A DNA stretch of 64,000 bases, from positions 1 to 64,000 of IMG/VR virus record IMGVR_UViG_3300018422_000002, one strand, 5' to 3'. This DNA comes from a virus. Position numbers and translations under genes: made by a program. The notes under the pieces are model-generated. The model had not been told where the DNA came from. It worked only from the letters and a program-made list of their open reading frames with translations, and ran no database searches. Positions 1 through 64,000 of the stretch are shown piece after piece. How positions within the stretch are numbered: the first letter of the stretch is position 1; each line of letters opens with the position of its first letter.

Positions 1-4
1 CGAC

Positions 5-376
5 CTAGTCACCGGGACCGTTCCCGGTGGTGGCGACGTCGTCGGCCGCCTGGGCCGCGTCGTTCGCCGCGAGCACCCAGTCGTCGACGAGCTGGAACGC
101 CACCTGCCGCGTGGCGTTCGGCGCGTTCACGCGGTCGAGCAGTGCGGTGAGCTGAGCGGGCCAGTCGTGAGGCAGCAGCGCGGGGATCGGCGCGGGCGGC
201 TCGTCGGACGCCGCACGAACCCAGCTGCCGACGAGCTGCTTGGCGCCCGTCAGGATGTGGTTTGGTGCGTTGAACTGACGCGCGTAGCCCTCGAGCAGGG
301 CCTCCCAGCCGCGCGGCAGGCGCGCGGAGACGAAGTCGGGGTCGGTACCGGTCTCCTGGTTCGTGACGTCGGTCAT
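5..376 (-). CDS. hypothetical protein with internal tandem duplication
   Basis: ORF 5..454 trimmed to ATG 376, which is preceded by AGGAGG. High G/C3. Two ~45-aa repeats (LP..W...L....NAPN....QLV..WV.AA.D). Confidence 0.6.
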   Translation of the reverse strand: MTDVTNQETGTDPDFVSARLPRGWEALLEGYARQFNAPNHILTGAKQLVGSWVRAASDEPPAPIPALLPHDWPAQLTALLDRVNAPNATRQVAFQLVDDWVLAANDAAQAADDVATTGNGPGD

Positions 377-420
377 GTGGTGATCCTCCTGGTGTCGTCG
401 GTCGTAACATCTTGATCGTT

Positions 421-489
421 CCGTCGCGTCGAGGCAACCGACGCGTCGTCGCACCCACTAACGGACGACGCGACCGTTCGACGCGACGG
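421..489 (-). terminator. long intergenic hairpin (possible terminator or regulatory stem-loop)
   Basis: Perfect 12-bp outer stem CCGTCGCGTCGA / TCGACGCGACGG plus an inner ~11-bp stem with one mismatch. Lies between two leftward genes. Confidence 0.4.
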
Positions 490-501
490 AACGTGGTCAG
501 T

Positions 502-783
502 CTAGCGGTCGTCGTCACCGGTCTCGGGACGAACACAGCAGCGGTCGCAGCCGTGAATCGACTCACCCCACGCCTCGTCCTCGCCGCGCGTCCGGCGGAC
601 GTAGTCGAGGTGATCCGGATCGGGGTGACCCACCCCGTGCGAGCACAGCCGCTCCATGAGCCGTCGGTCGGACCGCCAGTGCTGACGCCAACCGTACATG
701 TGATGATCGGACGGGTCGTGCACGCAGCACGGGTGACCGGCGCACGACGCGCGGTCGTGCACGTTGACGAGCATGCCTACCAC
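502..783 (-). CDS. Cys/His-rich hypothetical protein
   Basis: 93-aa ORF with high G/C3. GTG start 1 nt after the upstream stop. Many C/H residues (CAGHPCCVH...HGCDRCC). Confidence 0.5.
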   Translation of the reverse strand: MVGMLVNVHDRASCAGHPCCVHDPSDHHMYGWRQHWRSDRRLMERLCSHGVGHPDPDHLDYVRRTRGEDEAWGESIHGCDRCCVRPETGDDDR

Positions 784-784
784 G

Positions 785-1141
785 TCAGCTCTCCTCTCGT
801 CGTTCCCAATCCAGCAGCGCCAGCTCGGCGCCTCGCGACACGTGTAGCTGAACGGTCATGCCGTACAGCTCGGGACGCTGTACGCCGTACACGTAGGCAC
901 CACGCCAGAGCGACATCAGCGCGCGTGCGGACTCCATCGGACGCAGCGGCTGGAGTCCGGCGCGCGGTCCCGGGGTGAACATGGTGCGCCAGCGGTCGTC
1001 CGGTGCGTAGAGTCGCTGGAGGTACAGGTCACCGACGGTCAGTGCCCGTCGCAGCAGCGCCGCACGCAGCGGCGTGAGGTCGACGTCACGTCGTGTGTCG
1101 GCACGTGCCGTCCAGTGATGACTACGTATCATCACGCTCAT
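785..1141 (-). CDS. hypothetical protein
   Basis: ORF 785..1162 trimmed to ATG 1141, which is preceded by GGGAGG. Adjacent to the upstream stop at 1143. Confidence 0.6.
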   Translation of the reverse strand: MSVMIRSHHWTARADTRRDVDLTPLRAALLRRALTVGDLYLQRLYAPDDRWRTMFTPGPRAGLQPLRPMESARALMSLWRGAYVYGVQRPELYGMTVQLHVSRGAELALLDWERREES

Positions 1142-1142
1142 A

Positions 1143-1382
1143 CTACCTCCCGGTGGGGTCACGGGCGGTCAGCAGTCCACGCTCGAACCCGACGCGGACC
1201 GCCTCCGCCGCGTTGTGAACGTCGAGTCGCCGGTACACCCGCGACGCCTGCGTCTTGACGGTGTCGAGCGAGATGCCCAGCACGAGACCGATCTCCGCGT
1301 ACTCCAGGCCACGCGAGATCAGGTTCAGCACCTCGTGCTGACGCGGGGTCACCGGCAGCTCGCGAGGGTCGACGGCGGTCAC
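1143..1382 (-). CDS. LuxR/GerE-type HTH DNA-binding protein (HTH-only)
   Basis: 79 aa. LTPRQHEVLNLISRGLEYAEIGLVLGISLDTVKTQASRVYRRLDV matches the GerE/LuxR C-terminal HTH pattern. GTGA overlap with the upstream gene. Confidence 0.75.
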   Translation of the reverse strand: MTAVDPRELPVTPRQHEVLNLISRGLEYAEIGLVLGISLDTVKTQASRVYRRLDVHNAAEAVRVGFERGLLTARDPTGR

Positions 1383-1642
1383 GTTCGTTCCTCCAGCTGA
1401 CCGACGCGTGCGGCCAGCTCGTCCAGCGCGGAGTCCTCGACCGCGTCGAACGCGTCTAGGCGAACCCGCAGGTCGCTGACCTGGTCACGCAACTGGTCCA
1501 TACCACCGGCCAGCGCGTCGAGGGCGACGTGCAGTCGGTCGATCGCCGTCGCCTGTCGTCGCGTCGCACGATAGAGCAGTGAGCACAGACGACGGACCGC
1601 CAGTGGCACGTCGGCGAGCTTACCACGCGGCGACGGCGTCAT
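1379..1642 (-). CDS. coiled-coil hypothetical protein
   Basis: ORF 1379..1813 trimmed to ATG 1642, which overlaps the upstream stop (ATGA). Heptad-like, D/L/R-rich sequence. Confidence 0.6.
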   Translation of the reverse strand: MTPSPRGKLADVPLAVRRLCSLLYRATRRQATAIDRLHVALDALAGGMDQLRDQVSDLRVRLDAFDAVEDSALDELAARVGQLEERT

Positions 1643-2007
1643 AACAACTCCTCGATCGCCGTGGCGATCGCGGAGAACGACGGACGGTAGTCGTCGTTCA
1701 CGGTGGACAGCGACAGCTCCATTCGATCGTACGTGACGAGCGGGTCCAGCGCCGGTAGATCGGCCCAGTCGACGACCTCGCGGGGCAGAAAGTCGTCCAC
1801 ACCGGCGTACCACCGCGCGCCGAGCACGACGTCGTCGCTGACCTGTAGCTCGAGACCCGCACGCACCGCGACCTCACAGAGCACGCCCAGGCAGCAGTAG
1901 CCGTACGGCCGACCCTCCTCGTCGACACGCGTGAGCTTGCCGGTGGTCCGCGCGAACTCACCGGAGCGCAGCGCGGCGACCCACAGGTCACGTACCTCCC
2001 GTCTCAC
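1639..2007 (-). CDS. CCLGVLC-motif paralog 1 of 5 (unknown function)
   Basis: GTG 2007 overlaps the upstream stop (GTGA). Motifs WVAALRSGEF, CCLGVLCE, WADL, VNDD, FSAIATAIEELL. Confidence 0.75.
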   Translation of the reverse strand: MRREVRDLWVAALRSGEFARTTGKLTRVDEEGRPYGYCCLGVLCEVAVRAGLELQVSDDVVLGARWYAGVDDFLPREVVDWADLPALDPLVTYDRMELSLSTVNDDYRPSFSAIATAIEELL

Positions 2008-2378
2008 AGCTCCTCCTCGATCAGGGTGGCGATCACCGTGAACGTGCCCCGCTGGACACCGTATCCGTCGTTCCAGCCCGACAGCGGTAGACCTCGAACC
2101 CGAGGATCGGCTGCCCACGCATCGTCCTGCGGCAGCCCCGCCCACCGCACCACGGCGGGCGGCAGCTGACCGGTGTAGTCGCCCTCGTCGGGGTCTGCTA
2201 CCGACGTGTACGCGTTCGTCGCGAGGTCGAACGTCACGATCCCACGCTCGCGTGCCACCTCGCAGAGCACGCCTAGGCAGCAGAACTGACCCAGCGGCGA
2301 CCGCAGCTGCCCCCACCCCTGCGGGTAGTCGCCGGAGCGCAGCCGGCGCACCCACTCGTCCCGGACCGCCGGGTCCAT
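2004..2378 (-). CDS. CCLGVLC-motif paralog 2 of 5
   Basis: ATG 2378 lies 8 nt after the upstream stop. Motifs WVRRLRSGDYPQG, CCLGVLCE, WAGL, WNDG, FTVIATLIEEEL. Confidence 0.75.
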   Translation of the reverse strand: MDPAVRDEWVRRLRSGDYPQGWGQLRSPLGQFCCLGVLCEVARERGIVTFDLATNAYTSVADPDEGDYTGQLPPAVVRWAGLPQDDAWAADPRVRGLPLSGWNDGYGVQRGTFTVIATLIEEEL

Positions 2379-2386
2379 GCGCGTCG

Positions 2387-2743
2387 TCACAGGTGCCTCT
2401 CGATCAGGTGACTGATGTCGTCGAACGACGAACGCTCGGTGTCGTTCCACGTCGAGAGCAGCCGGCCACCTACCATCGGGTCACCGCTGGCCAGCCCCGC
2501 CCACTCCTTGACGTCGACCGGCAGCACGCCGTTGAGGCCGGTCTCGAGCTGCGTTGTGAGCCCGTAGAACAGCCCGTGACGGTACTCGGCCACGCCGTTG
2601 GCGGCGGCCAGCTCGCACAGCACCCCCAGGCAGCAGTGGTACGTGGTGCCGTCGGCGTCGTGACGTCGCAGTCGACCCTGGCCCTGCACGTACTCGCCGG
2701 AGCGGAGCGCGGCCAGCCAGCGGGCCTTCACGTCGGGGTTCAC
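2387..2743 (-). CDS. CCLGVLC-motif paralog 3 of 5
   Basis: GTG 2743 in a GTGA overlap. Motifs WLAALRSGEYVQG, CCLGVLCE, WAGL, WNDT, FDDISHLIERHL. Confidence 0.75.
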   Translation of the reverse strand: MNPDVKARWLAALRSGEYVQGQGRLRRHDADGTTYHCCLGVLCELAAANGVAEYRHGLFYGLTTQLETGLNGVLPVDVKEWAGLASGDPMVGGRLLSTWNDTERSSFDDISHLIERHL

Positions 2744-3144
2744 AGGTGCCTCCTGATCAGCTCGGCGATCTCGGCGAACGACCGACGCGAGTGCTCGGCT
2801 CCCACCGTCACGCTGCCGTCGTTGTGCGTCGCCAGATCGACGCTGGCCACGATGGGGTTGCCGTTCGGCAGACCGGCCCAGGTGACGACCGTGGGCGGCA
2901 GCTGCGTGGCGTAGCACTTGGCGGGAGTGATCCCCCGGTCGACGCCCACGTCGTGGTAGTAGTACCGGTCGAAGTCGAGCGTGCGGGCGATCACACCGTC
3001 CGCGTACGCCAGCTCGCACAGGACGCCGAGGCAGCAGTATCGGAACACGCCCGGTGCCACCTCACGCGCCAGCAGGTCCCGGCCCTGCGTGTACTCACCG
3101 GACGTCAGCGCGGCGAGCCACCGCGCCTTGACCTCGGGATTCAT
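2740..3144 (-). CDS. CCLGVLC-motif paralog 4 of 5
   Basis: ATG 3144. Motifs WLAALTSGEYTQG, CCLGVLCE, WAGL, HNDG, FAEIAELIRRHL. Longer central insert. Confidence 0.75.
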   Translation of the reverse strand: MNPEVKARWLAALTSGEYTQGRDLLAREVAPGVFRYCCLGVLCELAYADGVIARTLDFDRYYYHDVGVDRGITPAKCYATQLPPTVVTWAGLPNGNPIVASVDLATHNDGSVTVGAEHSRRSFAEIAELIRRHL

Positions 3145-3149
3145 CTCGG

Positions 3150-3635
3150 TCACAGGTACTCCTCGATCAGCCGCGCGATGGTATCGAAGTTCTCGGACGC
3201 GTGCGACGTGCCGTCCGCGAACGTGCTGTCCTCGCCGTCGTTCCACACGGTCAGTTCGACGCCGGCCACCACCGGACTGATCAGCGCGCCCTCGAGGCCG
3301 TCCTCGCGGACGACCAGGCCGGCCCAGCGCGCGACCGACCTCGGCAGCAGCGAGCTCTCCGGGTCCTCGTCCTTGTCGTCCTCGTCGTGATACGCGTACG
3401 TCGCGTGGTTACCGGCGGAGCCGACGACCTCGCGGGTCACCACGCCGTCACGGTACGCGAGGTCGCACAGTACGCCGAGGCAGCAGAAGCGTGGTGAGGT
3501 TCCATCGATCCCCGCGTCGTAGTGCAGCAGCTCGCGTCCCTGGACGTAGTCACCGGAGCGGAGCGCCGCGACCCAGCGCGTCTTGATCGCGGCGTTCATG
3601 CGGACGGCGGGTGGTTCGATCTGGGTAGTAGGCAC
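3150..3635 (-). CDS. CCLGVLC-motif paralog 5 of 5
   Basis: GTG 3635 lies 1 nt after the upstream stop (alternative ATG 3599). Motifs WVAALRSGDYVQG, CCLGVLCD, WAGL, WNDG, FDTIARLIEEYL. Acidic central insert. Confidence 0.75.
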   Translation of the reverse strand: MPTTQIEPPAVRMNAAIKTRWVAALRSGDYVQGRELLHYDAGIDGTSPRFCCLGVLCDLAYRDGVVTREVVGSAGNHATYAYHDEDDKDEDPESSLLPRSVARWAGLVVREDGLEGALISPVVAGVELTVWNDGEDSTFADGTSHASENFDTIARLIEEYL

Positions 3636-3636
3636 G

Positions 3637-3960
3637 CTACTCCTCGGTCGGTTCGGTCGGTAGTGGATCGGGCTCGCCGCCCGGCACCAAGAGAAGGTAC
3701 CGCGCGGCGAGCGCCACGTTCACGTCCGTGACGGTCACGAAGGTGACGTCGCGCTGGTCGTCCAGACGATCGTTCACGAGGACGCGCAGCGACGGTGCCG
3801 CCCGGTGCGCCAGCGGTCCGCGTCGGACCAGGTTGGGCGCGGCGAGCAGCGCCTGCCGGAGCGTGTGCTCCACCAGCGCGGACGCGTCGGTCGCCGTGGC
3901 GGCGTCGACGTCCGCGACCACGACGACGGCCACGCGGTGACGCGTCAGGTCGTCGGTCAC
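3637..3960 (-). CDS. hypothetical protein
   Basis: 107-aa ORF. GTG 3960 overlaps the upstream stop (GTGA). High G/C3. Confidence 0.6.
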   Translation of the reverse strand: MTDDLTRHRVAVVVVADVDAATATDASALVEHTLRQALLAAPNLVRRGPLAHRAAPSLRVLVNDRLDDQRDVTFVTVTDVNVALAARYLLLVPGGEPDPLPTEPTEE

Positions 3961-4169
3961 GGCTCGGCCCGCGCGGACTCGTCGGCGTCCAGCGGCACCG
4001 CGCCGTCGACGAGCGCGCGTCGCCGTGCCTGGACCAGCTCCAGCAGGTGCTCGCAGCCGTGGCCGTGGTCCGAGTCCTCGTCCGGGAACGCCTCGTGGAC
4101 CAGCACGGCCAGCTCGGTCAGCACCGTCAGCCGGAGGTGGTCCAGCAGCGGGTGGGGTTGCCTGGTCAC
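3957..4169 (-). CDS. hypothetical protein
   Basis: 70-aa ORF. GTG 4169 is preceded by GGAGAGG. Confidence 0.55.
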   Translation of the reverse strand: MTRQPHPLLDHLRLTVLTELAVLVHEAFPDEDSDHGHGCEHLLELVQARRRALVDGAVPLDADESARAEP

Positions 4170-4173
4170 GACG

Positions 4174-4323
4174 TCACCTCTCCAGCTCCCCGGGATCCGG
4201 CGGCGGCGTCGTGTGATCGCCGCCGATCGAGCACGTGCAGTCGTTGCTGTGCACGCCGTGCCGGTCGTACCACGTGTGGGTGTGCGTGTTCGACCCGAGG
4301 TCGCGGAACTCGTCCTCGCTCAC
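4174..4323 (-). CDS. small protein with DCTC..GG.HT motif
   Basis: 49-aa ORF, too short for the ORF track. GTG 4323 overlaps the stop of 4320..4706 (GTGA). Sequence VSEDEFRDLGSNTHTHTWYDRHGVHSNDCTCSIGGDHTTPPPDPGELER. Confidence 0.5.
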   Translation of the reverse strand: MSEDEFRDLGSNTHTHTWYDRHGVHSNDCTCSIGGDHTTPPPDPGELER

Positions 4324-4706
4324 GACGCCACGCACTCGAACTCGCGGTCCGACGCGGCGGCCTCACGTGCGCGGCGGTTCACCTCGTCGAACCAGAGGAG
4401 CTCGGACACGCGACCGGTGAACGCGGCACCCTCGGTGGGGCTGCCCAGGTGGTTACCGTACAGCCGGTCGAGGCCGAGCTCGTAGCCGCCGAACACCTGC
4501 GCCAGCAGGCAGCGGCGTGGGTCGGCCAGGTCAAGCGTGGCGCGGTCGACGCGCGTCCACCACGTCGGGTCGACGGCGTCCAGTCGGCGGGCGGCGAGCG
4601 CGACCAGGGCGCGTGTCCGGTCGTCGACGCGGGCCTGCAGGTAGCCTAGGCCGAGGAGGGTGGACGGTCGGTAGCGGGACGGTCGGCCCGTGAGTGAGGT
4701 TCGCAT
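4320..4706 (-). CDS. hypothetical protein, RLDAV..W.TRVD / RRC..QVFG.Y family (paralog a)
   Basis: 128 aa. ATG is preceded by GAAGGAG. Aligns with 4785..5162. Confidence 0.7.
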   Translation of the reverse strand: MRTSLTGRPSRYRPSTLLGLGYLQARVDDRTRALVALAARRLDAVDPTWWTRVDRATLDLADPRRCLLAQVFGGYELGLDRLYGNHLGSPTEGAAFTGRVSELLWFDEVNRRAREAAASDREFECVAS

Positions 4707-4784
4707 CGGTAGCTCCTTCGGTCGGTCAGCAGGTCGCGATCAGACTAGCCGTCGTCGGCACGTCGGTCGTGCTGATCACGTCGG

Positions 4785-5162
4785 TCACGCCGACGCGGTG
4801 ACCAGCAGCTCGCGCCACGACTCGACCGGGAACCCACCCAGGAACGCCGCGTCTCCGGGACCGTGTCCGATCGGACCGTACAGCTCGTCGACGCCCCGGC
4901 CGTAGTCACCAAACACCTGGCCGATCACGCACCGCCTGAGGTCGTCCATGTCCAGCCGATCCGGGTCGACGCGCGTCCGCCAGTCCGGGACCACGGCGTC
5001 CAGTCGGGCGACGGCGTCGGCGAGCAGCAGGTCGCAGACGGCGTTCGCGAGCCTCGCGTCCTCGTGGACGTCCGTGCAGGTGATACAGCAGAAGCGGCCG
5101 TCGTTCAGGTACGCGCGTGCGCGCTCCTCAAGGGTGGGAACCTCGGTGGTCGTCGTAGTCAC
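4785..5162 (-). CDS. hypothetical protein, RLDAV..W.TRVD / RRC..QVFG.Y family (paralog b)
   Basis: ORF 4785..5249 trimmed to GTG 5162, which is preceded by AGGAG and overlaps the upstream stop (GTGA). Confidence 0.7.
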   Translation of the reverse strand: MTTTTTEVPTLEERARAYLNDGRFCCITCTDVHEDARLANAVCDLLLADAVARLDAVVPDWRTRVDPDRLDMDDLRRCVIGQVFGDYGRGVDELYGPIGHGPGDAAFLGGFPVESWRELLVTASA

Positions 5163-5359
5163 GATGTCTCCTGGGTCGTGGGTCGTAGGAGCGTCGGGTC
5201 GGCGCTCCGGTAGACGGTCAGCGGCGCGCCCGGCGGCAGCCCGACGCACGCGCGGAGCAGCGCCTCGTCGGCGCTCCGCGTGACCGCCGCCGGAGACGGT
5301 GGCACGCGGACGCGCACGAACTCGACGACCACCGCCAGGCGGCCGGCACGCTGTGACAC
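5159..5359 (-). CDS. hypothetical protein
   Basis: 66-aa ORF. GTG is preceded by AGGAGAG. Confidence 0.5.
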   Translation of the reverse strand: MSQRAGRLAVVVEFVRVRVPPSPAAVTRSADEALLRACVGLPPGAPLTVYRSADPTLLRPTTQETS

Positions 5360-5369
5360 GGTATCTCTC

Positions 5370-5675
5370 CTAGCGGTCGCGGTCGCGGTTCAGGCCGGGC
5401 ACCGCGCCCGCGCGCGGCACTAGGTAGTCGTCGGCGTCGGCGCAGTCCCGTAGGTACGTGCCCTCGGCGCAGGTCGTCCCGGGAATCAGGTAGACCTCGT
5501 AGTCGCCGTCACCGTCCTTCACCTCGACCTTCACGCCGTTGCGGCCGGTCTCCACCTCGAGGATCTTGCCGTCCTCGTTCGGCAGACAGGCGGACGACAG
5601 ACCGCCTAGCACGACGGCCACGGCGGCCAGCGCGACGGCTCGGTACGTCCTCGTCGTCCTCGTCCTACTCATCAT
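5370..5675 (-). CDS. putative secreted protein or lipoprotein
   Basis: N-terminus is basic, then hydrophobic, then LSSAC (lipobox-like, not a perfect match). GAAGGAG upstream. ATGA overlap. Confidence 0.6.
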   Translation of the reverse strand: MMSRTRTTRTYRAVALAAVAVVLGGLSSACLPNEDGKILEVETGRNGVKVEVKDGDGDYEVYLIPGTTCAEGTYLRDCADADDYLVPRAGAVPGLNRDRDR

Positions 5676-5979
5676 AGCTCCTTCAGCTCTCGGTCGTGGG
5701 CCCCGCAGTCGCAGGGCCCGGGTCGTAGCGACGCGCAGGTGGACCGGTGCTGCGGCCCGCCGAGCGCGCCGCAGCGGAAGCCCAGCGCGACGGCGTGGGC
5801 GCGGTCGCGCGCGCCCAGGTCGGCGAACAGCACGCGGACGCGGTTCCTCACGGCGTTCTCGGACAGGCCGAGGTGACGGGCGATCCGCGCGTTCGTGTAG
5901 CCCTCGGCCAGCAGCTCCAGCACCTCGCGCAGCCGGTCGACGCGGCTCGGTGGGGGCGGACGTCGCGCGTTGGGCGTCG

Positions 5980-5983
<4 letters not shown>
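5672..5983 (-). CDS. LuxR/GerE-type HTH DNA-binding protein
   Basis: LREVLELLAEGYTNARIARHLGLSENAVRNRVRVLFADLG matches the GerE HTH pattern. GTGA overlap. Confidence 0.7.
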
Positions 5984-6219
<236 letters not shown>

Positions 6220-6235
6220 GGTCAGGTCTCCTCGG

Positions 6236-6757
6236 TTAGGCGGTAGGGGTGGTGGGAACGGTAGGGGCGACGGTGGTTCGGACGGCCCGCAGCGCGCGGA
6301 GCCCGTCGACGAGCTGCGCGGCGGCCAGCGGCCCGACGTCCGTCGCCAGGTCGACGATCACCCAGGACAGCGCGTCCGGCTGATCTACGTGGATACGTCT
6401 GGCGTACGCGTGACAGACGGCCCAGCTGGTACCAGACGGCCCGTCGCGTAGGTCGGCCCACGCCAGGTACGAACGGTCGGACGGCGGAGGCACGTCCAGC
6501 GCGGCCGGACGGAGGTGGTCGGCGGTCCGCAGCTCTAGGAGGTCGTTGTGCGTCGTCACGACGTCCCGGGCGAGCTCCTCCCAGACGGCGTAGAACATCG
6601 TGCGATCGCCCGCGTCCACGTCCTGCTCCGACGTCGGTCGATCCACGGTCGCGACCGCCCAGCCGCCGACCTCGTCGTCGCGGACGACGTACCAGGGGGC
6701 GGCGCGGAGCAGCGCGAGCTGCTCGCGGGCGAGGGCGGTCAGGTCGCTCGCGCTCAC
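6236..6757 (-). CDS. hypothetical protein
   Basis: ORF 6236..7060 trimmed to GTG 6757, which overlaps the stop of 6754..6999 (GTGA). Confidence 0.6.
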   Translation of the reverse strand: MSASDLTALAREQLALLRAAPWYVVRDDEVGGWAVATVDRPTSEQDVDAGDRTMFYAVWEELARDVVTTHNDLLELRTADHLRPAALDVPPPSDRSYLAWADLRDGPSGTSWAVCHAYARRIHVDQPDALSWVIVDLATDVGPLAAAQLVDGLRALRAVRTTVAPTVPTTPTA

Positions 6758-6999
6758 CGGCCATGCCTGCGGTTCTCGGCCTCGATCGCCTCGCGCCGCG
6801 ACCGCTCCAGGTCGGCGACGGCCGCGTCGGCGAGCCTCTGGGCGGCGGCGTCCGCCTTCGCCTTGCGCTCCGCCGCCTCGGCCTCCTGCTGGGCGGCACG
6901 TCGTCGTGCCACCTCGGCGTCGCGGGCCGCCTGCTCGGCGCGCTGGCGTTCCGCCGCCTCGCGCATCGCGGCGGCGAGTGGGTTCTCGTCCTTGGACAC
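6754..6999 (-). CDS. charged coiled-coil protein
   Basis: GTG 6999 is preceded by AGGAGG. A/E/R-rich helical sequence (REAAERQRAEQAARDAEVARRRAAQQEAEAAERKAKAD...). Confidence 0.6.
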   Translation of the reverse strand: MSKDENPLAAAMREAAERQRAEQAARDAEVARRRAAQQEAEAAERKAKADAAAQRLADAAVADLERSRREAIEAENRRHGR

Positions 7000-7028
7000 G
7001 GGTCCTCCTAGGTCGTCGGTCGGTCGGG

Positions 7029-7160
7029 TCAGGGACCGAGCAGGTCCTCGACGACGGCATCGGCGACGGCCTGGGCGGCCGTCTCGGCGGTCCAGCCCTC
7101 GTCGGTGGCGTCGTCGTCCTCGTCGCGGGACGACCGCAGTGGGTCGTGCGGCTGGGTCAT
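7029..7160 (-). CDS. small acidic hypothetical protein
   Basis: 43-aa ORF from an internal ATG of ORF 7029..7238. High G/C3, weak RBS. Confidence 0.4.
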   Translation of the reverse strand: MTQPHDPLRSSRDEDDDATDEGWTAETAAQAVADAVVEDLLGP

Positions 7161-7417
7161 CACGATGTGGTCTCTTCTCGTCCGGTCGTCGGTCGGTCGT
7201 AGCGTACGCCGGTCGGTCACCGGCGCGGTGACGCGCACGCCGGTCCGGCGACGCGCGTCCGCTCGTGTTCGAACGCGCGTCGCCGAACCTTCCTACGCCG
7301 TTCGACCGCCGCCACGCGGCGCACGAGGGGGCAGTGCGGCCCCGGTGCGCGGCGGGTCCGACCGGCGGTCGAACGACGTCGACGCTACCGGTCGACGTCA
7401 CGGTATCGGTGTCGCGC

Positions 7418-7609
7418 CTAGCCCAGCACGGTCAGCACGACGACGGCGAGGACGACGACCAGCGAGATCAGCGCGAGCAGCGTGCCGAGGCCGTCGTGTC
7501 TGATGCGCGGCTCGTCCGGGGGATCGGTGACGTCCCAGCCGGACGGCCGGACGTCGGGGCGGGTGGCCGGCTCGCGGTAGGCGCGGTGACGGCCGGGTGG
7601 TGTGGGCAT
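7418..7609 (-). CDS. small C-terminally anchored membrane protein
   Basis: ATG 7609 is preceded by GAGGAG. C-terminal hydrophobic helix LGTLLALISLVVVLAVVVLTVLG. Confidence 0.5.
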   Translation of the reverse strand: MPTPPGRHRAYREPATRPDVRPSGWDVTDPPDEPRIRHDGLGTLLALISLVVVLAVVVLTVLG

Positions 7610-7701
7610 CGGTCGGAGGCTCCTCGGTAGGTCCACGGCGTCGGTCGGTGACCGGTCCAGACTAGCGGTCGGGAGCACGGACCCGGTGCGGCGGTAGGCC
7701 G

Positions 7702-10275
7702 GTGACGTCGCGAAACACCACAAGGTGTGAGGAACGAGGGGACGGTACCGTCGGCGTCTACGCCCGGTGGGCGGCGGTAGCTGGGACGCCGCGCGTGGTC
7801 AGACGCGACGTCCCCGACCGCTACCCATCATGGGACGAACTCCGGCACAGAGGAAGGACGGCGTTCATCTTGACAGATCGTATCAGCGGACGCACAACTA
7901 CCCCGTACGGCGACGCCGCACGCGTGTACCGCGACCTGGGCTGGCGCGGCGTGCTGCCGGCGGACCTGAACGGACGACCGGGACACGTGCCGGCGGGCTT
8001 CAGCGGCGGCCACGACGTCGACCCGGACGACGACCAGGTCGCGGCGTGGGTCGCGTCGCACGGGGACCACAACGTCGCGCTGCGGCTGCCGGACGACGTG
8101 CTCGGCCTGGACGTCGACGTCTACGGCGACAAGCACGGCGATCAGACGGTGGACTACGTGGCCTACCAGCTGGGCGGCGACGGCGCGGGCGAGCTGCCGC
8201 CCACGTGGACGAGCACGGCGCGCGGCGCGGACCAGCGCAGTCGCATTCACCTGTACCGCGTGCCGGCCGGCGGGCGGTGGCGCAGCGACCTCGGGCGCGG
8301 CAGCTCCGTCGAGGTCATCCGGCGCGGCCACCGCTGGGTCCGGTGCTGGCCGTCGATCAACCGCAAGGCGCCCGGCGAGCCGGTCTACCGGTGGTACCGA
8401 CCGGACGGCACCGAGTCGGACCGGCCGCCGCGTCCGGAGGAGCTCGCCGAGCTGCCCAGCGCGTGGCTGGACGTACTGCGGGACGACGCGGCGATCCAGC
8501 TGCCCGGTCGGGCGTCGGCGGGCGACCGAGGGGATCACCGGCACGACGACGCGCCGTCCCTGGATCAGGACGGTCAACCGGTGGATCCGGATCTGATCCT
8601 CGAACGTGGCCTCGGTACGGAGGTCAACCAGCAGGTTGAGCTGTTCCGCTACATGTGCTCGCTGCGGGCACGCAACCTACGTCGGTCCGAGATGATCGCG
8701 CTCGGCATGTGCGCGCTTCAGAGGATCAGTAACGTACCGGGACACCTCAAGGGCGACTGGTGCCCCGACGACATCATCAAGCTCGTGGACCGCGTCCGAC
8801 GCGAGTACGCACCAGGTGGTGCGACGCAGCTCACGCCGGCGATGCAGGCGTTCGCCGAGCGCGTCCGCACCGGCACGATCACGGTGGACGAGCCGCCGCT
8901 CGTCGAGGAGTCGGCCACGGACCTGGGCAACAGCCTGCGGTTCGCGCGGCTCTTTCGGGACCGCGTCCGGTACGCGGCAGACGTCGAGCGGTGGTACGTC
9001 TGGGACGGTCGGCGGTGGGCGCCGGACCGCACCGGGCGCGTCGTCGACCTGACCAAGCACGTCATCGACGACGTCCGGAGGACGGCGCTCACGGAGACCG
9101 GCGACGACCAGGGACGGTGGACGCAGTGGGCGCACCAGTCGGAGTCACTAGCACGTCGCGAGGCGACGATCAAGGGCGCGCGGTCCGAGCCGGGCATCGT
9201 GGTGCAGTCGGACGTCTTCGACACCGACCCGCAGCTGCTCGTCGTGCGGAACGGCACGCTCGACCTGCTGACCGGTGAGCTACGTCCCAGCGAACCGACG
9301 GACCTGTGCAGCCAGCTCGCCGAGGTCGACTACGACCCCGACGCGACCTACGAGCGTTGGATCAGGCACGTACGGCTGCTCTGTCGCGACGACCAGGAGC
9401 TGGTGGCGTACATGGCGCGTGCGGTCGGCTACACGCTGACCGGCGACGTCGGCGCGCGGTCGTTCTTCTTCCTGGAGGGTCGCGGCTCGAACGGTAAGAA
9501 CACGTTCATCGAGCCGATCATGCAGATGATGGGGTCGTACGCGCAGACGGCGGCGCCCAGCCTGGTCGTCGGCGGCGAGGACCAGCACCCGACGGTCATC
9601 GCCGACCTACTCGGTGCGCGGCTCGTGTTCGTCGACGAGACACGCAAGGAGCAGAAGCTCAACGCGGAGCGCATCAAGGCCCTCACCGGTTCTAAGCTGC
9701 TCAAGGCGCGGCAGATGCGCAAGGACTTCTTTCAGTTCGAGGCAAGGTTCAAGCTCTGGATCGCGGGGAACGGTGCGCCTCGACTGCAGGACGACTCGGA
9801 CGGCGTCTGGAAGCGACTGCACCGCATCGTCTGTCACGGGAAGGTCACGGACGCGCAGCGCATCGACCGGTTCGGCGACGTGCTCTACCAGGAGGAGGCC
9901 GGCGGCATCCTCAACTGGGCGTTGACGGGACTGCGGGATTACCGGACGCGGCGGCTCGCGACGCCGGAGACCGTCGTCGCGGACGTGGCCAGCTTCCGGC
10001 ACGACGAGAACTACGAGCTTCAGTTCTTCGAGGAGTACGTCGAGGTCACCGGTGACCCGGCGGATCGACTCACCAGTCAGCAGCTCTTCGCGGCGTACGA
10101 GCGCTGGTGCGAGTTCAACGGCGTGCGCACACACGAGCGGAAGAACAACGTCTACCTGTCGCGGTCGGTAAGTGGGTTCGAGCTGGACGGCGTCGGTCCG
10201 GCCGAGTGGAAGATGCAGGGCAGAAAGGTCAGGGGCTTCAACGGCATCCGTTGGATCGTGTCGACCGACGACTAG
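7702..10275 (+). CDS. bifunctional DNA primase-polymerase / D5-N / P4-type SF3 helicase
   Basis: 857 aa. Prim-pol DxD (LGLDVDVYG). D5_N-like region (NSLRFARLF...WYVWDGRRW). Walker A GRGSNGKN within FFFLEGRGSNGKNTFIEPIM, and Walker B VFVDE. Confidence 0.9.
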   Translation: MTSRNTTRCEERGDGTVGVYARWAAVAGTPRVVRRDVPDRYPSWDELRHRGRTAFILTDRISGRTTTPYGDAARVYRDLGWRGVLPADLNGRPGHVPAGFSGGHDVDPDDDQVAAWVASHGDHNVALRLPDDVLGLDVDVYGDKHGDQTVDYVAYQLGGDGAGELPPTWTSTARGADQRSRIHLYRVPAGGRWRSDLGRGSSVEVIRRGHRWVRCWPSINRKAPGEPVYRWYRPDGTESDRPPRPEELAELPSAWLDVLRDDAAIQLPGRASAGDRGDHRHDDAPSLDQDGQPVDPDLILERGLGTEVNQQVELFRYMCSLRARNLRRSEMIALGMCALQRISNVPGHLKGDWCPDDIIKLVDRVRREYAPGGATQLTPAMQAFAERVRTGTITVDEPPLVEESATDLGNSLRFARLFRDRVRYAADVERWYVWDGRRWAPDRTGRVVDLTKHVIDDVRRTALTETGDDQGRWTQWAHQSESLARREATIKGARSEPGIVVQSDVFDTDPQLLVVRNGTLDLLTGELRPSEPTDLCSQLAEVDYDPDATYERWIRHVRLLCRDDQELVAYMARAVGYTLTGDVGARSFFFLEGRGSNGKNTFIEPIMQMMGSYAQTAAPSLVVGGEDQHPTVIADLLGARLVFVDETRKEQKLNAERIKALTGSKLLKARQMRKDFFQFEARFKLWIAGNGAPRLQDDSDGVWKRLHRIVCHGKVTDAQRIDRFGDVLYQEEAGGILNWALTGLRDYRTRRLATPETVVADVASFRHDENYELQFFEEYVEVTGDPADRLTSQQLFAAYERWCEFNGVRTHERKNNVYLSRSVSGFELDGVGPAEWKMQGRKVRGFNGIRWIVSTDD

Positions 10276-10327
10276 ACGACACCAGCGAGGGCGTCTGCAG
10301 GTGGCTCGACGAGCGTGATCGAAGGAC

Positions 10328-10660
10328 GGTTCCGGTACCCGAGTAGGGGGTTCCGGTAGGCGGTTCCGGTACCTAGGCGGGTACCGGAACCCGGATGGTG
10401 AGATAGGACCTAAAAATTGATAGGAGTTGGTAGTGGAACCGGGTAGTGGAACCGGTAGTGGTAACCGGTTGACCAGTACGGTTCCGGTAGTTCCGGTAGT
10501 TCCAGTAAAAATAGAGTATGTAGCGACGCGCGCGCACACGCCCGCCAGGACTTTGGCTCTACTGGCTTCATACGGTATCTACCGGAACTACCGGAACCGG
10601 ACCCAAAATCTTAGTGAGATCGGGCCCAAAAAACATCATGCGGTTCCGGTACCGGAACCG
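10328..10660. promoter_or_regulatory. iteron-like repeat array with A-rich tracts (candidate replication origin)
   Basis: At least 13 copies or variants of GGTTCCGGTA / TACCGGAACC in both orientations. Includes a perfect 20-bp palindrome at 10641-10660. A-rich tracts at 10409-10424, 10502-10523 and 10625-10640. Confidence 0.6.
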
Positions 10661-10732
10661 GGACATCTTCACGGCACCGAAGACGATCAGAGCTAGCGTC
10701 TGGACGAGGACCAGAGACGCTAGGGAGCGACC

Positions 10733-10969
10733 TTGAGCACATACGATACGAGTAGTTACGAGGGCTCGATCTTCGTCGGACAACCGTGTGACTTCTGCGG
10801 TGGACGGTTCGTCCGAGACGAGTGGTTTGTGATGTGGCGAGGATCACGTGACATACTCGGCTACCACCGCGAGTGCGCACGTGCGTTCGCGTTACACCTC
10901 ATCAAGGACTCGTTCGACGGTCCGTACCTCGGCACGTCACCGGGCGTCTCGTCGCGGTCCAGCGAGTAG
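10733..10969 (+). CDS. hypothetical protein (CxxC...HxxC)
   Basis: 78-aa ORF. TTG start is preceded by GGGAG. Confidence 0.55.
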   Translation: MSTYDTSSYEGSIFVGQPCDFCGGRFVRDEWFVMWRGSRDILGYHRECARAFALHLIKDSFDGPYLGTSPGVSSRSSE

Positions 10970-10978
10970 ACTGAGGAC

Positions 10979-11554
10979 GTGGCCGGTCGTGGATACGCGC
11001 GCAGACTCGCACTCAAGTGTCCCGAGCTGAAGCGCCGGGGCACGCGGGCCGGACGGCCGTGCCGTCTGCTGGCCGGCGAGGGCACGCGACACCGTGGGTT
11101 CGGTCCGTGCCAGGCACACGGTAGTAGTAGTCAACATCGAGCGTGGGAGCTGGCCTTGGACGTAGCACGAGAGCTGCAGGTCTCGCCCTGGGACGCGCTA
11201 CTACTGTCGACGCGACTCGCGGCGGGCCGCGTGGCCTGGGTCGACCGGCAGCTGGTGGAGGCGACGCGGGCGGACGACGGAGGCGCGGGTTCGGTAGCCG
11301 TCGGACGCTGGCTCAAGGAGTCGCGCCTGGAGCGCACGTTGCTGGCGCGGACCGCCAAGGCGGCGGTGGACGCCGGGGTCGCGGAGCGCCTGGTCAGGCA
11401 GGTGGAGCTGGAGGGTCGCCTCGTCGCCGAGGTGCTCGGCCGGACGCTGGACGCGCTCGAGCTGACCGCCGAGCAGCGGCAGGTCGCGTTCGCGGTCGCG
11501 CACCGCGAGCTGCTCCAGCTGGAGTCGGCGGACGTCGAGGGAGGTTTCGCGTGA
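10979..11554 (+). CDS. hypothetical protein with N-terminal Cys/His motif and helical C-terminus
   Basis: 191 aa. N-terminal GRPCRLLAGEGTRHRGFGPCQAHG. No confident family call. Confidence 0.6.
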   Translation: MAGRGYARRLALKCPELKRRGTRAGRPCRLLAGEGTRHRGFGPCQAHGSSSQHRAWELALDVARELQVSPWDALLLSTRLAAGRVAWVDRQLVEATRADDGGAGSVAVGRWLKESRLERTLLARTAKAAVDAGVAERLVRQVELEGRLVAEVLGRTLDALELTAEQRQVAFAVAHRELLQLESADVEGGFA

Positions 11555-11787
11555 CGTCGGGCACGGTCGGCACGTGCGGACGCTGCGCCGCCCGCTGGAC
11601 GGCGGCGGGCGCGGCGCACTGCGCGGGTTGTCACCGGACGTTCTCGACGGTGTCCGGGTTCGACAAGCATCGGACGCGGGACGACGGCTGCCTGGAGCCG
11701 ACGACGGTCGGCCTGGAGTATCGGAACGGCGCGTTCCGTGGGCCTCAGATGCCATCTGACGTGCTGGCGGCACGACTGGGTCGATAG
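11551..11787 (+). CDS. FDxHR-motif putative zinc-binding protein
   Basis: GTG 11551 in a GTGA overlap. CGRC...AHCAGCHRTFSTVSGFDKHR resembles the FDXHR zinc-binding family as I recall it. Confidence 0.6.
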   Translation: MTSGTVGTCGRCAARWTAAGAAHCAGCHRTFSTVSGFDKHRTRDDGCLEPTTVGLEYRNGAFRGPQMPSDVLAARLGR

Positions 11788-11834
11788 ACGCCGGAGGCCG
11801 CCCAGCTACGCTGGACGGCCTCTACGGGGCGGCG

Positions 11835-11975
11835 CTAACGCGGCCTCGGGTTACGCGGACGCTGCGGACAGCGCGCCACGTGCTGGACGGCCTCGTCGCT
11901 GGTCAGCGGCGTGTTACAGTGCGGACAGGTCGTGGCCGGCGTCGGTGGTGGGTCGTCCGGTCGGTCGTCGGTCAC
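11835..11975 (-). CDS. small C2HC zinc-finger protein
   Basis: 46 aa from GTG 11975 (GTGA overlap with 11972..12118). Module CPHC-x11-H-x3-C. Confidence 0.55.
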   Translation of the reverse strand: MTDDRPDDPPPTPATTCPHCNTPLTSDEAVQHVARCPQRPRNPRPR

Positions 11976-12118
11976 TCGTCGCTGTCCGGGTCGCCGGGCC
12001 TCGGGATCATGCCGGTGCTGAGCGTCTCGCCGCACACCGTGCAGCGGACGACGCGACGGTCGCCCTCGTCCTGAGGCGTGCCCTCGGTGTGGTTGCCTGG
12101 TCCGCAGCTGATCGTCAT
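11972..12118 (-). CDS. small CxxC protein
   Basis: 48-aa ORF, not in the track. ATG 12118 is preceded by GAGGAA. Sequence MTISCGPGNHTEGTPQDEGDRRVVRCTVCGETLSTGMIPRPGDPDSDE. Confidence 0.5.
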   Translation of the reverse strand: MTISCGPGNHTEGTPQDEGDRRVVRCTVCGETLSTGMIPRPGDPDSDE

Positions 12119-12133
12119 CGTGTTCGTTCCTCT

Positions 12134-12166
12134 TCTCTGGTAGACTAACTTCCTTAAGGAAGTTAG
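12134..12166 (-). promoter_or_regulatory. conserved motif copy 1: TCTCTGGTAGA + 22-bp perfect palindrome CTAACTTCCTTAAGGAAGTTAG
   Basis: Seen directly. Lies 16 nt upstream of the leftward start at 12118. Contains TAGTCT on the minus strand. Confidence 0.5.
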
Positions 12167-12360
12167 CTGGCCGGCGGCGGCTCGAACGGCTGCCGCTCGG
12201 TGACCACGGTGTGGTTACCGTCGTGGTCGCAGGTGCAGTCGTCCTGCCCGATCGACGTGTCGTAGAAGTTGCCTCGCGCGTCGGTGTACACGCGCTTAAG
12301 CTGGACCCTCTGGTGCGGCGCGCGGTGCTGGGCGCTCACGCGTCTGTCGTCTCCTCTCAT
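12163..12360 (-). CDS. small protein with DCTC..G.HT motif
   Basis: ORF 12163..12369, with ATG at 12360. Contains DDCTCDHDGNHTV. Confidence 0.5.
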   Translation of the reverse strand: MRGDDRRVSAQHRAPHQRVQLKRVYTDARGNFYDTSIGQDDCTCDHDGNHTVVTERQPFEPPPAS

Positions 12361-12433
12361 GGGGTTCAACCCGCGGGTTTCCGCTGGTCAGGAGGACACA
12401 CGTGTGAGTTCGTCCACACGTGCGTCGACCTCA

Positions 12434-12598
12434 CTAGCGGTTCTCCTCACGAAGGTCGACGGTCTCCATGAGCCGCGTGTGATCCTTGCCGCCGCTGGAG
12501 TCGCACGTGCACGTGCTGGAGCCCGTACCCGTGGTCGACCTTGTGCCGTCGACGTTGATCGTGATCCGCTGGCGGTACTCGGTGTGTGGTTCGCCCAT
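12434..12598 (-). CDS. small protein with TCTC..GG..HT motif
   Basis: 54-aa ORF, not in the track. ATG 12598 is preceded by GGAGAGGAAG. Contains STCTCDSSGGKDHT. Confidence 0.5.
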   Translation of the reverse strand: MGEPHTEYRQRITINVDGTRSTTGTGSSTCTCDSSGGKDHTRLMETVDLREENR

Positions 12599-12611
12599 CG
12601 TGCTTCCTCTC

Positions 12612-12923
12612 CTAGATCGGGTCGCCGCGCTGGATCCGCGCGACCCAGAACTCCTGCAGCCTGGACAGCTCCGTGTAGTGTTCGCTGGCTAGCCGCCTGA
12701 CTAGGTCGCCGAGCTCGTCGCGGGTCGGCGCCCGCTGGAGTCGTCGAAGCGCGACGCGGTACGACTCGGCGGTGGCGTCGACGCCGTACACGGCGTCGAC
12801 GTCGACCTCGTCGTACGCCTCGAGCAGCGCCTCGACGGCCGCCAGCGACCGCTCGCCGCGTCGCCGGTCGGCGATCACGTCGTCGAACGCCACCCGCAGG
12901 ACCGGGTGCTCACCGTTCGCCAC
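12612..12923 (-). CDS. hypothetical protein
   Basis: 103-aa ORF. GTG is preceded by GAGGAGG. Confidence 0.65.
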   Translation of the reverse strand: MANGEHPVLRVAFDDVIADRRRGERSLAAVEALLEAYDEVDVDAVYGVDATAESYRVALRRLQRAPTRDELGDLVRRLASEHYTELSRLQEFWVARIQRGDPI

Positions 12924-12942
12924 ATCGGCCTCCTCTCGTCGG

Positions 12943-12974
12943 TCTCTGGTAAACTGACCTCCTTAAGGAGGTCA
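12943..12974 (-). promoter_or_regulatory. conserved motif copy 2: TCTCTGGTAAA + 20-bp perfect palindrome TGACCTCCTTAAGGAGGTCA
   Basis: Seen directly. Lies 20 nt upstream of the leftward start at 12923. The minus strand reads TTGACC at the palindrome edge. Confidence 0.5.
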
Positions 12975-12993
12975 AGTTGCCTAGCCTCGGCCG

Positions 12994-13134
12994 TCAGCCG
13001 CCGTACGGGCAGGGCCCAAGCTGCACGTCACCCAGCGCGAGGTGTGCTACTGGGCGGCCGTCCTCGTCGGCGTTCACCGTGATGCCACAGCCCTCGCACG
13101 TGACCCGCCTGGGCTTCTCCTCGTCGTCCGCCAC
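12994..13134 (-). CDS. small CxxC protein
   Basis: ORF 12994..13182 trimmed to GTG 13134, which is preceded by GGAAGGAG. Contains VTCEGCG...GPCPYGG. Confidence 0.5.
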   Translation of the reverse strand: MADDEEKPRRVTCEGCGITVNADEDGRPVAHLALGDVQLGPCPYGG

Positions 13135-13136
13135 AC

Positions 13137-13205
13137 CTATCTCCTTCCGAGGCACGTGCCCCAGTGGCTGTGTTCGGGGCACGGTGGTTGGTCGTTGATC
13201 ACCAT
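13137..13205 (-). CDS. possible 22-aa micro-ORF
   Basis: ATG 13205 is preceded by a strong AGGAGG. Sequence MVINDQPPCPEHSHWGTCLGRR. Very short, so uncertain. Confidence 0.3.
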   Translation of the reverse strand: MVINDQPPCPEHSHWGTCLGRR

Positions 13206-13215
13206 GTGTTACCTC

Positions 13216-13377
13216 CTACTCGTCCTGCTCGGTCGACGTCGGTGGGCCCTCGACCGGACGGCTCGGGCAGGTGGCGATGTGTCCCGCCGACCAGTTCTCG
13301 GGAAAGTAGTTCCCACAGTGGGGGCACTTGTCCTGCCCCTGCGTGTTGAAGTCACCCACGTCGTTACGTCGTGGCAC
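13216..13377 (-). CDS. small C2HC zinc-finger protein
   Basis: 53-aa ORF, not in the track. GTG 13377. KCPHCGNYFPENWSAGHIATC (CPHC-x11-H-x3-C). Confidence 0.55.
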   Translation of the reverse strand: MPRRNDVGDFNTQGQDKCPHCGNYFPENWSAGHIATCPSRPVEGPPTSTEQDE

Positions 13378-13387
13378 GTGTCACCTT

Positions 13388-13534
13388 CTACTCGTCGTTC
13401 TGGTTAGTTGGGTTGCTCGCGCAGCTGTCCACGTGTGACTGCACCGTGGCCTGTGGAAAGCTCTGAGAGCAGTGCGGACACGTCTGCGGTCCCGGTGTAT
13501 AGAACGCGTGAGGTTCACGGTCGTCCCAGGACAT
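13388..13534 (-). CDS. small C2HC zinc-finger protein
   Basis: 48-aa ORF, not in the track. ATG 13534 is preceded by GAGGAGG. TCPHCSQSFPQATVQSHVDSC. Confidence 0.55.
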   Translation of the reverse strand: MSWDDREPHAFYTPGPQTCPHCSQSFPQATVQSHVDSCASNPTNQNDE

Positions 13535-13546
13535 CCTTACCTCCTC

Positions 13547-13741
13547 TCAGCAGTCGCGCAGCCGCGCCTGGTGGTAGACGACGCGGTCCACGCAGTCGTC
13601 GCTGGGCCGCGTCGTCGGCCGGTCGTCCGGCACGCCGACGGTCAGCAGTAGGTAGACCGCCAGCGCGACGCCGGACAGCGCGACCGCCAGCGGCAACGCC
13701 GATCCAGCGGGGACGCGCGACGTCGGACGACGAGGCGTCAC
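13547..13741 (-). CDS. small membrane protein
   Basis: GTG 13741 in a GTGA overlap. Hydrophobic helix LPLAVALSGVALAVYLLLTV. Confidence 0.5.
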   Translation of the reverse strand: MTPRRPTSRVPAGSALPLAVALSGVALAVYLLLTVGVPDDRPTTRPSDDCVDRVVYHQARLRDC

Positions 13742-13974
13742 GCGAGCTCCAGCCCGTTTGCCTCGCCGCAGTCGCCGTGGGCCATGACGTACGCGCCGAC
13801 CTGCGCCGGGTTCTTGAAGTGGCCCACCGGGTCGTCGACGGTGCCGGGCTCGTGGCACACCTGGCACGGGTCCTTCTCGCCGGTCTCCCGGACGAGGTCC
13901 GCGAGCGGCGTGAACCGCTCGCGGTCCGGCAGCTCGCGCGGGTGGGTCACGTCGTCGCGACGAACCGACCTCAC
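13738..13974 (-). CDS. hypothetical protein
   Basis: ORF 13738..14391 trimmed to GTG 13974 (GTGA overlap with 13971..14339). Confidence 0.55.
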   Translation of the reverse strand: MRSVRRDDVTHPRELPDRERFTPLADLVRETGEKDPCQVCHEPGTVDDPVGHFKNPAQVGAYVMAHGDCGEANGLELA

Positions 13975-14339
13975 GGGTGAATCACCCGCGTCGTCCAGGT
14001 CGGGTGTGAGTTTAGCTCGCGCTCGATCGCCTCGAGGCCGGCCGACGCCGCACGCCGCCGCTTGTACTCGACGGCCTCGGGGCCGGCGAGCACGCGGTCG
14101 TTCGCGCCGGACGGGGTCGTGCTGAGCGCGTGCAGCTCGTCGAGCGTCTCGGGCAGCGACAGCGGCGGCTTGTTCCACGCGCTGGGCGGGAACCCACCTC
14201 GGCTGAGCCACTCGTCCAGCTGCTCGAAGCGCTCCTGCAGCCACTCGCCGTGCGTGGCGCGCAGCGCGGGGGACGTCGCCTCGTCGTTCATGACCTTCAC
14301 GTGTTCGCGCAGCTCCGCGAGCGTAACGTCGGGGTCCAC
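13971..14339 (-). CDS. hypothetical protein
   Basis: 122-aa ORF. GTG start is preceded by GAGGAG. A TATGAT box lies ~45 nt upstream on the minus strand. Confidence 0.65.
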   Translation of the reverse strand: MDPDVTLAELREHVKVMNDEATSPALRATHGEWLQERFEQLDEWLSRGGFPPSAWNKPPLSLPETLDELHALSTTPSGANDRVLAGPEAVEYKRRRAASAGLEAIERELNSHPTWTTRVIHP

Positions 14340-14417
14340 CTGGTGCTCCTCTGGTCGTCGGTCGGTCTGGTCGCGCGGTCCAGTTAATCATATCACAGTC
14401 GCGTCGGCCGGAACGCG

Positions 14418-14461
14418 CCGGTCTACGATCGTTCGCTACCGCGAACGCGCCGGTAGACCGG
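14418..14461 (-). terminator. hairpin after gene 14482..15084
   Basis: 9-bp inverted repeat CCGGTCTAC / GTAGACCGG with a 26-nt interior. GAACGCGCCGGT is directly repeated. Confidence 0.35.
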
Positions 14462-14481
14462 TACGAACCGCCCGCAACGAC

Positions 14482-15084
14482 CTAACGTGACCCGCCGGGC
14501 AGGAGCGCCGCCAGGGCCGCGCTGGTCTCGGCGTCGACCACGGGTGGTGCGGGCTTCCGAAACTCGGCGAACATCTTACGGCAGACCGGCCCGATGCCGA
14601 GTTCCACCGACTTGGCGTCCTTGAGCGGGTGCCCAAACAGGCACATGCCGTACCGGATGATGAACGGCTTGGCCTCCTCCCAGGTCATCCGCTCATCCGG
14701 ATCCAGCCGGTTGAGCATCCCGGGCGCGTAGTCGAAGTCGATCTTCACGACCTCGTCCGCCGCGTTCAGGCGGCGACCACCGATCTCCACGAGCCTCTTC
14801 GCGTACAGCCGGGTCTTGTCCCGGTTGAGCTGCACGATGAAGATCGTGCCGTCGTGGCGGTAGGCTCCCGGCTGAAGTCGGTTCCCCTCGAGGTCGAGCG
14901 GTGCCTCCTTGAGCAGCTCGATCAGGTCCATCACCTGGTAGCGGTCCAGCTGACGGTTCTCTCGCATGGCGCCGAGGTTCTCGATCCGCTCCTCACCACA
15001 CGTGCCGAGCGCGGGGTACTCCCGCTCGCCGGCGAGGCCGTACACGTAGCCCCACTGCTTCTCGGTGGGCTCAACGTACGTCAC
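14482..15084 (-). CDS. DUF6011-like protein
   Basis: 200 aa. N-terminal PTEKQWGYVYGL and C-terminal GIGPVCRK resemble the DUF6011 pattern as I recall it. GTG is preceded by GAAGGAGG. Confidence 0.6.
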   Translation of the reverse strand: MTYVEPTEKQWGYVYGLAGEREYPALGTCGEERIENLGAMRENRQLDRYQVMDLIELLKEAPLDLEGNRLQPGAYRHDGTIFIVQLNRDKTRLYAKRLVEIGGRRLNAADEVVKIDFDYAPGMLNRLDPDERMTWEEAKPFIIRYGMCLFGHPLKDAKSVELGIGPVCRKMFAEFRKPAPPVVDAETSAALAALLPGGSR

Positions 15085-15112
15085 GTGACACCTCCTTCTC
15101 TTCTTCGGTCGA

Positions 15113-15149
15113 CTAACCGGTCACGGCGTGGGGCCCGCCCCGTCGGGCC
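15113..15149 (-). promoter_or_regulatory. conserved intergenic unit 1 (CTAACCGGTCACGGC + GC hairpin)
   Basis: 15-mer identical to 15497-15511. Adjacent hairpin GGCCCG/CGGGCC. Sits between a leftward stop and the next leftward start. Confidence 0.5.
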
Positions 15150-15164
15150 TCCACCGTCACCTCG

Positions 15165-15470
15165 TTAGACGTCGCGGTACTCACACGTGGCCGTGTGACC
15201 ACGGTAGATCGCACTCACGTCGTACCGGTTGCGGCAGTGTGGGCAACGCTCGTGCTCCCAGAGCAGCGCCCGCGCGATCACGACGATCATGTGTGCCTCT
15301 ACGTCGTCGTTCGCCGCGTCTAGGACGTAACCGTCCTTCGTCTCCTGCTCCTGAAAGTAGGTGATCAGGCGGTCCGCCTCGTCGCCTTGCTCGGTCTCAC
15401 GAATGTGATTGAGCGCCAACTGTCGCAGCTCGGGTGTGAGGATGGCCGTCACCTGCCCGTACTTGATCAT
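15165..15470 (-). CDS. hypothetical protein with C-terminal C2HC zinc finger
   Basis: 101 aa. The C-terminus CPHCRNRYDVSAIYRGHTATCEY is homologous to the C-terminus of 17743..18072. Confidence 0.65.
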   Translation of the reverse strand: MIKYGQVTAILTPELRQLALNHIRETEQGDEADRLITYFQEQETKDGYVLDAANDDVEAHMIVVIARALLWEHERCPHCRNRYDVSAIYRGHTATCEYRDV

Positions 15471-15496
15471 CTGTGTTCCCTAGGGTCGTGTTCCGT

Positions 15497-15540
15497 CTAA
15501 CCGGTCACGGCCTGGGCTCCGTCCGCGTGGGACGGAGCCC
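15497..15540 (-). promoter_or_regulatory. conserved intergenic unit 2 (CTAACCGGTCACGGC + 11-bp hairpin)
   Basis: Hairpin GGGCTCCGTCC-gcgtg-GGACGGAGCCC, a likely terminator for 15554..16132. It is followed by the shared 15-mer upstream of the start at 15470. Confidence 0.55.
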
Positions 15541-15553
15541 GACCGTCGCCGGA

Positions 15554-16132
15554 TCAGGCGGTGGCGACGACCTCGGCGGGAGCCTCGACCGGCGTGCCGA
15601 CCAGCGCGTCGCGCGCGGCCTGCACGACCTCGCGCAGCTGCTTGATCGACTTGGCGTCCTCCGTGGACAGCGCGGCGACCGCCGCGTCGATCTTGGCCTG
15701 CAGGTCGGCCCGGACCTCGTCGAGCTGACGCTGGACGTCCTCGATCTTGGGCTTGGCCTGCCTGCTGCCCGGCGCGGGCAGGAAGTTGCCGGCCTCGTCG
15801 CGCGGCAGGCTCTGGAAGTACGCGAGCCACGGCTGGACCTCGTGCAGCTGCGCCTTGGCGCGCTGCGCCAGGTACACGCGGCTGTCGTTGAAGCCGGTCA
15901 CCGCGCTGATCATCGGGCGGGTGTAGCCCGCCGCACGGATCAACGCGTGGAGGTCCGCGATCACCTTGCGGTCCGCCTCGCTGGCCCAGGCGGCGTTACC
16001 GGTCCGGGGCGCGGGGGCCACCGGGACGACGACCGGCGCGGGGGCCGGGGCCTCGGGGGCCGGCGTCGGCGTGGACGAGGTGACGGGGTGCTGCTCGTCG
16101 GTCTCGGGCACGGTGTCGATCATGTTCGTCAT
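15554..16132 (-). CDS. hypothetical protein
   Basis: 192-aa ORF. P/A-rich linker and a helical C-terminus. Confidence 0.65.
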   Translation of the reverse strand: MTNMIDTVPETDEQHPVTSSTPTPAPEAPAPAPVVVPVAPAPRTGNAAWASEADRKVIADLHALIRAAGYTRPMISAVTGFNDSRVYLAQRAKAQLHEVQPWLAYFQSLPRDEAGNFLPAPGSRQAKPKIEDVQRQLDEVRADLQAKIDAAVAALSTEDAKSIKQLREVVQAARDALVGTPVEAPAEVVATA

Positions 16133-16324
16133 GCTGATCTCCTTGGGTCGTCGATCGCGGTTCGGCCGGTCTGCCGTTCCGTTCCTGCTACGACCAGTCT
16201 AGCACACGTCGTGAGTTATTGACCCAGACGTTTCAAGATTCTTTAGCTGACTGGTCCCACCGACCGACCCGGCGTCGCCGGGCCGACTGGTCGGACCAGG
16301 CGGGTTACCCACCCGCCGGTCCGG

Positions 16325-16642
16325 TCACTCGAGGTCGTCCGTGTCGGTACCCGTCGTGCGGTACCAGCCGTACCGGACGCCGTCGACGTCCACGGACGCG
16401 TAGACGACGTCCGAGAACCTCGGGACGACGTCCTGCGCGGCCTTGCGGAGCCGTGCGGCGCGGTCGAGCGTCGAGTTCCGGCCGTTGGCCTCCTGCTCGA
16501 GGAACGCGGCCTCCACGAGCATGGCGGTCTGAAGCTTGCCGCGCGCTCGCGCGGCGTTCGTCGCCACGCCGAGTTCGGTGTGGGCGACGGCGCCGGCCTC
16601 ACCGATCACGGCGCGGGTTCGCCGCGCCAGGTAGTACCTCAC
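16325..16642 (-). CDS. hypothetical protein
   Basis: ORF 16325..16726 trimmed to GTG 16642 (GTGA overlap). Confidence 0.6.
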   Translation of the reverse strand: MRYYLARRTRAVIGEAGAVAHTELGVATNAARARGKLQTAMLVEAAFLEQEANGRNSTLDRAARLRKAAQDVVPRFSDVVYASVDVDGVRYGWYRTTGTDTDDLE

Positions 16643-16779
16643 GGGACCTCCTTGAGGATCTCGGACAACTCCAGCAGGCGGACGAGCTCGCGGGCCCACC
16701 ACTCGGCCTGTTCGTCGTTGCCGCACTGCTTATACGCCATCGCCTTCGCGAGCGCGCGGTTGATCAGCGATCGGTCCAC
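16639..16779 (-). CDS. small hypothetical protein
   Basis: GTG 16779 lies 8 nt after AAGGAGG. 46 aa. Confidence 0.5.
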   Translation of the reverse strand: MDRSLINRALAKAMAYKQCGNDEQAEWWARELVRLLELSEILKEVP

Positions 16780-16870
16780 GAACCTCACCTCCTTGATCGA
16801 GTTCTGACGGCCATCGTCAGGCAGCGCCTCACGCTGCGACGTCGCAGGTTCGCGACGTTTCGGCCTTGGG

Positions 16871-17125
16871 TCAGAGGTAGCTGAGCGGTTGTTCGGGCGC
16901 ACTCGGCAGGTGGAACCGCTCGCCGAGTTCGTCCGACCGTGGCCAGTCGACGATCATGATCGTCGCGTAGTTCGGGTTCGCACGCATCCAGTTCGTCTGG
17001 ATGAGGTGTCCGAACGCCTCGACGTCGTCCTGATCACCCGCCATGCGGAAGGCGACCAGCTGTCGCGTCGACAGGTCGGGAAGGACCTGTAGGATCTTGA
17101 CGCGGTGAATGAGGTTCGAGCTCAC
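16871..17125 (-). CDS. hypothetical protein
   Basis: ORF 16871..17176 trimmed to GTG 17125, which is preceded by AGGAGGAAG. Confidence 0.6.
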   Translation of the reverse strand: MSSNLIHRVKILQVLPDLSTRQLVAFRMAGDQDDVEAFGHLIQTNWMRANPNYATIMIVDWPRSDELGERFHLPSAPEQPLSYL

Positions 17126-17191
17126 GATCTTCCTCCTAGATCTTGGTCCAGGAACGTGGTCGAGTTCGTCGACCACGAACCTCGCGCAAGA

Positions 17192-17335
17192 TCAGCGGCA
17201 GGAGTGCGCGGCCACGCGACTACGTGACGCGCAGGCCAGGCACGGCGGCTTGACCTTGACGCGTTCGCGCACGACCGTGGGGTCGACGCGCCTACCCGCC
17301 CGTCGGGGGGACTGGGTTCGTTGCGTGTTGATCAT
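17192..17335 (-). CDS. small basic hypothetical protein
   Basis: 47-aa ORF, not in the track. ATG 17335 is preceded by AAGGGAGAG. Confidence 0.4.
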   Translation of the reverse strand: MINTQRTQSPRRAGRRVDPTVVRERVKVKPPCLACASRSRVAAHSCR

Positions 17336-17409
17336 CTACTCTCCCTTGATCGGGTACCTCAGGCCCGCGACCGGGCGGGTTCGTCCGGTCACCAGCCTCA
17401 AGCACAAGA

Positions 17410-17631
17410 TCAGGGGGTCACCCGGACGATCACGTAGGTGTTCGTGTAGGTGTTCCACCTCGGGGTGCAGCTGTCCTCCGTGGGGCAGTAGAGTTCCGTC
17501 ACCTCGCGGTCGTCACGCTTGATCGTCCCGGGGGTGGCGGGTTCGGTCGGGCTCGTCACCGTGGCGACGTAGCCGAACAGCACGCCGACACTCAGCGCCG
17601 CGCTGACGATCGTGGCCTTGATCTTGGTCAT
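17410..17631 (-). CDS. small secreted or membrane-anchored protein
   Basis: 73 aa. N-terminal hydrophobic segment IVSAALSVGVLFGYVATV. Confidence 0.6.
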   Translation of the reverse strand: MTKIKATIVSAALSVGVLFGYVATVTSPTEPATPGTIKRDDREVTELYCPTEDSCTPRWNTYTNTYVIVRVTP

Positions 17632-17742
17632 AGGTCGATGCTCCTTGGGTCGGGTTCGCTGAACCGAACGATCCAGCTAGCGCGGGCGCAGGTGTGCGAG
17701 TTCGTCGACACGTGCGCCACGCTAGGTGTTCGTGCAAGTTCG

Positions 17743-18072
17743 TCAGTTGTCCGCGTAGTCGCAGTCGAGGGCGTGACCGCCGTATGGGCGTGCGCCGTCG
17801 TAGCGGTTACCGCAGTCGTCGCAGGTGTCACGACCGTCCGAGTTCAACGCGGCGTCGATGACGTCACGTAACCAGTCGGCGGGTGTGAGTTCGCCGGGTT
17901 CGCGCGGCATCAGTGCGTGCAACGCCGGGTCGGCGAATATCTGTCGTGCGATGGGTTCGCCGTCGACGTCGAAGACGACCAACGCGATGTCGTCACGCGC
18001 GCCGCCGTCGACGTTGAACGCGTCGACGCGGTACAAGGTGCCACGTGTGTCCGGGTCGTACGGAACGTCCAT
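17743..18072 (-). CDS. hypothetical protein with C-terminal C2HC zinc finger
   Basis: 109 aa. C-terminus is CDDCGNRYDGARPYGGHALDCDY. Confidence 0.65.
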   Translation of the reverse strand: MDVPYDPDTRGTLYRVDAFNVDGGARDDIALVVFDVDGEPIARQIFADPALHALMPREPGELTPADWLRDVIDAALNSDGRDTCDDCGNRYDGARPYGGHALDCDYADN

Positions 18073-18144
18073 GATCAGCCAATCTGTAGTCGGTACGTCC
18101 AGACCGATACGCGTACGCGACGCGTACCAGTCCGGTCGTACCGG

Positions 18145-18399
18145 CTACAGACCGCGCGCTACCGCGCGCTGCTGGTCCAGCGTCCGAACGGCGGACGGAT
18201 CGATCCGACTGGTAACGGCGGACGCGGTACGCCGCGTCGTACGGCGCGGTCGCGCCGGTCGGATCGGTCGCGGTCGCGGACGCCGGTATTCGACGTCGGT
18301 CCAGTAGATGTCGGTCGGACGCCAGGCAAAGTCGTCCGTACCGTCTACGTCGCGGGTCGTGAACGCGGAACCAACCGCGTACGCGCGTAACGTGGTCAT
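18145..18399 (-). CDS. hypothetical protein (first leftward gene of the block)
   Basis: ORF 18145..18462 trimmed to ATG 18399. The longer N-terminus would run into repeat DNA. Confidence 0.55.
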   Translation of the reverse strand: MTTLRAYAVGSAFTTRDVDGTDDFAWRPTDIYWTDVEYRRPRPRPIRPARPRRTTRRTASAVTSRIDPSAVRTLDQQRAVARGL

Positions 18400-18720
18400 G
18401 ATCTTACACGCCAATCTATCGGTCAAAGATCGTCGGTCATTGATCAACTGCTGGTAGATCAACTAGCTGGTCTAGATCAACTAGCCGGTCCGCCGTCGCG
18501 GTCTGCGGTCCGATCTGGCTGTTCCGTTTTCCGCTGTACCAGTAGTCTAGCAGACGGGTAAGATCAATAGCGTGAAAATCCAGATTTTCAGATAACGGAT
18601 ATGTAACTAACAAACGATCTTGCACGCCCGATGATCTTACACGGGATGCAAGATCATCATTGCATATGCAAACATGATCTTGCCGAATCGGTAAGATCGT
18701 TTTTCACAAGATCAACTGCC
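18398..18720. promoter_or_regulatory. AT-richer divergent regulatory hub with two repeat families
   Basis: About 8 copies of ATGATCTT(A/G)C or its complement G(T/C)AAGATCA. Four copies of GATCAACT(N)GC. Palindrome TTGCATATGCAA. Confidence 0.6.
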
Positions 18721-18736
18721 CAGGTGGGCGTCGGCA

Positions 18737-18807
18737 ACCGCTGATATTATGCGTCCAAGAACTTTGACCCGTGAGCAATGACGACCGCTGATGTTGTGCG
18801 TTCAAGA
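18737..18807 (+). promoter_or_regulatory. duplicated 24-nt box carrying an extended -10 (TGATATTAT)
   Basis: ACCGCTGATATTATGCGTCCAAGA (18737-18760) and ACCGCTGATGTTGTGCGTTCAAGA (18784-18807) match at 21 of 24 positions. TGnTATTAT at 18742-18750. Confidence 0.5.
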
Positions 18808-19270
18808 GATCCCAGGTGTGATTAACTTGCCCTCTCCCTCCCCATCTCCCTCCGCCGGTACCCGCGTCCGTACCACCCGCCGTGGACCTCGACGTCGTGG
18901 CTGCGCCCGGGCCGCGCTGGTACTCCTCGGTGCGTCGTCCCTCCTGGTCCTCGCGACGTTCCAGCTGGTACGCCGCCGTGGTGCGTGATCGGGTACCGCA
19001 CCGCACCGCCGTCGTCGACGACTACCGTCCGCCGTATGACCGAGACCAGACGACCCGTCGACCTCACATCACGCTACCGCCGCCCGCTGTGGCTGGACGC
19101 CGCCTTCACGCTCGCGCTGGTCCTGGACGCCGCCCTCACCGTGCGCCTCCTGGTCCGCCGGGTCCGTGCGTCGCGTCCGACCCGCGACGCGCCGCGCTAG
19201 TCTGCCGCCACCGTCCGTCCCACCCGCCGTCGCCACCTCACCGTGCGCGTCGGTAGAGAGCGAGCCCCCG

Positions 19271-19951
19271 ATGCCCCGCGAGTACGTCCACGCGAACTAC
19301 GTCACCGTGCGCGCCGGTGACCTGTCTGCCGTCCCGCCGTCCCAGCTGGACCCACACGTCGTGTCCTCCGACGTCGTCGCCCGCGACCTCCTAGGCCGCC
19401 TACGCCGCCAGCTGGACGTGCACCGTGCCTTCGAGGCGGCCGCCCGCGCCACGCTGGACGGCCTGGCGACCGACGCGGACGACGCCACCCACGGCGAGCT
19501 GCGTCACGCCGTCGACGCGCTGCGCCGCCGGGTGGTCGAGCTGGACCGCTCCCTCGCCCACGCCACCTCACACGCCACCGCCGTCCGCACCGGCGGTGAG
19601 GACGGTGACACCGGCGACGACACCGGTGACGACGACGGAGGCGAGGAGAGCGACCGGTCCCTCGGTTCCGGCCTCGACGTCGGCCCCGACCTAGACCACG
19701 TGGAGGCGGCCCTCGCCGAGGCCGGCCACCCGGCCGCCGCGACCGACGCGCCCCGGCGCCTCCAGCTCCGCGTCTCCCTGACCTGGGAGTCGGGTGGCGG
19801 CCAGGTCGTCCTCGGCGTCGACGGCGTCGCCCCCGACGGCACCCCCGTGAACCTCGGCGGGTACCACGCGGCGCTGGACTGGCGCGCGTCCAACCTCCTG
19901 GTGGCCACCGCCCGGACCGCCCGCGACGGCGCGAACGGCACCCCGGCGTGA
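19271..19951 (+). CDS. hypothetical protein
   Basis: ORF 19166..19951 trimmed to ATG 19271. TAGTCT box at 19198-19203. Confidence 0.6.
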   Translation: MPREYVHANYVTVRAGDLSAVPPSQLDPHVVSSDVVARDLLGRLRRQLDVHRAFEAAARATLDGLATDADDATHGELRHAVDALRRRVVELDRSLAHATSHATAVRTGGEDGDTGDDTGDDDGGEESDRSLGSGLDVGPDLDHVEAALAEAGHPAAATDAPRRLQLRVSLTWESGGGQVVLGVDGVAPDGTPVNLGGYHAALDWRASNLLVATARTARDGANGTPA

Positions 19952-20163
19952 CCTCCCCGCCACCCACCCAGCCGTCGTCCACCCAACCGTCGCCCTCACC
20001 GGACGCGTGGCGCGTCGAGGTGACGCTGCCGGACGTCCCGACCGCGCGCCGCGACGAGCTGCTGGACCGGCTGTTCGCGCTGCTGCGCGACTGGGCACCC
20101 GCCGACCTGGACTGGGATCCCATGGTGGTCACGCGTCCCGTCTCCGCCGACGAGGTGCCGTGA
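19948..20163 (+). CDS. hypothetical protein
   Basis: 71 aa. GTGA overlap with the upstream gene. Confidence 0.55.
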   Translation: MTSPPPTQPSSTQPSPSPDAWRVEVTLPDVPTARRDELLDRLFALLRDWAPADLDWDPMVVTRPVSADEVP

Positions 20164-20249
20164 CCTCCGGCCTACCGCCGGGTACCGCACCGGTACGGTG
20201 ACGCCGACCGGTAGCGTTCCGACCGACGCGACCGACCAACCGAGGACCC

Positions 20250-20432
20250 GTGATGATCCCGACCCCGACCCCGACCCACCGCCCGGACCCACCGCGACCA
20301 CGCCGCGACTCGCCGCGCCGCGACGGCCCGCTGGAGGCCCTCGGCCGCCTCCTGCTGCTCGCGCTGGTCGTCGCGCTGGTCGTGGCCGTCCTCGCCGCCG
20401 TCCTCGCCGCGTCCTACGGCTTCCGACCCTGA
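20250..20432 (+). CDS. small membrane protein
   Basis: GAGGA precedes GTGATG. Hydrophobic segment LLLLALVVALVVAVLAAVLAA. Confidence 0.5.
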   Translation: MMIPTPTPTHRPDPPRPRRDSPRRDGPLEALGRLLLLALVVALVVAVLAAVLAASYGFRP

Positions 20433-20482
20433 CCCCGCCCCGACCTGACACGTCCCACCTGACCCCGACCCCAGGAGCCCCC

Positions 20483-20617
20483 GTGACCGGCTACCAGCTT
20501 CAGTCCGTGCTCATCGCCGTCGCGATCTGCGCGTGCGTAGCCGCCGTCGCCGAGGCCCAGCTGGAGCTGGCCCAGCTGGACGCCGAGCTCAGCACCATCG
20601 AGGAGACCCAGCCGTGA
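20483..20617 (+). CDS. small membrane protein
   Basis: GTG is preceded by AGGAG. 44 aa with a hydrophobic N-terminus. Confidence 0.5.
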   Translation: MTGYQLQSVLIAVAICACVAAVAEAQLELAQLDAELSTIEETQP

Positions 20618-20877
20618 CCTTGCCTCACGAGCCCCCGCCGCCGAACCCGCTGGCCGGGCCCGCGCCGGACCCCCGCGTCCTGACCGCCGGCGAGCGCGAT
20701 CGCCTGGACGAGCTGCGTGACTCGCACGCGTGGTACCTGACCCAGGGACGCGACGACGCGCGCGTGGGAGATCTGCTGCGCGTGCTGGACCGCCTAGCCT
20801 CGTCCCCCGAGGAGCCGTCCCCCGACGACGTCCACCGTCACCTAGTCGAGGCGAACGCCGACGAGGAGTCCCCGTGA
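20614..20877 (+). CDS. hypothetical protein
   Basis: GTGA overlap. 87 aa. Confidence 0.6.
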   Translation: MTLPHEPPPPNPLAGPAPDPRVLTAGERDRLDELRDSHAWYLTQGRDDARVGDLLRVLDRLASSPEEPSPDDVHRHLVEANADEESP

Positions 20878-21068
20878 CCCAGTCTCCCGACGCCGTCCGA
20901 CTCGCCCAGCTGATCAAGGACCTGTGGTACCTGTGGACGCCTACGTCGCGCGGCCACTACCCAGACCTCGTCGTCACGCTGGGTGACGGTCGTCACGCCG
21001 AGCTGCTGAAGGTGACGTACGAGGACGTCGCCGACGTGCTGGTGCTGCACGTCGAGGAGCCGTCGTGA
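20874..21068 (+). CDS. hypothetical protein
   Basis: GTGA overlap. 64 aa. Confidence 0.6.
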   Translation: MTQSPDAVRLAQLIKDLWYLWTPTSRGHYPDLVVTLGDGRHAELLKVTYEDVADVLVLHVEEPS

Positions 21069-21142
21069 CCGCCCGGACGTTCCTGCTGGTCCTCGGCCTC
21101 GTGCTGCTGGTCGCGAACCTACCACCGGGAGCGACGCCGTGA
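21065..21142 (+). CDS. possible 25-aa hydrophobic peptide
   Basis: GTGA overlaps at both ends keep the coupling chain continuous. Sequence VTARTFLLVLGLVLLVANLPPGATP. Confidence 0.4.
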   Translation: MTARTFLLVLGLVLLVANLPPGATP

Positions 21143-21582
21143 CCCCCACCGCCGCCGACCCACCGCCGGACCCGACCGGCGGCTACGAGCCCGCCACCGA
21201 CGCGCACCGCCCGCGCCCGGACGTTCCTACCCAGGCGGCCGTAGCCGCCGCCCGCGACCTGCTGACGTCCGGCGACGCGCCACGCGTGCGCCGTCCGACG
21301 GTACCTCCGCCGCTCCCCCGGACCCGGCCGAGCGGTCCCGCCGTGGACCGGACGTCCGACCTCGGCGAGGCGGTCGTCACCGTGGTTCGGTGCTACGCGT
21401 CGCCGCTGCGACTGGTCCTGGACCACGCCCGGGTGTACCTCGAGGACGACGAGCACGGCCCCGGCAGCTCCCTGCTGGAGCTGGACCGCGACGAGGTCCA
21501 CGACCTGGCCGCCGGCCTGGTGCTGCTCCTGGGCGAGCTGGACCGCGCGACCCGCGACGACCTAGGAGGAGACCCACCGTGA
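21139..21582 (+). CDS. hypothetical protein
   Basis: 147-aa ORF with a GTGA overlap. Confidence 0.6.
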   Translation: MTPTAADPPPDPTGGYEPATDAHRPRPDVPTQAAVAAARDLLTSGDAPRVRRPTVPPPLPRTRPSGPAVDRTSDLGEAVVTVVRCYASPLRLVLDHARVYLEDDEHGPGSSLLELDRDEVHDLAAGLVLLLGELDRATRDDLGGDPP

Positions 21583-22157
21583 GGCTGATCGACGACGTCC
21601 GGACGCGCCTGCGCGCCGACGACGACCGCGTCCCACTGGTGGAGCGCCGGCTGCTCGGCGCGCGCCTGGGCCTGACCGGCGACGACCTGGACCTGCTGCT
21701 GAACACGACCGTGACCGACCTGCTGGAGCTGCCGGCGTCCGTGACGCTCACCAGCGGGGCGTCGCGGCTGCTCGCCGAGCTGGACGCCCACGTGGCCCGG
21801 GCCCACCCGGTGGACCTCAGCTACCCCCACGACCGGGAGGGCGAGGACGCGCCGCCCGGCGTGGTCGTGGCCACGGTACCCGTGGGCGACGACGACGACG
21901 TGCTGCGGCTGACCCTCGAGGACGGTGCCGTCTACGTGCCGTACGGTGTCACCGGTGGTGACCGACCGCTCGCCGATCGCTACGACGCGGACGACGCCGA
22001 GGCCCTCGCCTACGCGCTGCTGCGGCTGGTGAACCTGGGCCGCGCCCAGGCCGCCGACCGCGACCCGGGCCGCGCCGAGCTGGCCGCCGCCTACGCCGCG
22101 CACCGCGACGGCTCGCTCCGCCGCCGCGTCGAGACCGAGCTGGCGGAGGAGCTGTGA
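21579..22157 (+). CDS. hypothetical protein
   Basis: GTG 21579 in a GTGA overlap. 192 aa. Confidence 0.65.
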   Translation: MRLIDDVRTRLRADDDRVPLVERRLLGARLGLTGDDLDLLLNTTVTDLLELPASVTLTSGASRLLAELDAHVARAHPVDLSYPHDREGEDAPPGVVVATVPVGDDDDVLRLTLEDGAVYVPYGVTGGDRPLADRYDADDAEALAYALLRLVNLGRAQAADRDPGRAELAAAYAAHRDGSLRRRVETELAEEL

Positions 22158-22306
22158 CACCGGAGCTGCGCGTGTGGCTGGCTACCCTGCTGGACGCCGT
22201 CGAGAACACCGACGACCCGGCGTACGTAGGCACGCTGGTCTCGCACCTACGCGGTGAGCTGTATCGGCTGCCGCTGACCGACCCCGCCGACGAGGAGGAA
22301 CCGTGA
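22154..22306 (+). CDS. small hypothetical protein
   Basis: 50 aa. GTGA overlaps at both ends. Confidence 0.5.
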   Translation: MTPELRVWLATLLDAVENTDDPAYVGTLVSHLRGELYRLPLTDPADEEEP

Positions 22307-23067
22307 GCGACTACCGCCCGTGGCGTGAGGTCCGCGACGAGGCCGCGCGGCTGCGCGCCGCGCACGACGCCGGCACGTGCCCGGGTACCCCGCACCGAGG
22401 TCACGCGTCGTCCGACGCGTCGTGCCCGCTGGAGCGACCGGATCTTAAGTTGCTGGCCGCCGAGCGCCTCACCGACCCGCGCGACCGCTACGACCCGCTG
22501 GCCGATCACACCGACGCGGCCGGCGTCCTCCACCGCTACCGGCACGTCACCGACCCCGGACCGGCGGGCCGCCTCGGCTGGTACCACCCGGCCGGCGTCA
22601 CCTGCGGGGACACGACGTGCCCCGGTAACGACGAGCTCCTGGAGCGGCTGGACGTCACGTCGACGAACGTGGTGGAGACGCGCCTGGTCGAGGCCGACCT
22701 AGGCGCGCGCTACCGGTATGGTCACACATACGAGGCGACGACCGGCGACGGCGTGCGGGTCCGGCTGGTGCCGCACCGCGTCCGCGTGTTCTACCGCCGT
22801 CCACGTCCTGACGCCTGCCCGCTGGCCTCCGACCCGTGGGTCGTCACGCAGGTGATGGTGATCGGCCGTAACCTGACCCGACTGGTGCGCTGGGACGCGC
22901 ACGCGCGGTTCTGTCGCCTCGACGCACACCACGTGTGCGGCTACCCCCGGCCGTCCGAGCGGCAGCGGTCGTTCACCGACCTAGCTACCGCGCCCGCATG
23001 GGTGGGTGACGTCGTCCGCGCGCTGGCCGTCGCCCGACCGCCGACCACCGACGAGGAGCACCTGTGA
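22303..23067 (+). CDS. hypothetical protein
   Basis: 254-aa ORF with high G/C3. Confidence 0.7.
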   Translation: MSDYRPWREVRDEAARLRAAHDAGTCPGTPHRGHASSDASCPLERPDLKLLAAERLTDPRDRYDPLADHTDAAGVLHRYRHVTDPGPAGRLGWYHPAGVTCGDTTCPGNDELLERLDVTSTNVVETRLVEADLGARYRYGHTYEATTGDGVRVRLVPHRVRVFYRRPRPDACPLASDPWVVTQVMVIGRNLTRLVRWDAHARFCRLDAHHVCGYPRPSERQRSFTDLATAPAWVGDVVRALAVARPPTTDEEHL

Positions 23068-23150
23068 GCCCCGCGATCTGCGAGCTGTGCGAGCGGCTGC
23101 TGGAGCAGTGCAACTGCACCGGCGACCGACAGGACCAGAAGAAGAACTGA
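23064..23150 (+). CDS. possible 28-aa Cys-rich peptide
   Basis: GTGA overlap. Sequence VSPAICELCERLLEQCNCTGDRQDQKKN. Confidence 0.4.
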   Translation: MSPAICELCERLLEQCNCTGDRQDQKKN

Positions 23151-23186
23151 CCGACGACGCACCGACGACGACGAGAGGAGCACGAC

Positions 23187-23429
23187 GTGAGTAGACACGA
23201 CGACGACTACGAGGCGCGGATGCGCGAGGACGCGCGCCGCGAGCGCGACGCGATCATCCAGCGGAACGTCGAGCTGGCGCGCGAGCGGTACGAGGAGGAG
23301 CAGCGCCAGCGGCGTGAGGCCGAGGAGGCCCGCGAGCGTGCGCGTGTTAGGCGCGAGCACGAGGAGTCCCTGCGGGCGGCCAGGGAGCTGGCCGAGCGCG
23401 AGGGCCGTGAGTTCCGGTGGGATCAATGA
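23187..23429 (+). CDS. E/R-rich charged helical protein
   Basis: GTG is preceded by GAGAGGAG. Contains ERYEEEQRQRREAEEARERARVRREHEE. Confidence 0.6.
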   Translation: MSRHDDDYEARMREDARRERDAIIQRNVELARERYEEEQRQRREAEEARERARVRREHEESLRAARELAEREGREFRWDQ

Positions 23430-23614
23430 GCAGCCAGGACGACGCGCTGCGGAAGCTCGAGGAGGAGCGTCAGGCCGCCGCGAAGGCGGCGCGGGAGGCC
23501 GAGGACGAGAGGGAACGCGAGCGACAGCGGGAGGTGGCCGAGCACCGGGCCCTGCAGCAGGCGATGATCCAGGCCGCCGCCGAGGAGGAGCGCCGACGCC
23601 GGGAGGGCCGCTAG
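23426..23614 (+). CDS. E/R/A-rich charged helical protein
   Basis: ATG 23426 in an ATGA overlap. Contains EEERQAAAKAAREAEDERERERQREVAE. Confidence 0.6.
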   Translation: MSSQDDALRKLEEERQAAAKAAREAEDERERERQREVAEHRALQQAMIQAAAEEERRRREGR

Positions 23615-23959
23615 GTGGCACCGGTCGACCCCGACCGACCGCGCTACCGCGTGCTCGCCCAGCCGATCTACGACCACGAGCCGGACGCGCGGCCCGAGCA
23701 CCCGGACGGTGCTGGTCACGACCGCGACTGCGCCGCCGGCTACGAGCTGCTCATCTACCGCGTGGACCGCTACACGCCGGCTCCCAACGAGGTCCTCGGC
23801 GTCACCCAGACACCGGGTCGCGACGCCGGTGGGTTCCGGACCACGAGTGCCCGGCAGGCGGTGTGCGACTACGTGCGGCTGCGCTCCGAGCCGCTGAGTA
23901 GCCGGATCGAGCCGTCGGACGTCGAGCTGTACCTACTGGTACCGGAGGAGCTACCGTGA
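23615..23959 (+). CDS. hypothetical protein
   Basis: GTG immediately follows the upstream TAG. 114 aa. Confidence 0.6.
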   Translation: MAPVDPDRPRYRVLAQPIYDHEPDARPEHPDGAGHDRDCAAGYELLIYRVDRYTPAPNEVLGVTQTPGRDAGGFRTTSARQAVCDYVRLRSEPLSSRIEPSDVELYLLVPEELP

Positions 23960-24066
23960 GCCCCGCCGGACGACGCGTACCGTGCGTCTGGAGCTGCCCG
24001 TGCCTGTGTCACGATGGGTGGGGAGGTGCGCACCCGAACCGAGACTGTCGCGACCGAGGAGGTACC

Positions 24067-24282
24067 GTGAGTGAGAAGGACGAGCTGTACCGCGACCCGC
24101 CGCTGACCACCAGCGTGGACGACGTCGTGCACCGGCTGGATAGGTTGTTGGTCCGCGTCCGCGCGGGCGATCCCGGTCGTGCCACCGGCGGCCGGCGACC
24201 GATCGTGTTAGATCCCGCGCTGGTGGACGACCTGTACGACCGACTGCGCGACCTGCGCGACGCGCTCGAGGAGGCCCCGTGA
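24067..24282 (+). CDS. hypothetical protein
   Basis: GTG 24067 is preceded by GAGGAGG. An alternative coupled start is GTG 23956. Confidence 0.5.
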   Translation: MSEKDELYRDPPLTTSVDDVVHRLDRLLVRVRAGDPGRATGGRRPIVLDPALVDDLYDRLRDLRDALEEAP

Positions 24283-24566
24283 TGTTCAGCTCACGCGACG
24301 ACTACGAGCGGGTGATCAAGCTGCTGCTCGCCGCGCTCCACAGCTCGGCGTCCGCGTACGACACCACGCCGCTGCTGACGTACGACGAGGACGCCGACGG
24401 CAACCCACGTGTGACGTTCACCGACCGTCAGTTGACCCGGTCCGATCGCTACCGGCTGGACGTCACCCAGCGACCCGACGGACGTCACGCGCCCGCCGAG
24501 CTGGAACTGCGCCTACTGCCGGACGACGGCTGGGCTCCCGGCTACCTCGACGAGGAGGATCCGTGA
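24279..24566 (+). CDS. hypothetical protein
   Basis: 95 aa with a start/stop overlap. Confidence 0.6.
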   Translation: MMFSSRDDYERVIKLLLAALHSSASAYDTTPLLTYDEDADGNPRVTFTDRQLTRSDRYRLDVTQRPDGRHAPAELELRLLPDDGWAPGYLDEEDP

Positions 24567-24778
24567 CGAGTCCGCTACCGTCGTCTGGCGGTTCACCACT
24601 GACCGCGACGTCGCTGGAGTTCGAACGACCGCTGCTCGGCGTGGGTACGCTGCGGATGTCGCTGCACCTGGCGTCGGACGTGGACGTGCTGTACGTCCAG
24701 CGGCGCCTGCTGGAGGTCGTCGAGGAGCTCAACGACGGGTACCTAGCGCACCGTGCATGTGAGGAGGATAGATCGTGA
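24563..24778 (+). CDS. hypothetical protein
   Basis: 71 aa with a GTGA overlap. Confidence 0.55.
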   Translation: MTSPLPSSGGSPLTATSLEFERPLLGVGTLRMSLHLASDVDVLYVQRRLLEVVEELNDGYLAHRACEEDRS

Positions 24779-25323
24779 GCACCACCGTTACCGTGGGGCA
24801 CTTCCTGCTGGGCTTCGGCGCGTCCGTGACGTTCGTCTCGGCCGCGCTGAACATGGCCACGCACGACGGAACGGCCGTCCGCGCGATCGGTCGTGCCGTC
24901 AACGCCGTCGTGGGCCCGCTGACTCGGCCGGTCCGCGCGTTCCACCGGCGGCTGGGCGAGTCGCCGGTCGCGCGGTGCGCCCGGCAGAACGCGCACGTGC
25001 CGCGCTGGGACAACTACCACGAGCGCTGCGCGCGGTGCGGTCGGATGCTGCTCGACGTGGTCGTCGACGACGTGGGTACGGTGCGCGAGGAGTGGGTCTA
25101 CCGCGACGACCCACGGATCGTGCCCGAGCCGGTGTTGCCGCTGAGGTCGCCCTCGGGAGTAAGCACGCTCGCCGACGACCTCCGACGATCGTCGAACCGG
25201 TTCGTCGAGGCGTGGGTCGCCGAGGCGGGGCGCGCGCTCGACGAGGCGCGCTACGCACGACCGATCGAGTACGGTCGCCGGGTCGACCCGCTGCGACGTG
25301 TTCGGATCGATCGTGATCGCTAG
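24775..25323 (+). CDS. membrane protein with CAR..HVP...ERC.RCG zinc-ribbon (DUF1660-like)
   Basis: N-terminal hydrophobic helix. CARQNAHVPRWDNYHERCARCG. GAGGAGG upstream. Confidence 0.65.
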   Translation: MSTTVTVGHFLLGFGASVTFVSAALNMATHDGTAVRAIGRAVNAVVGPLTRPVRAFHRRLGESPVARCARQNAHVPRWDNYHERCARCGRMLLDVVVDDVGTVREEWVYRDDPRIVPEPVLPLRSPSGVSTLADDLRRSSNRFVEAWVAEAGRALDEARYARPIEYGRRVDPLRRVRIDRDR

Positions 25324-25330
25324 GAGGTAC

Positions 25331-25531
25331 ATGAACACCAAGAGCTGCCGGTGCGCGCCGGTGCGCGCCGGTCACCACCACGTGGGCACCAACTGGTACG
25401 AGCGTTGTCCCGAGCACGGGATCGGTACCGACTGGTTCGAGGAGCACATGCGCGAGCGTTACGAGTCGTTTCGGCGACGCGTCTTTCCGACGCTGCCCGC
25501 CAGCTGGACCGCCGAGGACGACCTCGTCTAG
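25331..25531 (+). CDS. small Cys/His-rich protein
   Basis: ATG is preceded by AGGAGG. 66 aa. Confidence 0.6.
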   Translation: MNTKSCRCAPVRAGHHHVGTNWYERCPEHGIGTDWFEEHMRERYESFRRRVFPTLPASWTAEDDLV

Positions 25532-25569
25532 GTCCCGAGAACGGTGACGACGAGCGGTAGCGTAGTCAC

Positions 25570-25779
25570 GTGACCGTCGTTACCCTGACCGCCGCTACCG
25601 ACGCCGGCAACAACACCGGCGTCCTCGTCCTCGTCCTCGTCGGACTCGCGCTCTGGCTCGGCCTACGCGTGATCGGTCGGCGGGCGCGCACGTGCGCTCG
25701 TCACGGACACGTGCCCGATCCCGACACGATCGGCAGCTGGAACGAGCGTTGTAGACGCTGTGGAGGAAGGATCTCGTAA
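25570..25779 (+). CDS. membrane protein with CAR..HVP...ERC.RCG zinc-ribbon (DUF1660-like)
   Basis: Hydrophobic helix VLVLVLVGLALWLGLRVI, then CARHGHVPDPDTIGSWNERCRRCG. Confidence 0.6.
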   Translation: MTVVTLTAATDAGNNTGVLVLVLVGLALWLGLRVIGRRARTCARHGHVPDPDTIGSWNERCRRCGGRIS

Positions 25780-25845
25780 ACGAGAGCGCGTCACACCTCG
25801 GCGTGTCCGACGCGGGTCCGTCACCGACGTGGTGACGACGTTCGA

Positions 25846-25857
25846 TATGATCTATCC
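25846..25857 (+). promoter_or_regulatory. TATGATCTATCC box (-10-like)
   Basis: 12-mer identical to 27731-27742. Intergenic, ~140 nt upstream of 25994. Confidence 0.45.
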
Positions 25858-25993
25858 GTCGCGCCGCCGTTCGATCGGAACTGAACCTCGACCGGTCGTC
25901 CTTCCCCTCGGCGGCGCGACGCGCCGGGGTCGCGGCGTGCGGTATCATCCCGCCGCACGCCGCGACCGACGATGATGATGATAGGAGCTCCAG

Positions 25994-26170
25994 GTGTTGA
26001 ACACCTTTCTTCGACAGACGATCGGAACCGAGGTGCCGTCGTGTAAGAAGGAGGACGGCAAGGTCGTCGAGAACTGCGGTAAGTGCAGCTGTAACGACTC
26101 GGGCGTATCGCACAGCTACAGCATGGGCGTCTGCGTGGGCTGCGGTAAGATCTCACCGGGTAACAGGTAG
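25994..26170 (+). CDS. small Cys-rich protein (CxxCxC ... CxxCGKI)
   Basis: 58-aa ORF, not in the track. GTG is preceded by AGGAG. Paralog of 26235..26405. Confidence 0.5.
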   Translation: MLNTFLRQTIGTEVPSCKKEDGKVVENCGKCSCNDSGVSHSYSMGVCVGCGKISPGNR

Positions 26171-26198
26171 GTCTCATCGCGACGTTACGTTGCGATCG

Positions 26199-26205
26199 TA
26201 TGATC
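26199..26205 (+). promoter_or_regulatory. TATGATC box
   Basis: Intergenic, 30 nt upstream of ATG 26235. Follows an imperfect hairpin at 26176-26196. Confidence 0.35.
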
Positions 26206-26234
26206 GAGACCTAGAAGAGCGAGTCTGACCACGT

Positions 26235-26405
26235 ATGTGTACTAGACGGTTCGACGACGGCCTTGACCCACCTCAGTGGGTCAGGGACGACTGCATGAGG
26301 TGCGACTGTTCCACGAGGCAGAGCAGCCAGTACGGGAACCACAGCCCCGGTACCGTCGACAAGGACGGTAACGTCTTCTGCGAGAGCTGCGGGAATAAGA
26401 TCTAG
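26235..26405 (+). CDS. small Cys-rich protein (CxxCxC ... CxxCGNKI)
   Basis: 56-aa ORF, not in the track. DCMRCDCS...FCESCGNKI. Confidence 0.5.
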   Translation: MCTRRFDDGLDPPQWVRDDCMRCDCSTRQSSQYGNHSPGTVDKDGNVFCESCGNKI

Positions 26406-26426
26406 GACCACCCAGGAGGATGACCG

Positions 26427-26993
26427 ATGACCGACGCCACCGACCTACCGTTCTTTCCGCCCGACGTCCGACCACGTCGCTGGCCGGTGACCAGCCACCC
26501 GACGCTCCACGGCTCGGGCGTCACGCGACTCGACTCGATGCAGGGCCAGGACCTGATCGTGATCCTGGACGGTCGACCCGGCGGTAACGCCGAGGGCTCG
26601 CCGCTGTGTCAACTGGGCATCCTCATGGACCCCGGTAAGGTGTCGACGCCGCACGTGCACGACGAGACGGACGTCTACGTCCGCCTCGAGGAGTGTGGAC
26701 CGCAGGGCGTCCTGACGCTGTACGGCGACGCCCTCGAGAACGAGGAGTGGCTCTTCGCCGGTGGGACGCTCTGGCTGCCACCCGGCGTGCCACACGTCGC
26801 CGTCTACCCTCGGCTTCACGACGCACCGACCGCCGTCGGGATCGAGACGCGCACGACGCCGGACCCGTTCGCGGACGTCCGGCCGCTGCCCGAGTTGTGG
26901 GGCTCGCTGGCACGTAACCTGAACGTGCTGTCGTTGTACGACCACGTCGACGCACCGCCGGCCGCCGGTGACGCGTGGCAGGTGCGTGCGTGA
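26427..26993 (+). CDS. cupin-domain protein
   Basis: 188 aa. GKVSTPHVHDETDVYV and GGTLWLPPGVPHVAVY approximate the two cupin motifs. AGGAGG upstream. Confidence 0.65.
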   Translation: MTDATDLPFFPPDVRPRRWPVTSHPTLHGSGVTRLDSMQGQDLIVILDGRPGGNAEGSPLCQLGILMDPGKVSTPHVHDETDVYVRLEECGPQGVLTLYGDALENEEWLFAGGTLWLPPGVPHVAVYPRLHDAPTAVGIETRTTPDPFADVRPLPELWGSLARNLNVLSLYDHVDAPPAAGDAWQVRA

Positions 26994-27226
26994 TCACCGC
27001 GACGTTGTTCCAGCTGCTGGGGGTCGTCGTCGGTGCACTGGTGTGCACCGGCGTCGTCGCGCTGGGGCTGACGTGGTTGTCGAGCCTCGACGAGTTCGTG
27101 GCACGACCGAACCACGACCTAACCGGTCTCGTGTACGAGGCGCTCAACTACGGAGGTTACCTGTTCGTGTGTCTCGGCGCGGCGGGATTGCTCGGCGTCG
27201 CACGTAGGTTGGCGGTGTGGCTCTAG
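26990..27226 (+). CDS. multi-pass small membrane protein
   Basis: GTG 26990 in a GTGA overlap. Three hydrophobic segments. Confidence 0.6.
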   Translation: MITATLFQLLGVVVGALVCTGVVALGLTWLSSLDEFVARPNHDLTGLVYEALNYGGYLFVCLGAAGLLGVARRLAVWL

Positions 27227-27633
27227 GACGTCACGTCGTCGCAGCCGCCACTGATCTGCCTAACCTCGTCGGTACCGTCCGTGTAGTGGATCGTCGCCGT
27301 GCACGTGGTCGTGTCCACGTCCAGCGCGGCGACTCCTCGACGGGACAGCCCGAGCCGCGCGGCGCGCTCGAGGCTGAGCTGTCGGTCCAGCGCGTCGATG
27401 TCGCGTCGAAGGTCGCGGATCTTAACGTTGAGCTCCGACAGCTCGGCGTCGTGGTCACGGTTGAGCCGCTCGATCGCCGCCGCGTGAAGCCGGTCCTGCC
27501 GGTCCAACGCGGCGGCGTGTGCGGCCTCGACGCGCGACTCACGACGGATCAGGATCACGATGATGACGACCAGTAGACCACCGACGCCCCAGCTGGGTGC
27601 GTACTGTAGGACGGCGGGTAAGATCGTGTCCAC
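27223..27633 (-). CDS. N-terminally anchored coiled-coil membrane protein (opposite strand)
   Basis: 136 aa. GTG is preceded by GGAGG. TM segment WGVGGLLVVIIVILI, heptad-like D/R/L-rich middle, two C-terminal Cys. Confidence 0.7.
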   Translation of the reverse strand: MDTILPAVLQYAPSWGVGGLLVVIIVILIRRESRVEAAHAAALDRQDRLHAAAIERLNRDHDAELSELNVKIRDLRRDIDALDRQLSLERAARLGLSRRGVAALDVDTTTCTATIHYTDGTDEVRQISGGCDDVTS

Positions 27634-27730
27634 GACACCTCCGATCGCTCGTCACGAGGGTCGCGACGTCGTCAGTCTGTCAAACGGACCGTGTGATCGT
27701 GTTCGTCACAATGACGACGATGCGTCGTAG

Positions 27731-27742
27731 TATGATCTATCC
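27731..27742 (+). promoter_or_regulatory. TATGATCTATCC box (-10-like)
   Basis: Identical to 25846-25857. Lies in the divergent intergenic region, 52 nt upstream of GTG 27794. Confidence 0.45.
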
Positions 27743-27793
27743 AGCAACGACGACCGACGACCTGCCACCGGTCGAGATGACCAAGGGGAACGA

Positions 27794-28063
27794 GTGACCG
27801 ACGACCGCTACGACGGGGATGACGCCGACGAGCACGCACGTACGCACCCACCGACGTGGTCCGACCGCGTGACGACGCTGCGCTACACGCTGTGGCCGAC
27901 GCTCTACGTGGACGAGCACAGCGACACGTCCGACCTACTGTGGCAGCAGGTGCTCGAGCAGCGGGGGATCCGCAGCTGGCTCGCTGCGCTCACCGTCGTG
28001 CTTCTCGCCGTCGGTGCGCTGCTGCTCGCCGGACTGGTCGTGCTCGTCGCGCTGGTCCGCTGA
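27794..28063 (+). CDS. C-terminally anchored membrane protein
   Basis: 89 aa. AAGGGGAA upstream. C-terminal hydrophobic stretch. Confidence 0.6.
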   Translation: MTDDRYDGDDADEHARTHPPTWSDRVTTLRYTLWPTLYVDEHSDTSDLLWQQVLEQRGIRSWLAALTVVLLAVGALLLAGLVVLVALVR

Positions 28064-28078
28064 CCTAGGAGGAACGAC

Positions 28079-28288
28079 ATGAGGACCACGATCGTGGCGC
28101 TCGTCGCGCTCGCGGCCACCGTCGCGCTGTGCGCGCGACTGCTGCGTGAGCTCGCCGAGGCCGCGCACGGCGACGTACCGACCGTGCTCGACGACGTCGA
28201 GGAACCGGACGACGTGAGGTCGTACGCCTCGCCGTCGCACGGCTACCTGCCGACCGAGGCCGACGTGCTGAGCGGACGAGTAGTGTGA
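28079..28288 (+). CDS. N-terminally anchored small protein
   Basis: 69 aa. GGAGGAA upstream. Confidence 0.6.
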   Translation: MRTTIVALVALAATVALCARLLRELAEAAHGDVPTVLDDVEEPDDVRSYASPSHGYLPTEADVLSGRVV

Positions 28289-28476
28289 TTCCCGAGTACC
28301 AACGCGGTGTGACGCTGGCGGGCTACGACCAGGCGTACGAGGTGCAGCAGCGACGACGTGCCGTGTTGGCCGTCTGCTGGCTCGCCCAGGACGCCGACGA
28401 CGCCGATCACGTACTGGAGGTACTCGGACTGCGACCGCACGAGGGACGACCGACGAGGGACGACCGATGTTCGTGA
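28285..28476 (+). CDS. hypothetical protein
   Basis: 63 aa with a GTGA overlap. Confidence 0.55.
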   Translation: MIPEYQRGVTLAGYDQAYEVQQRRRAVLAVCWLAQDADDADHVLEVLGLRPHEGRPTRDDRCS

Positions 28477-29072
28477 CCAGGGAGACGCTCGAGCAGCTCG
28501 ACGCGTGCGACGACTACCGCGACGCGTTCGACGTCCTGTTTCCGAACGGTGCGCTCGTCACGCCCGAACTCTGCGTGAAACACAGCGACAGCTTCCAGTG
28601 GGGGTGGGCCGTCGAGGAGCTGCTGTCCAGCGACGGGCAGCGTAGGTTCTGGCAGGCGTTCAGCCCAGAGACCGACGCCGAGGTAGCCGTGCTCGACCGA
28701 CGTCGTGACAGGATCAACGAGGACTGGCGGACGTTCGTCACCGAGTGGTCCGCCCACCACGGCATCGACGCGAGTCGCATGTACTGGCGAGAGTCAGCCA
28801 CGTCAGGTGCGACTCACGAGTACGACCAGCAACTTAGGAGGCGACGCCACGCGGGTGCGCTCATCGAGCGAGACCTCACGAGGATCCGCGCCCAGCTCTT
28901 CGGCGAGCTGGCCGGTACCTACGAGGCCAACCGTGTGCGCTGGGCGACCGAGGAGACGCGGCTCGACGACATCTACGACACCGAGGCGTACCTGACCACC
29001 GAGACACCGACGACGGCACCGACGCCGCCGTCCGACCAAGAGAAGAACGAACAAGGAGAGTTGACCACATGA
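28467..29072 (+). CDS. TL..L.AC..Y / F.W.WA.E..LSS.G family protein (paralog a)
   Basis: 201 aa. The N-terminal ~65 aa aligns with 29069..29974. Confidence 0.7.
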   Translation: MFVTRETLEQLDACDDYRDAFDVLFPNGALVTPELCVKHSDSFQWGWAVEELLSSDGQRRFWQAFSPETDAEVAVLDRRRDRINEDWRTFVTEWSAHHGIDASRMYWRESATSGATHEYDQQLRRRRHAGALIERDLTRIRAQLFGELAGTYEANRVRWATEETRLDDIYDTEAYLTTETPTTAPTPPSDQEKNEQGELTT

Positions 29073-29974
29073 GAATGACGCAGGACACACTCGCGAACCT
29101 CAATGCGTGTGGGACGTACCTGAACGTGTTTCGTAGCGAGTTCCCCGAGACGGACGAGCGGTACGTCGACGGCGTCGAGATGACCGCCGAGGTCTGCGAG
29201 TCCCGCTACGACAAGTTCGACTGGTCCTGGGCGTCCGAGATCATCCTGTCCTCGGAGGGCAACGCCGAGTGGAACAAGTTGACCCGGACGCGCAACAAGG
29301 GCATGACCGACATCCGCAAGGAGCAGGACGAGGCTCGCGAGGCGCACGACGCGACGATCAAGGCGTGGCAGACGAAGCACGAGCAGCCGTACGACTACCC
29401 GTCCAGCAGCGCGACGCGCGCTGCTCACGACGAGTGGAACGAGCTTCAGCGGTCGTGGTCCAAGGTCGAGGCGGAGTTCGAGGACCGGCGCAGCAAGCTG
29501 CGTGCGACGTCGTTCGGTCAGCTCGCCCAGGACGACAAGAACCTCTCCCAGCGGTACCACGACGCCGTCAAGCTCGGGATCACGCGACGTTACCAGCGCC
29601 GTCGTGAGGAGCTCACGCTCGTGGAGCGTGAGCTGGAGAACGTCCTGTACGGCATCCGTGAGAACGAGTCGCGCGTCGTCCGGCATCAGCGCGAGGTGGA
29701 CCGGCTTACCGAGCAGCGGCCGGCCATCGAGGAGCGACTGACACGGCAGCGCGCCACGTTCGCGAGGTTCGAGGTCGAGCACACCAAGGAAGAGGCCGAG
29801 CGTACCGCCCGCGAGGCACAGCTCGCCGCCGAGCGCGCCGCGCAGGCGGCCAAGACGGCGCAGGACCGGATCGCCGAGATCGAGGCGAAGGCCGAGGCGG
29901 CCGTCCAGGCCGTCGCCGCGCTGGACGCGAAGGCGACCGCGACCGCGACCGACGACGCCCAGGTCACCGCGTAG
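29069..29974 (+). CDS. TL..L.AC..Y / F.W.WA.E..LSS.G family protein with long coiled-coil tail (paralog b)
   Basis: 301 aa. ATGA overlap. C-terminal E/R/A-rich coiled coil. Confidence 0.7.
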   Translation: MRMTQDTLANLNACGTYLNVFRSEFPETDERYVDGVEMTAEVCESRYDKFDWSWASEIILSSEGNAEWNKLTRTRNKGMTDIRKEQDEAREAHDATIKAWQTKHEQPYDYPSSSATRAAHDEWNELQRSWSKVEAEFEDRRSKLRATSFGQLAQDDKNLSQRYHDAVKLGITRRYQRRREELTLVERELENVLYGIRENESRVVRHQREVDRLTEQRPAIEERLTRQRATFARFEVEHTKEEAERTAREAQLAAERAAQAAKTAQDRIAEIEAKAEAAVQAVAALDAKATATATDDAQVTA

Positions 29975-29975
29975 C

Positions 29976-30305
29976 GTGTTCGGACGAGCACGTCGCGGCA
30001 ACCCGCTCGACGTAGACGCGTCCCGGTTTCGGCAGCCCAGCCGGGACCGGGACGCGTCGTCGGGTAAGCAGGAGTTCACGGTCACGTGCGACGTCGGTGG
30101 CTTCGGTTCGGTTAAGATACCTTGGCTGGGGGTCGACGAGGTCGATGCCGGTAACAGCTTTCTCGACTACCTATTCGACGACGAGGCGTACGGTGACGTC
30201 GAGGGTCGGCACCCGAACATACGAATGTTGTACGTTCGGTTCAACGGTCAACCGAAGCTACTTACGTTCCGAACCGACTGGATCGCGGGCTTCACGGTAC
30301 ACTAG
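29976..30305 (+). CDS. hypothetical protein
   Basis: 109-aa ORF. GTG lies 1 nt after the upstream stop. Confidence 0.55.
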   Translation: MFGRARRGNPLDVDASRFRQPSRDRDASSGKQEFTVTCDVGGFGSVKIPWLGVDEVDAGNSFLDYLFDDEAYGDVEGRHPNIRMLYVRFNGQPKLLTFRTDWIAGFTVH

Positions 30306-30316
30306 GAGGAGACGTC

Positions 30317-30514
30317 GTGGCCGATGACCACGTCGACGTACGGATCACCGGCACCGAGGAGCAGATACTCGGGGTCGAGAAGACGCTCGGAACGGACACG
30401 ATCTACAAGCTGGCCCAGGCCGCCCGCACACACGACGTCATGATCTCGATCACCGTCACGCCGTACGCGGACGACGTACCGGAGGAGACGGATCGTGGTC
30501 CAGACGAGCGCTAA
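30317..30514 (+). CDS. hypothetical protein
   Basis: 65 aa. AGGAGGAG upstream. Confidence 0.6.
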   Translation: MADDHVDVRITGTEEQILGVEKTLGTDTIYKLAQAARTHDVMISITVTPYADDVPEETDRGPDER

Positions 30515-30650
30515 ACCCACGGTACTACGACGCGTCGTCCGAACGTTGCTACTGACGTTCACGACGGTCGTGGTCGCGCCGCTGGTGCTGCTCGGCGCGT
30601 CGCTGCTGGGATTGTACGCCGTCCAGCTCATCTGCGAGCTGCTCGACTGA
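30495..30650 (+). CDS. small membrane protein
   Basis: 51-aa ORF, not in the track. GGAGGAG upstream. Hydrophobic core TVVVAPLVLLGASLLGLYAV. Confidence 0.45.
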   Translation: MVQTSAKPTVLRRVVRTLLLTFTTVVVAPLVLLGASLLGLYAVQLICELLD

Positions 30651-30682
30651 CGTAGTTGACCGACCTACCGACCGGAGTCACG

Positions 30683-31090
30683 ATGCCAAAGATTCGACTA
30701 GCCCCACTACCTGCCGACGACGTCCCGATCTGGGATGCGCTGGTCGCCGAGCTCGGCGACCCACGACCCTACGAACCGACCGAGGTCGGTACCGTCACCG
30801 TCACCGACGAGCCGTGCGTCGACGACGGCGGCTTCGACGACGCGTTGACCGACCTCGACGACGAGGTCGAGCGGTTCTGTCACTACGCCGATGAGCTCAC
30901 CTTCGACGCGAGCAACGAGCTCGACGACCTCGTCGCCGAGTTTCAGCTCAAGCACGGCATCGTCGTGCTTGAGCGCCTCGTCACCTCGACCGTCGGCGAC
31001 GCCACGATCATGGCACCGGCGCTCGGCGTCCTCGACCAGCTGAACCACCCGATCGACCAGACCCAGGAGCTTCCGAGATGGCCGTCCTGA
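30683..31090 (+). CDS. acidic hypothetical protein
   Basis: ORF 30656..31090 trimmed to ATG 30683, which is preceded by GGAG. Confidence 0.6.
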   Translation: MPKIRLAPLPADDVPIWDALVAELGDPRPYEPTEVGTVTVTDEPCVDDGGFDDALTDLDDEVERFCHYADELTFDASNELDDLVAEFQLKHGIVVLERLVTSTVGDATIMAPALGVLDQLNHPIDQTQELPRWPS

Positions 31091-31341
31091 TCGTCCTCGC
31101 GTTCGTTATCAGCGTCGCCATCGGCGCCGTCGTCCAGGTGCTGTCCGACCAGTACCCACGCGGTCGGACGTCGCCTCGCGATCGACTGCTACGAAACAAC
31201 CCGGCGCTGGTCGGACGCGACGTCCGCTGGACGCGCGCCGCGCGTCGCGTTCGGTTCGGTCGACTGACCGCGTTGGCGGTCAGCGTCGCGCTGTACGTCG
31301 CGTTCCAACGTCCGGCTACGCCGACCGTCGACGCTAGATGA
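31078..31341 (+). CDS. small membrane protein
   Basis: 87 aa with two hydrophobic segments. Confidence 0.6.
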   Translation: MAVLIVLAFVISVAIGAVVQVLSDQYPRGRTSPRDRLLRNNPALVGRDVRWTRAARRVRFGRLTALAVSVALYVAFQRPATPTVDAR

Positions 31342-31408
31342 TCTTGAACGTCGTGCCGACGACGACTACGATCGTCGTAGTTGATCATCGACACGAGGGA
31401 CGGGATCG

Positions 31409-31606
31409 TTGACAGATGACTTTGACGTTGATGAACTTGACGGTACCGGCGCGATCGAGCCGAGCGCGAGTCAGCGTGGATCGGCGAGGGTGCTCTACAG
31501 CACGTTCGTGGCGTTAGTTCAGGCTGGGTTTACCGACGAGCAGGCACTCGCCGTCGTCGTCGGTATGATCCACTCGGTGGACGACGTGATCGACACCGAG
31601 CGGTAG
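31409..31606 (+). CDS. hypothetical protein
   Basis: 65-aa ORF with a TTG start. Contains a TATGAT box near its 3' end (31564-31569). Confidence 0.5.
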   Translation: MTDDFDVDELDGTGAIEPSASQRGSARVLYSTFVALVQAGFTDEQALAVVVGMIHSVDDVIDTER

Positions 31607-31612
31607 ATGACC

Positions 31613-31734
31613 TGCGCTGGACGCGTCAAGCCGTGCCGACAACCTGACATTGAGACACGGTAAGGCCGTTCGGAGGGATTCGTATGTCGGTATTCTTGCC
31701 CTCTGACATGAACGCGTCCTGCGCGTCCAGCGCA
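31613..31734 (+). ncRNA. structured element copy A (three-helix candidate RNA, or a packaging-region DNA structure)
   Basis: 13-bp closing stem 31613-31625/31722-31734. P2 is 31631-31635/31656-31660. P3 is 31670-31677/31699-31706. Shares sequence blocks and helix geometry with copy B. Confidence 0.45.
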
Positions 31735-31910
31735 CCTACCACCGCGTGATCGTCACCAGATCGATGACGCGTACTGCTATGATTATCTCATAACAACAGA
31801 ACGACGTCGGACCGCCGATGCGCGAGGTACCCCCAGCTCGTGCGTCGGTTCGTCGGCCGCAGACGGCCTCGTAACCTGGCAGGGCGAGGCGGTCACCCCG
31901 GCGGTCGACC

Positions 31911-31993
31911 GCGTCTCATCGTCTAAGCGAAGGACGGCGACCAGGGACCGCAGCCTGGTCGACGGTCTGGGGCTCGAGGCCCCAGTGAGACGC
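31911..31993 (+). ncRNA. structured element D
   Basis: 8-bp stem GCGTCTCA/TGAGACGC encloses two 7-bp hairpins (GACCAGG/CCTGGTC and CTGGGGC/GCCCCAG). Lies directly upstream of the RBS of 32017. Confidence 0.35.
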
Positions 31994-32016
31994 ACCTAAC
32001 GTGAAGGAGCAGTGAG

Positions 32017-32409
32017 ATGGACTGGGCGTTCTGGGTCGGTACCACGATCTTCGTCGGTACCGTCGGTGGACTGTTCTGGATGCGGAACCATCCTCTGGTC
32101 GACGAGCACGGACGTCGTCTTCCATCGCTCGACCGGTCGACGCGCGCCGTCCTAGACGAGCTGCTGGACACCGACGACGCGCCGCGCTCCGCGTACGAGC
32201 TACGTCGACGTGTACGGTTGACGCCGGACCGCTTCAACGACCTGATGGGTCGCATGACCCTCGACGGCCTGGTCAACTGGCGACCTCCGCACAGCGTGCT
32301 CGGTAACCCGATGATCGCGCCTCACGGTCGTTATGAGTTGACCAGGGCTGGGATCGCTAGGGGTCTCGGACTCGACCGCGCGGTGGGGCGCGGTCGACAC
32401 CGCGCGTAG
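32017..32409 (+). CDS. membrane-anchored winged-helix-like protein
   Basis: 130 aa. GAAGGAG upstream. N-terminal hydrophobic helix, then a region resembling a MarR/PadR-type wHTH (weak call). Confidence 0.65.
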   Translation: MDWAFWVGTTIFVGTVGGLFWMRNHPLVDEHGRRLPSLDRSTRAVLDELLDTDDAPRSAYELRRRVRLTPDRFNDLMGRMTLDGLVNWRPPHSVLGNPMIAPHGRYELTRAGIARGLGLDRAVGRGRHRA

Positions 32410-32536
32410 CGCGAGGTCGGACACCCCGGTAGGACCGGTACTAGGACGCTGACGAGCGCGTCGTTCGCGACGAACGTGCTCACGGGGTGGTTGGGCGTTC
32501 TCTACGCAACCTGGTACCGGTCACCTCGCGCTACGC
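32404..32536 (+). ncRNA. structured element C
   Basis: Perfect 14-bp stem GCGTAGCGCGAGGT / ACCTCGCGCTACGC. Inner 7-bp stem CACCCCG/CGGGGTG. Confidence 0.35.
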
Positions 32537-32554
32537 TGCGTCGTTCACAACCCC

Positions 32555-32679
32555 GTGCTAGGTGCGTCAAGCCGTCCCGGTAGCTGACATTCAGGCGGTA
32601 AGACTCGTTCGGGAGCTTCCGAAAGACTAGGTACCGGGCCCTCCAGCTCCTGTTATGAGCGTCTCTGCGCACCTAGCAC
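32555..32679 (+). ncRNA. structured element copy B
   Basis: 12-bp closing stem 32555-32566/32668-32679. P2 is 32572-32576/32594-32598. P3 is 32610-32617/32645-32652. Ends 24 nt before the terL ATG. Confidence 0.45.
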
Positions 32680-32703
32680 ATTCCTCGCGTTACGCTGACG
32701 AGC

Positions 32704-34059
32704 ATGACCAACGAGCGCGACGTGGCAGCGGCGACCGCCCGCGCGTTCGAGCAGTACATGCTCCGGCCGCCGGAGTGGAAGCCGCACCCGCACCAGGTTC
32801 CTCCGGAGGGGGACTGGTACGGCTGGCTGTTGCTCGCTGGTCGTGGTTCCGGTAAGACCGACGCGTGCTCGAACTACGTCGCGAACCACGTCAAGGGACC
32901 GCCGTGCCTCGGCGGCGCGGCCCCCCACTGGATCAACATCATCGCGCCGACGCTCGGTGACGCCGTCACCGCCTGCTACAGCGGTCCGTCCGGCATCCGC
33001 AACCACAGCCCCGACGCGAAGATGGTTCAGACCGCCGGTGGTACCATCATTCGCTGGCCGAACGGCAGCCAGGCCAAGCTGCTGGGCGCGTCCAGTCCTG
33101 AGGACGTCGAGCGACTGCGCGCCGCCGGTAACTCGTGTGTGACGTGGGCGGAGGAGCTCGCCGCCTGGCGCTACCTAGAGCAGTGCTGGCAGCAGATGCG
33201 CTTCGGCCTCCGCTCCGGTCCGCGACCTCACTGGATCGGCAGCACGACGCCGAAGCCGCGACCGCTCATTAAGAAGCTCGCCAAGGAGACGCCGCACAAC
33301 GTCGTCGTCGTACGCGCGACGACCGACGACAACCCGTACCTAGAGTCGCACGTCCGCGAGGCCCTGTACGACGAATACGGCGGCCTGCAGATCGGTCGAC
33401 AGGAACTCTACGCGGAGATCCTCGACGAGGACAAGAACGCACTCTGGCGTCGTCAGAACATCGACGACTACCGGATCAAGCCACGTGATATGCCGTCGTT
33501 CGGTAGGATCAGCGTCGGCGTCGACCCGTCCGGTGGTGCCGGCGAGCAGGGCATCATCGTCGTCGGCAAGAGCATCAGCAACTTCATCGAGGACGGTAAG
33601 ATGAAGACGCGGATCCAGGGCTACGTCCTAGACGACCGGACCGTGACCGAGTCACCGGACGGCTGGGGTCGTGCTGTCGTCCGTGCCGCCGTCGACTGGG
33701 AGGCCGACGACGTCGTCGTCGAGGTGAACTTCGGCGGTGACATGGCCGTCGCCACCATCGCCGGTGCCGCCGAGAAGCTCGGCATCAACATCCCCGTGCG
33801 TCAGACGCGCGCGTCGCGAGGCAAGCGCGTTCGCGCCGAGCCGGTCGCCGCGCTGTCCGAGCGTGGCTACTGGCATCACGTCGGTACGTTCGAGGAGCTC
33901 GAGGACCAGCTGGTCACCTGGACCGAGGAGCTCGGCTTCTCGCCGGACCGCCTCGACGCCATGGTCTGGCCGGCGTGGCACCAGCGGATGGTGTCCGCGA
34001 GTCTACGTGGTGAGGCGAAGTTCGGTGGAGGTGTCGCCCGCCTGCAGATCGTCAGGTAG
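32704..34059 (+). CDS. terL: terminase large subunit
   Basis: 451 aa. Walker A LLAGRGSGKTDA. Position upstream of the portal gene. No SD before the ATG. Confidence 0.9.
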   Translation: MTNERDVAAATARAFEQYMLRPPEWKPHPHQVPPEGDWYGWLLLAGRGSGKTDACSNYVANHVKGPPCLGGAAPHWINIIAPTLGDAVTACYSGPSGIRNHSPDAKMVQTAGGTIIRWPNGSQAKLLGASSPEDVERLRAAGNSCVTWAEELAAWRYLEQCWQQMRFGLRSGPRPHWIGSTTPKPRPLIKKLAKETPHNVVVVRATTDDNPYLESHVREALYDEYGGLQIGRQELYAEILDEDKNALWRRQNIDDYRIKPRDMPSFGRISVGVDPSGGAGEQGIIVVGKSISNFIEDGKMKTRIQGYVLDDRTVTESPDGWGRAVVRAAVDWEADDVVVEVNFGGDMAVATIAGAAEKLGINIPVRQTRASRGKRVRAEPVAALSERGYWHHVGTFEELEDQLVTWTEELGFSPDRLDAMVWPAWHQRMVSASLRGEAKFGGGVARLQIVR

Positions 34060-34112
34060 CGACGGTATCGTTGCGATCGGCGATACCGTTCACGACACAG
34101 TGGGGGACACTG

Positions 34113-34514
34113 ATGGCCGAACACACACGACAACTTGCTGAGATCGCAAAGATCCTCGTCGACACGGCGGCGACGCTGAACGCGCGAGGTTCCGAGCTGC
34201 TCGCCATGCTGATCGACGAGCTGCCGCCGGACGAGGAGCCGGCCGCGCTGACCGCCGACGTCGCGGAGGACACCACCGACGCGACGCGCATGACGGCGCT
34301 GCTCACCTGGGACAACTCCGGTACCGACAACCACGTGACGATCGACTGGGGCGGCACCGACACCGTCGACGACGACGAGCCGGCGACCGGTACGGCCTCG
34401 TTCCAGTACGCGACGGCGGGTACCTACGACATCACGGTGACCGACCTCGAGGACAACACGCGGTACGTGACCGTCGACGTCACCGTGCCGTTTACCGTCA
34501 CCGGCGCTCCGTAA
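34113..34514 (+). CDS. PKD/Ig-like domain protein
   Basis: ORF 34071..34514 trimmed to ATG 34113. ATGTASFQYATAGTYDITVTDLEDNTRYVTVDVTV resembles a PKD domain. Confidence 0.55.
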   Translation: MAEHTRQLAEIAKILVDTAATLNARGSELLAMLIDELPPDEEPAALTADVAEDTTDATRMTALLTWDNSGTDNHVTIDWGGTDTVDDDEPATGTASFQYATAGTYDITVTDLEDNTRYVTVDVTVPFTVTGAP

Positions 34515-34534
34515 CCAGCACGTACAATACCGCG

Positions 34535-34565
34535 TGAGGACCTTCCACGTCGTGGGAGGTCCTCA
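34535..34565 (+). terminator. strong hairpin (14-bp stem, 3-nt loop)
   Basis: TGAGGACCTTCCAC-gtc-GTGGGAGGTCCTCA with one G-U pair. Lies 21 nt after the stop of 34113..34514. Confidence 0.6.
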
Positions 34566-34624
34566 TCGTCTCGACGTGAGATCGATAGCGTAGTCTGTCA
34601 CCGACACCTAGCGGAGGGACGACG

Positions 34625-35059
34625 ATGGCCGGCCAGACCAGCGGTAAGACCCGGACGACGGCGACGCCGGACAAGACCGTCACCGATACGGTGAGGACCG
34701 AGACGACGTCGCAGCGAACGACCGCGCCGACTACCGATCGACCGGCGACGACCGACCAGCGGACCGACCAGCCGGCTGCGCCGACGTCGACGCGTCCGGA
34801 ACCGTCGCGTCGCGTCGCGGTAGACGTCAGCGCGGCGACGGTCGCGACCGCGTTCGCGACCGGCGACGCGTCGCAGTCCGTTGGCTTCGTACAGCACATG
34901 CTTCGGTCGCGTGGGTTCGAGCCGGGCAACGTGAACGGCATCGCGGACCACGATACACGCGTGGCGTACGCGCGCTACCAGGAGAGCATCGGTGAGCCTC
35001 CGACCGGACTTCCGACCGCGTTCTCGCTCGACTACCTGGGGTTCGACGTCATCGGCTAG
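34625..35059 (+). CDS. protein with C-terminal peptidoglycan-binding domain
   Basis: T/P/R-rich N-terminus. C-terminal GDASQSVGFVQHMLRSRGFEPGNVNGIADHDTRVAYARYQ resembles PG_binding_1. Confidence 0.65.
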   Translation: MAGQTSGKTRTTATPDKTVTDTVRTETTSQRTTAPTTDRPATTDQRTDQPAAPTSTRPEPSRRVAVDVSAATVATAFATGDASQSVGFVQHMLRSRGFEPGNVNGIADHDTRVAYARYQESIGEPPTGLPTAFSLDYLGFDVIG

Positions 35060-35067
35060 GAGGTAAC

Positions 35068-35397
35068 GTGGCGTTCGGCTGGTTGTTCACGCTCGTCGCG
35101 TTGACGTCGTACCGTGTGACGCGACTGCTGGTCGTCGACAACTTTCCGCCGATCCTCTGGGTAAGAACTAAGTTAACCGGTGACGACGACGAGGGCGTTC
35201 GACCGGCCGCGTGGGTCCCATGGTGGCTCGAGTACCTGGCCGGCTGCTACTGGTGCGTGTCCGTGTGGGTGTCCGGTCTGGTCACTCTCGTTGTAACGTT
35301 GGCGAGCGACCTACCGTACCCGCTGCTCGTCTGGGGCGGGGCCGCCGCCGTGGCACCGTGGTTGTCGCACCTTGAGGAGTACCTGACGCGTAGGTAG
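35068..35397 (+). CDS. DUF1360-like membrane protein
   Basis: YRVTRLLVVDNFPP and CYWCVSVW motifs. Multi-pass membrane protein. Confidence 0.6.
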   Translation: MAFGWLFTLVALTSYRVTRLLVVDNFPPILWVRTKLTGDDDEGVRPAAWVPWWLEYLAGCYWCVSVWVSGLVTLVVTLASDLPYPLLVWGGAAAVAPWLSHLEEYLTRR

Positions 35398-35405
35398 GAG
35401 TGGAC

Positions 35406-37298
35406 ATGGCGTGGCCGTTCCGGCGTCGCTCCTGGACCCGTCAACACGCCGCCGCACCGTTCGTCGCGGACCCAGCGGTGACGTCGCTGGCCGACCTACC
35501 ACCGGTACCTCCCGTCGTGACCGCGACCCAGCCTGAGAGCATGACGGCCGCCGCGCTGGCGCTGACGTCGATGATCGGTGGTCGCCGCGCGCTGGTCCCG
35601 CAGTACGAGTCCTGGCAGCGTGAGCTCTGGGACTACTACGACGAGATGGGCGACTTCGGCTACGCCGTCACGTGGCGCTCGAACATGGTCTCGCGCGTTC
35701 GACTGCGGGCCGGTAAGATCGAGGCCGGCAACGACGAGCCGACCATCGTCGACGACGGCCCCGCCGCCGAGATCGTCGCCGAGCTTTCGAACGACCTGAG
35801 CAGTACCGCCGACCTAATGTCGTCGCTGTCGGTCCACCTGGACATTCCGGGTGAGGGCTGGCTCATCGGTGAGGTCATCAACGGGCGAAACCGCTGGCAG
35901 GTTCGCTCCAACGACGAACTTCGTCGTCGGGTCGAGACGTTCGAGGTGATCAGCGAGACGTCCGCGCTCGGCAACATCGAGTGGCGGCCGCTCGCGCCTG
36001 AGCACTTCATCGTCCGCATCTGGCGACCGCATAAGCGCTACCGTCACCTGCCGTACTCGCCGGCCAAGGCGGCGCGCTCGGCGATGCGTGAGCTGGAGCT
36101 CGCCAACCGTCACATTCAGGCGCAGTACCTGTCGCGCCTCGCGTCGGCCGGCGTCGTCATCTTCCCAGACGAGATCACGTTCCCGGTCCGTCCCGAGTTT
36201 CAGGACGCCGTCGACCCGTTCGTCCGCGAGTGGATCGAGACCGCGTCTGAGGCGATCAAGACGCCGGGTACCGCCGCCTCCGTCGTGCCGATCCCGATCC
36301 GCGTACCCGGCGAGTACATCGACAAGATCAAGCACATCGACTTCACGCTGAAGCTCGACGAGAAGATCATCGAGAAGCGAGACGCGGCGCGACGGGCGCT
36401 CGCGTCGATGATCAACGTCCCGACCGAGCTGCTCTTCGACGCTGGCTCGTTGAACCACTGGGGACTGTGGCAGCTCGAGGAGTCGGCGATCAAGGTGCAC
36501 ATCGCGCCGGACGTCGAGATCATGACCAACGGTCTGACCGTCGGCTACCTTCATCCACGACTGCGCGCGGAGGGCGTCGAGGACTGGGAGGACTGGGTCG
36601 TCTGGTACGACGCGTCCGAGATCATCGCGCGTCCGGACCGGTCGAACAACGTGCTCAAGGCGTACGACCGCTTTGAGGTCAACGGTAAGACGCTACGTCG
36701 AGAGATCGGACTCACCGAGGACGACGCACCCACCGACACCGAGCTGCAGGAGATGGTGCTGAAGCGACTGGCGTCGAACCCACAGATCGGCTTCCTGGTG
36801 TTGCACGAGCTGACCGGTATGCCGCTACCGGAGGAGTACCTGGCGCAGCAGCCGGACACCGACGTCACCGGCCAGCGGAACGCGAACCACCAGCGATCGG
36901 ACGCGCTTCCGGACCGGGACGACGACTACCAGGAGGGCGACGCCGGCTCGACCGGCGCCGACTCGACGAAGGCGCCGGGTGACGACCTCGACAACGTGGC
37001 GGCCCAGGTGGAGCGACGCGACGCGTTCGTGATCCTACAGGCACGATCGCAGCACGTCATGGAGTTCAACGTCACCGGCTGGAAGCTTAAGCACCCGCTG
37101 CTGTGTCAGGAGCACCTGTTCTCGTGTCCGTTCACGTACGCGACTCGCGACGGTGTGACGATCCGACCGGGAACGTCGGGCAACTACGAGTGCTTCCTCG
37201 ACGGCGGCGGCGACGTCCGGATCGGACGTCGAATCTTTGCGCGCGACGACGAGCTGCTGCCTACCGAACCGGAGCGCGTTAATGGCCACCGACGCTAG
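35406..37298 (+). CDS. portal protein
   Basis: ~630 aa, lying between terL and the protease. ATG 35406 lies 5 nt after GGAG, whereas the track start GTG 35400 abuts the SD. Confidence 0.75.
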   Translation: MAWPFRRRSWTRQHAAAPFVADPAVTSLADLPPVPPVVTATQPESMTAAALALTSMIGGRRALVPQYESWQRELWDYYDEMGDFGYAVTWRSNMVSRVRLRAGKIEAGNDEPTIVDDGPAAEIVAELSNDLSSTADLMSSLSVHLDIPGEGWLIGEVINGRNRWQVRSNDELRRRVETFEVISETSALGNIEWRPLAPEHFIVRIWRPHKRYRHLPYSPAKAARSAMRELELANRHIQAQYLSRLASAGVVIFPDEITFPVRPEFQDAVDPFVREWIETASEAIKTPGTAASVVPIPIRVPGEYIDKIKHIDFTLKLDEKIIEKRDAARRALASMINVPTELLFDAGSLNHWGLWQLEESAIKVHIAPDVEIMTNGLTVGYLHPRLRAEGVEDWEDWVVWYDASEIIARPDRSNNVLKAYDRFEVNGKTLRREIGLTEDDAPTDTELQEMVLKRLASNPQIGFLVLHELTGMPLPEEYLAQQPDTDVTGQRNANHQRSDALPDRDDDYQEGDAGSTGADSTKAPGDDLDNVAAQVERRDAFVILQARSQHVMEFNVTGWKLKHPLLCQEHLFSCPFTYATRDGVTIRPGTSGNYECFLDGGGDVRIGRRIFARDDELLPTEPERVNGHRR

Positions 37299-39795
37299 TC
37301 ACACCGGCGCGATGATCGCGCTGGTGCCGTCTGAGGCGGATCTCGACCGCCTCGTGGTCGACGGCGGTGAACCGCGTGACGAGCTACACCTGACGCTCTA
37401 CTACCTTGGTGACGCGGCCGACGTCGACGACGAGGTACGTAGGAGCATGATCACGGCGATCGGTAGCAAGATCACCGATCGCGATGAGCAGCCCGTTCAC
37501 GCGGTCGCGTTCGGCGTCGCCCAGTGGAACCCGACGAGCGACGACCCCGCGTGGGTGCTCAACGTCGGTGACTCGCCAGAGGGTGAGTCGTTGGGTTACG
37601 TCCGTGGTATGGTCGGTGAGGCGCTGTACGACGGTGGGATCGACGTCAAGATGCCGATCCAGCACACACCGTGGCAGCCGCACATCTGCCTCATCTACTC
37701 GGCCGATCAGGATCGGCACGCTGACCTACTGCGTCGCCTCGGTGATGTGACCTTTGATCGTGTAAGACTTGCGTTCGGCGGTGAGGTTACGAACCTGCCG
37801 CTGGGACGTGCTGCTACCGTAGCCTCGACGTCAGGAGGTACCATCGTGCCGTGGCACATCGTCCAGGGTCACGCCGAGTGCCCCGAGGGAAGCCCGTGGG
37901 CCGTCGTGAAGGACGCCGACGGTTCGGTGGCGGGCTGTCACGCGTCCGAGGCCGCCGCGAACGACCAGCTCGCCGCGCTGTACGCGTCCGAGAACGAGGC
38001 CACCGTGACCGACTCGATCGCCTACGTCGGTGAGACAGGTCCCGAACTAACCATGCCACCCGTCAGGACGTACGTCACACCCGTCGTCACCAACACGGCG
38101 ACGGCCACGGTCGCCGCTGCCGAGACGCTCGCATGCGCGACCGACGACTGTCCCGAGGGCCACCGGCGACTGCCGAACGGCGAGTGCCTGTCGCCCGAGG
38201 AGTACGCGACGCGCGCCGCGTGGCACGGCGTCCTCGTCGTCGAGGGCGTCACGACCGGCGACGGTCGCGAGTTCGGCGTCGACGCGCTGACCTGGGCGGA
38301 CAACGCGCTGCTTCGCTGGCAGAAGGAGGGCTCGCACGGCGGCGACCACGACGTGACGGTGTCCGTCGGTCGGATCGACGAGGTGTGGCGCGTCGGTAAC
38401 CAGGTCCGAGGTCGCGGCATGTTCGACATCGAGTCCGCCGACGGCTTCGAGATCGCACGACGCATGAAGGACAACTTCGCCGGTGGCATCTCGATCGACG
38501 CCGACGACATCCAGGACGCCGACGTCGAGTTCGTCTGGGCCGAGAACCCGGAGGGCGTCGACGAGGACGACCCACTGCTGATGCTCTTTGGTCGACCGGA
38601 GAAGGTCATCTACAACGGAGGTCGCGTTCGCGCGGCCACGCTGTGCGACATCCCGGCGTTCGTCGAGGCACGCATCCAGCTCGGCGTACCGGACGACGCG
38701 CTCATCTCTAGTGTGGTGAGCACGACCATCTCACCGGCCGTCGTCCTCGCGCACCAGACGGAGACGACCGACGGACCGTGGGACGCGACCGCGTGGCGGC
38801 GACTTCCCAACATCATGCCGTTGGCACAGGCTCGACAGGCGTACGCCTGGGTCGACGAGCCGGTCGGTGAACGCGTCGGAAAGATCAACTGTGACTACCT
38901 ACATCACGAGGTTCACGACGGTAAGGTACTCGGCGCGAACCTGACCGCGTGTGCCGTCGCCATCGCCACACTGCGAACCTCGGCGCACGGTCCTGAGGAC
39001 CGAGCCGCGATCTACGCGCACCTCGCACAGCACCTGCGCGACGCCGGCCAGGAGCCACCGCCGCTGGACGAGACCGACGCGGTGACCGCCGCGATCACGC
39101 TGGACGCGTGGCGACCGGAGCGCGCGTGGTTCGAGGATCCGCAGTTCTCGGTGCACACCGGCATCACGGTGACGGACGAGGGCCGCGTCTACGGACACGC
39201 CGCACCGTGGGGCGAGTGCCACATCGGTCACCAGCAGGAGTGCATCACGCTACCGCGCGAGGACGCGCACCCGTACTTCATGACCGGTGAGGTCGTCTGC
39301 GCCGACGGCTCACGCGTAGGCGTCGGACAGATCACGGTCGGAACCGGACACGCGCCGCTGGGCTACCGCGCGTCGCACGCGGCGGAACACTACGACAACA
39401 CGGGCGCGGCCGTCGCCGACGTCACCGTGGGCAACGACCAGTTCGGACTCTGGGTCGCCGGTGCGATCCGCCCGTCCGTGGCCGCGTCGCGCGTTCACGA
39501 GCTGCGTGCGTCCGGTCGACTGTCCGGCGACTGGCGTCGCATCGGAGGTAAGCTGCGTCTCGTCGGCCTACTGGCCGTCAACGTCCCGGGCTTCCCGCTG
39601 TCGCCACCGCGTGCACGCGTCGCGTCCGGAGCACCGCTGGCGCTGGTCGCGGCCGGTGCCGGTGCCGCACTGGGACCGGGTAACCGCATGGTCGAGCTCA
39701 CCGAGGACGACCTCAACCGCGAGGCGATGCGACGCGTCATGAACGTGCTCGCGACGCGTGTACGCCGGAACGAACACGAGATGGAGGGAGCGTAG
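37282..39795 (+). CDS. capsid maturation protease/scaffold-like fusion with N-terminal 2H-phosphoesterase (LigT)-like domain
   Basis: ATG 37282. N-terminus has HLTL and PHICL motifs ~130 aa apart. The middle and C-terminus resemble prohead protease regions (position-based call). Confidence 0.65.
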   Translation: MATDASHTGAMIALVPSEADLDRLVVDGGEPRDELHLTLYYLGDAADVDDEVRRSMITAIGSKITDRDEQPVHAVAFGVAQWNPTSDDPAWVLNVGDSPEGESLGYVRGMVGEALYDGGIDVKMPIQHTPWQPHICLIYSADQDRHADLLRRLGDVTFDRVRLAFGGEVTNLPLGRAATVASTSGGTIVPWHIVQGHAECPEGSPWAVVKDADGSVAGCHASEAAANDQLAALYASENEATVTDSIAYVGETGPELTMPPVRTYVTPVVTNTATATVAAAETLACATDDCPEGHRRLPNGECLSPEEYATRAAWHGVLVVEGVTTGDGREFGVDALTWADNALLRWQKEGSHGGDHDVTVSVGRIDEVWRVGNQVRGRGMFDIESADGFEIARRMKDNFAGGISIDADDIQDADVEFVWAENPEGVDEDDPLLMLFGRPEKVIYNGGRVRAATLCDIPAFVEARIQLGVPDDALISSVVSTTISPAVVLAHQTETTDGPWDATAWRRLPNIMPLAQARQAYAWVDEPVGERVGKINCDYLHHEVHDGKVLGANLTACAVAIATLRTSAHGPEDRAAIYAHLAQHLRDAGQEPPPLDETDAVTAAITLDAWRPERAWFEDPQFSVHTGITVTDEGRVYGHAAPWGECHIGHQQECITLPREDAHPYFMTGEVVCADGSRVGVGQITVGTGHAPLGYRASHAAEHYDNTGAAVADVTVGNDQFGLWVAGAIRPSVAASRVHELRASGRLSGDWRRIGGKLRLVGLLAVNVPGFPLSPPRARVASGAPLALVAAGAGAALGPGNRMVELTEDDLNREAMRRVMNVLATRVRRNEHEMEGA

Positions 39796-39796
39796 C

Positions 39797-39937
39797 ATGT
39801 GTAACTGTCGTAAGAGGCGTCGTCCGGTACTGACGCCGCAGGAGGTACCCACACCGGTTCCCGCGACGTCCACCGTCGCACCGGCCGTCACCGCCGGCGG
39901 GCAGCCTACCCCGGTACCCTCACCGGAGCGACGTTAG
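39797..39937 (+). CDS. small basic/Pro-rich protein
   Basis: 46-aa ORF, not in the track. ATG lies 1 nt after the upstream stop. Confidence 0.4.
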   Translation: MCNCRKRRRPVLTPQEVPTPVPATSTVAPAVTAGGQPTPVPSPERR

Positions 39938-40003
39938 CCTGTTAGTCTGCAACATATAGAGTCAAGCGGGAGTGCCCGCACGCTCTTCATCTAGGAGGTA
40001 GGT

Positions 40004-41788
40004 ATGGGCGACAAGCCCGAGGAGCTGGTGCACGTCCCGCAGGACCTCACGCTCGTCAGCGACGCGGAGCTCGAGAGCTACGGGACCCAGGCGGTTGCCG
40101 AGTTCGATCGTATCAACGCCATCGCGGACGTTACCTCCGACACCATCCAGTACGGCCTGCGACTCGCCGACGACATCGACCGCGTTCGCGCCGAGGTGGC
40201 CGCGCGTAACGCCCGCGTCGCGCAGCAGGCCGAGGCGAGCCGGGCTAAGCTGCTCAAGGATCAGGCGAACCTGCAGGCTCGCGTTCACGGTGCTGACGGC
40301 GACGCTACCGGCACGCAGACGTCGCCGGACAAGAGCGCGCCCGTCGACGTCGAGGCCATCGCCGCTGCCGCCGCGCGAGGTGTGACCTCCGCGATGGTCA
40401 ACGTGCTGGGTGACCGCGTCGCCGGTCGTGCGCTGACCCAGGTGATCGAACGTCCGTCGCTCGCCGACGCACGTCAGTTCGCACCGCAGGGCGCCGAGGC
40501 ACCGCCGGCTCGACTGTCCGTCACCGCCAGCGTCGACATCCCGGGCGTCGCACGCGGCGAGGGCGTCAACGACCTCGAGCGTATGGTCGACCTGTTCCAG
40601 CGCAAGGCCAAGTCGATGCCGGTCACCAGCGGCAACGAGAACTACCAGCTCGTAGCCTCGATCCGCAACGAGTATGAGCACACCATCGACGATCGCACCT
40701 CGCCGGCCGCCGTGGACGAGCTCATCAAGCACATTACGTCGAGCGACCGGAAGGACGCGCTGGTCGCGGGCGGCGGCTGGTGCGCCCCGTCGGAGATCCG
40801 CTACGACTTCTTCAACATCGCCTGCGAGGACGGTCTCATCGACGTGCCGACGTTCGGCGTGTCGCGTGGCGGCATCTCGTTCCCGACCTCGCCGTCGCTG
40901 GCCGACGTCTTCGGTACGACCAACCAGGCGTTCGGTGGGTTCAGCGTCTCGTTCAACAACAGCTCGATCCCGTGGCTGTGGACCGAGGCCGACGACATCG
41001 CCACCGTCACCGGTGCACCGAACAAGCCGTGCATCCGCGTCCCATGTCCTACCTTCAGCGAGGAGCGACTGGAGTGTTACGGCGTCTGCGTCACCGCCGG
41101 TAACCTCACCGACGACGCGTACCCCGAGGCCACGCGTAACTTCCTGCAGCTGATCATGTCCGCGCACGCGCACGCGATGAACGGACGACTGATCTCGCTG
41201 ATGGCGGCGCGGTCGACGGCGTCCATCGACACCGGTGGGTTCGCCGTGACCGGACAGCCGGTCTACCAGCAGGTGTACGGCGGTCTGTCGCTCGCGGCTA
41301 CCGACTACCGCGCCCGCTACGGCATGTGTCAGGACGACGTCCTCGAGGCGGTCGCGCCCTTCTGGGTCAAGGACACCATCAAGGCCGACCTCGCGTGGCG
41401 CAACGGCGTCGAGGTGCGACAGATCTCGGACGCCGAGGTCAACCAGCACTTCGCCGCGCTGAACATCCGCGTCCAGTGGGTCAACGACTGGCAGGTGCGC
41501 GGCGCCGGTCAGTTCGGTAACGCGACCGCGATGACCGCGTGGCCGACCTCCGCGATCTTCATGCTGTACGCCGCCGGTACGTTCATCCAGGGTAACGGCC
41601 TCGACCTGAACCTGGGCGTCGTCCGTGACAGCGTGCTCAACGCCGAGAACGACCACACCGCCGCCTGGTCCGAGGAGTGTCACCTGATCGCCCGCGTCGG
41701 CCACGAGTCGCGCAGGTACACGATCAACTTCTGCGTCAACGGTAAGACCGGTGCGCAGCTCGCCTCGACCAGTGGTTGCAACCTGTAG
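40004..41788 (+). CDS. major capsid protein (with N-terminal coiled-coil delta/scaffold-like region)
   Basis: 594 aa. AGGAGG upstream. GGGWCAPSE motif. Position after the protease. Confidence 0.8.
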   Translation: MGDKPEELVHVPQDLTLVSDAELESYGTQAVAEFDRINAIADVTSDTIQYGLRLADDIDRVRAEVAARNARVAQQAEASRAKLLKDQANLQARVHGADGDATGTQTSPDKSAPVDVEAIAAAAARGVTSAMVNVLGDRVAGRALTQVIERPSLADARQFAPQGAEAPPARLSVTASVDIPGVARGEGVNDLERMVDLFQRKAKSMPVTSGNENYQLVASIRNEYEHTIDDRTSPAAVDELIKHITSSDRKDALVAGGGWCAPSEIRYDFFNIACEDGLIDVPTFGVSRGGISFPTSPSLADVFGTTNQAFGGFSVSFNNSSIPWLWTEADDIATVTGAPNKPCIRVPCPTFSEERLECYGVCVTAGNLTDDAYPEATRNFLQLIMSAHAHAMNGRLISLMAARSTASIDTGGFAVTGQPVYQQVYGGLSLAATDYRARYGMCQDDVLEAVAPFWVKDTIKADLAWRNGVEVRQISDAEVNQHFAALNIRVQWVNDWQVRGAGQFGNATAMTAWPTSAIFMLYAAGTFIQGNGLDLNLGVVRDSVLNAENDHTAAWSEECHLIARVGHESRRYTINFCVNGKTGAQLASTSGCNL

Positions 41789-41834
41789 TCGGTAACGTCC
41801 TCGACATAGCTACAGCCTGAAGGAGGTGACGTAG

Positions 41835-42761
41835 GTGGCCGGACCTCGGCAGCTCGTCGACGCACCTACGTTCACCCCCTCCCGGTACGGACTGTTGAGC
41901 GTCGTCCAGCGGCCTGATGTGACGTCGCCACACTGGCAGAACGGCGTCACCTGGGACTCACACTGTCCCGAGAACATGGGCGACACGACGTACGACGAGT
42001 GCATCGCCACGACCGGTGCGCCCGAGGGCGCTGTGCCGGAACCCTCGGCTAAGACCGCGAACGTCGAACGCTCGCACCGTGGTGCGACGCCGTTCACGGC
42101 GTATACGCGATTCGACTGCTCGCCGGTCGGCAACGAGGAGGCTCAACGGATCGCTACGGCCGCGCTCTCGCAGGTCGAGGAGTGGCAGGTCGAGTACACG
42201 TTCTGGACCGGTCTCGTCGACGATCGAACGCTGGCGTTTCCCCACTTGGCGTCGACGACGACGGTACTGGACAACGACGGGATCATACTTCAGCCCACGA
42301 CGTCCACGGCCGTGACCGGGGTGGCGGTCGACGTCGCCACCGGACTCGGTCGACTGGAGAAGGCGCTCGCGGACTGCTACGGCGGACGCGGCGTGATCCA
42401 CGTACCGATCGAGGCGCTGCCCACGCTGGTGGCGTACGAGCTCGTCGAGCAGGTCGGCGGACGTGACGTTGGTTCGGGGCAGTTCGGTCGACAACTTCAG
42501 ACGAAGGCGGGCAACCTCGTCGCCGTCGGTGCCGGCTACCCGGGTACCGGACCGGACGGCATCGATCCCGGTACCACGACCACGTGGTTGTACGGCACCG
42601 GACCTGTGTTTATGTACCGCTCGGACGTCTTCGTCGCACCGTTTACGTCGGCACTCGACCGCACCAACAACACGGTACAAATGATCGCGGAGCGCACCTA
42701 CGTGCTGGGGTTCGACTGCTGCCTACACGCGGTGCAGGTCGAGCTCGGCGTACCCAGCTAA
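41835..42761 (+). CDS. second capsid-like (HK97-fold-like) structural protein
   Basis: 308 aa. AAGGAGG upstream. The C-terminus NNTVQMIAERTYVLGFD resembles HK97-type capsid C-termini. Confidence 0.5.
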   Translation: MAGPRQLVDAPTFTPSRYGLLSVVQRPDVTSPHWQNGVTWDSHCPENMGDTTYDECIATTGAPEGAVPEPSAKTANVERSHRGATPFTAYTRFDCSPVGNEEAQRIATAALSQVEEWQVEYTFWTGLVDDRTLAFPHLASTTTVLDNDGIILQPTTSTAVTGVAVDVATGLGRLEKALADCYGGRGVIHVPIEALPTLVAYELVEQVGGRDVGSGQFGRQLQTKAGNLVAVGAGYPGTGPDGIDPGTTTTWLYGTGPVFMYRSDVFVAPFTSALDRTNNTVQMIAERTYVLGFDCCLHAVQVELGVPS

Positions 42762-42781
42762 CCTTGATAGGGAGTTAAGTT

Positions 42782-43453
42782 ATGGCCATCTGCGCGGCCC
42801 CCATCAAGGGATCGCACCTGAGGATCGTCGCGGTCGACGACTGCGGGGTTCCCGTCACCGGGGCCGGATCGTTGACCGTCGTCACCAAGGGCTTCGTCCA
42901 GGTGGTCAGCGAGCCGGACTACGAGGACGGCGAGGAGTTCGTCGAACGGAACGCGGACGGTGAGCTCTGCGTCAACCAGAAGGATCGACCGTCGCTGAAG
43001 CGCTTCGCGCTGACCGTCGACTGGTGTGAGGTCGACCCCGTACTCGCCGCGTACGTCATGTCCGCGCGCCTGCTGGACACCGCGTCGCCGGCCGTCACCG
43101 GTACCGGCTGGGCGATGTCCGAGGGCGAGCCGGACAACAAGTTCTCCATGGAGGTCTGGCAGCGCGTCGCCGGCTCCGGCGCGTGCGATCCGTCCGGCGT
43201 CCAGCGGTACATCTACAACGCGTGGCCTCACGTCGGCAACACGCAGGTCGGCTCGTACACGATCGAGAACGCCCGGTCCACGCTTCAGTTCATCGCAGAG
43301 ACGTTCCCCGCGTCCGCGACGTGGGGCGACGGTCCGGGAACGACGTCGTGGTTGCCGGTAGGTACGCTCATCGAGGACACCGAGCACTGGGCCTGGAACA
43401 TTACCACCGAGCCACCGCCTACCCCGGCGTGCGGCCCGACCACGCTGACGTAG
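42782..43453 (+). CDS. virion structural protein (role unknown)
   Basis: 223-aa ORF in the head/tail module. GGGAG upstream. Confidence 0.6.
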   Translation: MAICAAPIKGSHLRIVAVDDCGVPVTGAGSLTVVTKGFVQVVSEPDYEDGEEFVERNADGELCVNQKDRPSLKRFALTVDWCEVDPVLAAYVMSARLLDTASPAVTGTGWAMSEGEPDNKFSMEVWQRVAGSGACDPSGVQRYIYNAWPHVGNTQVGSYTIENARSTLQFIAETFPASATWGDGPGTTSWLPVGTLIEDTEHWAWNITTEPPPTPACGPTTLT

Positions 43454-43460
43454 GAACATT

Positions 43461-43721
43461 ATGCCAGAAGCGATCGGAATCACAGCTAGCGCTGGCACCG
43501 CAGCAGGCGGAATTACCGTTAGACCACCTAACGTTGTGCTTACTAACGTTGATGCGTTTAACACGTTCTACGTTGGCTTTGCTGACACAGTTACAGTGGG
43601 AAATGGTTTTCCCGTACGACCCGGTGACACGATTCATTTTAACGTATCACAAGAACAAACTATATGGGTGATTGCCGCTACCACCGTGATAATTCGCGGC
43701 ATTACATATGCTGAGGAGTAG
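43461..43721 (+). CDS. hypothetical protein encoded in a low-GC island
   Basis: 86 aa. Codon usage is visibly A/T-richer than that of the neighbouring genes. Confidence 0.6.
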   Translation: MPEAIGITASAGTAAGGITVRPPNVVLTNVDAFNTFYVGFADTVTVGNGFPVRPGDTIHFNVSQEQTIWVIAATTVIIRGITYAEE

Positions 43722-43723
43722 GC

Positions 43724-44089
43724 GTGGCCGTAGGTTGGTCATCTACAGCAGGTAATGCTGCGTTAACGACCTTAATTGGTGATTACGACTGGGTGCAGCT
43801 ACACGTCGGCGACCCGGGCGCGAACGGCACGGCCAACGTCGCCGTCGAGACCGACCGGGTCCAGGTGACGTGGGGCTCGGTCGCGGCCGGTGCGGTCTCG
43901 AACTCGGCGCTGCTTCAGTGGCTGACCGTCGCCGGAAGTGAGGACTTTACGCACTTCTCGGTCTGGACCGCGTCGTCGGCCGGCACGTTTGGGTTCAGCG
44001 GCACGATCACCGCCAACGCCGTCGTGGCTGGCGACACGTTCACGATCCCGACGGGAGACCTCGACGTCTCACTAGCGCTCGCGGCGTAG
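43724..44089 (+). CDS. structural-module protein with LHVGDPGANGTAN motif
   Basis: 121 aa. GAGGAG upstream. Confidence 0.6.
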   Translation: MAVGWSSTAGNAALTTLIGDYDWVQLHVGDPGANGTANVAVETDRVQVTWGSVAAGAVSNSALLQWLTVAGSEDFTHFSVWTASSAGTFGFSGTITANAVVAGDTFTIPTGDLDVSLALAA

Positions 44090-44100
44090 GGAGGCGGATC

Positions 44101-45078
44101 GTGGCCGTCCGCTTCGACCTCGCGACCGACCGGATCTCGCTGCTGACGGCGATCCCGGACCCGGCGGCCGGAATCACGATCGCCGGTTGGGCCTACGTGT
44201 CCGTGGACACGAACAACAACGCGGTGTTCGTCCGGGTTCACGCGTCCGACGGGGCGTCGACGACACTCAACTTCGCGACGGAGTCCGACGGGCTGGCTGG
44301 TCCCGGCTACTTCACCGGTGGCGGCTCGCTCGTCGCGGCGACGGGCATGGCCGTCGGTGCGTGGCGCAAGGTCGCGATCACGTGCACCGGAACGACCGGG
44401 ACCCTCTACGTCGCCACACCGGGTGGTGCTACCGAGGTAGACGGCGGCACGGTCGGTGGTGCGGCGTCCCCGACCGGTCTAACGTTCGGCGCACGTGCGC
44501 ACAACGACGGCGACGAGCCGTTGAACGGACGGCTCGCGTACTGGCGTCTGTGGTCGGCCGTGCTCACGCAGACGCAGGTCGAGGCCGAGTGGCTGTCGAC
44601 CACGCCGGTCATCACGGCGAACCTGTGGGCGGACTGGCCGCTGTCGTCCGCCGCTGACCTGATCGACCACTCGGGCAACGGACGTGACCTGAGCGCCGGT
44701 TCGACGTCCGTCACGACCGAGGACGGACCTCCGCTGGCGGCCGAGGTGACCGGAACCGCGCAGGCGACGCTCGGTGCGTTGACCGGAATCGCGACCGGCG
44801 TGCGCGTCATCACCTCGGTGATGGTCGGACAGCTCGGCGCGCTGACCGCGACCGGTAACGGTACGCGGACGGTCGTCGGTACGTCCGTAGCCAGTCTAGG
44901 AGCGCTGGTCGGTACGGCGGTCGGCAGTCGCGCGACCACCGGAACCGCCGTCGCGTCGCTCGGACAGCTACGAGCTACGATCACGTTGGCGGCGCCACTT
45001 CCGCCGACCCGACTGCGTGCGTCTGGTCGTGAACCACGCCACCGCGTCGCCGGTCGTGAGCCTAGGAGTGTGATCTAG
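44101..45078 (+). CDS. LamG/concanavalin-like domain protein with C-terminal LGAL repeats
   Basis: GRLAYWRLWSAVLTQTQVEAEW resembles Laminin_G_3. Four ~17-21-aa repeats span aa 215-296. Confidence 0.6.
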   Translation: MAVRFDLATDRISLLTAIPDPAAGITIAGWAYVSVDTNNNAVFVRVHASDGASTTLNFATESDGLAGPGYFTGGGSLVAATGMAVGAWRKVAITCTGTTGTLYVATPGGATEVDGGTVGGAASPTGLTFGARAHNDGDEPLNGRLAYWRLWSAVLTQTQVEAEWLSTTPVITANLWADWPLSSAADLIDHSGNGRDLSAGSTSVTTEDGPPLAAEVTGTAQATLGALTGIATGVRVITSVMVGQLGALTATGNGTRTVVGTSVASLGALVGTAVGSRATTGTAVASLGQLRATITLAAPLPPTRLRASGREPRHRVAGREPRSVI

Positions 45079-45428
45079 TGAGGTCGACCGTCGCACTGGG
45101 CTCGTTCGTCGTCGGTGAGGTCCCTCCTCCGCTGGAGTACCAGTTCCTCGACGCGGACGGTGTGGCAATCGACCTCACCGGATTCACCACGGTGACGTTT
45201 CAGTGGAGCGAGGTCGTCCAGGGGCAGTTCGTCTCGCCGGTCGTCGAGACCGGTTCGGTCACCGACGCCGTCAACGGTAAGGTCACGTACGTCTGGGACG
45301 GTGACGAGTTCGACGCGCCCGGCGAGTACGCCGCGTTGTTCTACGTCAACGACGGGACCACGCAGTACGCGTCGATCCTAATCACGTGGCACGTCTGTCT
45401 CTCCATCGGGACACCTCCCGACGTGTAG
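45078..45428 (+). CDS. Ig-like (BppU_N-like) domain protein
   Basis: 116 aa. Pattern DLTGFTTVTFQW...GKVTYVW...GEY. Confidence 0.5.
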   Translation: MRSTVALGSFVVGEVPPPLEYQFLDADGVAIDLTGFTTVTFQWSEVVQGQFVSPVVETGSVTDAVNGKVTYVWDGDEFDAPGEYAALFYVNDGTTQYASILITWHVCLSIGTPPDV

Positions 45429-45456
45429 CCGCTACGCTGGTCTCGGAGGTTACACG

Positions 45457-46248
45457 ATGGTGTCAACGTATGGACCGTGCGAAAACTGGTCCGTCCGCTG
45501 GGTCTGTGACGTGTCCTGCGAGTCGCCTACCGTCACCGGCGAGGCCGTCACCCTGGCCACCGAGGTCGTCTGGGCACTCTCCGGCCGACAGTTCGGCCTA
45601 TGCACCGTGACGCTGCGACCGTGTCGCCGCGAGTGCAACGACGTACCGTGGCCGTCCGGCAGCTACCCGCAGTGGGCCGGCACCAGTTGGATCAGTCCGT
45701 CGCTCATCAACGGGGCGTGGTTCAACGTCGTCTGCGGACGCTGTACGACCGGGTGCTCGTGCTCGTCGATCTCCGAGGTGCTGCTGCCCGCGCCGGTGCA
45801 CAGCATCGTCGAGGTTAAGATCGACGGCGTCGTCGTGTCCGGCGGTGAGTACCGACTCGACGACAACCGACTCCTGGTCCTCCTCAACGGCGAGTGGCCG
45901 ACCTGCAACGACCTAAACCTAGCGGACACTGAACCCAACACGTGGTCGATCACGGCACGCTACGGCCTCGAGGTACCGGAGGGCGGCGCGTGGGCCGTCG
46001 GTGAGCTCGCCTGCGAGTTGATCCGCGCACGAAACGGCGAGGACTGTCGCCTACCACGTAACGTCACACAGCTCGTTCGACAGGGTGTCACGATCCAGTT
46101 CCCCAACGTCATTGAGCTGATCCGGGAGGGACTGACCGGTCTATACCTGGTCGACCAGTTCATCTCGACCTGGAACCCGTCTGGTCTAAAGCGTCGCTCT
46201 GGCGTGTACAGCGTCGATCATCCACCGCACCGAAGGGCGGGGTCGTAG
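45457..46248 (+). CDS. Cys-rich head-tail connector-like protein
   Basis: 263 aa. Call rests on position. Contains CENWSVRWVCDVSCE...ALSGRQFGLCTVTLRPC. Confidence 0.5.
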   Translation: MVSTYGPCENWSVRWVCDVSCESPTVTGEAVTLATEVVWALSGRQFGLCTVTLRPCRRECNDVPWPSGSYPQWAGTSWISPSLINGAWFNVVCGRCTTGCSCSSISEVLLPAPVHSIVEVKIDGVVVSGGEYRLDDNRLLVLLNGEWPTCNDLNLADTEPNTWSITARYGLEVPEGGAWAVGELACELIRARNGEDCRLPRNVTQLVRQGVTIQFPNVIELIREGLTGLYLVDQFISTWNPSGLKRRSGVYSVDHPPHRRAGS

Positions 46249-46781
46249 TGGTGCAGCTTCGTGGGCCTACCGGCTTCTATCAGGTGGCGCAGCTGCTGGT
46301 AACCGAGGTCGAGGCCGCGCTCGCCGTCAGCCTCGGCGGACCCGTCGAGCGTGCCTGCGTGGTTCCCGGTGAGATCGTCTGGGACGGCTGCAACTGCGGC
46401 CTGCTGGCCGTGTCCGTGCGTCGTTGGTTCGTAACGGACAGCTTTCCGGAGGGATCCGTCGGCATCGGCAACAGCGCCACGATACGTGCGACCCCGTGCG
46501 ACATGCCGTGGCTTGTCGGTGAGTTGCGCCTGCAGGTCGTCCGGTGCGCGCCGATCCCCGAGGGCAACGCGATCAGCGTCCCGTGCTCTGAGCTGGACGC
46601 GAGCGCGCAGGTGCTGCTGTCGGACGCCTACGTGGTGCTCACCGAGACCGTCTCGACGCTGTGCGCGCTCCGCGAGACGGATCAGATCATCGACTACGTC
46701 CTCGGTGACCAGGAGACCCAGGGGCCCGCGGGCGACTGCGTCGGCAGCGAGCTGCTGGCGCAGGTCGGACTGATGAGGTAA
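46248..46781 (+). CDS. head-tail connector-like protein
   Basis: 177 aa. Contains VPGEIVWDGCNCGLLAV. Call rests on position. Confidence 0.5.
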   Translation: MVQLRGPTGFYQVAQLLVTEVEAALAVSLGGPVERACVVPGEIVWDGCNCGLLAVSVRRWFVTDSFPEGSVGIGNSATIRATPCDMPWLVGELRLQVVRCAPIPEGNAISVPCSELDASAQVLLSDAYVVLTETVSTLCALRETDQIIDYVLGDQETQGPAGDCVGSELLAQVGLMR

Positions 46782-46783
46782 CC

Positions 46784-47185
46784 GTGGCCGTCAGCATTCG
46801 CATCGACGTCAACAACCGACTGATCAACCGACTCCTACGCAGTCCCGCCGGTCCGTTGGCGCGCAACATGCTGACGCGCGGCAACCGCGTTCGACGTGAG
46901 GCACGTCGTCGGATCAACTCGCAGAGCGGGGCGCTTGCGCGGTCGATCACCGTGGACGTCGTCGTCGAGAACGGCGGTGCCGGCGTACGCGTCGGCACGT
47001 CGCTACACTACGCGCGCTACGTGCACGACGGTACGGGCATCTACGGACCTCGGCACCGACCGATCAAGCCGACGCGTAAGAAGGCGCTCGCGTTCTCGGC
47101 GGGAGCCGACACGGTGATCGTCGCCAGCTCGCCCGGCCAGCGGGGCACGCAGTTCCTACGTGAGGCGCTCAGCGCGGCCGGGTAG
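46784..47185 (+). CDS. HK97 gp10-like head-tail joining protein
   Basis: 133 aa. SGALARSITVDVV...VGTSLHYARYVHDGTG resembles the HK97 gp10 family. Confidence 0.6.
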   Translation: MAVSIRIDVNNRLINRLLRSPAGPLARNMLTRGNRVRREARRRINSQSGALARSITVDVVVENGGAGVRVGTSLHYARYVHDGTGIYGPRHRPIKPTRKKALAFSAGADTVIVASSPGQRGTQFLREALSAAG

Positions 47186-47229
47186 GACACTAAGTAGGTT
47201 AGACCACCTCGACCGGTTACGCTAACTAC

Positions 47230-47649
47230 GTGACTGAACCTACGGCAACCGTCGCCGTCGATGATGAGATCATGGACTTCTCGTCGCCGCGCCGTTCCCT
47301 CAAGTTTCGTGTAGACGAGGACGTCTTTGAGGCCGCACCTGACATTGCCGCCGAGCTGATGCTGAGGTACGCCGACATGGTCGAGCGACTCAGCGGCGAC
47401 GACGCTACCAACGAACAGCAGAAGGAGATCATCCACGCGCTGTTCCGCATGGTGTTGTTCCCGGACTCCGCCGAGCGGTTCATTAAGCGGCTGAGCGATC
47501 AGCGTCATCCGATCGGTCAGGTGAAGATCGCTAAGATCACACGTTGGTTGTTCGAGGAGTACGGGCTCCGCCCTACCGAATCGGACTCAGTATCCTTCAC
47601 TGGGTCCGAGAACCGGGACGCTGGCACGAGCTTGACGGTGAGTACCTAG
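47230..47649 (+). CDS. tail assembly chaperone (G-like)
   Basis: 139 aa, immediately upstream of the tape measure gene. Confidence 0.6.
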   Translation: MTEPTATVAVDDEIMDFSSPRRSLKFRVDEDVFEAAPDIAAELMLRYADMVERLSGDDATNEQQKEIIHALFRMVLFPDSAERFIKRLSDQRHPIGQVKIAKITRWLFEEYGLRPTESDSVSFTGSENRDAGTSLTVST

Positions 47650-47918
47650 GACGAGGGGTTGACCTTCGGACGCTGGCGTTCGATCGATTTCTTAACGTGA
47701 TGTACTACGAGATGACACGGCGACTGGAGCACGACGAGAAGAACCCACGTCGACCACGGCGGGAGCTTGATCAGAAGCTGGAGGTAGGAGCCTGGCAGCT
47801 GCCGGGGGGCGCGTACCGTCGACGTCGAGAGACGTCGAACGCACCTACGTGGTGGCGAGGTGATGAGGACGCTTCGCAGACGTTCCTCCACGCGATGGGA
47901 GTAGTGAGTCTAACGTGA
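47544..47918 (+). CDS. tail assembly chaperone -1 frame extension (T-like)
   Basis: Overlaps 47230..47649 by 106 nt in the -1 frame. Ends in a GTGA overlap with the tape measure gene. No canonical slippery heptamer seen. Confidence 0.5.
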   Translation: MVVRGVRAPPYRIGLSILHWVREPGRWHELDGEYLGRGVDLRTLAFDRFLNVMYYEMTRRLEHDEKNPRRPRRELDQKLEVGAWQLPGGAYRRRRETSNAPTWWRGDEDASQTFLHAMGVVSLT

Positions 47919-50875
47919 CCTCACCCGGTGGCGTCATCGCGACCGTCTACGTGGACGTACTTCCGACGGTTCGTGACTTCTCGCGGCAGCTTCGTCAGCA
48001 GCTGCGTGCGTCGAGTCGTCAGCTTCGAACCATCGACCGCGAGCTGGAACCGGTCACACGTGGACTCGCGTCGATCGGTCGCGTCGCCACCGGCATCGTA
48101 CCCGGCATCCGCCTGGCCACCCAGTCGCTCCTGACACTGGGTGGACACGCGGTCGTCGGTGGCCTGCTGTCGGCGGCCGGTGCGGCGGCCACGCTGTCTG
48201 GCGCGCTCGGTACCGTACCGGCCCTCGGCGTGGCGGCGGCGTCTGTCATGGGTACGCTCACGGTCGGGTTACGAGGCGTCGAGGACGCACTCAAGGACTT
48301 TCGTGACGTCGAGGACTTCAACGAGGCGCTCGAGGACCTATCTGAGAACGCCCGTGCCACGCTGGGTGTTCTCAACGAGTTCCGTGGTCAGATCGAGGAC
48401 TTTCAGGACGCGGTTCAAGATCGACTCTTCGCGGGACTGGAGGACGTCGGTAGGTCGTTGATCGAGACGTTTCTGCCACGTCTGACGTCTCACTTCGGTA
48501 ACCTCGCCGACATCATCAACCTAGGTGCGAAGGACCTCGCGGCGTTCGCACAGACTGGTGCGACGCTGGCCGACGTCGACGAGGTGGCGTCGAACACCGA
48601 GGTTGCCTTTGGAATGCTCCGGCAGGCACTGGTACCGGCGGCCACCGCGTTGCGGGACGTCGTCACGGTCGGCTCACGGTTCCTGCCGCTGATCGCGCTC
48701 GAGGTCGGACGCATCGTCCAGCAGTTCAGCAACTGGATCCAGGTCATGCGGGCGACCGGGCAGCTCCAGTCGTTCATCAACTCTGGGCTGCAGGCGCTGC
48801 GTCAGGTCGGTCAGATCATCGGTAACCTCGGTAGCGCGATCGGTTCCGTGCTGGGAGCCGCACGTGAGTCGGGTAACGGACTGCTCGACACGCTGGAGGA
48901 GCTCACCGGTAAGCTCGCGGACTTCCTTGGGTCCGCACGCGGACAGAACGCGATCAAGGACTTTCTCGACTCGGCACGCGAGGCGGCCAACACACTGACA
49001 CCGGTCATCGTCGCACTAGGTGACCTGTTCTTCAACCACATCTTTCCGATCTTCGAGCGCTTCGCCAAGGCGGTCGGACCGGCGGTCGCGGAGTTCTTCC
49101 TAGCGCTTGGAGACGCACTCGACGTCGCGGCACCAGGCATCGTCGAGTTCGCACGTGGTTTCGCGTCGTTCATCCAGTCGATCATTCCCGCGCTGCCGGC
49201 CGTGGCGCAGCTGGTCGGACAGATCGGGCAGTTTGTCAGCGTCCTAGCGATCCGACTCGGACCCATCATCGCGGACATCGTGGTCACGATCAGTAACCTA
49301 CTGATTCCGATCCTCAACGTGTTGACGGGCATCTTCACGTTGCTGCCCGACCCGATCCTCAAGCTTGCCGTCGTGTTCGCGATCGTCATCGCGGCGGTCG
49401 CCGGGTTCGTCACGATCATCCGCAGTGTTCAGGCAGTCACCATTCTGTTTGCTGGTGCTCTCGAACTACTTACCACGAACCTCGGTAGGACACGAGGAGG
49501 CGTGACCGGTCTGGTCGGCTTCCTGAGCGGCCCGTGGGGCGTCGCGCTGGGTCTGGCCACGGTCGCGCTCGGACTGTTCCTGTCGTCGTCGAACGACGCC
49601 GGTGAGGAGCAGCGGCAGCTCGCCGTCGCGGCGTCCGACCTCAACGACGTCATCCGCGAGCAGAACGGCATCATCAACCAGAACGTTCGTCAGAAGGCCG
49701 CGCAGCAGCTCGAGGAGAAGGGCGCGCTTCAGCTAGCTCGTGAGCTGGGCATCTCGGCCAAGGATCTCACCGACGCGTACCTACAGCAGGGCGACGCGCT
49801 GGAGGGCATCCGAGGACAGTTGCAGGCGAACATCGCCGCCCTCACGGAGCAGCAGGAGAAGGCTCAGAGCGTCCGGGGTGGACGTGCACGCGCGCTGGAG
49901 ATCCAGGAGGAGATCGACCGAAACCAGAAGCTGCTTGACCTGCTGAACGGATTGGTCGGTGCGCGGAACGCCGACGCCGAGGCAACACGTCGTGAGGCCG
50001 AGGCAGCTAACCAGGCACGTACGCCGATGGAGGCGTGGCGTCAGGTCGTCGAGGGTACCACGTTCGCCATCAACGCGCTCGTCGGCGCACAAACACGCTC
50101 GCAGCAACAGCAGCTCGAGGCGCTCAACTCTCAGCTTGGCTACCTCAACCAGCTCGAACGCACGCGGGTCGAGCTAGCCGAGGGCACGATGACCCTCGAC
50201 ATCAACACACAGGCGGGTCGCGACAACCTCGGTTCGATCACGCAACTGGTCGCCGCCGGCAACAAGCGCATCCAGGATCTACAAGGTCAGAACGCGAGTA
50301 CCGAGCAGATCACCGCCGCCACGCAGCAGTTCCAGGATGAGCTGATCTCCCTAGTGCAGCCGTTCTTCTCGAATCGCGACGCGGCACGTGCGTTCCTACT
50401 TCAGCTCGGCCTACTGCCCGACACCGTCTCGGTCACGATCCTGACGAACCTAGGGCAGGTCACCGCAGCCGCGCAGGCGGCGGCGAACGCCATCGCCGGC
50501 ATCGCGAGGTTCGGCGCCGGTAACCGCGCGCGAGGTGGTCCCGTCCGGCCAGGCGAGTGGACCTGGGTCGGTGAGGAGGGTCCCGAGCTAGTGCGGTTCG
50601 GTCGGTCCGCTCGTGTGTTCTCGGAGGATGAGTCAAAACGCATGGTCCGCGACGTCAACTCGCTCGATGGCATGACCACGCGCGGTGCGACGGTGGCGGC
50701 GTCCGCCGTCCGCGACGAGCGGCCGATCCAGGTGGACAACCAGGTCGACGTCTATCCGACCGTCCAGGTCTACGTCGACGGCCGTGAGGTACGTGCCGTC
50801 GTGCAGAACGTGATGAACGAACGTGATCGAACGTTGACGCGACTCGTGACCAGCAACGCCGGAGGTCGACGTTAG
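47915..50875 (+). CDS. tape measure protein
   Basis: 986 aa. Central hydrophobic block and long helical A/Q/L-rich regions. Position after the chaperones. Confidence 0.9.
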   Translation: MTSPGGVIATVYVDVLPTVRDFSRQLRQQLRASSRQLRTIDRELEPVTRGLASIGRVATGIVPGIRLATQSLLTLGGHAVVGGLLSAAGAAATLSGALGTVPALGVAAASVMGTLTVGLRGVEDALKDFRDVEDFNEALEDLSENARATLGVLNEFRGQIEDFQDAVQDRLFAGLEDVGRSLIETFLPRLTSHFGNLADIINLGAKDLAAFAQTGATLADVDEVASNTEVAFGMLRQALVPAATALRDVVTVGSRFLPLIALEVGRIVQQFSNWIQVMRATGQLQSFINSGLQALRQVGQIIGNLGSAIGSVLGAARESGNGLLDTLEELTGKLADFLGSARGQNAIKDFLDSAREAANTLTPVIVALGDLFFNHIFPIFERFAKAVGPAVAEFFLALGDALDVAAPGIVEFARGFASFIQSIIPALPAVAQLVGQIGQFVSVLAIRLGPIIADIVVTISNLLIPILNVLTGIFTLLPDPILKLAVVFAIVIAAVAGFVTIIRSVQAVTILFAGALELLTTNLGRTRGGVTGLVGFLSGPWGVALGLATVALGLFLSSSNDAGEEQRQLAVAASDLNDVIREQNGIINQNVRQKAAQQLEEKGALQLARELGISAKDLTDAYLQQGDALEGIRGQLQANIAALTEQQEKAQSVRGGRARALEIQEEIDRNQKLLDLLNGLVGARNADAEATRREAEAANQARTPMEAWRQVVEGTTFAINALVGAQTRSQQQQLEALNSQLGYLNQLERTRVELAEGTMTLDINTQAGRDNLGSITQLVAAGNKRIQDLQGQNASTEQITAATQQFQDELISLVQPFFSNRDAARAFLLQLGLLPDTVSVTILTNLGQVTAAAQAAANAIAGIARFGAGNRARGGPVRPGEWTWVGEEGPELVRFGRSARVFSEDESKRMVRDVNSLDGMTTRGATVAASAVRDERPIQVDNQVDVYPTVQVYVDGREVRAVVQNVMNERDRTLTRLVTSNAGGRR

Positions 50876-51534
50876 TGACCGGACCACTTGAGCTCGGTCA
50901 GGTGCTCGCGCAGGCGCACTCGGCCGCCAACACACCGGCGACGGTCGACTTTCACATCGGTCAGGTCATCTTTTGGGACAGTGACACGGCGACCAACAGC
51001 GTTCGTGTGCTCGGTACCATCATGCAGAACCTACCGGTCCTGACGTCCGCCGGCTCGGTCGGTCTGGAGAACGGCATCGCCGTCGGCATCCTTAAGGTGC
51101 GGACACAGTACTTCATCCTCGGCCGGATCGTCGACCAGAGCTCGGGGTTGGTCAACCCACAGTTCCCGATCATCCTCTACCCGATCTTCATATCGAACGG
51201 GACCGCCAGTACGTTGGGACAGTCACGCGTCAACACCGGTGTCCTGGCCACGTGGGAGGGTCGGATCAAGGTGACGTTCCCATACGTCGAGATCGACGGT
51301 GTGTGGGGTAACCTCAGCGGTAGCGGTTCGACGACGTATGAGATCAAGCTCGGTGGCAACACCGTAGGTAGCTGGACAGAGACGACGTTGACCGTGGCAC
51401 GTCGAGGCCCGTTCGACATCACGGACTACATCGGTCAGGACTGGTTGAAGATCGAGCTCGCGATCACCGTGAGTACTGGTACCGGCGAGAAGGCGATCCA
51501 GCCACTGGGTTGCTACTTCCGCGACACGCAGTAG
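50875..51534 (+). CDS. minor tail protein
   Basis: 219 aa, directly after the tape measure gene. Confidence 0.65.
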   Translation: MTGPLELGQVLAQAHSAANTPATVDFHIGQVIFWDSDTATNSVRVLGTIMQNLPVLTSAGSVGLENGIAVGILKVRTQYFILGRIVDQSSGLVNPQFPIILYPIFISNGTASTLGQSRVNTGVLATWEGRIKVTFPYVEIDGVWGNLSGSGSTTYEIKLGGNTVGSWTETTLTVARRGPFDITDYIGQDWLKIELAITVSTGTGEKAIQPLGCYFRDTQ

Positions 51535-51543
51535 GGAGAAGAC

Positions 51544-52968
51544 GTGGCCTGCTCGCTGACGTACGACGACCAGCTCTCACGCGTGCGGATCGACGCGGAT
51601 GGACTGTGCGTCACCGGCTACGCTGACACATTTACGCGGATAGAGAGCAACGGCTGGGGCGCCGCCGACACGGGTCAGACGTACACCGTGATCGGCGACG
51701 CGGCGTCGAACTACCTGGTCACCGGCGGCGCGGGTCATCACGAAGGTGATACCGAGAACGTCTTCTACAACTCAGTGCTGCCGATCGGCTCACCCGACTG
51801 CGACTACCGCGTGTCGTTCCAAACGAACAAGCTCGCCGTCGGCAACGCACAGGTCGTCGAGGTCTCTGGTCGGTTCACCGACATCCTGAACATGTACGGC
51901 GTTCGTGTCTTGATCAACACCAACCAGACCATCGAGTTCGACCTACGAAAGCGCGTCGCCAACGTACAGACCGTGCTCGATACCGTCGTCACGTCACTGA
52001 CACACGCCGCCAGCACCACCTTTCGTGTTCGTCTCCAACTCGCCGGAACGACCCTACGAGGTAAGATCTGGTTGGCATCCGGTACGGAACCCGACGCGTG
52101 GACGGTCGAGGCCGTCGACGGCGACCTCACGACCGGCGATAACATCGCACTGCGATCGATGGTTCCGACCGGAACGTCCAACGAACCGATCCAGTACTCG
52201 TTTGACGACCTCGACTCGATCAATGTGACGCACGCGGTTGTGGAACGATCGACCAACGGGGTCAACTACACGATCGTGCGTGGTGCGTCGGAGGTCGGTG
52301 TCACCACCGGTTGCGAGCTCGAGCGGATCGTCGACGACTACGAGTTTCCCGTCGGTCAGCTGGTGACGTACCGCGTAAGCAGTGTGTCCGAGGACGGGAC
52401 GACCGTGGCGTCGACGACGTGTCAGATAACCGTGAACCTCGACGACGTCTGGATCAAGAGCATCGGTAGGCCGTTCCTCAACCAGGTGCTCAACTGCGTC
52501 GGCAACCCAACGCCGGTAACACGTCGGGCACGTAACAACATCTCACCGATCGTCAACCGTAGCTTTCCGGTGGCGGTGACCGACGTCCGTGGGTCGCGTG
52601 AGCTCCCCCTACCGGTGATCACGCGAACCACCCAGGAACGCGAGGACCTCGACCTACTGCTCGCGTCCGGTGACCCCGTGTTTCTTCACGCACCGGCCGG
52701 TCACCCGCTGCCGACCATGTACGCGGTGATCGAGGACACCATCGAGGCACGTCCGGTGCGTAACCGGAACTGCGACAACGACTGGCGACTGTTCACGTTA
52801 CCGCTCGTCGAGGTGGCCGCACCGGGACCCGACGTGGTGGGCAGTACGAGCACCTGGCAGACGGTGCTCAACACATACGCCACGTGGGCCGACGTACTGA
52901 TGGCGCACCCAACGTGGGCGGACCTACTGGAGTTGATCGGCGACGGTAACGAGGTCATAGTTCCATGA
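51544..52968 (+). CDS. minor tail protein
   Basis: 474 aa. GGGAGAAG upstream. Confidence 0.65.
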   Translation: MACSLTYDDQLSRVRIDADGLCVTGYADTFTRIESNGWGAADTGQTYTVIGDAASNYLVTGGAGHHEGDTENVFYNSVLPIGSPDCDYRVSFQTNKLAVGNAQVVEVSGRFTDILNMYGVRVLINTNQTIEFDLRKRVANVQTVLDTVVTSLTHAASTTFRVRLQLAGTTLRGKIWLASGTEPDAWTVEAVDGDLTTGDNIALRSMVPTGTSNEPIQYSFDDLDSINVTHAVVERSTNGVNYTIVRGASEVGVTTGCELERIVDDYEFPVGQLVTYRVSSVSEDGTTVASTTCQITVNLDDVWIKSIGRPFLNQVLNCVGNPTPVTRRARNNISPIVNRSFPVAVTDVRGSRELPLPVITRTTQEREDLDLLLASGDPVFLHAPAGHPLPTMYAVIEDTIEARPVRNRNCDNDWRLFTLPLVEVAAPGPDVVGSTSTWQTVLNTYATWADVLMAHPTWADLLELIGDGNEVIVP

Positions 52969-52981
52969 GTAGGCATGCATC

Positions 52982-54106
52982 ATGAGACCGGTAAGCGACG
53001 CGTTTCTTCGTACCCTGGCGGGCAGTCACCGAATCTTCTCTCGCGTCAAGGTCCTGACGTCGTTTCAAAGCGGTGTGATGCCGACGGGTACGGAGATCCC
53101 GATCGTCGACGGCAACGTGCGCGCCGACGCGGCGTCGGATACCCGAACGACGCTGGACCTGACGACGAGCGGCGACGGTATGTGGCCGTTGCGAACGACG
53201 GACCTACTGGCGCCGTACGGCAACGAGCTGTTCGTCGAGCGCGGCGTCGACTACACCAACGGCACGGTCGAGATCGTCAGCCTCGGCTACTTTCGCATCA
53301 ACGAGACCAACCAGGCGGACGGTCCCAACGGTGAGATCCAGCTGACCGCCAGCGACCGGATGTCGAGCATCATAGACGGCAGGCTGCCGTTTCCGAGGCA
53401 GTACGTGGCCGGAACGTCGGTCGAGACCGTGTTCGAGGAACTCGTCCAGGAGATCTATCCGAGCGCGACGATCGAGTTTGACTTCAACGCAGCGGCGTCG
53501 ACGTTCGACACGGCGCACGTCGTCGAGGAGGATCGCTACGGGTTCCTACACGACGTCGCGCAGTCACGCGGAAAGATCATGTACTGGGACTACCGAGGCG
53601 TACTTCGCGTCGAGAGTCCTCCCGACCCGGCCACACCGGTCTACACGATCAACGCTGGACGCAACGGCACCATGATCTCACTATCGCGAAAGTTGACGCG
53701 GCAGGGCGTCTACAACGCGGTCGTCGCCAGCGGCGAGGCCACGCCCGATCAGCTGCCGGTGACGTCGTTGGTGATCGACAACAACCCCAACAGCCCGACC
53801 TACTGGAACGGTAGGTTTGGGCGTGTCCCACGGTTCTACTACTCACCGTTCATCACCACCGTCGCGGCGGCGACCTCGGCGGCGACGTCGATCCTACAGC
53901 AGGCGATAGGGCTGCCGTACAGCATCAACCTCAACGCGGTTCCTAACCCCGCGCTGGAGCCGTACGACGCGATCGAGATCGTCGCACCGGACACGACGGA
54001 CATCCACGTCATCGACTCGATCATCATCCCGTTGAGCACCAGCGGTGTCATGACCGGTACGACGCGTAAGTTGATCACCTTCACCCAGAACGAACAGCTC
54101 GCGTAG
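52982..54106 (+). CDS. minor tail protein (DUF5047-like N-terminus)
   Basis: 374 aa. The N-terminus VSDAFLRTLAGSHRIFSRVKVL resembles a recurrent actinophage tail-protein N-terminus. Confidence 0.65.
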   Translation: MRPVSDAFLRTLAGSHRIFSRVKVLTSFQSGVMPTGTEIPIVDGNVRADAASDTRTTLDLTTSGDGMWPLRTTDLLAPYGNELFVERGVDYTNGTVEIVSLGYFRINETNQADGPNGEIQLTASDRMSSIIDGRLPFPRQYVAGTSVETVFEELVQEIYPSATIEFDFNAAASTFDTAHVVEEDRYGFLHDVAQSRGKIMYWDYRGVLRVESPPDPATPVYTINAGRNGTMISLSRKLTRQGVYNAVVASGEATPDQLPVTSLVIDNNPNSPTYWNGRFGRVPRFYYSPFITTVAAATSAATSILQQAIGLPYSINLNAVPNPALEPYDAIEIVAPDTTDIHVIDSIIIPLSTSGVMTGTTRKLITFTQNEQLA

Positions 54107-54117
54107 CGGAGGACACG

Positions 54118-54690
54118 ATGCCTACCACACCGACGTACGGTCTGCCGTACCCACAGTTGTCCGATCCACCAGACGGTCCCGCGCAGTTCCAGGCGCTCGC
54201 CGACGAGGTCGAGGTTGAGCTGACCCGCGTCGACGCGCGGATCGCCAACGGTGAGCAGCTGCTGGCCGGCTTCGCCGCACCGACGCAGACTGGCAGCGGC
54301 ACGCTGTCGGTCGGTGGAACGGGTGCGACCATCATGACGGTCGCCATCGCGGATCCGGGATTCTCATACTACATCATCGCGGGCGGCTCGATAGGATGGG
54401 CCGTGATCGCCGCGACGTCGCCGGGTAACCTCCTGGAGGGATCTGTCACGATCGACTCGACCACCTACACCACGAACCGACTGGCAGGCGGGTTCAGCAT
54501 CTCACACTCGCTTGGTGCGGGGTTCACGCAGCCGACGCTGGTCGTTCCGGTTAAACGAAGTGACTCGTTCGGCGTTCTCAGCGGCGCACATACCGTTCGA
54601 CTGATCGCACGCAACTCCGGCGGTACCAACATGACGATTCCGGCGAGTGGCGTGGATACGACGCTGACGGTGCGTATCGTAAGGTCGTAA
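54118..54690 (+). CDS. minor tail protein
   Basis: 190 aa. The N-terminus PTYGLPYPQLSDPPDG is typical of actinophage minor tail proteins as I recall them. Confidence 0.6.
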   Translation: MPTTPTYGLPYPQLSDPPDGPAQFQALADEVEVELTRVDARIANGEQLLAGFAAPTQTGSGTLSVGGTGATIMTVAIADPGFSYYIIAGGSIGWAVIAATSPGNLLEGSVTIDSTTYTTNRLAGGFSISHSLGAGFTQPTLVVPVKRSDSFGVLSGAHTVRLIARNSGGTNMTIPASGVDTTLTVRIVRS

Positions 54691-54691
54691 C

Positions 54692-55375
54692 GTGATCTCC
54701 GTACTGCTTCCTACGCGTGGTCGACCCACGAACGTCGCGCGACTACTGTCGTCGGCGTTCGACACGTCCGAGACCGAGGTAGAGTTCGTCCTCTACGTCG
54801 ACGAGGACGACCCACTGGGTGACCAGACGCTCGACGTCGCAGCGCGTGAGGGCGCGACGGTTAAGATCGGTCCTCGCGTGACGCTGTCCGAGATGTGGAA
54901 TGAGTGCTGGAAGCTGGCCCGGTTCGACGTCGCGATGCACTGCGGCGACGACATCATCTTTAGGACGCCGGACTGGGACGTCCGCGTCCTCGAGGCGTTC
55001 GACCGCTACCCGGACCGGATCGCGTTCGTCCACGGCCGTGACGGCTTTCAGGACGCTAGGATCGGCACGCACGGATTTCTTCATCGTTGCTGGATCGAGA
55101 CCGTCGGCTACATGGTGCCGCCGTACTTCAGCAGTGACTACAACGACCTGTGGGTGACTGAGGTTGCTGACATGTTGGGACGTCGTGTCTACCTACCGAA
55201 CGTCTACACCGAGCACATGCATCCGGTCGCCGGTAAGGGTGAGTGGGACCAGACACACCAAGAGCGACTTTTACGTCATCAACGAGATAATGTTGATCAA
55301 CTTTATCGATCACTACATGCTGAACGTATTAGTGATGTCGAAAAGTTAAAAGCAGCGATTGCAAAACATGAATAA
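54692..55375 (+). CDS. glycosyltransferase (GT-A/GT2-like)
   Basis: ISVLLPTRGRP...VEFVLYVDEDD. The last ~38 codons lie in low-GC DNA. Confidence 0.65.
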   Translation: MISVLLPTRGRPTNVARLLSSAFDTSETEVEFVLYVDEDDPLGDQTLDVAAREGATVKIGPRVTLSEMWNECWKLARFDVAMHCGDDIIFRTPDWDVRVLEAFDRYPDRIAFVHGRDGFQDARIGTHGFLHRCWIETVGYMVPPYFSSDYNDLWVTEVADMLGRRVYLPNVYTEHMHPVAGKGEWDQTHQERLLRHQRDNVDQLYRSLHAERISDVEKLKAAIAKHE

Positions 55376-55907
55376 GTTGATCGTAGAGGTAGGTCAACGG
55401 TTCAATCGCTGGACGGTTCTCGGTGAGTGTCGTACTAGTCCTACGGCTTCGTTACCTCGTGGACGTCGAGGCGCTAGATGTCAATGTGACTGTGGTGTTA
55501 TCCGTGTGGTTGCGCTAATTAATCTCTTTGGTAGATCGCAGTCCTGTGGTTGTCTACGTAGTGAAGTAGTAGGTAGATTAAATAGGCAACTTAAGGCTAC
55601 ACAGATCCGAACTCATGGGTTATCACATTCATATCTCTACACGACGTGGCGTGGTATGATGAGAAGGTGCCACGAGGTAGGTAGTACGAACTATGAGTAC
55701 TACGGGGGTCGTGGCATTAAGGTAGATGAATCTTGGCACGACTTTAAGATCTTTGTCGATTACGTGCTTACTGAGCTAGGTGAGCGACCTACCGGATGTA
55801 CGCTTGATCGAATCAACAACGAAGGTTGCTACGAACCTAACAACGTACGTTGGGCGGATCGGTCAACACAACGCCGTAACAGTCGTCCACGACGAAGGCG
55901 AAGTTAA
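55368..55907 (+). CDS. HNH_3-like (degenerate) DNA-binding/nuclease-like protein in a low-GC island
   Basis: CQCDCG...SCGC, YGGRGIKVDESW, and LDRINNEGCYEPNNVRWADRSTQRRN. A/T-rich codons. Confidence 0.55.
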   Translation: MNKLIVEVGQRFNRWTVLGECRTSPTASLPRGRRGARCQCDCGVIRVVALINLFGRSQSCGCLRSEVVGRLNRQLKATQIRTHGLSHSYLYTTWRGMMRRCHEVGSTNYEYYGGRGIKVDESWHDFKIFVDYVLTELGERPTGCTLDRINNEGCYEPNNVRWADRSTQRRNSRPRRRRS

Positions 55908-55908
55908 G

Positions 55909-56595
55909 TTGGGTACGACTGGGTTTAACTACGCGGGCGCGGTGCGCTACCGACCTGACGAGGTGATCCTCGAGGTGGGTAGCGGCGAGTCGACGTTTCA
56001 CCTTGCCGAGGTCGGATCGCCCGTCGTGACGATCGACGTGAACGCCGTGACGGCCAACTGGGTGTCGACGTTGGATAACGTTGAGGTACGTCACGGTCGC
56101 GCCGAGGACGTGCTTCGTGACTGGAACCGACCGATCGGGTTCGCCTGGTTGGACGGTCACGACTGGCCATACACCGGTAACCTACCTGGGTACTATCACG
56201 ACCAGCGGGTGCACTACGAGAGCACCGGCCTTCCGTACTCGCAGGACGCGAGTCGTCGCTCACACCTCGCCGTCGCACGACTGATCGTCGATCACGCCCG
56301 CGTGATCGCGTTCGACGACACGTGGCGAACCCACGCGTATCGTGCGACCGACGACGGGTGCGGCGAACCGGTACCACCGGCTACGACACCGGCTCCCGCG
56401 CTCGCGATGAACGAGCCCATCAACCGATCGACCTGCGGACTGACGGCAGACCACCCACATCACGACGACCCAGATCGCGGCTGGAACGGTAAGGGCGGCA
56501 CCGCGATACCGTACCTACTGGAGCGTGGCTTCGAGGTCGTCGAGTACGGCCTAGGCCTGGTGGTACTTCGGCGAACCGAGGACGGTGCGACGTGA
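55909..56595 (+). CDS. class I SAM-dependent methyltransferase-like protein
   Basis: ORF 55780..56595 trimmed to TTG 55909, just after the upstream stop (start uncertain). Contains ILEVGSGESTFHLA and GFAWLDGHDW. Confidence 0.5.
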   Translation: MGTTGFNYAGAVRYRPDEVILEVGSGESTFHLAEVGSPVVTIDVNAVTANWVSTLDNVEVRHGRAEDVLRDWNRPIGFAWLDGHDWPYTGNLPGYYHDQRVHYESTGLPYSQDASRRSHLAVARLIVDHARVIAFDDTWRTHAYRATDDGCGEPVPPATTPAPALAMNEPINRSTCGLTADHPHHDDPDRGWNGKGGTAIPYLLERGFEVVEYGLGLVVLRRTEDGAT

Positions 56596-57230
56596 CGTGG
56601 ACCATCCTAGTGGCGACGCTCGGCCAGCGCGCCGCGCGCTTCGAGCGCCTACTGTCACAGCTGCTACCGCAGACCGAGTCCTACGACGGTGCGGTGACGG
56701 TCTGCGCGTTCTACAACCACGGTGAGCGACCGCTCGGCTACGTTAGGCAGGCGCTGGTCGAGCACGCGACGTCGGACTACGTCTCGTTCGTGGACGACGA
56801 CGACGAGCTGCCGGACTACTTCGTCAAGGAGGTCGTCTCGAGGCTCGGCGACGTCGACTACGTCGGCTGGCAGATGCAGTGCTACGCGAACGGCGTCACC
56901 CTAAAGCCGACCTACCACAGCCTGCGCTACGACCACTGGTGGGACGACAACGACGGGTACTACCGCGACGTCAGTCACCTAAACCCGGTTCGCACCGAGC
57001 TGGCGCGACGTGGGGACTTCAGACGCGGGGCGCCACCGGAGGACGTCAGCTGGGCCGACCAGGTTAGGCCACACGTGCACACCGAGGCGTACGTCGATCG
57101 GATCATGTACCACTACCACGCGTCGTCCGGTGACTCGACGTGGCGTGGTGACGGCGTTCAACGCGTGTGGCACCTACGGCCACACGTGGATCATCCTTAC
57201 TTCTCCTACCACCCAGAGAGCAGCGAGTGA
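56592..57230 (+). CDS. glycosyltransferase family 2-like
   Basis: WTILVATLGQR...YVSFVDDDDELP (DxD). GTGA overlap. Confidence 0.7.
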   Translation: MTWTILVATLGQRAARFERLLSQLLPQTESYDGAVTVCAFYNHGERPLGYVRQALVEHATSDYVSFVDDDDELPDYFVKEVVSRLGDVDYVGWQMQCYANGVTLKPTYHSLRYDHWWDDNDGYYRDVSHLNPVRTELARRGDFRRGAPPEDVSWADQVRPHVHTEAYVDRIMYHYHASSGDSTWRGDGVQRVWHLRPHVDHPYFSYHPESSE

Positions 57231-58207
57231 CTAGGACCGTTCTCGTTACCGGCGTCGGTGGCTTCGTCGGTAGTCACGTCGTCGAGGTGTTGCTCGAGCG
57301 CACCGACTGGCACGTCGTCGGCGTCGACTCGTTTCGACACAACGGTGACTTCGTCAACCTCGTGAACGCGGCCGAACACGATACGTCGCGCGTCGGCGTC
57401 GTCGTTCACGACCTGACGGTACCGTTCACGGCGCGTCGTCTTCGTGAACTTAAGGACCTCGACGTCGACTACGTGATCAACGTGGCCTCACGGTCGCACG
57501 TCGACGAGAGCGTCCGCGAGCCGGTCGACTTCGTCCTCAACAACGTCCAGCTCGGTCTCAACGTGCTCGAGCTGTGTCGCGTCATCAACCCACGTCGTCT
57601 ACTGCACATGTCCACCGACGAGGTGTACGGTCCAGGAGGCGGAGGCACGACCGAGCATCGTCCGTCCAGCCCGTACGCCGCGTCGAAGGCAGCTCAGAAC
57701 GATCTCATCTGGGCGTACGCGCGAACGTACGACGTCCGCGCGACCGTCGTGGTCAGCGCCAACATGTTTGGTGAACGCCAGTGTGACACGGCCTACGTTC
57801 CGCTGGTCGTTAGGTCGCTGCTCGCCAGACGTGAGCTCAACGTGCACTACGCCGGTGATCGACCGGGCGAACGAAGTTACACGTACGTCGTCAACGTCGC
57901 GCACCGGATCGTAGACGAGCTGCTCGTCGACGCCGAGCGTGATCAGCTGGGATCGGGTAGCGTCGACTACGTCACGCTGACCGGTCAGCGGCGGATCGAC
58001 AACCTCACGCTCGCCAGCCGGATCTCGAACATCGCCGGACTTCCGCTCGAGGTACGCGTGGTCCAGGGGACGACGTCGCGTCCCGGGTACGACCCCACGT
58101 ACGCGTCGCTGGACGACGTGTGGACACCGCGCGTCGACCTCGACGAGGGGCTTAGACGGACCGTGCGCTGGGGACTCGCGCACTACGCCGACGAGGACGA
58201 CCGATGA
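57227..58207 (+). CDS. NAD-dependent nucleotide-sugar epimerase/4,6-dehydratase
   Basis: VLVTGVGGFVGSH (GxxGxxG), STDEVYG, and YAASKAAQ (YxxxK). GTG 57227 in a GTGA overlap. Confidence 0.85.
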   Translation: MTRTVLVTGVGGFVGSHVVEVLLERTDWHVVGVDSFRHNGDFVNLVNAAEHDTSRVGVVVHDLTVPFTARRLRELKDLDVDYVINVASRSHVDESVREPVDFVLNNVQLGLNVLELCRVINPRRLLHMSTDEVYGPGGGGTTEHRPSSPYAASKAAQNDLIWAYARTYDVRATVVVSANMFGERQCDTAYVPLVVRSLLARRELNVHYAGDRPGERSYTYVVNVAHRIVDELLVDAERDQLGSGSVDYVTLTGQRRIDNLTLASRISNIAGLPLEVRVVQGTTSRPGYDPTYASLDDVWTPRVDLDEGLRRTVRWGLAHYADEDDR

Positions 58208-58773
58208 ACGATCGACTGACGTTAGCCTCACGTCACGACGAGGTGTACGACTGGGCGGGACTACACGTTCGTGACCTGGTACGTGCGCGGCACGGTACCA
58301 CGGCAACCGTCCTCGACGTCGGCGCGGGACGCGGTAAGTACCGACTGCTGCTTCACGACTACCCAGACGTCGACGCCTGCGAGGTCTGGGCGCCGACCGT
58401 CGACGCCGAGAACCTACGGTCGCTCTACCGGTTCGTTCACGTCTGCGACGTCTACGACCTGGTGACGTCGTCGAACTGGAACGACGTGTGGTACAGCGTG
58501 GTGATCATGGGCGACGTGTTAGAGCACATGACGGTCGAGCGCGCGACGGCGGCACTTGAACGGCTCGGCGAGCGTAGCACGACCGTGATCGTCGTCGTAC
58601 CGTACCTCTACCCGCAGGACGAGGAGGACGGTAACGTCTACCAACGTCACATTCAGGACGACCTGACGCCGGAGCAGATGACCGTCCGCTACCCGACGCT
58701 GCGGCTGATCGCGGTAGAGACGCGAGGTCACCGTCCGTTTAAGGGCGTCTACGTGAGGAGTGGTAGTGAGTAA
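58204..58773 (+). CDS. class I SAM-dependent methyltransferase
   Basis: VLDVGAGRGKY motif I and VIMGDVLEHM. Confidence 0.75.
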   Translation: MNDRLTLASRHDEVYDWAGLHVRDLVRARHGTTATVLDVGAGRGKYRLLLHDYPDVDACEVWAPTVDAENLRSLYRFVHVCDVYDLVTSSNWNDVWYSVVIMGDVLEHMTVERATAALERLGERSTTVIVVVPYLYPQDEEDGNVYQRHIQDDLTPEQMTVRYPTLRLIAVETRGHRPFKGVYVRSGSE

Positions 58774-59977
58774 GGTCGGCTGGATCGGGCTCGGTAAGCT
58801 TGGTGGTCCGTGTGCCGCCGCGCTGGCGCACCACGGATCGCACAAGGTCTGGGGCTACGACGTCCGTGGTACGGACGCGGCGGACTACGACTTTGCCGGG
58901 CTGCCACCGGTCGAGTTGACCGAGACGATCGACGACGTGGTTCGAAACACCGGTGGCGTGATCTACGTCGCCGTCCAGACACCACACTCGTCGACGTACG
59001 GCGGCGAGGTCCCGGTGCCCGCCGAACCGCGTGAGTTCGAGTACGCGTACCTGGTCAACGCCGTGCGTGCCGTCGTCCAGGCGGCGGATCGACAGCGCAA
59101 GGACGTCACGCTCGTCGTGGTCTCGACCGTGCTACCCGGCACGTTCGATCGCCTGCTGCGCCCGCTGGTCGGACCGAGCGAGTACGTGATGGCCGTCTAC
59201 CACCCGTTCTTCATCGCCATGGGAACGGTCGTCCAGGACTTCATCCGACCGGAGATGACCCTGTTCGGCGCCGACGATCCGACCGACGTCGACGACGTGC
59301 GTGAACTCTACCGGCCGATCCACGAGGCGCCGGCACCGATCATGTCCGTCGCGTCCGCCGAGCTGACGAAGGTCGCCTACAACACGTTCATCAGCATGAA
59401 GATCGTGTACGCGAACCTGCTCGCCGAGATGTGCGACGCCACGGGTGCCGACGTCGACGAGGTCACCGACGCGCTGGCGCAGGCGACCGACCGGATCATC
59501 TCGTCACGCTACCTCCGCGCCGGCATGGGGGACGGTGGCGCGTGTCACCCACGTGATAACGTGGCGCTCTCGGCGCTCGCCCAGCGACACGGACTGTCGT
59601 CCGACCTGATGGGCTTCCTCAACGGCGCACGCGACCGCCAGGCCTACCGGTTCGCCGACCTGATCGAGCACTGGCACCGGCTGACCGGCCTGCCCGTGGT
59701 GCTGCTCGGCCGGTCGTACAAGCCCAACGTCAACCTCACGGACGGCTCGCCGGCCCTGCTGCTGGCGCACGCGCTGGTCGACCTGAACATCGCGTTCAGT
59801 CACTACGACCGCGTACCCATCGTCGATCGACCGGCTGTGTTCTTCGTCGCGACCGCGCACGACGAGTGCGCTAGGTTTCCGTACCCACCGGGCAGCGTCG
59901 TGATCGATCCGTTCGGGATCGTCCCAGCGAGCGTCGACACGTCCTACACGTTGGTCACACCGGGGAGAAGGCGGTGA
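58766..59977 (+). CDS. nucleotide-sugar (UDP-glucose/GDP-mannose type) 6-dehydrogenase
   Basis: VGWIGLGKLGG, ELTKVAYNTFISMKIVYANLLAEMCD, and GGACHPRDN. GTG 58766 lies 5 nt after GAGGAG. Confidence 0.85.
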   Translation: MSKVGWIGLGKLGGPCAAALAHHGSHKVWGYDVRGTDAADYDFAGLPPVELTETIDDVVRNTGGVIYVAVQTPHSSTYGGEVPVPAEPREFEYAYLVNAVRAVVQAADRQRKDVTLVVVSTVLPGTFDRLLRPLVGPSEYVMAVYHPFFIAMGTVVQDFIRPEMTLFGADDPTDVDDVRELYRPIHEAPAPIMSVASAELTKVAYNTFISMKIVYANLLAEMCDATGADVDEVTDALAQATDRIISSRYLRAGMGDGGACHPRDNVALSALAQRHGLSSDLMGFLNGARDRQAYRFADLIEHWHRLTGLPVVLLGRSYKPNVNLTDGSPALLLAHALVDLNIAFSHYDRVPIVDRPAVFFVATAHDECARFPYPPGSVVIDPFGIVPASVDTSYTLVTPGRRR

Positions 59978-60609
59978 GCGACGTCACGGTCTGCGTGCCG
60001 ACCATTCCCGCGCGCGAGGACCTACTTCGTCGCGCACGAACGTCGGTCCAGCAGCAGACGTACGCGTGCGACCTGTCCGTCTACCTCGACGAGAGCGGCG
60101 ACGGCGCGGCGACCACGCGCAACCACGCGTGGCAGCAGGCCGAGACCGACTGGGTGGCGTTCCTGGACGACGACGACGTCCTACGACCGGACCACGTCGA
60201 GCTCTGCCGGCAACGTGCGCTGGACACCGGTGCGGACCTGGTGTACCCGTGGTTCAACATCCACAACCACGGGGGTAACGACATCACGGCCAACGACCCC
60301 CTGCGCGTACCGGTCGACGGACACTACGTGTCACCCTACGGCGTGATGTTCAACGATGACCTACGACGCGAGCTCATGACCCGCAACAACTTCATTCCAG
60401 TGACCGTGCTGGTCCGACGTAGTCTGCTCGAGGACGTCGGTGGCTTTCCGATCCCCGGCACACCTGAGTGGGGGGACGACTGCTGCGAGGACTGGGGACT
60501 GTGGCGTCGCCTGCTGAACGTGGGGGCGCGGTTCGAGCACCTACCGCGTCGCACGTGGATCTGGACGTGGCACGGGGCCAACACGTCCGGTCGCTCCTGG
60601 AGGAGGTAA
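59974..60609 (+). CDS. glycosyltransferase family 2-like
   Basis: VTVCVPTIPAR...WVAFLDDDDVLRPDH. GTGA overlap. Confidence 0.75.
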   Translation: MSDVTVCVPTIPAREDLLRRARTSVQQQTYACDLSVYLDESGDGAATTRNHAWQQAETDWVAFLDDDDVLRPDHVELCRQRALDTGADLVYPWFNIHNHGGNDITANDPLRVPVDGHYVSPYGVMFNDDLRRELMTRNNFIPVTVLVRRSLLEDVGGFPIPGTPEWGDDCCEDWGLWRRLLNVGARFEHLPRRTWIWTWHGANTSGRSWRR

Positions 60610-60610
60610 C

Positions 60611-61711
60611 GTGAGGGTAGCGGTGTACCCGGCCGACCGCTGGGGATGTGGGCACTTGCGCATGATCTGGCCGGCGGAGGTACTTCGTCGGCAGGGCCAC
60701 GACGTCGACATCGTGACCGCGCAGAACCGACACCTTGAGATGGTCGTCGACAACCGCGACGACCGCGTGGTCGACGTCCGCGTACCCGACGGCGTCGACG
60801 TCGTCGTCTTACAGCGCGTTACGCACCGCTACCTGACGCAGGCCATCACGGTGATGCGTGAGAGGGGTGTCACGGTCGTCGTGGACGTCGACGACGACCT
60901 CAGCACGATCCACCCGGACAACCCCGCGTGGCAGCACCTTCATCCTAAGGCGGACGAACGTCGCCTAGGTAGGAACGTCGGCATGCACACGTGGACCCAC
61001 CTAGGCCAGGCGTGTCGCGCGGCGTCGCTGGTCACCGCGACGACCCCCGCGCTGGTCGAACGCTACGGACACGGGCACGGCGTCGTCCTACCGAACTACC
61101 TGGCGGATCACTACTTCGCCACGACACACGTCGACTCGGACGTCCTGGGTTGGCCCGCGTCGCTACGGTCGCACCCGAACGACCCGGCGGTCGTCGGCAA
61201 CGCCGTCGCACGACTGGTGGACGCCGGCTACGCGTTCCGGGTGCCCAGCGTCGCCGAGGACGTCGGTCGCGCGTTCGGGCTCGGCGGTGACGAGGCCGTC
61301 CAGCGCGTCGAGCATACGGTGCCGCTGTACGACTGGCCGGACGAGCTGGCACGACTGGGCGTCGGCATGGCGCCGCTGGCCGACACGAAGTTCAACGCGG
61401 CTAAGTCGTGGTTGAAACCACTCGAGCTATCGGCCGTCGGCGTGCCGTGGGTCGGTTCGCCGCGCGCCGACTACGTCCGTCTTTATCAGCTGGGCTGCGG
61501 CGTACTGGTTGATCGACCAAAGGACTGGTTTCGCGTGCTGAGATCGCTGCTGACGGACGAACGACGTCGGTCTGAACTGTCGGACGCCGGACGCGCGGTA
61601 GCCGCTACGTTGAGGATAGACGACCACGCCTGGAGGTGGGCCGAGGCGTGGTCGGACGCCCTCGCGCGCGATCGAGGACGGTCGCGCGCGACGACGGTCG
61701 TCGCTCAGTAG
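60611..61711 (+). CDS. glycosyltransferase (GT-B-like)
   Basis: 366 aa. GGAGGAGG upstream. Two Rossmann-like halves are suggested (weak call). Confidence 0.55.
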   Translation: MRVAVYPADRWGCGHLRMIWPAEVLRRQGHDVDIVTAQNRHLEMVVDNRDDRVVDVRVPDGVDVVVLQRVTHRYLTQAITVMRERGVTVVVDVDDDLSTIHPDNPAWQHLHPKADERRLGRNVGMHTWTHLGQACRAASLVTATTPALVERYGHGHGVVLPNYLADHYFATTHVDSDVLGWPASLRSHPNDPAVVGNAVARLVDAGYAFRVPSVAEDVGRAFGLGGDEAVQRVEHTVPLYDWPDELARLGVGMAPLADTKFNAAKSWLKPLELSAVGVPWVGSPRADYVRLYQLGCGVLVDRPKDWFRVLRSLLTDERRRSELSDAGRAVAATLRIDDHAWRWAEAWSDALARDRGRSRATTVVAQ

Positions 61712-61715
61712 ACGA

Positions 61716-61735
61716 CGCCGGCTAGGTAGCCGGCG
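61716..61735. terminator. convergent-junction hairpin
   Basis: CGCCGGCTA-gg-TAGCCGGCG. Lies 5 nt after the stop at 61711. Confidence 0.45.
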
Positions 61736-61883
61736 CACGAGACCAGTAGGACCAGTAGGGACAACGCGACCAGTAGGGCGCGCCAGTAGCGCAGCACAGC
61801 GTTCCTTTATCATCATCGTAGTTCCGGCGAACGACGCAACCGTATCGGAACGACGGTCGCGTCGTTCGCCGGTACAGAACACG

Positions 61884-62636
61884 CTACGACGTGATCTGAC
61901 GTCGTTCGGTAGTCGGCTGCGTATCGCCTACGTCGGCACGTCTACCGGCATCGTAGCCGGCATCGGCGGCCGATCGGACGCCCGGCTTCAGTCGCGTCTT
62001 GATGGTACGCAGCTGATAGTTGGCCTCCAGGTAGACGTCGACGTCGGCACGTCGGTGCGCCAGCGCCAGTGCGGTCGACTCGTCGATACCCAGTGCGACG
62101 CGACGTGCCTCCTCGATTCGGTTCTGCGCACCGATCACGAAGTTCATCAGGAACTGCCGCCGAGCCTTGTAGCCGGCCATGCCACGTAGGTGGGCACGTT
62201 CCTCGGAGTCGTTCCACCAGTCGCGCATCGCCGTCATGGCCTGCACGAGCAGCGACGTGATCAACATCTTCAGATAGCGCACCTCGCTCTTCGCGCCGAC
62301 CAGGACGACGTACTCGGTGGCGCCGTCCTTCACGGTGAACGATCGCCCGGACGTGTGATACACCGTCGCCAGCTGGTTGAACCGCACGGCGAGCGCGACC
62401 CGGTAGATGCCGGTGAGCTCCACCCACTCGGACTCGATCGGCTCGCGCTCGGCGAACGACCTCGTGATCGCCAGCTTAGCCGCGTCGATGCCGTACTTGA
62501 GGATGATTCGTTCGGCGTTGGCGAGGGTCGAGTCGGCCTCGCCGTCGTCACCGCGACTCCGCAGGTCCTTCGCGCGGTCGAGCAGCAGCTGGACGCGACG
62601 CTCCATGCCCTGTAGATCGTTCTCGGTCGTGGTCAT
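61884..62636 (-). CDS. DUF2786-like protein
   Basis: 250 aa. N-terminus RVQLLLDRAKDLRSRGDDGEADSTLANAERIILKYGID resembles DUF2786. Confidence 0.65.
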   Translation of the reverse strand: MTTTENDLQGMERRVQLLLDRAKDLRSRGDDGEADSTLANAERIILKYGIDAAKLAITRSFAEREPIESEWVELTGIYRVALAVRFNQLATVYHTSGRSFTVKDGATEYVVLVGAKSEVRYLKMLITSLLVQAMTAMRDWWNDSEERAHLRGMAGYKARRQFLMNFVIGAQNRIEEARRVALGIDESTALALAHRRADVDVYLEANYQLRTIKTRLKPGVRSAADAGYDAGRRADVGDTQPTTERRQITS

Positions 62637-63064
62637 ATCGCGTCCCCGTCCTTGTTCAGCGTGATGCCCATCGAGTGCGCGATCTCGATCGCACGTGTTG
62701 TCACCGTGTCCTGAAACTGCGACACGACGTCGGTCAGTTGCGTGACGTCCGCGCGTTGCCTGAGCTCCTCCAGTGCCGCCCGTCGTGCGTACCAGCGCAT
62801 GTTCAGAAACACGTTGTGCACGAAGTGCTCGACGTTGACGTCGATCCCATTGAGCTGGATCGTCATGACGACGTTCTTGAAGTCGTCGCTCGCCTCACCG
62901 ACGCGGTTCAGCACGTGATCCATGTCGGCGCGGGTCTGGTGGTCGTCGTCGTGCTCCGACAGCAGCGTCGGAACCATCCACTTAAGAAACTCGTCACCGT
63001 GGTAATCGCTGTGCTCGTCGAGCGCGTGCCAGTTGAACGTGTATCCCTGGTCCTGATCGGTCAT
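62633..63064 (-). CDS. acidic hypothetical protein
   Basis: 143 aa. GAGGA upstream. ATGA overlap with the downstream gene. Confidence 0.6.
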   Translation of the reverse strand: MTDQDQGYTFNWHALDEHSDYHGDEFLKWMVPTLLSEHDDDHQTRADMDHVLNRVGEASDDFKNVVMTIQLNGIDVNVEHFVHNVFLNMRWYARRAALEELRQRADVTQLTDVVSQFQDTVTTRAIEIAHSMGITLNKDGDAI

Positions 63065-63085
63065 CGTGATCCTCGATCTGTTGAA

Positions 63086-63463
63086 CTATAAGATGTCCCA
63101 GGAGAGTCCGCAGGCTAGGCAGATCTCCTTCTTCTGGGTGTTGTTCTTAACGACGTCGGTCGACTGACACCGCACACACTGCTTGCGGACGATCTTCTTG
63201 GTCAGCAGCTGACGCTCGTACCCTGTGGTACCGGCGAAGACGCCGAACTCCTCGTCGATGAACCGGTCGAGACACTGACCGGCGACCGGGCACCGACGAC
63301 AGATCTCCTTGACCTCCGGTGACGCGAGCGGTGGCTCCTCGCCGTCCGCACCTCCGGGAAAGAACAGGTCAGGGTCCGCGTCACGGCAGGCGGCGTCGGT
63401 GAACAGATCCTCCTCCGGCTCGTCGTTCGGTCGCCAGCGCGCACGTGGCAGGAACGTGGTCAC
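63086..63463 (-). CDS. whiB: WhiB-family protein with C-terminal CxxC..CxxC extension
   Basis: AACRDADPDLFFP...EICRRCPVAGQCL...GVFAGT (four-Cys WhiB pattern). Extension is CVRCQ...CLACG. Confidence 0.8.
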   Translation of the reverse strand: MTTFLPRARWRPNDEPEEDLFTDAACRDADPDLFFPGGADGEEPPLASPEVKEICRRCPVAGQCLDRFIDEEFGVFAGTTGYERQLLTKKIVRKQCVRCQSTDVVKNNTQKKEICLACGLSWDIL

Positions 63464-63480
63464 GGGCCTCTCTCCCTAGG

Positions 63481-63978
63481 TCAGAGCGGGGTGGCGCGGT
63501 ACATGTTGTTGTCGCCGTCACGGATGATGATCGTGTCACCGGCGGTTCCGACCTCCTCGAACAGTCGGACGTCGTCGGTCGACGGGTCGACCGACGCCGG
63601 TACCGTCTTTCGTGATTGACGTACCGGTGTCACCGGCGGTGTTGGTATCGATGACGGTGTCGCTACCGGTGATCTGTACGGATGCCAGTTAGGAGGCGGG
63701 TCGAACCGCCACATCTGCCCCTGGATCAACGTCACGACGTACGGCGTGAAGTTACCGTTACTCTTGATGTGCTTCATGTTGTTGACGCCGACCTTGATCT
63801 GATCGGGTCGTCGTCCCGTGTACGCGACCAGGTCATCGACCGTGACCGGTGTATGTGGTCGCTCGATCAGGTACTGTCGGATCAACGACACCAGAGGTTG
63901 AGATGGGTCGGCGGCACTCTCTCCGTTCGAGCTGACGAGCGGCTGACTCGGCGTGTAGCGCCACGCGTTGCCGCGCAT
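63481..63978 (-). CDS. hypothetical protein
   Basis: 165-aa ORF. SQPLVS occurs twice near the N-terminus. Confidence 0.6.
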   Translation of the reverse strand: MRGNAWRYTPSQPLVSSNGESAADPSQPLVSLIRQYLIERPHTPVTVDDLVAYTGRRPDQIKVGVNNMKHIKSNGNFTPYVVTLIQGQMWRFDPPPNWHPYRSPVATPSSIPTPPVTPVRQSRKTVPASVDPSTDDVRLFEEVGTAGDTIIIRDGDNNMYRATPL

Positions 63979-64000
63979 GACCGTCTCGATCTCCGCGCCG

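Follow-up and report, generated by a model that had tools for sequence, protein, structure and literature searches.

DUF8296 paralogs in a five-gene tandem array of an uncultured actinophage: conserved cores, variable loops, and their possible roles

The stretch of DNA analyzed here (64,000 nt, hereafter the window) belongs to an uncultured actinophage of ~93 kb that has genes for a primase-polymerase, terminase, portal, capsid, and tape measure. Its capsid protein has matches to actinophages only, at 35% identity or less, and two assemblies of this phage are circular permutations of one another. A long leftward operon, in our reading an early one, is divergent from the primase-polymerase gene, and within it, at 1639-3635 on the minus strand, lie five tandem, translationally coupled DUF8296 paralogs of 118-161 aa, all of them intact. 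Two GerE-type HTH genes flank this array within the same operon. The genes, junctions, and segments discussed below are as follows:

3637..3960, minus strand: upstream neighbor, 107 aa, without family assignment; part of the same leftward operon and not a family member; 1 nt separates its stop codon from the gene 5 start
3150..3635, minus strand: gene 5, DUF8296 paralog, 161 aa, net charge -15; an ORF, with PF26948 on the public contig
3348..3446, minus strand: gene 5 predicted long beta-hairpin plus acidic stretch YHDEDDKDEDPESS, residues 64-96
3150..3164, minus strand: gene 5/4 junction, read from the sequence; GAGGAG (3159-3164) within I-E-E codons, 5-nt spacer, GTG (3151-3153) overlapping TGA (3150-3152)
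2740..3153, minus strand: gene 4, DUF8296 paralog, 137 aa from GTG 3153 (134 aa if ATG 3144)
2902..2994, minus strand: gene 4 variable beta-hairpin segment (predicted), residues 54-84; candidate site of diversifying selection
2740..2754, minus strand: gene 4/3 junction; AGGAGG (2749-2754), 5-nt spacer, GTGA overlap (2740-2743)
2387..2743, minus strand: gene 3, DUF8296 paralog, 118 aa; the shortest copy and the nearest to the family consensus
2387..2401, minus strand: gene 3/2 junction; GAGAGG (2396-2401), 5-nt spacer, GTGA overlap (2387-2390)
2004..2390, minus strand: gene 2, DUF8296 paralog, 128 aa from GTG 2390 (124 aa if ATG 2378)
2004..2018, minus strand: gene 2/1 junction; GAGGAGGAG (2010-2018), then GTGA overlap (2004-2007)
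1639..2007, minus strand: gene 1, DUF8296 paralog, 122 aa; the fastest-evolving position
1639..1653, minus strand: junction of gene 1 with the downstream gene; GAGGAG (1648-1653), then ATGA overlap (1639-1642)
1379-1642, minus strand: downstream 87-aa gene (public gene call), with an ATGA overlap with gene 1

The same cTGTGA overlap of start and stop codons recurs at all four internal junctions, with a Shine-Dalgarno-like GAGGAG, AGGAGG, or GAGAGG 5 nt before it. Because of this recurrence, GTG 2390 and GTG 3153 are most likely the starts of genes 2 and 4, with ATG 2378 and ATG 3144 less likely, and the public gene calls agree. The earlier note on this DNA was right to call the genes translationally coupled, but the gaps of up to 8 nt that it described vanish with the GTG starts, and the array becomes continuous with its flanking genes (ATGA overlap at 1639-1642 and a 1-nt gap at 3636). 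Since the end codons of each unit spell the Shine-Dalgarno motif and each carries the GTGA overlap, any duplicated unit comes ready coupled to the next gene. Codon-position GC gives the five genes a strong coding signature (GC3 0.85-0.91, GC2 0.46-0.53), and two antisense ORFs on the plus strand (2252-2914 and 2746-3390; GC3 0.73-0.77) were rejected as non-coding on the same measure. Long identical DNA repeats are absent, a search with an HMM of 89 family members found no sixth DUF8296 copy elsewhere in the 64-kb window, and the window holds no tRNA genes or Rfam matches. Scans that are uninformative in this high-GC DNA returned no promoter-like site by consensus and one terminator-like site (plus strand, 239-254), which is no more than in shuffled sequence.

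The five leftward ORFs, which had been described as a tandem array of diverged paralogs, are present where the earlier note placed them, and their proteins can be aligned from end to end, with 30 columns invariant and any two proteins 41-59% identical. The proposed motif order is also borne out in all five: W..AL(R/T)SG.(Y/F), CCLGVLC(E/D), a variable segment, LP..V..WA(G/D)L, (W/H/V)ND, and F..I(A/S)..I(E/R)..L, with.QG following the first motif in four of the five proteins. Genes 1 to 5 match phrog_18067 by hmmscan with E-values of 1.8e-12, 8.7e-13, 3.7e-19, 5.2e-14, and 1.5e-15, and each protein scores 110-136 bits against the HMM from the 89 family members. Together with the full-length alignment, these scores mean that the similarity extends far beyond the short motifs, a point on which the earlier note had been cautious. 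Public contigs L002 and L003 encode the same five proteins as the window (L002 shows 0 mismatches to it over 6,513 nt), and each of the five has an unmarked precomputed match to PF26948 (DUF8296), which denotes E <= 1e-5; the 120 homologs listed all carry PF26948 as well. By sequence similarity, then, the array is a set of five members of an already catalogued family, Pfam PF26948 (DUF8296)/phrog_18067. Neither entry gives a function, searches on PF26948, DUF8296, CCLGVL, and phrog_18067 found no literature, and no significant match was returned by the NCBIfam library or by a copy of Pfam without the PF26948 model.

Comparisons with close relatives indicate how the individual copies have fared. 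L166 has four copies, the window and L084 have five each, and an 89,898-bp contig has six; a metagenome scan returned distant family members only, and no close relative of gene 5 was found in IMG/VR. At positions 2-5, positional orthologs are 80-82% identical, versus the 41-59% seen between paralogs, while gene 1 shares 54-57% identity with its positional orthologs. Since each position has its own ortholog, the copies are individually maintained and not redundant. Amino acid identity to orthologs is ~80% for the DUF8296 genes versus 64-92% for their neighbors, so the array diverges no faster than its surroundings.

Within the genes, substitutions are unevenly distributed. Pooled dN/dS values are 0.23 for the core and 0.79 for the variable segments. 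Against orthologous arrays in two related phages, core values are 0.14-0.5 for genes 4 and 5, 0.14-0.35 in the figures for genes 2-5, and 0.58 in gene 1. For the 36 variable codons of gene 4 as a whole, NG86 counts nonsynonymous changes only (17N:0S; binomial p = 0.009; variable versus core by Fisher test, p = 1e-4), a result that comes from one ortholog pair and is borderline after multiple-test correction. Codons 54-87 of gene 4 differ from the L084 ortholog by 10 nonsynonymous and 0 synonymous codon changes, and at the predicted hairpin tip (residues 74-82) eight of nine codons have changed, all nonsynonymously and mostly by single-nucleotide steps. The variable segments of gene 5 have a pooled dN/dS of 1.05-1.34, and a value of ~1 could perhaps reflect just relaxed loop constraint. 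Diversification of the array, as the earlier note envisaged it, is therefore consistent with genes 4 and 5 but not with genes 2 and 3, whose variable segments (dN/dS 0.09-0.2) are held by purifying selection just as the core is, the variable hairpin of gene 3 being conserved between orthologs.

These values also bear on whether the array could consist of decaying duplicates without individual function, or be an artifact of ORF calling in high-GC DNA. Such DNA does yield many spurious ORFs and gene 1 is diverging quickly, but all five genes are intact with the coding GC3 given above, core dN/dS is low in genes 2-5, the family-invariant residues are retained in all five copies, and orthologs of all five occur in related phages. 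We regard this explanation as effectively refuted because of the purifying selection and the conserved orthology.

Positional orthology would also be expected if the paralogs were distinct subunits of one hetero-oligomer, with the variable loops forming inter-subunit or cargo contacts. The tight translational coupling would favor equimolar co-synthesis of such subunits, and natural two- and three-domain DUF8296 fusions exist, including P0121, which has conserved linkers. Fusions are rare, however, with none among ~250 domains from the fetched loci; most phages carry just one copy (58 of the 79 viral loci; 28 of the 39 genome loci); and close relatives differ by one unit. A hetero-oligomer consequently strikes us as improbable.

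The family itself is large: it forms at least 44,693 clusters when grouped at 50% identity, and IMG/VR contains at least 576 of its loci. Although the earlier note treated it as an actinophage family, DUF8296 is spread over phages of many phyla, is nearly missing from cultured phages, and was absent from all cultured actinophages searched. It is rare in cellular genomes, where the one locus whose neighbors were examined is a prophage early region. Copy number, to which the earlier note had drawn attention, does vary between close relatives, but tandem arrays proved routine family-wide: two to six copies occur in 22 of 76 loci that are 8 kb or longer and in 11 of the 39 genome loci (~28-29%). 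DUF8296 has expanded repeatedly in unrelated phages and prophages, and some arrays are young, with 62-69% identity between copies. In 79 viral loci there is no conserved neighboring gene, the commonest neighbor cluster occurring in 11 of 79, four to eight genes away; by eye and from sequences alone, recurrent neighbors resemble commonplace genes of replication or early infection (metallophosphoesterase, sigma-like, Cas4-like). No Pfam domain was found in the N-terminal extensions of P0039, P0075, P0117, and P0180. Members are acidic throughout the family (mean net charge -7.6; 91-93% negative), a composition often met in actinobacterial proteomes of high GC.

The five proteins of the array are small, acidic, single-domain alpha/beta proteins in which no signal peptide or transmembrane segment is evident by eye. 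AlphaFold models of gene 3 (pLDDT 94.1, pTM 0.89) and gene 5 (pLDDT 88.8) both predict a small alpha/beta domain with a common core of five helices and a small sheet, on which the main variable segment is modeled as a beta-hairpin whose length differs between paralogs. Gene 5 combines a long central beta-hairpin (residues 67-83) with a 12-aa N-terminal leader and two additional loop insertions. The localized divergence on a fixed core that the earlier note recognized is thus upheld, but it is not confined to the middle segment: four loops vary in length and sequence, the hairpin arm being the largest and the others lying between beta1 and beta2, after WAGL, and between WND and F. The patches in which orthologs differ are also the sites of indels across the family.

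As modeled, the fold is without a solved relative. Neither model has a fold match in the PDB (best Foldseek E-value 1.7-1.9, TM-scores < 0.3), and the RecA and ketosteroid-isomerase rows among those results were set aside as noise. The family profile has no sequence match in the PDB, and Foldseek against BFVD returned uncharacterised phage proteins only; the earlier note had wondered whether such searches would place the family in a well-characterized function, and they assign it none. A UniRef name for homolog P0118, "PH domain-containing protein", was disregarded, being unlike the predicted topology.

What the core does contain is a set of polar residues, namely the R-S-G-x-Y-x-Q-G loop, Cys-Cys-Leu-Gly at the N terminus of helix 2, a third Cys one turn on, and W-N-D. 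Among 224 sampled non-redundant domains, R14 is conserved in 90%, S15 in 94%, Y18 in 92%, Q20 in 97%, C37/C38 in 100%, and C43 in 97%, the cysteine figures being inflated because the loci were retrieved with the CCLGVLC pattern; the N and D of WND (HMM columns 101/102, N100/D101 in gene 3) are 98% conserved. C37, G40, C43, N100, and D101 persist even in very distant members encoded by cyanobacterial, Ralstonia, and Alteromonas phages, while in one distant homolog, S-H1, both C38 and the RSG.Y.QG loop are missing. The scaffold of the earlier note carries near-invariant R, S, Y, Q, three C, N, and D, and judged from their conservation these polar residues look more like a functional site than an inert framework.

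One explanation of such a site is that DUF8296 is an enzyme or a binder of small molecules or nucleotides (e.g., a signal sponge or thiol-dependent modifier) in which the Cys/Asn-Asp/Arg-Ser/Tyr/Gln cluster forms the active or binding site. Variable loops would then tune substrate or ligand specificity, so that the array would cover several related substrates. This would suit the 90-100% conservation of the cluster and its persistence in very distant members, the purifying selection throughout genes 2 and 3, and the predicted position of CCLG in both models, the helix 2 N terminus being a classic place for a reactive cysteine. Set against this, Pfam, NCBIfam, and PDB searches revealed no enzyme or sponge similar in sequence or fold, the domain is only ~115 aa with no conserved His or Lys for a catalytic set, S-H1 has dispensed with part of the cluster, and a purely enzymatic role ill explains the nonsynonymous cluster at the hairpin tip. 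We consider this explanation somewhat unlikely.

The cysteines could alternatively mark metal- or redox-sensing regulators, in which the three of them, possibly with the WND Asp, would bind Zn or Fe-S and modulate host transcription factors in the manner of WhiB. WhiB-like proteins are often carried by actinophages; the phage here is an actinophage, GerE-type HTH genes flank the array in its operon, and three near-invariant cysteines fall within seven residues, with a conserved Asp elsewhere. The case nevertheless appears very improbable: there is no match to Pfam Whib (PF02467) or any metal-binding family, only three cysteines are conserved (four cluster-binding cysteines are the Wbl criterion), adjacent cysteines are poorly suited to one metal, some distant members lack C38 or C43, and outside Actinobacteria, where the family is widespread, there are no WhiB-like partners.

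Our preferred reading, which we put forward tentatively as quite possible, is that the array is an early-made repertoire of host-directed binding proteins for takeover or counter-defense. The five proteins would be made together early in infection, with the putative conserved pocket supplying a common activity or partner contact and the variable loops determining the host target of each copy. Copies 4, 5, and 1 may chase changing targets, and copies 2 and 3 may be locked on conserved ones. Against this repertoire stands the fact that no homology ties any member to a host target or defense system, and the inhibitors or decoys suggested by the earlier note are likewise hypothetical. A near-invariant polar/cysteine cluster is, in itself, something one would sooner expect in an enzyme or at a ligand-binding site than in a passive scaffold.

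More speculatively, DUF8296 as a whole could be a phage-specific superfamily of unsolved fold built for modular recognition, in which a conserved Cys/Asn-Asp pocket is combined with up to four hypervariable loops that redirect it to host targets such as defense proteins, the arrays and fusions being repertoires that track host immunity; we think this broader proposal unlikely. DUF8296 is among the larger phage-restricted families, with few cultured representatives and no literature or solved structure found, and the window offers a compact natural experiment, with five co-expressed, individually conserved paralogs, relatives that have four or six, and two copies in which nonsynonymous change is concentrated in a predicted surface hairpin. 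If the proteins are host-directed binders, the array would be a ready panel for target discovery, including actinobacterial defense systems, and would represent a new structural class among phage counter-defense proteins. If the conserved pocket is catalytic or ligand-binding, it would define a fold new among small enzymes or sponges. In both cases the family would repay structural work and pull-downs.

Within PF26948/phrog_18067 the array differs from other members in no kind: it shares their length class, their CCLGVLC and WND motifs, their stand-alone single domain, and their frequent tandem copies, and its five copies are at the upper end of a range in which most loci have one and the maximum is six. 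A second family, PF19698 (DUF6197), found in actinophages and Streptomyces, is similar in size and, by eye, in motif order (helix, G-W-x-x-G, C-x-C-A-L-G, variable segment, F-N-D, C-terminal helix), but does not share the second and third cysteines of DUF8296. DUF6197 is duplicated and tandem-fused in Gordonia cluster A15 phages (PMC10586128). Its profile gives sub-threshold matches of nearly full profile length in 13 of 89 DUF8296 members, with gene 3 at 13.2 bits (E = 0.12) and the best member, P0117, at 20.6 bits versus a gathering threshold of 24.6 bits; genes 1, 2, 4, and 5 have no match. The DUF8296 HMM detected neither gp47 nor gp72 of Gordonia phage Nebulosus, and hhalign of the two families gave a probability of 0.4% with a shallow five-sequence Gordonia alignment. 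Because neither the HMM search nor hhalign supports homology, we do not file the array under DUF6197, which itself has no assigned function, so that the resemblance yields no functional lead.

Small acidic phage inhibitors of host DNA-binding or defense proteins, such as Ocr, ArdA, and many anti-CRISPRs, resemble the array proteins in being small, acidic, encoded in a phage early region, free of enzymatic homology, and extremely diverse in sequence. To our knowledge, known small phage inhibitors rarely form paralog arrays, and we know of no invariant Cys/Asn-Asp cluster shared by them. No similarity to anti-defense proteins (anti-CRISPR, Ocr/ArdA, Tad, Acb, or Gad) was found by PDB profile search, Foldseek against the PDB (E > 1), or BFVD, and PADLOC, which covers defense proteins only and is thus uninformative on this point, matched none of the five genes or five neighboring genes.

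Gene accordions and host-range multigene families, such as poxvirus K3L amplification and ASFV MGF360/505, provide a further parallel, although a search for literature joining "gene accordion" with bacteriophage found nothing relevant. Like them, the array consists of tandem viral paralogs whose copy number varies between close relatives and of which some copies show localized, mostly nonsynonymous change. It differs in that the DUF8296 copies are old (41-59% identity) and positionally orthologous, where accordions are recent, near-identical amplifications, and in that the array is made up of single small domains in a coupled, bacterial-type operon.

The minus-strand array was first described as five consecutive genes, and the ORF listing bears this out, with ORFs ending at 1639, 2004, 2387, 2740, and 3150. 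All five are co-oriented in one operon:

1639-2007 (-), gene 1
2004-2390 (-), gene 2
2387-2743 (-), gene 3
2740-3153 (-), gene 4
3150-3635 (-), gene 5

Their codon-position GC (GC3 of 0.85 to 0.91, GC2 of 0.46 to 0.53) is typical of real genes in a genome of 67 to 70% GC, and the long plus-strand ORFs overlapping the array (GC3 of 0.73 to 0.77, GC2 of 0.57 to 0.61) are without a coding signature. The motif order reported in the earlier note is correct, and a full-length alignment of the five proteins has 30 invariant columns, with pairwise identities of 41 to 59%. All five products match phrog_18067 (E = 1.8e-12 to 3.7e-19), and a hidden Markov model (HMM) built from 89 DUF8296 members scores each at 110 to 136 bits. 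Because of the full-length alignment and these scores, the similarity clearly extends beyond the short motifs; the earlier concern that it might be significant only there is answered by E-values of at most 1.8e-12. The same HMM found no sixth DUF8296 copy in the 64-kb window.

The four internal junctions share one architecture, in which a Shine-Dalgarno-like motif (GAGGAG, AGGAGG, or GAGAGG) is followed by a 5-nt spacer and a GTG that overlaps the TGA stop. These Shine-Dalgarno-like sequences are encoded by C-terminal I-E-E, I-R-R, or I-E-R codons. Translational coupling had been proposed previously, and overlaps are indeed found at all internal junctions, but the ATG starts then assigned to genes 2 and 4 (at 2378 and 3144) are the less likely ones. 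Both lie 14 nt away from the Shine-Dalgarno sequence, and public gene calls use the overlapping GTG starts, giving 128 aa for gene 2 and 137 aa for gene 4. The junction from gene 1 to the next gene has the same design (ATGA at 1639-1642), and the stop of the upstream gene is 1 nt from gene 5. The array is a cassette design with built-in translational coupling, and the five proteins would be co-expressed as host-directed binders. They might also be read as parts of a hetero-oligomer, which we consider improbable.

The window is from a tailed-phage genome, with genes for a large terminase, portal, major head protein, and tape-measure protein. A megablast search of 50,697 GenBank phage records found no near relative, the capsid protein matches only actinophages (877 records), none of them above 35% identity, and no tRNA genes or Rfam families at gathering score were found in the window. 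The window represents an uncultured actinophage lineage that is deeply divergent. Two assemblies, one from ENA (93,390 bp) and one from JGI (93,372 bp), contain the same genes. ENA contig k141_5495573 matches the window over 6,513 nt without a mismatch and stops at window position 6513, where the window runs on; this makes the two assemblies circular permutations of one genome of about 93 kb, which is probably complete. The long leftward operon that holds the array is divergently oriented to the primase gene, and the array's neighbors are small genes without family assignment plus two GerE-type helix-turn-helix (HTH) genes. In our reading, this region is an early or host-interaction one. Features of the operon and elsewhere in the window are as follows:

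1143-1382 (-), small GerE/LuxR-type HTH gene (precomputed PF00196)
4320-4706 (-), 128-aa member of a second paralog pair
4785-5249 (-), 154-aa member of the same pair
5672-5983 (-), small GerE/LuxR-type HTH gene (precomputed PF00196)
5980-6219 (-), 79-aa ORF whose coding bias is strong (GC3 of 0.94)
7702-10275, primase-polymerase
37237-39795 (+), 852-aa head-module protein next to the portal gene

The two HTH genes bracket the array in the same operon, and both are also conserved in related phages. The second paralog pair, also in this operon, is 50% identical over 72 aa (BLASTP E = 2e-17) and shares the motif RLDAV.P.W.TRVD...LD..D.RRC...QVFG.Y..G.D.LYG; neither protein has a PHROG match or a Pfam match on record. 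The 79-aa ORF encodes a hydrophobic segment and then an unbroken run of 13 aspartates, AADDDDDDDDDDDDDSRG. In the head module, residues 17-195 of the 852-aa protein match phage "RNA ligase" PHROGs (E = 1.7e-25) and its C-terminal region matches PHROGs named portal protein, head maturation protease, and virion structural protein, making it an unusual fusion. About 1.2 to 2.9 kb past the left end of the window, L002, a public contig with the same five proteins, encodes a 551-aa Ro60 ortholog with TROVE and vWA_Ro60 domains (7721-9376), and a related 89,898-bp JGI contig also encodes one.

The five genes are members of DUF8296 and phrog_18067. When 5.8 billion proteins were searched with a profile, at least 7,811 matched and, among the matches listed, all were annotated PF26948, which is DUF8296 in the contig look-up. 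HMMER, run exhaustively over 1.84 billion representatives, returned 44,693 clusters at E ≤ 1e-3, or 28,666 at the stricter cutoff of E ≤ 1e-10. Given these annotations and cluster counts, the family is both catalogued and very large, and our search for literature on DUF8296/PF26948 found none. DUF8296 is not an actinophage family. The cultured phages with DUF8296 are confined to Synechococcus phages B3, B23, and S-H1, Ralstonia phage RSP15, Alteromonas phages AD45-P1 to AD45-P4, and Bradyrhizobium phage ppBjS10J-1, with none found in cultured actinophages. Among 185,579 prokaryotic species (one genome each), the core motif occurs in only 39 loci, which span Actinomycetota, Pseudomonadota, Bacteroidota, Planctomycetota, Deinococcus, Saccharibacteria, and other groups; the Amycolatopsis copy is within a prophage early region. 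No gene family was found to be conserved as a neighbor across DUF8296 loci.

DUF8296 domains nearly always stand alone as single-domain proteins, and natural fusions with two or three DUF8296 domains also occur, including the three-domain protein P0121 with its conserved linkers. A copy-number survey revealed that arrays are not unusual for this family: 21 of 79 IMG/VR loci carry two to five copies within 6 kb either side, 22 of the 76 retrieved loci with a length of 8 kb or more are multicopy, and so are 11 of the 39 genome loci, with up to six copies. Some arrays are young (for example, 62 to 69% within-array identity at loci L053 and L033), which argues for repeated independent duplications.

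Related phages reveal copy-number turnover with positional orthology. L084 has an orthologous array of five copies, L166 has four, the missing unit being exactly gene 4, and the 89,898-bp contig, compared from proteins only, has six. Between the window and L084, positional orthologs are 82% (position 5), 80% (4), 82% (3), 82% (2), and 54% (1) identical. Because these orthologs are mostly closer than the paralogs are to each other, the duplications predate these phages and each copy has been individually maintained. Flanking genes are 64 to 92% identical to those of relatives, and by this measure the array taken together does not evolve unusually fast. The L166 array (3251-4837) belongs to a close relative in which the gene 4 ortholog was either lost or never gained. 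Compared with L084, L166 is only 75% identical at position 5 and 97 to 98% at positions 3 and 2, a pattern that indicates either mosaic exchange or faster change near the upstream end of the array.

Nei-Gojobori estimates place an excess of nonsynonymous change in localized segments of two copies. Pooled over genes 5 to 2, dN/dS is 0.23 in the core and 0.79 in the variable segments. Gene 5 reaches 1.05 to 1.34 in its variable segments against 0.14 to 0.51 in its core (Fisher p = 5e-4 for W5/X5, one position-5 comparison), and the gene 4 variable segments have 17 nonsynonymous and 0 synonymous changes (binomial p = 0.009, Fisher p = 1e-4). In the codon alignment of gene 4, eight of nine consecutive codons (74-82) have changed, mostly by single-nucleotide steps, and codons 54-87 carry zero synonymous changes while the adjacent core carries many. 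Differences among gene 5 orthologs form four patches (residues 39-47, 64-93, 109-122, and 135-148), which coincide with family-wide indel sites, with different lineages altered in different patches. The variable segments of genes 3 and 2 have a dN/dS of 0.09 to 0.20, and gene 1 has 0.58 in its core and about 0.9 in its variable segments.

The family combines a conserved core with variable loops. Among 224 non-redundant domains, W9, L13, R14, S15, G16, Y18, Q20, and L25 are near-invariant, as are LP, V, W, N-D, F, and I-A..I-E and the stretch C37, C38, L39, G40, V41, L42, and C43, in which the cysteine values are inflated, the loci having been retrieved by the CCLGVLC pattern. Very distant members retain C37, G40, C43, and N-D. 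Indels concentrate at four hot spots (HMM columns 29-33, 61-69, 88-94, and 104); the central variable segment noted earlier is the largest of these but not the sole one. DUF8296 is acidic throughout (mean net charge of -7.6, 91 to 93% of members negative), and the five window proteins have pI values of 4.4 to 5.75, with a net charge of -15 for gene 5. AlphaFold2, run with an 89-sequence alignment, modeled gene 3 (mean pLDDT of 94.1, pTM of 0.89) as a helix, two short strands, a helix, a beta-hairpin, a lower-confidence loop, and three helices with two short bridges. The gene 5 model (pLDDT of 88.8, pTM of 0.85) has the same core and a much longer central hairpin (residues 67-74 and 77-83). Foldseek found no relative of either model in the PDB (best E-values of 1.7 to 1.9, TM-scores below 0.3), a sequence-profile search of the PDB was empty, and BFVD matches were uncharacterized phage proteins only. 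On this evidence, no solved structure represents the predicted fold.

We tentatively favor host-directed binders, in which target specificity would depend on the variable loops, and a common activity or partner contact would come from the conserved cluster of polar residues and cysteines. The main rival, in which that cluster is an enzymatic or ligand-binding site with specificity tuned by the loops, seems to us doubtful, and a metal or redox regulator is less probable still. The array is an unusually large one of a known but uncharacterized family; it is of interest for the size of that family, a fold that is unsolved, and the signal of selection, and not for being an array. DUF6197 is like DUF8296 in size and motif order, and a duplication habit is common to both (PMC10586128). 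We do not assign the array to DUF6197; the Pfam threshold was not reached, and hhalign against a five-sequence Gordonia alignment gave no support. Although it is without the recent near-identical duplicates of viral host-range multigene families, the array behaves somewhat as those families do.

Follow-up and report, generated by a model that had tools for sequence, protein, structure and literature searches.

Our study identified a motif of approximately 120 nt that we are nearly certain is a real structured RNA and a previously undescribed RNA family that occurs in phages and prophages whose hosts are high-GC (actinobacterial-type) bacteria. By means of a covariance model and pattern scans, 29 distinct versions of it were found in viral and metagenomic contigs (E = 1e-8 to 1e-25), and the window, by which we mean the whole 64-kb stretch of viral DNA analyzed here, carries two copies of it, named A and B (Table 1). 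The 29 distinct homologues keep three helices (P1, P2, and P3) through compensatory changes, and a loop-loop pseudoknot covaries among them, which bears out the original prediction that the two copies represent a new phage RNA selected for its structure. It is important to note that the novelty concerns the RNA family, since no membership test placed the motif in a known class; its mechanism may be of a known kind.

Fold, covariation, and strand of the motif

The motif evidently folds by itself into a compact three-way junction, in which the closing helix P1 (10-13 bp and GC-rich across the family) carries two arms: P2, which is short, and P3, which is long and irregular and is composed of P3a, P3b, and P3c. 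In the family alignment, 97.0% of the cells assigned to P1, P2, and P3 are paired, compared with 71.2% in shuffles; both sides have changed in 18 of the 23 pairs (10 of 12 in P1), and the covariation score of 0.642, against 0.164, was reached by 0 of 500 shuffles. Slid controls gave a pairing of at most 55%, and RNAalifold recovered P1, P2, and P3 and added CGUUC/GAACG. The covarying pseudoknot, of 5-9 bp, joins the start of the P2 loop (L2) to the middle of the P3 loop (L3). The complementary run between L2 and L3 averages 6.6 nt, whereas shuffling of the loops gives 4.3 nt (z = 10.5, 0 of 2000), with z = 6.4 when compared with swapped partners, and the matched variants are CCGAC/GUCGG, CCGGC/GCCGG, CCCGGUA/UACCGGG, GCCAC/GUGGC, CGCCC/GGGCG, and UCCCCCCGA/UUGGGGGGA. 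Nearly all the junction nucleotides are fixed (GCG-UCAA, AAGGCCGUUCGG, and CUGNCAUGAACGCGNCCUGCGC), around 30 in total, part of this apparent invariance being ascertainment bias because the pattern scans that retrieved most members demanded exact AAGGCCGTTCGG and ATGAACG.

The helices contain 69 G-U cells vs 4 A-C cells, and this excess assigns the structure to the gene (+) strand, that is, to the transcribed one. The motif is evidently non-coding, with no conserved reading frame: at most 14 of 27 members have any given frame open, and the lengths are evenly spread over the three residues modulo 3. Two translational candidates were considered and rejected, namely a leader peptide starting at the conserved AUG of CAUGAACG (copy B of L103, a close relative of the window, has AAG there, the frames of A and B differ, and no frame is conserved) and a programmed read-through of the upstream stop codon (the extension, of 18 codons, is not conserved).

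Searches against known RNA classes and in other genomes

In agreement with the original reading, in which the motif was not recognised as any named RNA family, Rfam 15 (4227 models) gave no match overlapping either copy at E <= 10 in positions 30500-33500, nor any in copy A alone. Around the L050 member it returned only noise (E > 0.5), and no matches at the gathering level appeared in the whole window or in 20 member loci (128 kb). The Rfam covariance models of known ribozyme classes revealed no similarity; in particular, the junction strands UCAA, (U)AAGGC, and CG-N-CCUG do not contain the hammerhead core CUGANGA...GAAA...UH, for which there was no Rfam match either. Inspection by eye for a hammerhead core, a K-turn, or tRNA-like dimensions found none of them, and ARAGORN detected 0 tRNA or tmRNA genes in the 64-kb window.

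Cultured phages gave no match, by megablast with the region or by blastn with the element, and a filter-free covariance model search of five cultured phages whose head-tail adaptor is related (GMA1, TinyDot, Picard, Eklok, and SV1) found no member. The capsid-adaptor gap of these five phages is filled by small annotated ORFs. A full-text literature search found no description of the motif. An exact scan of viral contigs with the window's own blocks gave no match; these blocks are lineage-specific. The B-type pattern scan produced 43 matches, none of them real by the covariance model, and a broader model (R2) detected no further copies at 4 kb or less from terL in the more distant terL relatives L003-L030.

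Copies A and B in the window

Both copies were found at the coordinates and with the sequences originally given for them, and their P2 and P3 pairings match the description, P2 being GCCGTG/CACGGT in A and GCCGTC/GGCGGT in B. The two share 71 of 129 aligned columns (~55%). The composite TCAAGCCGT..CTGACATT..GGTAAG has exactly two occurrences in the 64-kb window and none in 100 shuffles; CTGACATT is common to A and B, yet it is not conserved across the family. Copy A starts 6 nt 3' of the stop codon of ORF 31409-31606 and has orthologues at the same place in L103, L001, L108, L002, and L100, and the B-type orthologue of copy B lies at 6994-7108 of L103. A and B are evidently two old, diverged paralogues, each conserved with its own L103 orthologue. 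Within one genome, be it that of the window or L103, the loop sets of A and B do not cross-pair. When folded as single sequences, the two copies outdo shuffles only moderately (z = -3.4 and -2.8), and the minus strand folds just as well; consequently, the proof of structure rests on the homologues rather than on the two copies alone. An alternative P1 pairing in A (31614-31626 with 31712-31724) is weak in L001 and absent in B, and was therefore discarded as a conserved switch.

Of the two additional elements that had been described between the copies, C contains a perfect 14-bp repeat, as claimed, and the stem of D is real, though it encloses three hairpins instead of two; both elements are closed by long terminal helices. 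Besides the window, element C was found only in L103, and the order of B and C is swapped between the two, as expected of self-contained cassettes. A 15-nt direct repeat flanks copy B of the window only. Downstream of copy A, positions 31745-31795 form a conserved block. Copy B does end 24 nt before the terL ATG (32704), with no GGAGG-type SD in between. The TATGAT sequence (31564-31569) that had been taken for a box upstream of A lies inside ORF 31409-31606 and reads TGTGAT in L103, so it is not a conserved -10 box. No promoter was detected by a sigma-70 scan of positions 31000-33000, nor any + strand terminator by a consensus scan of the same interval.

Table 1. Positions in the window of copies A and B, their helices and pseudoknots, and the adjacent genes.
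Feature	Position	Strand	Details
Small ORF, 65 aa, phrog_26408 (function unknown)	31409..31606	+	
Copy A (A-type), 122 nt	31613..31734	+	Covariance model match 125.6 bits, E = 1e-24
A, P1 5' strand TGCGCTGGACGCG	31613..31625	+	Pairs with 31722-31734; perfect 13-bp inverted repeat
A, P1 3' strand CGCGTCCAGCGCA	31722..31734	+	13-bp inverted repeat partner of 31613-31625
A, P2 hairpin	31630..31661	+	Stem 31630-31635 / 31656-31661; loop L2 31636-31655; P2 covaries
A, pseudoknot	CCGAC 31636-31640 with GTCGG 31686-31690	+	First bases of L2 with bases in L3
A, long P3 arm	31663..31720	+	P3a, P3b, P3c, and loop L3 31678-31698
A, P3a	AGG 31663-31665 / CCT 31718-31720	+	One compensatory difference: A-type AGG/CCU vs B-type AGA/UCU
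A, P3b	CGTT 31667-31670 / AACG 31711-31714	+	Independent RNAalifold prediction
A, P3c	CGGAGGG 31671-31677 / CCCTCTG 31699-31705	+	Covaries
Copy B (B-type), 125 nt	32555..32679	+	Covariance model match 102.5 bits, E = 8e-20
B, P1	32555-32566 / 32668-32679	+	Perfect 12-bp closing stem
B, P2	32571-32576 / 32594-32599	+	
B, P3c, CGGGAGCT/AGCTCCTG	32610-32617 / 32645-32652	+	
B, pseudoknot	CCCGGTA 32576-32582 with TACCGGG 32632-32638	+	
terL (large terminase subunit), downstream of copy B	32704..34059	+	tblastn to annotated terminases; Pfam Terminase_6N and Terminase_6C

Genomic context of the family

The motif is always intergenic and on the strand of its neighbouring genes, and it is evidently part of a polycistronic mRNA, transcribed together with the genes that flank it. 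Prophage copies are present in the IMG isolate genomes from which contigs UViG_2734482071, 2645727600, and 2844640215 derive. In most relatives the gene before the motif belongs to the capsid module and usually has a GC hairpin after it, and the gene behind the motif is that of a head-tail adaptor; in others it lies between capsid-module and protease genes or 5.6 kb from terL. The flanking genes vary by locus (terL, a GerE-type HTH protein, a head-tail adaptor, a head maturation protease, and DUF397), and the downstream genes are mutually unrelated. The association with terL that the original prediction implied evidently holds only in the lineage of the window, and the genomic distribution shows no link of the motif with terL or with packaging.

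The 5' end of the motif is located 3-16 nt past the upstream stop codon, or 40-58 nt past it with a GC-rich hairpin between them, the sole exception being copy B of the window, where element C intervenes. At least 11 loci have a simple GC hairpin directly upstream of the motif. On the other side, the gap to the next start codon ranges from 15 to ~280 nt and measures 15-46 nt in 19 of the 29 members. The A-type element starts 3-6 nt past the stop codon of a small ORF of the 31409-31606 type in 6 of 6 A-type loci, and these six copies have a promoter-like block, or 96 to ~280 nt of other sequence, before the next ORF. In three loci (L034, L040, and L097) the motif lies ~30 nt 3' of a TGnTANNNT promoter-like sequence. 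The 3' flanks, SD included, fold no better than shuffles (z = -0.7 to +0.5), and no conserved terminator or SD-sequestering hairpin was found in them.

Possible functions and their significance

We tentatively propose, as a reading that we consider a serious candidate although short of probable, that the job of the motif is mRNA processing or differential mRNA stability. The motif would be an autonomous intercistronic punctuation module, possibly self-cleaving, whose action would not depend on the flanking genes, as suggested by its invariably intergenic, same-strand location among genes that differ. The absence of a recognisable expression platform or + strand terminator, the stability of P1, and the swapped order of B and C in the window and L103 also speak for this reading. 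Such a module would mark the end of the upstream cistron and give the upstream and downstream mRNA segments different fates, the cut being made by self-cleavage of the motif or by a host RNase directed to it; the upstream message, often that of the capsid, would be left with a protective hairpin at its end, and the downstream message would be left starting with a nuclease-resistant fold. A passive nuclease roadblock needs neither the fixed junction nucleotides nor a pseudoknot, and catalysis or specific binding would fit the conservation better than plain stability. Against punctuation stand the lack of similarity to known ribozyme classes and the short distance to the next start codon in 19 of the 29 members, which also suits a 5' leader on the downstream gene. 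A bolder reading, which we regard as doubtful, is that the motif could be an active RNA of a new class and not a passive structure, either a new self-cleaving ribozyme with which actinobacterial phages would punctuate their operon mRNAs or an oligomer formed through L2 and L3 that would take part in head assembly or packaging with a classical terminase. The phi29 pRNA and the recently described RNA-only cages are models for such an oligomer.

Few RNA folds match the conservation of this motif, with its ~30 fixed junction nucleotides, three covarying helices, and covarying pseudoknot, and most folds with such conservation have proved to be ribozymes, aptamers of riboswitches, or components of ribonucleoprotein machines. 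The motif occurs most often in the structural-gene cluster, and to our knowledge, almost nothing is known about RNA-level control of capsid-to-tail stoichiometry in the operons of high-GC phages. Should the motif serve for processing or self-cleavage, it would account for the uncoupled expression of neighbouring late genes in these phages and would constitute a compact, context-independent engineering part for Streptomyces and Mycobacterium; should it instead oligomerise or act in packaging, the principle of RNA-dependent assembly would reach beyond phi29-like phages.

Among the alternatives, it seems rather unlikely that the motif is a cis-regulatory leader, riboswitch-like or protein-binding, whose junction binds either a small molecule or a protein of phage or host origin, thereby tuning the translation of the next gene. 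The nearby start codon of the majority of members would suit such a leader, as would the aptamer-like build (kissing loops and a three-way junction that is fixed in sequence and closed by P1) and a C-rich tract past P1 that pairs weakly with the SD in L050, L111, and L002; however, the aptamer-like core is present where a competing expression platform is absent, the flanks (z ~0) having neither a conserved terminator nor an SD-sequestering hairpin, and the genes that follow (terL, GerE HTH, head-tail adaptor, head protease, DUF397) do not form a consistent regulated class. Moreover, the six A-type copies are separated from the next ORF as described above, and the P1 of known riboswitches is far shorter and less stable, which makes a P1 of 10-13 GC-rich base pairs appear too stable for a ligand-operated switch. 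We consider it unlikely that the motif is excised from the operon transcript as a discrete, stable trans-acting RNA, whether a pRNA-like assembly or packaging RNA, an L2-L3 oligomer, or a host-factor decoy: neither a promoter nor a terminator of its own was detected, there is no match to the Rfam pRNA model, the host phages have a classical Terminase_6 terL and not a phi29-type motor, and the pseudoknot, one strand of which runs on directly from that of P2, is of a kind that suits intramolecular pairing. In favour of excision are the pRNA-like dimensions detailed below, a helix of 10-13 bp between the two ends, as is typical of stable excised RNAs, the location among head and packaging genes, the loop sets of A and B that do not cross-pair in the window or L103, and the long terminal helices that also close the neighbouring elements C and D.

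A processive antitermination RNA, of which Bacillus EAR and HK022 put are examples, would alter RNA polymerase once transcribed and let it read the long structural operon through later terminators. EAR also sits inside long operons, and both the promoter-like sequence ~30 nt upstream in L034, L040, and L097 and the position of the motif after a first, presumably leaky, hairpin in capsid contexts would agree with this role, which we nevertheless judge improbable, as the motif of the A-type loci closes a transcription unit and precedes a promoter-like block, and the motif does not resemble any Rfam family, antiterminator RNAs included. Slightly more improbable is an elaborate factor-independent terminator or attenuator with P1 as its GC-rich stem, since a conserved interior of 100 nt and a pseudoknot are not needed for termination, a simple GC hairpin is already present directly upstream in at least 11 loci, copy B would stop transcription right before terL, and the consensus scan showed no + strand terminator. 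The sequence after P1 is C/A-rich instead of U-rich, and the 'loop' would measure ~95 nt. In favour of this reading, terminators without U tails are known in actinophage phiC31, and the motif, which follows capsid genes, closes operons, or precedes late genes, sits where phages usually attenuate and where terminators are typically found. The original prediction had set against its own RNA reading a DNA-level site, either a cos/pac or terminase recognition architecture, to which a small mobile DNA element (MITE) can be added. The copies just upstream of terL in the window lineage, the direct repeat around copy B, and the rearrangement of B and C between the window and L103 would be compatible with it. 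Such a site is highly improbable: most homologues lie well away from terminase genes, either in the interval that separates the capsid gene from the head-tail adaptor gene or at the 5.6-kb distance already given; the pairing is strand-specific, its tolerance for G-U and not for A-C indicating that the opposite strand or duplex DNA is not the selected form; the P1 arms, as 'inverted repeats', differ and covary instead of being conserved, unlike transposon ends; and A and B, only about half identical, are old paralogues, each preserved in L103.

Comparison with known systems

With phi29 pRNA (RF00044) the motif shares a length of ~120 nt, a helix closing the 5' and 3' ends, a three-way junction, two loops with Watson-Crick complementarity, and its presence in phages near head and packaging genes. 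The loop complement is of 5-9 nt in the motif vs 4 nt in pRNA, and pRNA is a separate gene at the genome end, whereas the motif is embedded in mRNA between genes. The loops of pRNA pair between molecules to form a ring on the portal; those of the motif are complementary and covary, and may pair within or between molecules. The pRNA is encoded by phi29-like phages with a gp16-type ATPase; the terL here is of the Terminase_6N/6C type, and no RF00044 match was found. Aptamers of the purine-riboswitch type resemble the motif in topology, with conserved junction nucleotides closed off by P1 and L2-L3 pairing that keeps the two arms side by side, but the motif is about twice their size, has a P1 of 10-13 bp and unequal arms, and is found without an expression platform, a consistent downstream gene, or an Rfam match. 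EAR and HK022 put are structured RNAs of ~70-120 nt that occur within long operons or at their beginning, and HK022 has two put copies per genome, as the window has two copies of the motif; they differ in that there is no similarity of sequence or structure and in that the A-type copies end a transcription unit, upstream of a promoter-like block.

The intergenic ribozymes of phages and prophages (hammerhead, twister, twister-sister, pistol, and hatchet) are of comparable size, combine a multi-helix junction with a pseudoknot and a highly conserved core, and occur, like the motif, between genes of phage clusters whatever the neighbours may be; their own cores are missing from it (CUGANGA/GAAA by inspection, and the others by the lack of covariance model matches). 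The RNase III sites of T7 and REP-type stabilisers (malE-malF) are likewise placed between the cistrons of one operon, act whatever genes flank them, and are believed to give the upstream and downstream messages unequal levels; in many loci of the motif the upstream gene is that of the capsid. Being simple or irregular hairpins, these elements have neither a conserved core nor a pseudoknot, whereas the motif has both.

Identification of an RNA family related to copies A and B

The two motif copies in the window have the sequences given in the original prediction, and a composite pattern common to both occurs twice in the window and in none of 100 shuffles. Their closing stems (13 bp in copy A, 12 bp in copy B) contain no mismatch, and the closing helix P1 and the arms P2 and P3 are all kept, as had been claimed, though only 71 of 129 aligned columns are identical. 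Folded singly, neither copy has more than a moderately unusual energy, and the two strands do equally well, so the structure is not provable from copies A and B alone. The P2 loops of the two copies carry the 8-mer CUGACAUU in the same position, although the remaining arm sequence differs; the copies of a close relative, L103, share GACAG in its place, and CUGACAUU is not conserved across the family. Gene conversion, or a partner specific to the phage, could explain this sharing.

Cultured phages include no near match to the window, and none has a large terminase (terL) more than 43% identical to that of the window. Starting from relatives of terL on viral and genome contigs, we identified two loci (L002 and L001) in which copy A has an orthologue in the corresponding position. 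A covariance model built from these and copies A and B, together with scans of viral contigs and metagenomes for the most conserved strings, gave 30 matches, 29 of them distinct (E = 1e-8 to 1e-25), to which two insert-bearing members (L032 and L049) are additional. Members are 102-129 nt long (median 120). L103 also carries both types, which indicates that A and B are old paralogues and not a recent duplication.

The original prediction did not recognise the motif as any named RNA family, and Rfam 15 contains no model that hits copy A or copy B even at E <= 10 and none that matches another member; the gathering score is reached nowhere in the window or in 20 member loci. No tRNA or tmRNA was found, and a blastn search of 50,697 phage records with the element gave no match. 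Nor is the element present in five cultured phages whose adaptor genes are related. A description of the motif was not found in the full-text literature searched, whose partial coverage means that absence is not proof. The motif is a real RNA family, firmly supported in its structure and, within the reach of the tools used, undescribed.

In Gordonia phages GMA1 and TinyDot and Streptomyces phages Picard, Eklok and SV1, the capsid-to-adaptor gap lacks the motif and is filled by putative small ORFs (114-285 nt) annotated as 'hypothetical protein'. Contigs of ~92-96 kb from Streptomyces assemblies (L007/L028, L022/L030, L029), whole viral contigs according to IMG/VR, carry terL relatives of 61-64% identity and have no motif copy within 4 kb of terL; these contigs may represent phage-plasmids or large prophages that are extrachromosomal.

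Helices, loop-loop pairing and junction

The covariation expected of a selected structure is present in the homologues. Over the 29 distinct sequences, standard pairs fill 97.0% of helix cells against 71.2% in shuffles, 18 of 23 pairs show changes on both sides, and the covariation score is 0.642 against 0.164 in shuffled controls, none of 500 scoring as high; sliding the 3' partners by 1-3 columns leaves 35-55% pairing. It is important to note that the alignment was fitted to the model, yet the pairs are also readable straight from the unaligned sequences. RNAalifold independently predicted the same three helices, with CGUUC/GAACG added at the base of P3.

Three features were not part of the original description. 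One is a pseudoknot: all members but the short L042 begin their P2 loop with 5-9 nt complementary to a central stretch of the P3 loop, and both sides change together (CCGAC/GUCGG in A, CCCGGUA/UACCGGG in B and, elsewhere, CCGGC/GCCGG, CCGGGC/GCCCGG, GCCAC/GUGGC, CGCCC/GGGCG and UCCCCCCGA/UUGGGGGGA). Among 17 representatives the mean complementary run is 6.6 nt, compared with 4.3 nt for shuffled loops (z 10.5) and 4.8 nt for loops exchanged between members (z 6.4), the observed value being reached in 0 of 2000 trials in either case. Another is the potential pairing of AGG in J2/3, the strand between P2 and P3, with CCU directly 5' of the P1 3' strand, replaced in B-type members by AGA/UCU in one compensatory event. 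Finally, the junction hardly varies, 32 columns showing conservation of 90% or more; a share of this is circular because 19-22 junction positions needed an exact match in the scans, while GCGUCAA, CGG/CUG and CCUGCGC are conserved though the scans did not require them.

The motif is a non-coding RNA of the gene strand, which supports the RNA interpretation made at the outset. Helix cells hold 69 G-U against 4 A-C pairs, including an invariant G-U in P3; the complementary strand could not form them. Any given reading frame is open in at most 14 of 27 members, lengths are spread equally over the three residue classes modulo 3, and the conserved AUG reads AAG in the L103 B copy.

Genomic position

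In all cases the motif is placed between genes, on their strand. The upstream stop codon lies 3-16 nt away, or 40-58 nt with an intervening hairpin, window copy B being the sole exception, and the next start codon follows after 15 to ~280 nt. The 3' context of A-type members differs: a conserved inverted repeat and TTCTGCTAYGATTA block precede other elements or a DUF397 gene, or else a GerE-type gene follows after 23 nt. In the largest group, a capsid-module gene is followed by a GC-rich hairpin that lacks a U tail and, ~10 nt on, by the motif; 15-31 nt further come a Shine-Dalgarno sequence (SD) and the next gene, L049 excepted as to this last gene. The upstream gene was confirmed as the major head protein in L048 and L032, and the next gene as a head-tail adaptor in L045 (phrog_541); in L032 it matches only function-unknown families (phrog_18316), and most other adaptor genes of the group were recognised by eye from a shared N-terminus. 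The window, a metagenome-type assembly with 57-74% GC per 2 kb (mostly 63-73%), carries the portal and major head genes downstream, in the same orientation.

Most members (among them the window, L045, L050, L104 and L111) are C/A-rich and G-poor over 5-15 nt on either side of P1, with ...ACCC on the 5' side and ACC.. or CACCCC.. on the 3' side, where weak pairing with the SD is possible in some. A window ORF ending ...LLTFRTDWIAGFTVH resembles the ORF 3' of the element in L034 (...ITFRTDWVSGFAVQRVG); one gene family thus adjoins the element in the L034 lineage, yet lies 1.3 kb off in the window.

Coordinates and placement of the motif and neighbouring features
Feature	Window	L103	Other loci	Placement
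A-type motif	31613-31734	6196-6316	L002 3299-3417; L001 2827-2940; L108; L100	3-6 nt past stop codon of 65-aa ORF family (phrog_26408)
B-type motif	32555-32679	6994-7108		Window: ends 24 nt 5' of terL; L103: 3 nt past preceding ORF's stop, then element C, terL
Largest group			L045, L044, L050, L104, L098, L048, L032, L110, L111, L099, L049	
Motif			L047	5' of head maturation protease gene
Motif			L034, L040 (contig coordinates known)	5.6 kb upstream of terL
Motif			L034, L040, L097	~30 nt after TGnTANNNT; 83 nt before ORF
CUGACAUU	31644-31651 (A); 32584-32591 (B); 47339			
P1 3' flank	31735-31744			
Conserved block	31745-31795	~6335-6380	L001 ~2950-3005; L108	3' of copy A
Element D	31911-31993	6478-6560	L001 ~3293-3366	Directly 5' of SD of ORF 32017-32409
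Element C	32404-32536	7115-7249		5' strand overlaps stop codon of ORF 32017-32409
15-nt direct repeats	32524-32538; 32683-32697			Either side of copy B
B/C order	C-B-terL	B-C-terL (6990-7255)		
terL start	ATG 32704 (region 32680-32706)	GTG (region 7248-7257)		L103: 7 nt past element C
ORF similar to L034 ORF	29976-30305		L034 2792-3141	

Neighbouring elements

Stem D exists as described, with three enclosed hairpins and not two: element D is a four-way junction with an 8-bp closing stem. In L001 the fold persists although the closing stem (GCUUCCA/UGGGAGC) and the hairpins differ in sequence. Its look is cloverleaf-like, yet it has no ARAGORN call and no Rfam match. Stem C is indeed a perfect 14-bp repeat, closing a 133-nt structure (folding z = -5.9) with an inner helix of 13 bp (GACCGGTACTAGG/CCTGGTACCGGTC) and a possible pseudoknot (CACCCCG/CGGGGTG); it is 91% identical in L103, and no further occurrence was found. 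The 3' strand of its closing stem recurs directly 5' of the terL ATG as a direct repeat, CCTCGCG(C/T)TACGCTG, and this repeat together with the exchanged B/C order looks like cassette rearrangement or insertion. As had been noted for the window, terL has no recognisable SD, and the same holds in L103.

The conserved block 3' of copy A comprises an inverted repeat (GTGATCGTCAC / GTCACC..GGTGAT) and TTCTGCTAYGATTA(T/G)(C/T)(T/C)(C/T)(A/T)TA. This DNA is a candidate cos-related site or, alternatively, an operator together with a promoter of the extended -10 type; a sigma-70 consensus scan did not call it.

Possible function

No expression platform is detectable, and ligand-operated switches have a P1 much shorter than that of this motif. 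The flanking genes vary, the element stays closely tied to the point where the upstream cistron ends, and the exchange of B and C in two close relatives marks them as self-contained cassettes; together, these observations argue for an autonomous module acting on the transcript itself. The reading that we tentatively favour, as possible and short of probable, is mRNA punctuation: the RNA would cut itself, or be cut by a host RNase, at or beside the element, leaving the upstream message with a protective hairpin as its end and the downstream message with a compact fold at its start. If so, levels of, for example, capsid and adaptor could differ. The main argument for more than passive stability is the extreme conservation of the junction, which also makes a new self-cleaving ribozyme a serious sub-hypothesis of punctuation, to which we assign a low probability.

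Position before an SD and a gene in the largest group would suit a leader, riboswitch-like or protein-binding, which the missing platform and long P1 lead us to consider unlikely. A trans-acting RNA, excised and possibly pRNA-like and oligomerising, would accord with the complementary loops and is rather more doubtful. We regard an EAR/put-like antiterminator as improbable and an elaborate terminator as still more so. The G-U excess of the gene strand makes a DNA site or mobile DNA element very improbable, even with the exchanged cassettes, and for the motif itself we reject the packaging-site alternative of the original prediction.

Comparison with known systems

In genomic behaviour, the motif is like small ribozymes and intercistronic processing sites. 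In topology, it is like purine-type three-way-junction aptamers and phi29 pRNA, the latter also in size, closing helix, three-way junction and complementary loops. The motif fails the testable membership criteria of all four, and its resemblance to pRNA is a lead, not a classification.

Follow-up and report, generated by a model that had tools for sequence, protein, structure and literature searches.

A LigT-like 2H phosphoesterase domain fused to the N terminus of a viral head protease polyprotein

Introduction

In a 64,000-nucleotide stretch of viral DNA (IMGVR_UViG_3300018422_000002:1-64000, hereafter the window), a head-assembly polyprotein begins with what looks like a 2H phosphoesterase. 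What is such a domain, and why would it be joined to a head protease? The initial annotation of the window proposed a LigT-like domain of uncertain activity that might be packaged in the capsid, and suggested structure prediction and a Foldseek comparison with LigT and Acb1 as a check. A large family of 2H domains in actinophage head proteins has already been catalogued, with functions that are predictions only (PMC5512222, PMC9503650). In those studies, Iyer et al. (2017, 2022) proposed that head-packaged, injected 2H domains are RNases or degraders of immune nucleotides. Neither 2H-head-protein fusions nor the anti-signaling hypothesis is therefore new, and the window protein is a further member of this known, predicted kind.

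Results

The polyprotein gene lies between the portal and major capsid genes

37282..39795, forward strand: 837-aa polyprotein gene, in the order 2H, D2, D3, D4, D5, C-terminal helix.
37271..37284, forward strand: start of the full-length product, GGAG (37271-37274), 7 nt, and ATG (37282-37284), read directly.

The 837-aa ORF runs from an ATG at 37282 to a TAG at 39793-39795 and is flanked by the portal gene (35400-37298) and the major capsid protein gene (40004-41788), as expected from its initial description as the gene following the portal. Its start lies within the last portal codons (portal stop TAG, 37296-37298), so the sequence makes translational coupling of the two genes likely. The description of the product as a head protease/scaffold polyprotein also found support: in addition to these neighbors, it has modules assigned to head maturation protease PHROGs, and its fold weakly resembles T4 gp21 and the proteases of herpesviruses.

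The N-terminal domain resembles LigT more closely than Acb1

37303..37806, forward strand: 2H phosphoesterase domain, aa 8-175 (AF2, Foldseek against PDB and BFVD, profile versus PDB, conservation).

Both motifs named in the initial annotation were located in the N-terminal ~185 aa. HLTLYYLG contains motif 1, H36-L-T38 (37387-37395; H36 codon CAC, 37387-37389), and WQPHICLIY contains motif 2, H134-I-C136 (37681-37689; H134, 37681-37683; C136, 37687-37689). H36 and H134 are 98 residues apart, not ~130 as first estimated. Compared with the proposed two-H-x-(T/S)-x layout, motif 1 (H36-L-T38-L) is canonical and the His/Thr/His core is intact, but motif 2 (H134-I-C136-L) keeps its His and has Cys in place of Thr/Ser. 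H128 (37663-37665) is also nearly invariant.

The AF2 model of the domain (pLDDT 91.7, pTM 0.86) has the bilobed alpha+beta 2H fold, and its first 41 Foldseek matches in the PDB were all 2H enzymes (probability 1.00, E down to 4e-7). LigT was the best match, with Acb1 ranking below LigT and Usb1, which answers the check suggested at the outset. Pfam PF13563 (2_5_RNA_ligase2) matched at E=3.7e-5 and 24.2 bits, short of its gathering score of 27, a threshold that many homologues do exceed. PHROG 2659 matched at E=8e-27, and in a profile alignment built on 63 homologues the two motifs fell on the HxT motifs of the Thermus 2'-5' RNA ligase 1iuh (E=4.8e-4). The 2H match is far beyond chance, and by fold the first ~175 residues are a genuine LigT-like 2H phosphoesterase domain.

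The best fold and profile matches came from the LigT family (E. coli LigT 5ldm, T. thermophilus 1iuh, and D. radiodurans CPDase 5h7e). These proteins are of similar size (~175 aa), their two catalytic motifs line up with those of the window domain (LHLTL.YLG and PH[IV]T/C), and metal-independent chemistry would be expected. However, identity is 16-20%, TM-scores are just 0.5-0.6, and the window domain has Cys for the second-motif Thr. LigT is moreover a free cytoplasmic enzyme, whereas the window domain forms part of a polyprotein for virion assembly. Acb1 (phage T4/FBB1, 7t26; PF23474) shares the phage 2H fold (Foldseek E=3.7e-5) and uses an HxT/HxT tetrad for metal-independent two-step cleavage via a cyclic phosphate. 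Its fold match ranked lower (TMq 0.41-0.42), the profile comparison with 7t26 gave E=0.46, and a Pfam search of the window domain returned no PF23474 match at E<=1. Unlike the window domain, Acb1 is a free protein of ~150 aa whose C terminus forms a lid, and it is encoded outside the head proteins. The window domain is thus closer to LigT than to Acb1. Elsewhere in the family, PF23474 was touched weakly by distant relatives only (GMA2 and P0077).

The active site is conserved, with a clade-specific Cys

Among 149 close homologues, H36 was present in 149, T38 and H134 in 148 each, and H128 in 143, compared with a mean column identity of 28%. Position 136 was Cys in 110 and Thr in 37 of the 149, and all 67 fused homologues had HxC. 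HxT prevails in the wider family (Thr at motif 2 in 109 of 137 representatives); the HxT and HxC forms are otherwise similar, and both occur among stand-alone proteins. The Cys that had cast doubt on activity is real, but it is fixed in all fused homologues, a state conserved across the clade and not a sign of decay. With Cys in the place of the second Thr, the predicted enzyme may be less active or act differently.

The fusion is common and keeps a fixed place beside the protease

The 2H family comprised 4,569 clusters. In 137 new representatives, the domain was stand-alone (24), N-terminal (37), internal (67), or C-terminal (9), with MuF, ART, NUDIX, AAA, and Mu-like protease among its fusion partners. 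An N-terminal 2H domain was found in ~70 of the 120 closest protease homologues and as a fusion in 41 of 84 IMG/VR and other loci. In some relatives it is instead a separate gene directly upstream of the protease gene, with 4-38 nt between them, in the order portal, MuF-ART(/NUDIX/Zeta) polyprotein, 2H gene, protease gene, and capsid gene. Elsewhere the domain sits within MuF/ART/NUDIX head polyproteins, and lineages in which the MuF/ART genes have been lost retain it beside the protease. Fused or separate, its position in the head module is fixed immediately 5' of the protease modules. The fusion of the 2H domain to a head protease polyprotein is thus real and common, not unique to the window. 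The same fusion occurs in cultured actinophages, where annotations call it "RNA ligase" or "capsid maturation protease."

The locus has a candidate effector domain fused to a virion module among late head genes, the mark of MuF-fused/polyvalent effectors (Iyer 2017), and it shares both domain family and genomic logic with the published 2H head proteins (PMC5512222, PMC9503650); the present searches also recovered MuF-2H, MuF-ART-2H, and NUDIX...2H relatives. Those papers describe MuF and portal fusions and report fusion to a capsid-processing peptidase only for Nudix. In contrast, the window protein has no portal or ART domain, a Pfam search found no MuF in it, and its 2H domain forms the N terminus of a protease/scaffold with the internal start kept. 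Streptomyces phage Mischief19 gp12 ("capsid maturation protease and MuF-like fusion protein") is arranged MuF - 2H (HxC) - D3 - D5, with the module order and Cys of the window protein and 49.7% identity over the 2H domain, but it has the MuF that the window protein lacks. Gordonia phage Kwekel gp17 has the order D5...2H (HxT). In Gordonia phage GMA2, the 2H domain is at the C terminus of Orf10, which mass spectrometry identified as a virion protein, and another gene encodes the protease.

A candidate internal start and linker motifs follow the 2H domain

37813..37827, forward strand: linker 1 motif A-T-V-A-S, aa 178-182, directly 3' of the 2H domain, putative prohead-protease site.
37834..37848, forward strand: predicted internal RBS and start, GGAGG (37834-37838), 7 nt, and in-frame GTG (37846-37848, V189).

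In 10 of 10 fused loci with short junctions, GGA-GGT was unchanged while the flanking codons varied, and the start codon was GTG in nine and ATG in one. Unfused orthologues begin their protease gene at this position. The GGAGG-N7-GTG suggests a nested 649-aa protease/scaffold product without the 2H domain; it could instead be a relic of the fusion event.

Fused homologues keep the linker 1 motif as [AV]-T-[VLI], although its codons vary synonymously among them. Motifs of the type V/T-A-A/S occur four times in the protein, all four within its 132 disordered residues and one in every disordered linker, although this definition is post hoc and comparable tetrapeptides are found within the fold of the capsid protein too. 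Stand-alone relatives have motifs of this type on both sides of their 2H domain, with one upstream of it in 62 of the 72 that have an N-extension. These motifs fit a putative excision of the 2H domain by the prohead protease.

The remaining modules include a candidate protease

37849..37992, forward strand: D2, aa 190-237, small beta3-alpha domain with conserved His/Cys (H..H.EC...GCH), AF2 pLDDT ~97.
37996..38136, forward strand: linker 2, disordered, aa 239-285, with A-T-V-A-A (38104-38118), AF2 pLDDT <50.
38146..38697, forward strand: D3, aa 289-472, beta-rich, AF2 pLDDT ~90, with H352 and S404 invariant.
38725..39072, forward strand: D4, aa 482-597, alpha/beta module, then linker 3 with A-V-T-A-A (39079-39093).
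39121..39582, forward strand: D5, aa 614-767, "head maturation protease" in cultured actinophages, phrog_18402 (E=3.9e-41).
39583..39792, forward strand: linker 4, disordered, with L-V-A-A-G (39643-39657), then an amphipathic helix, aa 808-827 (39703-39762), AF2.

D2 matched neither a PHROG nor a Pfam family and belongs to no known family; in P0052 it stands N-terminal to the 2H domain. D3 matched PHROGs of unknown function, and its pattern resembles HK97-type prohead proteases by eye, a likeness that hhalign did not confirm. D5, whose equivalent in GMA2 is a stand-alone 333-aa protein (orf12), has an invariant H703 (HYDNTG) and S748 (GRLSGDW), which are candidate catalytic residues. Its local hhalign match to the hairpin-helix region of HK97 gp4 was weak and not significant, and Pfam S78 matched 0 of 62 members. 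When aa 190-837 were queried whole, Foldseek returned T4 gp21 (probability 0.97, E=0.02, TM 0.46) along with herpesvirus proteases. In linker 4, L788, A790, A791, and G792 were invariant among 62 homologues, and the C-terminal helix is likely a capsid-binding or scaffold tail.

A 2H peptide was recovered from virions of a related phage

Published mass spectrometry of Gordonia phage GMA2 virions gave 18 peptides for Orf10, one of which falls within its 2H domain. This single peptide, SEVGDYDAYTPHITAVTGQQAR, corresponds to aa 825-846, inside the domain at 724-876. The preparation also yielded N-terminal capsid protein peptides, and procapsids or uncleaved forms may thus have been present. The initial proposal of packaging gains indirect support by homology, from the protein of another phage, and by this analogy the 2H domain of the window is probably a capsid-packaged enzyme cargo.

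Discussion

Our leading explanation, which we hold tentatively and at somewhat less than an even chance, is that the 2H domain is a catalytically competent LigT-like phosphoesterase carried as cargo of head assembly, made as part of nested products, excised, ejected, and active early in infection. Two in-frame products would be made, the 837-aa fusion from the ATG at 37282 and the 649-aa protease/scaffold from the GGAGG-GTG at 37834-37848, and both would join the procapsid via their common C-terminal part. Cleavage of the V/T-A-A/S linker motifs by the prohead protease would then free a folded ~19-kDa 2H domain, which would be too large to exit the shell and so would stay with the DNA. The internal proteins and Alt of T4 are cargo of this sort, targeted to the procapsid, trimmed by the prohead protease, kept with the DNA, and ejected, and lambda C/Nu3 and P2 gpO are nested protease/scaffold genes. 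The logic proposed here is the same, with the two in-frame products setting stoichiometry, but the sequences are unrelated, and here an entire protease/scaffold polypeptide, not a short capsid-targeting peptide, would direct the cargo. After ejection into the next host, the domain would hydrolyze a phosphodiester or cyclic-phosphate substrate ahead of any phage gene expression. Our best guess for this substrate is oligonucleotide immune signals (CBASS, type III CRISPR, or 2'-5'-linked), with RNA 2',3'-cyclic phosphate ends as second choice. This packaging-ejection model presumes that a siphovirus tail can pass a folded protein of 19 kDa, a step that counts against it.

The fusion itself might be an artefact, a sequencing or assembly error having erased a stop codon between two genes, given how closely the two genes adjoin in relatives and that an intact SD and start codon persist at the junction. 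The same 837-aa ORF was called in two independent assemblies, however, and the ORF is likewise uninterrupted in 41 loci and in at least 67 distinct clusters of homologues, which makes an artefact extremely improbable. We also consider it highly unlikely that the domain is a non-catalytic procapsid module with a structural, scaffolding, or protease-regulating role. The HxC in place of HxT/S in every fused homologue and the sub-threshold Pfam score would fit loss of activity, but H36, T38, and H134 are each kept in at least 148 of 149 homologues despite the low overall identity, drift would not give a clade-invariant Cys, and the HxC and HxT forms are otherwise alike. An enzyme directed at RNA ends rather than small signals is possible though unlikely: a LigT-like cyclic phosphodiesterase or Usb1-like RNase might heal the 2',3'-cyclic phosphates that anticodon nucleases of the host leave on tRNA or mRNA, or it might trim the host's RNAs. 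LigT, CPDase, and Usb1, not Acb1, head the structure and profile matches, SEA-PHAGES records call the family "RNA ligase," and Iyer et al. (PMC5512222), drawing on the example of PBECR-MuF fusions, preferred to see the domain as an RNase. Yet the same authors found these 2H versions never associated with RNA ligases, the 64-kb window has no detected RNA ligase, polynucleotide kinase, or tRNA gene, and a cyclic phosphodiesterase alone would leave a 2'-phosphate end still in need of repair.

The remaining alternative ties the domain to its neighbor. A recent report describes prohead proteases as CBASS activators that cleave the CD-NTase (Hobbs and Kranzusch 2026 preprint, PMC12991175), and Acb1, itself a 2H enzyme, breaks down CBASS signals. 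The 2H domain could thus be a late antidote that acts in the producing cell and destroys the signal that the protease triggers, its packaging being incidental; sharing an mRNA or polypeptide with the protease would match it to the trigger in timing and dose. In the window and most relatives, 2H is fused to the protease modules or lies directly upstream of them, and lineages that have lost MuF/ART retain it there, which is consistent with this. Against it, the family also occurs on MuF/ART/NUDIX proteins without a protease and C-terminally on a structural protein (GMA2), the GMA2 virion peptide indicates physical incorporation, and protease-sensing CBASS in the hosts is presumed only. We judge this late-antidote reading distinctly unlikely.

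An antidote role is nevertheless compatible with the packaging-ejection model that we prefer, and the two may be joined. The protease-tethered 2H domain would serve as a late antidote and then be carried in the capsid to pre-empt signaling in the next host, with HxC reflecting an altered substrate range. We regard this combination as less probable still; if it were true, the nested internal start would set the ratio of 2H domain to protease.

Genomic context of the 2H-protease polyprotein

The window (66.8% GC) comes from a ~93-kb contig of an uncultivated siphovirus-like phage. Its head genes are arranged as follows.

Head-gene region of the window
32704-34059: terminase
34071-34514: small ORF
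34625-35059: peptidoglycan-binding protein (PG_binding_1)
35068-35397: DUF1360 membrane protein
35400-37298: portal
37282-39795: 837-aa ORF, 2H-protease polyprotein
40004-41788: major capsid protein (NCBIfam MCP_Sipho, E=2.7e-160)

The 837-aa ORF starts at ATG 37282, within the final codons of the portal gene and with GGAG 7 nt upstream. The terminase-portal interval (34625-35397) holds PG_binding_1 and DUF1360 genes, and a relative (locus L014) has a Phage_r1t_holin gene at that spot, so lysis-type genes appear to have been inserted into the head module. Alignment of the window portal with the 541-aa portal of a relative is limited to aa 48-486; the extra C-terminal part of ~145 aa (aa 487-632; 36858-37295) comprises an acidic disordered stretch and then a Cys/His-containing segment that includes HPLLCQEHLFSCPFTY and YECFLDGGGDVRIGRRIF. 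Portals are 603-630 aa long in lineages with 2H and protease modules in one ORF (fused) versus 530-541 aa in unfused lineages. In the 208-nt gap between polyprotein and capsid genes (39796-40003), where relatives have a 34-55-aa gene, the sole window ORF is 39758-39937 (59 aa, GTG start), which overlaps the polyprotein end. Elsewhere, positions 7702-10275 encode an 857-aa PrimPol-D5_N-DUF5906 primase/helicase. In the relative locus L008, positions 1-372 encode a protein of the SsgA family, whose members act in actinomycete sporulation/cell division, suggesting that filamentous actinomycetes are the hosts of at least some phages of the clade.

The N-terminal domain is a divergent 2H domain

The initial annotation had placed a LigT-like 2H domain at the N-terminus of this protein, with the two motifs about 130 residues apart. 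Both motifs are present as described, HLTLYYLG beginning at H36 and WQPHICLIY holding H134 and C136, but the two histidines are separated by 98 residues. Sequence profiles and structural modeling identify the region as a 2H domain. It matched Pfam PF13563 just under the gathering score of 27 (24.2 bits, E=3.7e-5) and PHROG 2659 ('RNA ligase') with E=8e-27. No match was obtained when the single domain was used as query in a PDB sequence search. A profile of 63 homologues aligned both motifs with the two HxT motifs of the Thermus 2'-5' RNA ligase (E=4.8e-4) and also matched the D. radiodurans CPDase and E. coli LigT.

An AlphaFold2 model built from the 63-homologue alignment (pLDDT 91.7, pTM 0.86) gave the predicted 2H fold: the best 41 Foldseek matches in the PDB were all 2H enzymes, and the next match had E=0.25. 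LigT ranked first (4e-7), followed by ASCC1, Usb1, CPDases, Acb1 (3.7e-5), poxvirus cGAMP PDE, coronavirus ns2, and AKAP18. TM-scores to these enzymes were only 0.4-0.6, indicating a divergent 2H clade with LigT as its nearest relative. Membership in the Acb1 family was rejected, as PF23474 was not matched and the profile E-value to Acb1 was 0.46.

Conservation was counted over 149 aligned domains with a mean column identity of 28%.

Conserved residues of the 2H domain
H36: 149/149
T38: 148/149
H128: 143/149
H134: 148/149

The third position of the second motif (136) is Cys in 110 of these domains and Thr in 37. The Cys noted in the initial annotation, where it made activity uncertain, was confirmed and is fixed throughout the fused clade (HxC in 67/67 protease-fused homologues); domains encoded as their own gene (stand-alone) divide into 42 HxC and 37 HxT. 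Since Thr dominates the wider family (Thr 109, Cys 25 among 137 representatives), Cys is the fixed derived state of one clade, and its invariance there rules out Cys136 as a sign of decay. From these patterns we infer that catalysis is kept, possibly in modified form.

The 2H domain is fused to a probable head protease/scaffold

The layout of aa 190-837 was derived from an AlphaFold2 model (pLDDT 75.6) and HMMs built from homologues.

Modules of the polyprotein downstream of the 2H domain
aa 190-237 (37849-37992): D2, ~48-residue His/Cys-containing beta3-alpha domain, AlphaFold2 pLDDT ~97
aa 239-285: Linker 2, disordered, 47 residues
aa 289-472 (38146-38697): D3, beta-rich module
aa 482-597: D4, module between D3 and Linker 3
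aa 598-607: Linker 3, short
aa 614-767 (39121-39582): D5, 'head maturation protease' module
aa 768-804: Linker 4, disordered
aa 808-827: C-terminal helix, amphipathic

D2 has the conserved pattern W-H..H-x-E-C ... G-C-H, matched no Pfam or PHROG family, and might serve in metal binding or docking. It stands N-terminal to the 2H domain in the relative protein P0052, and thus accompanies 2H in either order. D5 is the module named 'head maturation protease' by PHROGs (E=3.9e-41) and SEA-PHAGES, and is a separate 333-aa protein in Gordonia phage GMA2. Foldseek with aa 190-837 as a whole retrieved T4 gp21 (probability 0.97, E=0.02) and herpesvirus proteases. D3 and D5 each contain a hairpin-helix-strand pattern with invariant His and Ser (H352/S404 and H703/S748, respectively); the polyprotein may therefore contain two protease-like modules reminiscent of HK97-type prohead proteases, either of which is a candidate for the active protease. 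Profile comparisons by hhalign were not significant for D2-D5 against HK97 gp4 or for D3 against D5. Pfam assigned no protease family, S78 included, to the window protein or to 62 homologues, NCBIfam gave no match for the polyprotein, and the PDB gave none for the aa 191-837 sequence or the aa 190-837 profile. The head protease/scaffold identity proposed initially is thus probable rather than proven, with the gp21-like fold and PHROG D5 matches in its favor and the Pfam S78 and HK97 gp4 results against it.

The proposed fusion itself held. The identical 837-aa ORF was found in two independent assemblies, ~70 of the top 120 homologues of aa 190-837 carry an N-terminal 2H domain, and 2H and protease modules share one uninterrupted frame in 41 of 84 loci examined (mostly IMG/VR). 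On these grounds an artefactual fusion was rejected as exceedingly unlikely. Exact window peptide patterns recovered no IMG/VR relatives; an alignment-based scan did. Megablast of this region against GenBank phages gave no match.

In unfused relatives, 2H is a separate gene (235-301 aa) whose neighbours are always the same: large MuF-ADP-ribosyltransferase (/NUDIX/Zeta-toxin) polyproteins are encoded immediately before it, and the protease gene comes immediately after it. At loci L004, L005, L006, and L008, the polyproteins between portal and 2H (519-1920 aa) join Phage_Mu_F with ADP-ribosyltransferase, NUDIX, and Zeta-toxin/AAA_33 domains. The fused lineages (window, P0103, and P0141) are without MuF/ART genes, the window portal being followed directly by the 2H-protease gene; 2H is thus the only such module kept there. 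An exhaustive profile search extended the 2H family to 4,569 clusters at 50% identity (2,547 at E<=1e-10), with the domain N-terminal, internal, or C-terminal in proteins of up to 2,462 aa and with MuF, ART, NUDIX, AAA, and Mu-like protease partners.

2H architectures in cultured phages
Streptomyces phage Mischief19 gp12: MuF - 2H (HxC) - D3 - D5
Gordonia phage Kwekel gp17: D5 ... 2H
GMA2 Orf10: X - 2H
Mycobacteriophage ScottMcG gp92: stand-alone 2H

A conserved, predicted internal start and candidate cleavage sites

Within the 837-aa ORF, GGAGG (37834-37838) is followed after 7 nt by an in-frame GTG (37846-37848, V189) that coincides exactly with where D2 begins, and the protease gene of unfused orthologues begins at this position. 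In short-junction fused loci, 'GGA GGT' is kept in 10/10 while codons either side vary, and the start codon is GTG in nine and ATG in one. Overall, GGAGG together with an in-frame start is found within the 2H-D2 junction of 33 of the 41 fused ORFs, nearly all at the D2 N-terminus. These sequence features suggest that the ORF gives rise to both the full 837-aa 2H fusion and, nested in it, a protease/scaffold of 649 aa, resembling lambda C/Nu3.

The polyprotein contains exactly four copies of the motif [ALVIT]-[VT]-A-[AS], compared with 1.2 on average in shuffled sequences, and all four lie inside its 132 predicted disordered linker residues.

Linker motif copies in the polyprotein
aa 178-182: ATVAS
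aa 275-279: ATVAA
aa 600-604: AVTAA
aa 788-792: LVAAG, invariant in 62 homologues

In stand-alone relatives, the motif lies just N-terminal to 2H in 62 of 72 proteins with an N-extension, and [VI]-T-A-A-G lies just C-terminal to the domain, followed by a conserved C-extension of ~70 aa. The motif, which was defined after the fact, reads as a set of candidate prohead-protease sites that would excise the 2H domain. In clade capsid proteins, a coiled-coil N-terminal region precedes a conserved V/L-T-A-S-x-D-I-P located at ~aa 173; in the window capsid protein, S-V-T-A-S-V-D-I-P follows ~170 aa of N-terminal coiled-coil and low-complexity sequence. This may be a delta-domain cleavage site, with the motif seen in the polyprotein linkers. 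Many stand-alone 2H proteins (for example P0006, P0013, P0020; L004 4235-5140) have an N-extension of 50-80 aa and a C-extension of ~70 aa with the consensus NLKDYWTK..GLAKW..HPWT.LY.HLKK.MP..MAKR....WYH.VKGHWP. These extensions may be capsid-targeting or docking segments removed on maturation.

Evidence for a 2H-family domain in virions

Virion mass spectrometry of GMA2 yielded 18 peptides of orf10 (Dyson et al. 2015, PMC4524720, Table S5). The 2H domain of Orf10 spans aa 724-876 (E=1.3e-24 to the family HMM), and peptide SEVGDYDAYTPHITAVTGQQAR maps within it (aa 825-846), spanning the second HxT motif. The evidence that a 2H-family domain is physically in virions is therefore direct but thin, coming from GMA2 only; the peptide set also has N-terminal capsid-protein peptides, and so may include immature particles.

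Possible roles of the 2H domain

As the best-supported model, we tentatively propose, at slightly less than even odds, that the 2H domain is capsid-packaged cargo. It would be made as a fusion beside the nested protease/scaffold product, co-assemble with that scaffold, be cut free and retained alongside the DNA, and then be ejected, being active in the next host from the very outset. By analogy with Acb1 and from published prediction, oligonucleotide immune signals are the favored candidate substrate. A serious alternative, although rather improbable in our estimation, is that the domain acts on RNA 2',3'-cyclic phosphate ends or as a Usb1-like RNase: its closest folds are those of LigT and Usb1, but no RNA ligase or kinase was among 19 ORFs scanned in the 64-kb window. 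No tRNA gene was detected in any part of the window. Prohead proteases have been reported to activate CBASS CD-NTases (Hobbs & Kranzusch, 2026 preprint, PMC12991175), which would fit a phosphodiesterase that is linked in cis with the protease and quenches a late CBASS alarm in the producing cell. We judge this improbable, somewhat more so than an RNA-directed activity, and it is not exclusive of packaging. A non-catalytic role is very unlikely.

MuF- or portal-fused 2H domains were published by Iyer et al. in 2017 and 2022 (PMC5512222, PMC9503650), who proposed that they are packaged and injected and act as RNases or degrade 2-5A/cyclic-nucleotide defence signals. GenBank phages carry the same fusion, named 'RNA ligase' or 'capsid maturation protease and MuF-like fusion protein', so the window protein belongs to a known, computationally predicted kind. 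New here are the clade-fixed HxC, the MuF-less N-terminal fusion with its internal start kept, the linker motif bracketing the 2H domain, the tie to existing virion proteomics, and a possible connection to protease-sensing CBASS.

Handles on the 2017 prediction are provided by Mischief19 gp12 (cultured, fused) and GMA2 Orf10 (virion mass spectrometry), together with defined active-site residues, candidate cleavage sites, and the predicted nested product. Nested products, if real, would fix the 2H copy number per procapsid. The 2H family comprises thousands of clusters; if the domain is active and packaged, capsids of Actinobacteria phages would as a rule contain a preformed phosphodiesterase directed at nucleotides or RNA, one that would act before phage gene expression, unlike all characterised signal-degrading anti-defence enzymes (such as Acb1 and Apyc1).
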